Origin: Podarcis vaucheri
Taxonomy: Eukaryota
Length of the DNA stretch: 64,000 nt
Assembly: GCA_965113315.1 (NCBI GenBank)
Contig: OZ220364.1
Strand: one strand, 5' to 3'
Part shown: positions 1 to 64,000 of the stretch, piece after piece
How positions within the stretch are numbered: the first letter of the stretch is position 1
Layout of the letters: every line of letters starts with the position of its first letter
Translations under genes and position numbers: made by a program
Notes under the pieces: model-generated
Databases searched by the model: none
The model's input: only the letters and a program-made list of their open reading frames with translations
Told to the model about the DNA's origin: nothing

Positions 1-162
1 GCCGCATGTTCTGGGGGCTGGGGTCGGGGAAGCTCGGGCTTCCCCCGCCCCAGCCCCGCGCCTGGGGGGGAAATAATTTTTTCCCTTTATTCCCCCCCCC
101 CCCCCAAAAAAAAATTAGGTGCATCCTATGGGCCGGTGCGTCCTATAGGGTGAAAAATACGG
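1..162. mobile_element. Tc1/mariner-pogo type MITE, one end (truncated by window)
   Basis: Ends ...gcgtcctatagggtgaaaaatacgg+TA, similar to the terminus of 59859-60098. Confidence 0.7.
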
Positions 163-1748
163 TAATAATTATTTGGACTCAGGAATTGGGTCTTGAGAAA
201 AACCCAGTTTTTAATGAGTTTAGAGGTAGAATTTGAAAATGTCTCATGGTGGAAAGTGGTGTGCATGTTTGGAGTAAAACAGATGTTTCTTCCAAAACAT
301 CTGCAGAACACCAGGATAGAAGAGACTGGTTTAATCTCAGGAGATTCCCAAGAAGTGGGGTTTCATCCTAGAAACTACCTACAACCTAAAGTTGGGTGGG
401 GGACACCATATGTCAAGGTCCTGCAAGGCAAAATAGGTTGCTGCTCCACAGCACTTGATAGTATTTAAAAAAAAAAAACTTCCAAGAGATTACTACCACA
501 TTGTTTATTATATACTTTATAAATGCTGCTGCTTTGAGGAAACTGGGAAATAAAATGCACCATCATTGCCCTCTAGCTGCTTCCCTCTTGCTGCTTTCAC
601 CCTTATCTTGTGGAGAGTTTAGGGAGTCAACCTTGAAGCATCAAGGATGCTGAGAAGAGTCCTCTTCCACTCTGAACTGTGTTTATTGCTTGCTTATTAA
701 TTTTTATTTGTGCTTACATATAAAGCCTGGGTTGTTTATCTGCAGTAATGAATTGCTGATATTGTATTATTTGAATTTATTAAACTTTACAAAACTAGTT
801 TCTCTTCCCACCATGTTTTGAATTCTGAAGAATTCTGTTGTTAGCTGCTTCAACTGCAGTTCGCTGTGGAAAGGTGGCATATCAACAGGAGAAAAGCTAC
901 AAGGGTAATCACACAGTAGTAATTCTGGAGTTTTATTCTTTAAACTGCCATCTGGGTTACCTTTCAAAGATGTTGAAAAGAGAAACACTTTGTGCCGTTA
1001 TGGATATTATTGAGAAATCCTCTTCACTGAACATTTCAATCCTCAAGTGGGGAACAGTGAAACAAAATAACAGTAAGATGATACAAAAAAAGCAATATAC
1101 AAAAACGGCAAAACCTATAAAAAAGTCCAGAAGTAACAATCAAATTAACAGCTCCATCGTAAAGCAAAACAAGAGTTAAGAGTTTGCATTTTAACAAAAT
1201 ACCTAGGTAAGGAAAATACGGCATTTAACCACAGGTGTCTGCAGGAATAAAACACCAAAAAGGGAAGCAGCCCAATTTCTAAAAAAGAAAAGGATTATTA
1301 GAGTATGTACATCGTGTTTTAGGTTCTACAAATGCTAGCAGCTCTCTTTAAAAAAGCAAGCAAGCGGAGGGGGGGGTGGTCTGCAGATTGTGATTCGCTG
1401 AAGAGCTCCCCCCTTCCCCTGTGGACCATCATTAAAGGAAGCAAATGGCCTTAGCAACAGTTCTCACCTCCTCTGTCAGCTAGTGCACCCGAATCACCTC
1501 TCCTCAAGAAGGCCTCACTCTGTGGTTTGTGAACAACTGAATACCTTTCACCTTTAAAACCTGTGCAAGTTCTCACTCAACAATATGAAGCACATTGTGT
1601 CAGAAGTAGCTGCCAACCTGGGAGAGGCAGACACTAGGAGTGAGTCTAGCAGATAAGTAGTAAAATATTAGGCTCCTTCACCCTTTCCCTTAACAAAAAC
1701 ACATACTGTACTGTAGTTCCTGCCATTTGAACCTAGGCTGCCCACCCC

Positions 1749-2491
1749 AGGTAAAAGTAAAGGGACCCCTGACCATTAGGTCCAGTCGTGGCCGACTCTG
1801 GGGTTGCGGCGCTCATCTCACTTTATTGGCCGAGGGAGCCGGCGTACAGCTTCCAGGTCATGTGGCCAGCATGACTAAGCCTCTTGTGGCGAACCAAACG
1901 CCGTTTACCTTCCCGCCGGAGCGGTACCTATTTATCTACTTGCCCTTTGACGTGCTTTCAAATTGCTAGGTTGGCAGTAGCAGGGACTGAGCAACAGGAG
2001 CTCACCCCGTCGCGGGGATTCGAACCGCCGACCTTCTGATTGGCAAGTCCTAGGCTCTGTGGTTTAATAATAATAATAATAATAATTTATTATTTATACC
2101 CCCCCCCCAATCTGGCTTAGTTTCCCCAGCCACTCTGGGCGGCTTCCAATCAAGTGTTAAAAACAATACAGCATTAAATATTAAAAACTTCCCTAAACAG
2201 GGCTGCCTTCAGATGTCTTTTAAAGAGAAGATAGCTGCTTATTTCCTTGACATCTGATGGGAGGGCGTTCCACAGGGCGGGCGCCACTACCGATAAGGCC
2301 CTCTGCCTGGTTCCCTGTAACTTCACTTCTTGCAATGAGGGAACCGGCAGAAGGCCCTCGGCGCTGGATCTGTGTCCTGGCTGAATGATGGGGGTGGAGA
2401 CGCTCCTTCAGGTATACAGGACCGAGGCCGTTTAGGGCTTTAAAGGTCAGCATCAACACTGTGGGTTTAACCCACAATGCCACCTGTGTCC
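1749..2491 (-). mobile_element. Sauria SINE split by an L2 insertion
   Basis: aggtaaa tail, gggattcgaacc B-box; body 1749-2067 resumes at 2459-2491. Confidence 0.9.
2068..2458 (-). mobile_element. L2-clade LINE 3' fragment with (TAT)n tail
   Basis: Encodes LTFKALNGLGPVYLKERLHPH; near-identical to 51028-51490. Confidence 0.88.
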
Positions 2492-2638
2492 GCCCAGCCC
2501 AGGCAAAGGGGTATAAAACAAGAGGGCCATAACTATCTCCCCATATGCTTGGTTGCGGCCATGGGCATCGCCAAGATTTTTTGGGGGTGGGGGTGTAGTT
2601 ATCTACGATGCAAATTGTCATTTATTTACTTTATTTAG

Positions 2639-32673
<30,035 letters not shown>

Positions 32674-33411
32674 AAAGAAGAGCAAAGGGGCATTCAGTGC
32701 ACAAACAATGAAGTGACATTTTAAGATGCATGAACTCTTATAAGGAATTTAATAAGACACACAGGCTCCTAACAGGCACTGCTGGAAACAGGATTTCAAC
32801 AATATGGTTCCTTTTGAGTTGATTATGCAAGTACTACATGTATATCAGTTCTAGTGGTGTAATGACAATACTCAAAGTTTGAGCATGAAGAGCAATACAA
32901 TTTTTGGGAATTTTAATTATGAACTGTACTGAATTTACATAACTTGAGTATATGTAAACCAGTTTTTATATAAAGATTTTTTTTAATTATTATTTTTTTT
33001 TGCATCTGTACTGGCTGTCTTTCCTACCATGGAGTTGAAAATTAGGGAAAGAGATTCGGACAGTTTATGCTTTGTACTTAGAAATTCCTTAGGTTAACTT
33101 TTTTTGTGGCAAATAACACACCATTTAAAGTTTACCTTGATCTTATAGGTGTCAAACTACAGATTGCAAATTTCTAAACACTTTTTAAACATTCAGCTGT
33201 AACATAGCACTTCTTTGCCTGAAACCTTTTTTGGAAAAAAAAACAACAACCTCTGCTTTTCTCATTACAAACACAGGGGAAGTACCATATTAATTCTGTC
33301 AGTAGTCCGAACGAATCTGTAGATAACAAGGTGTACTAGATCAAAGCCTTAACCTAATCAAGCATAACTGTTGAGAGTTGTTTAATAGAATGCTTTGTTT
33401 AACACCTAGAG

Positions 33412-33447
33412 ATCACTTCTCGGCCTTTTGGCTAAGAGATCAAGTGT
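33412..33447 (+). pseudogene. 3'-truncated (tailless) U2 snRNA retropseudogene, U2 nt 1-34
   Basis: atcacttctcggccttttggctaagagatcaagtgt vs U2 ATCGCTTCTCGGCCTTTTGGCTAAGATCAAGTGT; TSD taacacctagag (33400-33411) / taacacctggag (33448-33459). Confidence 0.92.
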
Positions 33448-34404
33448 TAACACCTGGAGGCCATGGTAGGCAGTGCCTGGATACGTACCTATTTTGCCTA
33501 TATACAGACTGTAAGATCGAAGCATGGCGTTAAAGAGAATTTTTGGTTGCTAGTTTTGAAGGGGAAATGCACTGTAAAATTAGGCCAGAAAATGTGTTGC
33601 ACTTCTTATGCAAGTACTCTGTGATGTATTGCATTCAATACAGATGCTAACCTGTGCAGTCTTGCACTGCTAACACATTTTATGCACATGTTTACAGATT
33701 TTCTTTTTTCCAATGGAAAGTAGCTTCACTACTGGTACAGTATCAGCTTCAAGGGTTTATTCCAGCAAGCACTGTAGTTGAGTGGCATCGCCTCATTTTT
33801 TAAAAAATTCTTGAATAGTTCATTTTTTCATATTCTTTATTTATAAAGGATTGATTATGTAAATACAGGTGTTTCTAATTTTTTATTTCATTCCACCACC
33901 ACAAGAAGGCAGATCCCTGTTGGTTTTTGTTTTTTGTTTGGGGTGGGGGTGGGGGTAAGCTTTGTAATGGGTTTTTTTTCCAGAAATTTATAAAACTGTA
34001 AATACTGACTTTGGTCCCTAAAGATGTGTTTAACTGTGAGACTATTTAACTAATGGTGTGGATGTGATTTGTCATCCAGTATTAAGTTCTTGGTCACAGA
34101 TTTGTGTCAATAGGAAAGAGGGAGACTGCAGCTTTCTTTAGACTTCTCGAATTTCCTGCTCTTGAGTTGTAGCAAACTCTTATTACACCTTTGAATAGCC
34201 GGTCAAGCATTTCTCTTGGGCTTTAATTTGCTAAAGCTGTGCACATATGTAAAAAAATATATTTTAGGAGAGACGTAGTTGTAGAACTATTGCTTATGTC
34301 ACTTCTTAAGCAGCCGCGCTCTTAATGCTTAAAAGGAGGCTAGCATTGTTTGCACAAAAAAGTTGGTGACCCCTCCCAAAATAGTAATGAAATTACTTCT
34401 GTCC

Positions 34405-34596
34405 AATAAACTTTGTATGTCATGTCAATTTATAATAAAAGCTGAGAATCCCTTTGTTTCTATTTATAATAAAGATGGATTTTCTATATGTACCCTTAAT
34501 GAGACTTTCAATAAATCATGTAAACTGGGTGAACATTTGAATGGTACAGTAGATATAAAAGAAGTGTTTAATGGACCTTTTTGTTTTTACATTAAA
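34405..34596 (+). terminator. Cluster of polyadenylation signals for SUZ12
   Basis: AATAAA at 34405, 34434, 34468, 34510 and ATTAAA at 34591, followed by GT/T-rich sequence. Confidence 0.65.
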
Positions 34597-34689
34597 TGTT
34601 TATTTGAAATTGGATTTTGTACATAAAGTTCAATAATATAAAATCTTCTGAGGTGTGCTATTGCTTTTTTAAAGGTGCAACCAGGTAAG

Positions 34690-34746
<57 letters not shown>
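34690..34746. repeat. (GT)n(GA)n compound microsatellite
   Basis: Direct reading. Confidence 0.95.
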
Positions 34747-34748
<2 letters not shown>

Positions 34749-35778
34749 ATTCTGACTTGGAACCAGGCATATCGAATTTTTGAATTTGGAACAGGTATTG
34801 TGATCTGCAGCCTGATATGGACAGTTCTCTATGCATTAATTTGTGCATTATATGTTTCTTGAAATGTAGTAACTTCTGTTTATTTTCCCTTTTTACCTGC
34901 TTGAAATGAGGACTGTATCTCTTGAGCCTGAAATCCTTTAGTCATGGCACATGCTCTGGTTATCTTCCACTTGCACTACTGCAATGCGCTCTACGTGGGT
35001 TTACCTTTGAAGCTGCCTTGGAAACTATAACTAATCCAGAATGCGGCTGCTAGATTGGTGACTAAATCAAAATGGGTCAAATAAAAATTGATTCATGACA
35101 CCTCTATTTTTTTCTCTCCCTTTGAGTGTGCAGTATTTAAATGTCTCCAGCACTCTAAATACTAATTGGAACATGTAGGAGGCTGTTGAGATGGAGAAAT
35201 ATTCAAAAAGTGGCACCTTTTTCTCTTATGGGAGGAGAAGGAACATTGTCACAGTCCCCCACCTTAGACATATACACGCTCCAGGCAAAAGAATTAATGA
35301 TGTATCAAAACCAGGCCAATTTCTGCTAAGGAAGGGCTTCTCAAGCTATTGGATGCGGTAGTCTGGCAACTCCCCTCCCCCAATACCGTATTTTGTCCCT
35401 GAGGGGTCCCACCTGGTCTGGGATGTGGTGGAGTCACTGTCAAGTAGGAGCTGATGACATTCAGGCAGGCAGTGGTCTGTGGGCCACCACTTTTGAGTAG
35501 CATTGTGGTAAACCACACTGGGTGTAACCTTACCCACTTTGTTTTTCAGGAGGATAAAAAGGAAATTATGTTGAGAAGGAGTAGGGAAGCCATGTTTGCC
35601 ACCTTTAGGTCTTTTGTAGAAAAGGTGGGATGAATATAGTAAGGTAATGGTAAGGCAAAGGACCCCTACACGGTTAAGTCCAGTCAATGACAGCTATGGG
35701 GTATCATTCTAAAATGGCTGATCTGAAATATTCTCAAATTAATCCATGTTGTGCTCAAGATGTCAAATTGTTTAAAAA

Positions 35779-36145
35779 AGTAAAGGAGCCCTGGATGGTT
35801 AAGTCCAGTCAAAAGTGACTAGGGGGTGTGGTGCTCATCTTGCTTCAGGCCGAGGGAGCCGGCGTTTGTCCACAGACAACTTTCCGGGTCATGTGGCCAG
35901 TATGACTAAACCACTTCTGGCACAATGGAACACAGAGATGGAAGCCAGAGCGCATGGAAATACCGTTTACCTTCCCACTACAGTGGTACCTATTTATCTA
36001 CTTGCACTGGCATGCTTTCAAACTGCTAGGTTGGCAGGAGTTGGGACAGAGCAATGGGAGCTCACCCCGACGTGGGGATTCGAACCGCCGACCTTCCGAT
36101 CGGCAAGCCCAAGAGGCTCAGTGGTTTAGACCACAGCGCCACCAG
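35779..36145 (-). mobile_element. Sauria SINE
   Basis: Matches other copies; B-box gggattcgaacc. Confidence 0.88.
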
Positions 36146-36199
36146 TGTATAGTGAGTCAATATTAATGGAATAACACTAGTCAAGCGGATGGACAAACT

Positions 36200-36205
36200 T
36201 TTATT
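36200..36205 (-). terminator. Candidate distal CRLF3 poly(A) signal (AATAAA on - strand)
   Basis: tttatt at the edge of a unique AU-rich block; second candidate at 36489-36494; implies a ~4 kb 3'UTR. Confidence 0.45.
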
Positions 36206-37020
36206 AAAAAGTCATAATACAAAGTACGTATGCTGAGGTAAATAGATACAAGTTTTATAAACACATTCCCTTCCCAACATTGTCTCCAAGTTTTACCTTA
36301 ACACTGTATGGGTAAAATGTCTTCCAAAGGACCAAATACTTGTAAGGTATTGTTAAAGTACAAAAATATTGCAAATGTATTGGGAATCTTTCCCTTTTAC
36401 ATATATTTTTCACTAGCGAAGCAGTTTATCACTGGTCAATTGCTAGGTGCCTTTAATCTCCATCGAGCCTTTCGGTCCTCGTATCACCTTTATTGGTAAG
36501 CTTTCAAACCAATATTTTGCACAGTGCTGCTGTTCCCAAATACAACTCATTCACACATGCTCTCTTCCCCACCACAAAGGATTATCAATCCCAGGTAACC
36601 CCCCCCCCCCCAATATGTGACGAGTCAGTCAATGGAGGAAAGGCATTCGGGCTAAATGAAAGCACCAGAACTGGTAAAACATTTATTTATGGGGCCAATG
36701 GCTAGCTTGCCCTTTGCCTTTTCGTCATTTGGGAAAACAGGGTTGGAAACTACTGTTGCAGGAGTGAAGCTAAGCAACTTCAGCCACCCAGTTCTATCTA
36801 CAAGTTTTCTATGAACCAAGCACTGCATGCATGGACTTCTCAACTCCCGTCAGCCCCAGGCAGCACAGGCAGCGGTCAGGAATGATGGGAGCTGTAGTCC
36901 CAACAGCATATGGCAGGCCACAATTTCCCCCATATGTGTTCCTTTGTGGAAGGCAGCACAGCCTCCTCCTGGTCAGAGGCACATTTACAAGCTCCAGTTC
37001 ATCTATAACCCATTCTAGTG

Positions 37021-37155
37021 CAGCGGTTCTCAACCTGTGGGTCCCCAGATGTTAGACTACAACTCCCATCATCCCTGAGCTCTGGCCTTGCTAGCTAGGG
37101 GTGATGGGAGTTGTAGTCCAACAACATCTGGGGACCCACAGGTTGAGAAAGGCTG
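37021..37155. mobile_element. Palindromic hAT-type MITE
   Basis: cagcggttctcaacctgtgg...ccacaggttgagaaaggctg. Confidence 0.85.
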
Positions 37156-39149
37156 TTCGAGAGGGAGGAAGAGGATTCCCACCCTCCAGTGTATATATCT
37201 CATGTACACACACTTGACAGCTAAATGTGAATTGCGTCTTTGCTGGTACATTTTTCTACGTAACAGCAGGGTGACATCCGACAGCATTGGCCTGATCATC
37301 CAATGCGTCCTCAAAATCTTATGGGAGGTTTAGGAAACAGATCTGGAGGGGAAGGCGAGTTAGCCACCTTTAACATCTCATACAATGTTGTTGTTTGCTC
37401 CATTTCAAGTTTGCAGAGCTCTGCTTGCTTACATTAGATTTTACTATATTGCCTAATTCTTAGAATTGCTCTAATTGTAGCTCATGCCTTAATTGTGATT
37501 CCTGCGTTGCGGAGAGTTGGACTAGATGATCCTCGGGGAGCGGGGTCCCTCCCAATTCTACGATGCCACCAGCGTTAACATGAGCAAGGCAGGCTGCTTG
37601 CCTGAGTGCAAGGGAAATATACTGGCATGTGGCACAAGAGAACACGACAAACCCCAGCTTTTTACTTTGAGGCCAAGGGAGTGTCAGGGGGAGCCTTTCG
37701 CTTGCAAAATGTCAACAGCCTCTGTTCCGCAGAGCTGTTGGGCTACAGAGAAGGTGGGTGAACCTTTAGCCCTCTGAACTAAAACTCCCATCATTCCGGG
37801 ACATTGGCTATGCTTGCTATTGCTGATGGGTGTTGTCGTTAGCAACATTTGGAGGGGCAAAGATTCCCCACTGGTAATTGCCTTAAGGCTACAGGACAAG
37901 GGAGAGGCCCTAACTTGGTGCAGCAAGGAGATATTGCGACCCTCTTAGGCTCCAGTTTAAGGTCACTGGAGCTCTTGTGCCAGCACCCGAGGTCTCGGCA
38001 TCAACGCAGCCCTAGAGCAGCTGGGATATGCAGAAAGGTGTTTTCCTGTTTTTCATCAACAACGTCTTACTTTGTCCCTAACAGGATGCTGTGGTAAGCA
38101 GCCTCTGGCTGGCACTGAACAGCTACAGTTTGTGACAGGACATGTCTGCAAGTAATACTGGTCTGTACTGTATTTTAAACATGAAAAAAGGGCATTTCAC
38201 GTCACTTGCGCGGTTGAATTTGCCTAAACAAAGGGTGGAGGGGGGGAGAGAAACCTTTGGCCTTCCAGAGCTTCCTAAATTAGAAGCCACATCAGTCCCA
38301 GCAAGTATGGCCAATGACCAAGGCTAGTGAGGGTTGTAACATCTGGAGGGTCACACCTGGCCTAAACTATCATTAGACCAGGTGCTGTTGGGACTACAAC
38401 TTCCGCCATCTCTAGCTAGCAGAAGCAATGCTCAGAGATTATGGAAATTGTCCAAAAACAGCTGGAGACCCAAGTTTGGGAAACCCTGATTGAGTGCACA
38501 ACTGTGCCACACAGCAGTTATTCCCTCTTAATATCACTACCCTGTCTATGCACTGACCTTGTTACATCAGCAAAATAATAAAATCCCTGATAGATGATGC
38601 ATTTACAGACACCTTTGTCTACATGGTACCTTAACTTCAGCATCATTCATGTAGCACGCTATCCTAAGTAAGTTATTGCAGAGTTGTTCTTTGAACTCAC
38701 GGATGGGTAAGAAAGGGCAAAGCAACGATGTATAAGAATGCTGGTTAATTCTGACTGCCACCTACTATAGATTCCCACCCACCCACCCACCCACCCACAA
38801 ATGCTCAGAAGTTCTACAAAACCTCCTTACAGAATGAGGGTAGCCTAATTCTTTCAGCAGAAGGACACCGTTGAGGTCAACCCACTGACAGCCATGTGCC
38901 AGAAGTGGCCAACACAGTCACTAGCCATATATCAGACACACCCTCCCCTTCTGCTGATTAGCAGAAAAACAGGGCGGGGAGGGAGAGACAGAGATCTTTT
39001 CAATAGCATTTTTCCTGATGGGAGTACTGGGCTAGGAGAGGAACATCTCCTATATCAGGACTTCTTCTTTTCCCTTGTAAAAAATCTCTTCTTCCTTTTG
39101 GGAGCCACCACTGCAAGAAATGGTGTGTTCCCTCTCAGAGCCTCTAGAT

Positions 39150-39284
39150 CAACCGTTCTCAACCTGTGGGTCCCCAGATGTTGGACTACAACTCCCATCA
39201 TCCCTAAGCTCTGGCCTGGCTAGCTAGGGATTGTGGGAGTTGTAGTCCAACAACATCTGAGGATTCACCGGTTGAGAACCACTA
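39150..39284. mobile_element. Palindromic hAT-type MITE
   Basis: Same family as 37021; perfect 8-bp TSD ctctagat. Confidence 0.9.
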
Positions 39285-40208
39285 CTCTAGATCTTCCTGC
39301 AATGGTACCTTAGCCAGAGGGAAAAGAGACACTTTTCGAAGGTAACCAAAATTTCCTGATCTTAACAGGCTGCTACTACAACATGGCTTCCTGGGCAGGA
39401 TCTGCCCTACAGGCTGGCCTCCCCTACTGTAGAATTTCCCCTGGGAACATGTGATGTCATCTTGGTAGAGGCACTTTCTGAAGCAGGAGGTAATAATAAA
39501 GCCCAAGTTAAATATCAGCCGTTCAATGGCACTCAATTGGGCACCGCATGTTCACTGTTGGAAAGCTTATCTCTCCGTCCTGTACAATACTTTTGAATAA
39601 AAGCCAAGGCACATAGGTAAAGAGATGAGACCGAGGTACTGAATGTGGGGAAACAAATACTTCAGCTTGCTGCAGTAAATGGGGGAGCAGGATTCAATAA
39701 ACACTAATGCCTGGTATTCAACTGACAAAAATGAAGCATTTGCTGAGTGTCTGCCCAGCAGCAGTTTACAGTACCGTACTCTGATGAATAGGATAAGCAT
39801 ACAAGGAACTTTGGTCCATAAACCCTGAGCCAAAAGAACAGCACTTTAGCAAAATTGGGCTGTTCATTAAGCGTAACCACACAGACAGGAGCACAGCTGG
39901 CTTTTCCTCCCTTAAAATTAATAATAATAAAAATAATAGTAATACAAATTTGATAGCAACAGTGAAGGCTTACTCCCCACCCCCACCCCAGATTACTTAA
40001 ACACACCATCAGTATTTTAAACTGTATACAGTAAATAGTTCAAGTAATGTTTATCACATCGGCAGGTTGCGTTAAGAGGGCTCCCTCCTGCACAGACTCA
40101 CACCAGTGTACTCAGAGCCTGCACTAGTTAATCGCTGTATCACCAAGTCCAACCACTGGAGGAATGATACAGTTTAAAACAATTGGCATCATTTCAGAGG
40201 TGGAGAAG

Positions 40209-40468
40209 TTAGAACACCAGCACCTTCCAGCCTGGATAGGAGAACGAACACCCAAAATAAAGAGAACCGCAGGACTGATCAAGTACCCAGTCAAAGACCA
40301 CTTCCCTGTTGTTGGAGCCAATTGTCACTCTGAGTTTGAAGTTCCCCCCTTCATTATTATTATTGGAAGGGCCTAAATTCACAGCTTCTATGTCAAATGT
40401 CACAGCTGATCCTGAAGTAACCGCAGGCAACTGGTTTGTCATCTCTTTTCCGTTTACAAAGACAGCAC
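40209..40468 (-). CDS. CRLF3: CRLF3 exon 8 coding part to TAA
   Basis: ttccag| (G)AVFVNGKEMTNQLPAVTSGS...GWKVLVF*. Confidence 0.96.
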
Positions 40469-43400
40469 CTGGAACAGGTAAGGCAAGAAACATTAGCTTT
40501 CATGAACTAGACATGAAAACCCAGTAACGTCTGGACTGTGATCTGACTATTCTATCCCTCTTTGCAGCCTTGCAAACAACTTTATAATTAGGGAAGCTTT
40601 TGTTTAGGGAAGCTTTTAATGTTTGATGTATTACAGTATTTTAATATTTTTTGGGAAGCCACCCAGAGTGGCTGGGGAAGCCCAGCCAGATGGGGGGGGG
40701 TTATAATAATAAATTATTATTATATAGTATTATATTATTAGGCCAGCAAGAAATCAGCATTAGTTAATCGGTCCAATTTTTATTATTTCTTTATTTAATT
40801 TTTTTAAGCTTTCCATTTTATACCAATTAAAACCAAAGAAGAAGCCAAATACAGATGCCAAATTATATATATTTTTGGCATCTGTATTTGGCTCCTGCAG
40901 CCAATCGGAAGCCACGCCTTGGTTTTTGAATGGTTTCGGGAGTAAAACGGACTCCTGGGACAGATTAAGTTTGAGAACCAAGGTTCCACTGAATTTGTTC
41001 TCAAGAGCCCTACCCTTTGCTCCACAATGCGTTGATTTCCTGAAGTAACTATAAATTTCCAGACTGCTAGCCATGCTAAGTCTCTTGGAGTCCTGCAGTA
41101 CCCTAATGACGAATACATTTATTAAGGCATAAACTTCTGTGGACACAGTCCTGCTTTGTCACGATGCACAAAGTGAAATGTTAGTTGGCAGGTAAATAAT
41201 GGGGGAAACTGTAAGGGGGGGGTGTTTGAATGCCAATGAGATGCAAAAATGAAAGTCAGCGATAATTAAATGTGTGTTAAATAGGCACACTTTCTGCTGA
41301 GGCTATCAGCAACCAGGGAGACCTCCTCCATCATGATCCAGAGAGCCGCTGCTATGGATATAAAGCTAAGTTATACAGTGGTACCTCAGGTTACATACGC
41401 TTCAGGTTACAGACTCCGCTAACCCAGAAATAGTGCTTCAGGTTAAGAACTTTGCTTCAGGATGAGAACAGAAATCGTGCTCCGGCGGCGCGGCAGCAGC
41501 AGGAGGCCCCATTGGCTAAAGTGATGCTTCAGGTTAAAAACACCCGTTTCAGGTTAAGAACGGACCTCCGGAACGAATTAAGTACTTAACCTGAGGTACT
41601 ACTGTACTGTATTTCAGGCATAGGCAAACTCGGCCCTCCAGATGTTTTGGGACTACAATTCCCATCATCCCTGACCACTGGTCCTGTTAGCTAGGGATGA
41701 TGGGAGTTGTAGTCCCAAAACAGCTGGAGGGCCGAGTTTGCCTGTGCCTTTTGTATTTGAATGAAGCTGCCTTGGGAGAAGGTTGCGCCCTTAAGAGAGA
41801 CTTATAAATTTCCAGTTGCTGTTTGGAGGTCACCAGGTTGGGCGATAGCTCCCAGATTCTTGAAGCTTCACCTTCATAAGCAGGATATAAATTTTACGAA
41901 ATAAAAATAAAACAAATAAGTTCTAAAAATAAAGAAATTCACAGTTCTAAGGTTTTATATAGTTCTGGAATTTGTAGACTATATTAGAGGACAGAAGAGG
42001 GCAAAATCTGGGATAAATCAGATTATTTTTCATTTTAAAAAAGTTGTGCAAGTGAATTCTTGGGCAACTCACCGTTGGTGCTCACGCAAACTGCTTTATC
42101 TCTCTGCAGGGAATCAGCGCCATTCTGCTGCGCCACACAAACACCGATACTGTCTTTTTTGTCCGGCTGACCGACTGTTTCAATTCTGAGGAGAAAGTTG
42201 GGTGCATTTTGTGCTATTAATATAAATTGTATCAGTTTTCATCAATGACAATGCACCTTTCTTATGGTATCACCCACACCCTGAAAATTATGGCAACAAT
42301 GTTGACGTTGACATTTGCCTCAGTTCAGCGGCAGTAAATTGGTAGAGGAAACTTTACAGTGGTGCCCCGCAAGACAAATGCCTCGCAAGACGGAAAACTC
42401 GCTAGACGAAAGAGTTTCCCGTTTTGGAGGTGCTTCGCAAAACGAATCTCCTATGGGCTTGCTTTGCAAGACGACAATGTCTTGCAAGTTCCTGCTGTTC
42501 CCCCCCTTTTTTCTAAGCCGCTAAGCCGCTTATCAGCTGATCCGATCAGCAGATAAGCCGCTAAAAGCAGCTAAAAGCCGCTAATAGCGCTAAGCCGCTT
42601 ATCAGCTGATCTGATCAGCAGATAAGCCGCTAAAAGCCGCTAATAGCGCTAAGCCGCTTATCAGCTGATCTGATCAGCAGATAAGCCGCTAAAAGCCGCT
42701 AATAGCGCTAAGCCGCTGATCCGATCAGCAGATAAGCCGCTAAAAGCCTCTAATAGCCTCTAATAGCGCTAATAGCGCTAATCCGCTAATCCTTCAATGG
42801 GCTTGCTTCGCAAGACGGAAAAAAACCGCTAGACGAAGAGAATCACAGAACGGATTCTTTTCGTCTTGCGAGGCACCACTGTATTGCTGAATCTGTGGCT
42901 CGTTGGAATGGCTGCCTCTTTGTTAAAGTGGAGCAAACTAAAGCAAAAAAAAACCCAATTCATAAAATCTCTCTAGGTGAGGGTTTGCTCGTTCATTCTC
43001 AGCACATGGAGCCACACTATGTGCAACTCATTCAGCACTGAAGTAAACTGGCAAAACTGCGACAGCTCAGGGTGTAAGCTGATCGAATGGATTCATGGGT
43101 CATGTACCATTTTGGATATAGGCACATCTAAGAATGTTGAACCATCACACAGATAAAGAGATGACATTCAAAGTGCTGAGGGATCACATTAGGAAAGAGA
43201 CACAAATTATTATTACTTATTAATTAATTAAATTAAATTTTGTATACTGCCCTATTAAAAAAAAAAGATAAAGGACCCCTGGACGGTTAAGTCCAGTCAA
43301 AGGCGACTATGGGATTGTGGCACTCATCTCGCTTTCAGGCTGAGGGAGCCGGCATTTTTCCACAAACAGCTTTCCGGGTCATGTGGCCAGCATGACTAAA

Positions 43401-46400
43401 CCACTTCTGGTGCAATGGAACACCGTGACGGAAACCAGAGCGCACGGAAATGCCGTTTACCTTCCTGCCGCAGCAGTACTTATTCATCTACTTACACTTT
43501 TGGCGCACTTTCGAACTGCTAGGTTGGCAGGAACTGGGGCAGTGCAATGGAAGCACACCCTGTCATGGGGATTTGAATCGCTGACCTTCTGATCGGCAAG
43601 CCCAAGAGGCTCAGTGGTTTAGACAACAACGCCACCCGTATCCCATGAACCCTATATACTATATCCGCAGGTCTTAGAGTGGTTCTCAGGATAAAATGAC
43701 GATATAAAAACACAAAATACATACTCAAAACAAAAACAACCCAATATTTGGCCACATCATGTTCCTAGACCCCCCAGGCAAACAACCACAGGTGCTTTTT
43801 TAAATATTCTAGTATTCTTACAGTTTTAGACAGTTTCTTTTTTATTTTATGAAAAATGTTTTTCAAGTTTTAATTAGTCTAGTATTCATTCTGATTCAAG
43901 TTAAATAACCCATTTATCTTCCCATTTCATCAAGGCGTCATACGCACTGCTATGTGAAAACAATGCATTATCCTTGTTCAGGGGGTTATTAATGGGGAAG
44001 ACATCATTCTTTTTCCCCTTTCAAAAAAATCCCCACCATTCATGGAATATTATCTGCCTGACCAATGAGACAAAACACCTGCAGATTGGACCTATGCAAG
44101 AAGAGGAGCACATTTACAGCCCTGCTTCTTGCTGGTTAATCATACCAGTGAAGTCGTAGACACTGATCATAGTGGCAGACATAAAAGAAAACACACCAGT
44201 TATTTTAGAGATGACGCAATTTCCTATAGCCAGCAATGAAAGCAAACTGGATATGGAACATGTGTTGAGAGATAAGTATCGCTTGAAATTTTCAGGAGGA
44301 AATTACATTTGTTTTGCTTGCTTTTTTTTTTTTTTAAAGAACAGGTTGGGTAATAATGAGACGCCTGTCAAGACATTTTGAGTACAGCTCAAATTTGTAG
44401 CCATATTGCACTGCGAATACTCCCACCAAGCCTTCCTGTCTCCCAAGAGCCAAAAACGTGCATTGCAAAATGGGGGGCAGCATAGGGAAAACCTAAATCT
44501 CTTCCATCTGGAAGCAATCTAGCTCTCTTTGGAAAAGTAAACCCGAGAATTACAATCAGATTTTGTCAGCCAATGTTGTTGGTTTTTGTAATGGTTGTTT
44601 TTTTAAAAATACTATTTTAAACTTCTGCAACTATTTATAGCCATTGGCTCAGAGAGGTGCTTAAACCAGACAGCATTGTCTACTCTTGCAGAAGCTCTCT
44701 AGGATCTAACGCAGGCAGAGAAGAGTTTTTTTCTAATTACCTGTTCCTTTTAACTGGAGATGCTGGGAGCTTCTGCATGGGAGGCATACGATCTACGACT
44801 GACCTATGGTTTCTTCCCAAGTTGTGGGGAGGGGCAGGCAGGGAGAAACTATGGACCCAACAGCATTTCATTCAGTTAATTAACTACTCGCACACGAAAC
44901 GCTACTGTGTTTGGGGAATGATGGCTCTAGAAACTGAATAAAAAAATTCCTTCCAGTAGCACCTTAAAGACCAACTATGTTAGTTCTTGGTATGAGCTTT
45001 CGTGTGCATGCACACTTCTTCAGATACACTGAAACAGAAGTTGCCAGATCCTTCTATATAGTGAGAAGGTGGGGAGGGGTGTTACTCAGAAGGGTGGTGG
45101 GAATGGGAGATTGGCAGATAGCTGAGATGAGCCTGTTGACAACTCTTAACGACTGCAATAGGTCTTACAGGAAAAGGCAAGGGGTGAGAAGGTGAAAAAT
45201 GGCTTAGTCATGTATAATGAGATAAGAATCCAATGTCTTTGTTCAGACCAGGTCTCTCCATGGTTTTAAGTTTGGTAATGAGTTGCAATTCAGCAGCTTC
45301 TCTTTCCAGTCAATTTCTGAAATTCCTTTGTAGTAAAACAGCTACTTTGAGATCTTGTATAGAATGTCCTGGGAGATTGAAGTGTTCCCCTACTGGTTTC
45401 TCTGTTTTGTGATTCTTGATGTCAGATTTATGTCCGTTTATTCTTTGGCGTAGGGTTTGGCCTGTTTGTCCAATATAGAGAGCTGAAGGACACTGTTGGC
45501 ATTTGATGGCATACACAATGTTAGACGATGAGCAATTAAAGAGTCCCGAGATGGTATGTGTGATGTTGTTGGGGCCAGTAATGGTGTTGTCCGGGTGTAT
45601 GTGGCAGCAAAGTTGGCATCTGGGTTTATTGCAGGCTCTGGTGCCAGTGTCCGTGTTAAGTCTGGTTGTAGTATTATTGTGGGTTAGGAGTTGTTTAAGG
45701 TTGGGTGGCTGTCTGTAGGCAATGAAAGGTCTTCCTCCCAGAGCTTGAGAAAGAGAACTGTCATTGTCCAGGAGAGGTTGTAACTAGAAACTGAGTTGAT
45801 GTCAAAGAGCCGGCCGGCAATAAATCACACCATTCTAACTTAACCCTTTATTAGCAAAAACACAATCTTCACATTTCACCCTTGGCTGAGTGTCAAGCCA
45901 AAGGAGCACAGCAGCTCATCTCATCCCCAGTAGGCCTTGCCCCATGATTCAGTTGCCGAGGCTGAAAGTCCCCACAGCCATCCAAGTCACCTCCTCTCCA
46001 GGGCTTTCCGTCAAGCAATCAGAGACTGCGCCTACATGCTGTCGCTCCACCTGTTTCAGTCCTCTTCTGGTTCTGGGATACCAGCAGGGAGGGAAGCTTG
46101 TCAAAGCAAGAGTGGGAGACCCCTGTGTCTCACCATCCTGACCCAGCGCTGCCTTTTGGCCTCCCTCCTCCTAGTCTCCTGCTTCAGCAGCTGCCTCTGA
46201 TTCTGGACTTCTCTCAGTCACTGATTCTCCCAGCTCACTAAGCCCTGTTACCTCTTCCTAGTCTTTCCCCTCTTCTCCCTCTGACCACTCATTAATGTCC
46301 TACCCCCACTCCTGGGCTCTGAGCCTTCTTCCCTTGATGGTTCCCCAGCTGACGCCTCCCACCATTCCTCTGAGTCCATGACAGGTAAACGCACCAGTCC

Positions 46401-49400
46401 ATGACGGAGGAACAGCGGGGGCTGCAAAATGACTGACACCACCCTGAAGAAAGACCTCTGTGAAAGCAATGCCTGAGTCAAGAGACGCATCCGTGGAGGA
46501 ATAATAAAAAAGAGTGAGCCTTGTGGGTGAAAGAGCTCTGAGGCAGCGTGTGGTTTGAAAACATTTCTGTCCCATTTTTCTGTTTAAAAAGCATCCAGGG
46601 ACGCTCGCGGCAGCAAAATGCATTTTAAAAACAGCCCTCTCCTACTCCCACTGAAAGGAAGGAACAGTACGCAGAGAGGGAAAACACATAAATGAGGGGA
46701 AAGAAAATGAATCCATTAACGCCCTTAGGAAATGAAAAGATTACTACAGTGGTACCTCTGGTTACAGACGCTTCAGGTTACATACGCTTCAGGTTACAGA
46801 CTCCGCTAACCCAGAAATATTACCTCGGGTTAAGAACTTCGCTTCAGGATGAGAACAGAATTCGTGCTCCGGCGGCGCGGCGGCAGCAGGAGGCCCCATT
46901 AGCTAAAGTGGTGCTCCAGGTTAAGAGTAGTTTCAGGTTAAGAACGGACCTCCGGAACGAATTAAGTTCTTAACCCGAGGTACCACTGTATTAAAAATTT
47001 AACCTGGAACAGTCTAAATCTGTGAGATGGGCGTCCACAAGAGAACATGAGCAAACCGACTCTTCTGCAGTGGCTCCACAACTTTGGAACTCCCTGGTAC
47101 TAGAGCTGCGGGAGGCAGCTGCACTTCAGCCTTGTTGCAGTGCCTTAAAGACTCATTGGTTTTCACTGGCCTCCCCACAGCAATTTTTTGTCTCGCTCAC
47201 TGGATGGAGGCAGGAATCTCGTTATGCTGTTGAAGTTCTGAGCCTGTTTTATTCTTGGCTTTAGTAGTAACTGGTATTTTATACCTACAGTGTTTAACGG
47301 TTGCTTCATTTTTAAGGTTGTTAGGCCGAAGAATCGATGCTTTTGAATTATGGTGCTGGAGGAGACTCTTGAGAGTCCCATGGACTGCAAGAAGATCAAA
47401 CCTCTCCATTCTGAAGAAAATCAGCCCTGAGTGCTCACTGGAAGGACAGATGCTGGAGCTGAGGCTCCAATACTTTGGCCACCTCATGAGAAGAGAAGAC
47501 TCTCTGGAAAAGACCCTGATGTTGGGACAGATGGAGGGCACAAGGAGAAGGGGATGACAGAGGACGAGATGGTTCGACAGTGTTCTCAAAGCTACCAGCA
47601 TGAGTTTGCCCAAACTGCGGGAGGCAGTGGAAGACAGGAGTGCCTGGCATGCTCCGGTCCATGGGGTCACAAAGAGTCGGACACGACTAAACAACAACAA
47701 CAATTATTTTAAAAACGAAAGAAAAACGACACCCCACCTTTCTCTGATCGTGGAACTCAAAGCAAAGCTATGCGGGGTTCTGAGATGATGGCCCATTCAG
47801 GCGCTGAACAGACCTAGACTAAGCTCAGCTCCAGCAAGGCGGCTGCATTATGTGCTCTCAGGGGGTGGGAATGTGGACACTCTGATGGAAAGCCAAGAGG
47901 GGAGGAGGGCAGCCACACCCAGGTTCGAGACCTGGGTGCAGCAGCCAAGTAGGTCCACTCCTGCGTCCCCTAGCTGGAGAAGGCAGGAGGATGCAATGTA
48001 GGGCCTCTGCCAATAGCTTACCAGGGCCATGTGGAGCTGGTTAGAGCGAGTGGGAAGCCTATTGAATGAGGCTTCCTAAAGCTAAGCATCTGTGTAATCA
48101 GAGACTAAGTCTCTTACCCTACTAATAGCAACTGGCACCAGGGCAGTTCCACAGGGTCCCTTCCTTGGCCCAAACAGCATTGCCCTGGGGACAGGAGCAG
48201 TGCCAAGATTTCTAACATCATTGTCCCAAATTAGAAAGTTTAAGTCTGAAAGCCAACGTTGCCTGAGCAGCCTCCTCCCGCTGGGAGGTTCCGCTGAAGT
48301 CAGCCATCCGTAGCATAGTGGGATCTATAATTAAGGGGGAGGTGGCAAATATTGGACACAAATGAACCAGCAACTGCAGCTGGAATCTTTGCAACGGCTC
48401 CAGCGGAACGAGCGAGCTCCTCTGCCAAGGGAGGAAATAATGAGATAAGGGATCACTCAGGACAATTTAGGGCACAGTGGGCTTCAAATATCTTTGAATT
48501 AAGACTGATGGCTGGGTGGGTATGGTCCGTCTTGGAATCTAATGAAAGAAGAACGAGGAGAAAAGCTGGACTGCAGATGCCCCACCTCTGCTCTGCCCCC
48601 AGTCTGCATCACTATTTAAGAGAAGCAGCAGTGTCAGGGATCTCTGAGGGTCAGCAGCGTGCAACCCCTTATTCACGCCAACCCTTGGCCAGTGTTCAAA
48701 ATTAGCCAAGCGCCAGGCGCATTTTGCACCTAACTAGCGGCCACTTGTGACCAAGTAAAGATGCTTGGGGATCAGGATGGCACCTTACCTCTCCACCATT
48801 TGGAGGTGCATGCCTGGGGATCCTTGGATCTTGACTGTTTTCACACACTAATACTGCATGCTGTAGAATTCTACCAGTTATATTTTATCTGCACAATCGG
48901 AATGAATTTCAGGAACCAAAATGCAGCCTGAGCAGGAGCTGTGAACAACGTTTATATTTAATTGTTGTAGTGTGTCTTCACTGATCGCCAAAGAATTGAT
49001 GCTTTTGAATTATGGTGCTGGAGGAGACTCTTGAGAGTCCCACGGACTGCAAGAAGATCAAACCTATCCATTCTGAAGGAAATCAGCCCTGAGTGCTCAC
49101 AAGAAGGACAGATCCTGAAGCTGAGGCTCCAATACTTTGGCCCCCTCATGAGAAGAGAAGACTCCCTGGAAAAGACCCTGATGTTGGGAAAGATGGAGGG
49201 CACAAGGAGAAGGGGACGACAGAGGATGAGATGGCTGGATACTGTTCTCAAAGCTACCAGCATGAGTTTGACCAAACTGCGGGAGGCAGTGGAAGACAGA
49301 AGTGCCTGGCGTGCTCTGGTCCATGGAGTCACGAAGAGTCGGACACGACTAAACAACTAAACAACAACAGCGTGTCTTCACTTACCCCACCCTACTGCCC

Positions 49401-51449
49401 CACTTACAGTTGTGAAGAGTATTCTCACATTATGAATGATCCATGTCACCGTTAAGAAAAAGTGGTTGGAACAGGCCAGTGTATATATATATGTGGACTG
49501 TCCCTGGATAAAGTTATTTTTCTTCTTTGAGTCCTCAAAGTTCTTAACCTAGCTCAAGGCTGTCATCTGATCTAGCCAGATGTTTAACTGAGAATCAATC
49601 AGTCAGTCCATCATTTGGAAAAGAAAAGAAAAAGACTTTTAGAGCCATCTTGCCCCCCCCCCAAAGCAACTAGACATTCCAATTTGGCAACTGTAACCTT
49701 GGTTTAAGGAGACACATGGTGCCTAGATTATATATCTTGAGTTTCTAACACTGCCCTTGGTGCTACAGGTTTGCCCCTTTTGTGCTCAAGGAATGCTGGG
49801 TAAAATAAGGCAACAGTTAGGAATGCTGGGTAAAATCAGACAATGCGTCAAACTGAGTCAAGACAACAGGTGGCCAGATCTCTCAAGGACATAGCTGTCA
49901 ACTTACAGATCTGAAAATAAGGGACCAGCAGCCTCGAAAATAAGGGATCCGCAGCCAAAATAAGGGATTTTTTGAACACGGGTATGCACTTCTGAGCCCC
50001 TCCAAACCAAAGGCAGAAAGCCCAGCCAGCAGCCAAACAAAGCCTCAAGCGGTGGTTCCCACAGTGCAGCAACTCGGCAAAGGGGATGCAGCAGGAAAAC
50101 CACCGTCACCTCTCCGCTGGGAAGCGCTGAGCAAAGACGAGTCCCCCGGCAACGCGGCCGATTTGATCGGCACAAGGCATGCAAGCTCCACCCCCCAGTC
50201 GTTCTTAGACTCCTTATTGGGTGAGCAACGCAGCCAAGCAACACAGTTGGAGCCTCTCTCCTCCCTGGCCAGCAAGGAGGGAGGGAGAGGAGCTGCTTCC
50301 TTTGAAACCCGGGAAATTTAAGGGACATCATCAATAAGGGACAGCAGCGGGACACAGCGCTGGGATAAGGGAGTTTCTCGCCAACTAAGGGACGGTTGAC
50401 AGCTATGCTCAAGGAAGAAAGAAACAAATGCAAGCACACACACAAAATCCTGCTGGGGAAAACATGCTGTGGCACGTTAGCTAAGCAAAATGACTTACCG
50501 GAATGTCAATGTCTGACCGCAATAGTAGGTTGGAGCCCTGGAGTACAGCACCCCGCCCACTTGTGAATCATTTCGAAGCGCAATGTTTCTTCGGCTGCTT
50601 AAGCTGTAGCCTTCAAAGCCAGGCGTCCATTCTAACAAAGGAAGGGCAAACAGGAACTAGCACGCACGTGCGCATCACTTGGAGGTGCAAGATTGCTGTG
50701 CGATGCAACACAGCCTTCCCAGGATGTTGCTCACCACCTGGGAAAAGAGGGGCTGCAGCTCTCATGTTTAGAGAACGTTTGTCTGCACTCCAAAATGGGA
50801 AAACTGCATTATTTTGAAATTGGCGGCGGCGGGGGGGGACAGGACTCCACACCAGCAGCATTACAAAGATGACAAGTCTCTGTTCCTAAACACATCTACA
50901 TCCGGACCCAAATCCGTCCACTCACAGAGAAGTCCCGCTGGAATCAATGCCTAAGGGCAGGATCCAACTGAGTCCTCTGCAAGTCCTTGCATCAATTGGG
51001 CATCAAGATGGTAATTATATTAATAATGACCTGAAAGACCTATGTTGGCTCCCAGTACATTTCCAAGCACAATTCAAAGTGTTGGTGCTGACTTTTAAAG
51101 CCCTAAACGGCCTCGGTCCAGTATACCTGAAGGAGCGTCTCCACCCCCATCGTTCAGCCCAAGCACTGAGGTCCAGCTCCGATGGCCTTCTGGCGGTTCC
51201 CTCACTGCAAGAAGTCAGGTTACAGGGAACCAGGCAGAGGGCCTTCTCGGTAGTGGCGCCCACCCTGTGGAACGCCCTCCCATCAGATGTCAAGGAAATA
51301 AACAACTATCTGACTTTTAGAAGACATCTGAAGGCAGCCCTATTTCGGGAAGTTTTTAATGTCTGGTGTTTTATTATGTTTCTGTATATGCTGGAAGCCG
51401 CCCAGAGTGGCTGGCGCAATCTAATCAGATGGGCGGGATACATATAGTA

Positions 51450-51492
<43 letters not shown>

Positions 51493-52801
51493 GCGAAGAA
51501 TAATACCGTGGGGCACCAAGGTGGAACGACCAGTCTGAGAAACACTCCACGGGCTCCATTCTTGGCGGCCATCTCCTCGTGCACAAACCCTGAACTGGTA
51601 ATCAACATTGGGATCAATATGGAGCACTATGAATTCTGTGTCCGAGCCGACATACACATCTTCAAAGTGGCTGGCCGTACTCTTACGATACTGAAGCCTG
51701 TAATCTTGTGGCACAAAGTCCTCATCGACCTGAAACAGAGCCCAGTTATTGGATACACACTGCCTTTAATCTTCCTCCAATTCACCTATCTTGCTAGCTC
51801 TCCAAAGTGCAACGTTGTCAAGGTAATATTGCAAAGCAGCAACACGTTATTTTTGCTGGCTCAGGGTCACACGGGTCAGGAAGTCCTGAAGAAACCTCTC
51901 CCAAGGGGAAGGAGGGCAACACAAGCTCTCCTATCACAGCAGCGAAAGGAGAAAAATCTCAGCGGTAACTGCATTCTGCAGCAAATAAATAAATGAAAAT
52001 TTGGGTGCCTAGAAAGTTCAATTGTGTGTTCTGAATAAAATAATGTACAGATAATTTTGCAAACTGATGTTCGATTTGCAAAAGGGACTTAGCTTGCATG
52101 TTTCATTTGAACTCACTCTTTGTAATTTTTGTGGAAAGAAAAAGAAACAGGTATGGGGGCTCCAAGAACCAGTTTAGACAAGCATGCCACTGAACTTTAA
52201 ACTATCTGATCCAACTGTTTTAATTGTATTTTGAGTCGGTTTAATTGCTATGCTTCTGAAAGGGCTGGTTTTTACTGTATGGTTTTTAATGATTTATTGA
52301 GGGCATTGTTTTATTGTGAAATTTAATTATGTTGTGTTTTTAAAACACAAAACAAAACAAGTAATTTATTTTATACTGCTTAGAAGTTATTTTGACATGC
52401 AAATGGCATATAAGTAAATAAACAAACAACCTGTGAAGTTTCAGAAGGAAAAGGACGGAACAAAGGAGAATGGCAGTCAAGAATGGCAAGAAATCGCAAG
52501 GAAGGGAAAAGGAAGCCATGCAGACCACCAAAGTCTCCCTTGAACACTGGAGTTTCATTGACTGCAGCATAAATCCTGTCGGAAGCAAAGAAGACCAGGA
52601 AGAAGCTGGTGACATGATGGTCCTATTTTATTACTGCATTGACTATCCTTATGGAGTTGTGTTTTCTTTAACGGGTTGTTGAGGGTGGTTACTATTGTAT
52701 TGCATTTGTATCCTGCTCTCCTATACAGCAATGTTATGTGTAATGTTCCTAACCTTGGCCTAAAGACGCAATAAAATAATAATAATAATAATAATAATAA
52801 C

Positions 52802-52847
<46 letters not shown>

Positions 52848-54083
52848 TAATTTAAATAAATCAATATGTGAACATTGTAGCAGTTTGCAATCATTAGCGA
52901 GATATCTGTCTTCACTCACTATGTAGGCTGGCTACTTCTTTTTTTTAAAGCAAAAAGTTATCCAAAAATGCACTGCATATCTGTTTAGGGAACCATCTCA
53001 AAGTAGGTATTTGTAAGCCACACAATCATGGAGTTAAAAACTGCTACTTGTAATATGAATTCATGAGAAAGTCTTTAATTTGTGGAGAAGCTTCCTGAGT
53101 CTATGAAATATGAAGCAATGAAATATACTGTAATTTCAAAAGGGGAATAATTTGGGTCAATGCAGAGAGAGGAAGGCATCTTTTCTGTACCCTTCTTCTT
53201 GATTTTGCTTATAGATGCTGCAAGTTAATTTTGGTTTTGCAAAGAACTTCAAGAAGTCTGCAGAAACTGTCTAAAACATTCCAAGGCAAAGCAGAAAAAG
53301 ACAGATTTTTAAAAACATGGAACGCAAAAAATATTATAGCCAGCTAAGGCTGCAATCCTACACCCCACTTACCCTGGAGTAAGGCCCCCCCCCGAATTCA
53401 ACAGGACTTACTCCTGAGTATACCTGGTTAGGATTGGACTTTCAGTCTATGAGGTCAGAGTAACTGCAAACTGTCTTGCCTGAGAATCAAGAATCACAAA
53501 CTGTCTTAAAGGTAAAGGGACCCCTGACCATTAGGTCCAGTCGCAGACGACTCTGTGGTTGCGGCGCTCATCTCGCTTTACTGGCTGGTCATGTGGCCAG
53601 CATGACTAAGCTGCTTCTGACAAACCAGAGCAGAGCAAGGAAACACCATTTACCTTCCCGCCGGAGTGGTACCTATTTATCTACTTGCACTTTGTGTGCT
53701 TTCGAACTGTAGGTTGGCAGGAGCAGGGACCGAGCAACGGGAGCTCACCCTGTCGCAGGGATTCGAACCGCCGACCTTCTGATCGGCAAGCCCTAGGTTC
53801 TGTGGTCGAACCCACAGTGCCACCCGCTTAAATGAAAGTGATTAAAGCACAAACAAAAAGAAAGTCTTGGAGACTGATCTTGAAAAGGCTCTTTTCCACC
53901 CACCTTGCACCACTTAACAATGATGCCCCCAGGCTTCTCAATCAGTTCTTCTATCTGTATTGGTGGTCGAGATGCTACTGCCCCATGGTTAAAGATCTGA
54001 TTTCTCACTACTGTAAGGAGAGAGTCATCCAACTGGGCAGATAAACAAGGCACATCAACCAAGGATGGTACTTCTGGCAAACT

Positions 54084-54126
<43 letters not shown>

Positions 54127-64000: not shown

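Follow-up and report, generated by a model that had tools for sequence, protein, structure and literature searches.

A minimal hammerhead motif in a lizard CRLF3 intron, very probably the passenger of a truncated Neptune-type Penelope-like element

Minimal hammerhead ribozymes (min-HHRs) of Penelope-like elements (PLEs) were described in 2014 in Neptune elements of fish, in a turtle and in snakes, and most of them are dispersed as single copies (Cervera and De la Pena, 2014; PMC4209133). In the assays of that study, a monomer was inactive, and dimers and trimers had low activity. In the Poseidon element of Anolis carolinensis (PAc), whose hammerhead is the one assayed from a lizard Penelope, the hammerhead cleaves only with the element's protein and is dispensable for insertion in vitro, and no RNA-seq reads end at the cleavage site (Frangieh et al., 2024; PMC11167929). 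Reverse transcription of that element begins internally, at two positions that delimit its tail (PMC11167929). Other type I hammerheads include those in introns of amniotes (RECK, CTCL, DTNB), which show conservation across classes, tertiary contacts included (PMC6155905), and those of non-LTR retrozymes, non-coding tandem arrays whose hammerhead is related to that of the PLE pseudo-LTR (bioRxiv 10.64898/2026.07.22.740005). An intronic ribozyme can tune its host mRNA, as described for Cpeb3 (PMC10919898); splicing is unaffected by slow intronic ribozymes (Fong, 2009, cited in PMC10919898).

In a 64-kb stretch of lizard DNA (the window), a motif of this kind lies within a retroelement remnant in an intron of CRLF3. 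Its parts, with position numbers after the standard hammerhead convention, are as follows.

44990..45027, minus strand: minimal type I hammerhead (sequence re-read, descriptor, folding, covariance model)
45027-45024 with 44993-44990, minus strand: stem I, 4 bp (GUAU/AUAC)
45023-45017, minus strand: core C3-A9
45016, minus strand: extra unpaired A between positions 9 and 10.1
45015-45011 with 45006-45002, minus strand: stem II, 5 bp with a 4-nt loop; its first pair, G10.1-C11.1, is G45015-C45002
45001-44998, minus strand: G12-A15.1 (GAAA)
44998-44995, minus strand: palindromic AGCU, replacing helix III
44994, minus strand: C17; predicted cut between 44994 and 44993

Read again from 45027 to 44990, the letters agree with an earlier note on this DNA, whose account of the motif (stem I, stem II, core, AGCU) is also borne out by the descriptor and the covariance match; the cut that it had predicted, 44994/44993, fits C17 at 44994. 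A chance fold would account for some of the results. The bare core pattern occurs in the window at chance level (6 matches vs. 6.6 expected), the 38-mer folds no better than its shuffles (z -0.44), and Rfam gave no window match at gathering score and no hammerhead at E ≤ 10 in a local search. The full descriptor, by contrast, had a single match on both strands of the 64 kb, the hammerhead itself, against 0.05 expected per window (60 simulated windows). Moreover, a covariance model trained on 11 motifs from loci of distant invertebrates, with the lizard sequence left out, placed the hammerhead at the top of 18 matches at E ≤ 10 (21 bits, with a rough E of 0.0075; runner-up 13.2 bits). The hammerhead model search that the earlier note had proposed as a check was positive for the invertebrate-built model and negative for Rfam.

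The stems covary among the distant relatives, with both sides changed in 8/9 pairs in a hand-written structure to which the rows were trimmed. The position recurs as well: of the 23 related loci with enough room, 16 have a sense hammerhead no more than 550 nt past the endonuclease match, and of all 42 loci 19 do. These counts are not independent, since one assembly and one family supply many of the loci and 11 of the motifs built the covariance model. The distance from the endonuclease match in these relatives is 174-500 nt, and no antisense hammerhead was found within 550 nt behind the match in the related metagenome loci (n = 42). Descriptor count, covariance rank and position in related loci refute a chance fold, to which we give next to no probability, and confirm 44990-45027 at the level of sequence as a real minimal hammerhead motif, with catalysis a prediction. 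Neither strand of the 64-kb window held a second hammerhead (descriptor, repeat comparison), and exact and degenerate motif scans of viral contigs and genome contigs gave 0 matches.

By all its examined sequence features but the length of helix II, the motif is a min-HHR. It shares with the PLE min-HHRs the core boxes CUGANGA/GAAA/UH in type I order, the extra base 9/10.1, the pair G10.1-C11.1, the palindromic 15.2-16.2 without helix III, a short helix I (4-5 bp; here 4), the pseudo-LTR position behind the ORF, and the occurrence mostly as single dispersed copies (PMC4209133). Helix II, 5 bp here, has 7-8 bp in Schistosoma and 6 in D. virilis (PMC4209133), against a canonical 4 and 4-7 bp in the distant relatives. 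Stem II and its loop (45002-45015) form a perfect 14-nt palindrome, a difference from the min-HHRs of PMC4209133. As a dimer signal, this palindrome was not seen in 9 distant families and is treated as chance. One distant relative (L008:848-890) has a U3-A8 core variant as described for Schistosoma elements.

The motif belongs to an insertion with the following parts.

44938..45783, minus strand: 5'-truncated Neptune-type Penelope-like insertion, 846 bp (exact flanking duplication, ORF remnant)
44927..44937, no strand: target-site duplication on the element's 3' side, 11 bp, exact (repeat comparison)
45784..45794, no strand: target-site duplication on the element's 5' side, 11 bp, exact (repeat comparison)
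45208..45783, minus strand: end of the ORF, last 191 codons and stop (identity 190/191 to protein P0122)
45394..45519, minus strand: GIY-YIG endonuclease match PF01541 (26.1 bits vs. a cut-off of 22.6)
45607..45633, minus strand: C-X4-C-X2-C linker (fits the CX2-5CxxC of Neptune and Nematis)
44938..44989, minus strand: stretch behind the hammerhead, 52 nt, to the insertion's 3' end (other copies continue into a common tail)

On the minus strand the insertion begins with the final 191 codons of the ORF, in frame, and the hammerhead's first base lies 181 nt past the natural stop on the same strand. The remnant aligns to residues 395-585 of P0122, a protein of 585 aa with RVT_1 at 113-261 and GIY-YIG at 483-531; these domains and the 190/191 match give the order of reverse transcriptase followed by C-terminal GIY-YIG. 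The sole difference from P0122 is a premature stop at 45310-45312, private to the copy in the CRLF3 intron. The nearest named proteins are from Zootoca, Podarcis and turtles. The CX2-5CxxC linker marks Neptune and Nematis, not Penelope/Poseidon (PMC8557442), and a survey of 35 animal genomes (31 vertebrates) found no Nematis. The element therefore reads as a Neptune-type EN+ PLE, where the name Neptune follows from the linker and the host group. Both the Neptune-type Penelope element and the 11-bp duplication that the earlier note had described stand, the first by the linker, GIY-YIG and P0122 identity, the second by exact copies at 44927-44937 and 45784-45794; PMC3846280 gives 8-10 bp, compared with 11 bp here.

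The insertion resembles PAc in being a squamate PLE with a C-terminal GIY-YIG and a hammerhead in the pseudo-LTR, and its family resembles PAc in having copies that end at two nearby 3' ends, defining an optional tail, in AT-rich flanks (PMC11167929). It differs in its Neptune-type cysteine linker, in being a truncated copy with a premature stop, known from sequence alone, and in a 3' end about 55 nt behind the cut site (PMC11167929). With non-LTR retrozymes it shares a type I hammerhead related to the PLE pseudo-LTR; those are non-coding tandem arrays, whereas here there is one copy with 191 ORF codons (bioRxiv 10.64898/2026.07.22.740005). A non-LTR retrozyme was rejected on the single motif in the window and the ORF remnant. 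Some family copies form head-to-tail tandems of the ~90-nt hammerhead end piece (joints 45027-45032 back to 44930-44945) with few untemplated letters between, a retrozyme-like layout.

The 64-kb window held no second copy of the family, and a protein scan of viral contigs for the element gave no match. Other repeats are present in the window: a reverse-transcriptase fragment at 10353-10805 (plus strand; RVT_1, 34.9 bits), unmatched by the Neptune-type remnant; a likely young 380-bp repeat in three copies of 92-95% identity (19657-20045, 47325-47703, 48981-49369); and several recurring 220-bp and palindromic 130-bp repeat families. In Zootoca, gene models P0123-P0129, P0131 and P0136 join the family's endonuclease region to PF00619 proteins, presumably CARD, and may be annotation chimeras or exonised insertions.

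Read-level data came from 4 of 24 sequencing runs (X3, X5, X21 and X15, the last an RNA run by guess). Summed depth in the hammerhead bin was 1.3 million vs. 13 at a flank contig in X3 and 2.7 million vs. 44 in X5, that is ~10^5 and 6x10^4 times a single flank contig, where summed depth is no true copy number. The family likely has roughly 10^4-10^5 copies, above the 9,000 given for Xenopus (PMC4209133). In the three DNA runs, depth at the 5' end of the element is 25- to 31-fold below that at the 3' end, the usual truncation slope. The upstream flank of the insertion (45795-46200) is itself a repeat, with a depth of hundreds to thousands against 13-44 at the other flank.

Among the 40 of 152 variants listed, the copy in the CRLF3 intron has at least 8 private substitutions in 846 bp, at which at least 85% of X21 reads carry the other base; these include the premature stop, and none falls in the motif. 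The copy is thus ~1% from the family majority, and the insertion is likely recent. At 8 changes per 846 bp, a 38-mer stays clean with a probability of 0.70, so that the intact motif needs no selection; its preservation would reflect the youth of the copy rather than retention by the host. In X3 (organism A, second sample), contigs cross both junctions and continue within the element for 23 and 31 bases, which indicates a filled site. In X5 (organism C), the match of one contig ends at 44937, followed by 5 further letters, and that of another begins at 45784, with 14 letters outside it; 5 + 11 + 14 = 30 is the overlap of neighbouring 31-mer contigs, pointing to an empty site with one 11-mer. 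From this overlap arithmetic we infer that the insertion is absent in organism C, the joint itself being absent among the 15 of 93 joints listed. X15 comes from organism C and would therefore be uninformative on the CRLF3 intron. The amniote intronic hammerheads of RECK, CTCL and DTNB are likewise type I hammerheads in amniote introns, but they are conserved across classes and keep tertiary contacts, whereas the motif here is minimal, in a young retroelement and apparently absent in a related lizard (PMC6155905). A domesticated hammerhead of that group was rejected given the probable empty site in organism C and the lack of helix III in a monomer.

At 44937, many reads of the family either pass into mixed AT-rich flanks or continue into common sequence (at least 1,120 X21 reads, agreement 0.74). 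The sequence past 44937 in other copies is accordingly the optional tail of these elements, and the copy in the CRLF3 intron lacks it; its tail-less 3' end is a common one among family members. No cluster of copy ends at 44993/44994 appeared among the 24 of 1,435 loose ends listed, and cleavage as the maker of copy ends was rejected on this ground.

The host gene was identified by a fibronectin-III exon at 51.7 kb with 99% and 97% identity to CRLF3 of two lacertid lizards. Seven CRLF3 exons lie on the minus strand from 57.5 to 40.2 kb, and the insertion falls in one intron.

42186..50498, minus strand: CRLF3 intron with the insertion, 8,313 nt (exon mapping)

Exon mapping confirms the sense orientation proposed earlier, with CRLF3 and the element both on the minus strand, and the predicted cut lies ~2.8 kb ahead of the intron's acceptor. 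The placement in a CRLF3 intron holds too, while its number, intron 6, holds only if one coding exon lies upstream of the window, since exon 1 (the first 37 residues) was not found in the 64 kb. VEFS-box exons (PF09733) at 29330-29677 and 32260-32670 on the plus strand converge on CRLF3 and are presumably SUZ12-like.

The idea that a measurable part of the CRLF3 pre-mRNA is cleaved by the hammerhead, through trans pairing with other family transcripts or aided by the element's protein, and that CRLF3 output falls as a result, would agree with the motif's sense orientation and intact core, with a very large pool of near-identical motifs, with the protein-assisted cleavage of the Anolis element (PMC11167929) and with the tuning of a host mRNA by the Cpeb3 ribozyme (PMC10919898). 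Published activity speaks against it, both in vitro, with an inactive monomer and weak dimers (PMC4209133), and in the absence of RNA-seq ends at the Anolis site (PMC11167929). Folding does so as well: the open-core fold with both stems has a predicted probability of 0.12 in the bare 38-mer, 0.003 with the 3' flank and at most 0.002 in all contexts with upstream sequence, by energies that omit the core's tertiary contacts. Stem I is predicted to be mostly unformed in the intron context, and helix III is impossible in a monomer in the fold prediction. For two 38-mers, the predicted 14-bp duplex of the stem II palindromes (-30.6 kcal/mol) is favoured over the double hammerhead (-11.1 kcal/mol), which bears on the dimer cleavage assay proposed in the earlier note. 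Furthermore, neither the tail nor the ORF start, the presumed binding places of the Anolis protein (PMC11167929), is present in the copy, the window holds no partner hammerhead, and the insertion is young and by inference absent in organism C. We consider such cutting very unlikely. An upstream hairpin pairs the splice acceptor with the core (-10.6 kcal/mol); as an off switch it was rejected, with 67/200 shuffles equally good.

Two claims about activity change accordingly. The statement that these hammerheads cleave efficiently only as dimers was too generous, considering that dimers are weak and the monomer inactive (PMC4209133) and that the Anolis form needs protein (PMC11167929). Cutting of the nascent CRLF3 intron in trans finds no support in a copy that is single, young, probably lineage-restricted and one of a huge family, with stem I predicted to be mostly unformed.

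The insertion might instead act on CRLF3 through other signals that it carries on the sense strand, namely a TATA-like promoter, two AATAAA hexamers and a splice acceptor. The promoter and the acceptor lie shortly before the hammerhead.

45054..45060, minus strand: TATA-like box, candidate pseudo-LTR promoter; its first base lies 33 nt before the hammerhead's first base
45029..45034, minus strand: putative acceptor-like pyrimidine tract with CAG, separated from stem I by one base

The starts of family copies, at 45026-45029, lie behind the TATA-like box at 45060, and the acceptor at 45029 has a pyrimidine share of 0.69, compared with 0.56-0.81 in four real CRLF3 acceptors; there is also one GTAAG donor at 45168, and AATAAA occurs at 45630 and 45442. 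All of these are short consensus matches, though, and no spliced joint between the sites appears among the 15 of 93 joints listed, so that an effect by this route seems unlikely.

The starts of the family copies are the more useful result. Among the 24 of 1,435 loose ends listed, the match of copies stops at 45027, the first base of stem I, in all four runs (at least 60, 181, 63 and 4 records), with neighbouring stops at 45029 (at least 110 reads) and 45026 (at least 27 contigs). Beyond 45027 the sequence is mixed (agreement 0.36-0.55) and AT-rich in the DNA runs, which indicates many separate insertions. The first loose letter at 45027 is C on the plus strand, an extra G on the element strand, in 4/4 runs and 3/3 listed joints, one of which is a single C; these are consensus letters rather than per-base counts, and by construction the first letter cannot be A. 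At 45029 the first loose letter is A, and at 45026 it is T. In L1, capped full-length copies are recognised by an additional G at their 5' junction (PMC11702581), and a TATA box with an initiator was earlier predicted in a rotifer pseudo-LTR (PMC3846280). Here TATAWA has a background of 0.0012 per position, and the TATA-like box was picked after the fact.

A capped transcript of the element starting at the hammerhead's first base is possible, if somewhat short of probable. Stalling of reverse transcriptase at the stem is a rival, as is the acceptor-like CAG at 45029, which recalls the intron of D. virilis Penelope, where the transcription start precedes a 75-nt intron by 46 nt and helix I marks the end of this intron (PMC2377424, PMC4209133). 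An AG lies 2-3 nt before the core in 6/9 distant families (L002, L003, L006, L009, L016, L024), against a background of 0.15-0.27. In the invertebrate loci, the one multi-copy family had no copies starting at the hammerhead, and a literature search over mostly non-subscription papers turned up no description of transcripts with a capped start at the hammerhead of a PLE. A more elaborate scheme, which we regard as rather improbable, would have a capped start at the hammerhead with TATA ~30 nt upstream; a large part of the genome's copies would then be short run-off products beginning exactly at that base with an additional, cap-derived G, and the protein-bound ribozyme would be a cap-proximal switch, self-cleavage removing the first 34 nt and the cap and turning translation off. 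Under that scheme the CRLF3 copy keeps its promoter and could start such transcripts within the intron.

It is very probable that the motif is the passenger of a truncated copy of an abundant lizard Neptune-type element, likely recent in the CRLF3 intron, and predicted to be all but inactive; this reading and the two alternatives on CRLF3 (cutting, other signals) are graded as not mutually exclusive. Exact 11-bp copies of the target flank the 3' part of the element, which comprises the endonuclease remnant, the pseudo-LTR and the hammerhead. By analogy with the Anolis element (PMC11167929), the element's protein would have nicked the target, begun reverse transcription inside its own, uncut RNA at a point ~55 nt past the predicted cut, and copied 846 nt before it stopped. 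The motif would then be copied into CRLF3 pre-mRNA. There a lone hammerhead, unable to form stem III, would depend on meeting a second hammerhead or the element's protein in the brief interval until the next exon, 2.8 kb downstream, has been transcribed and spliced; cleavage is expected to be rare at most. Against the passenger reading, the family is abundant and seemingly present in RNA-like contigs (X15), so that partners and protein may exist in germ cells.

The locus adds one more copy of a motif spread by PLEs, reptiles included, and as it stands matters little. Were host pre-mRNAs cleaved by passengers of this kind, a lizard genome would contain conditional intron cutters by the thousand, for which there is no support here. 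The role of the Penelope hammerhead is described as unsettled in PMC8557442 and PMC11167929, and copy ends that mark a capped start would make a role in cap removal directly testable.
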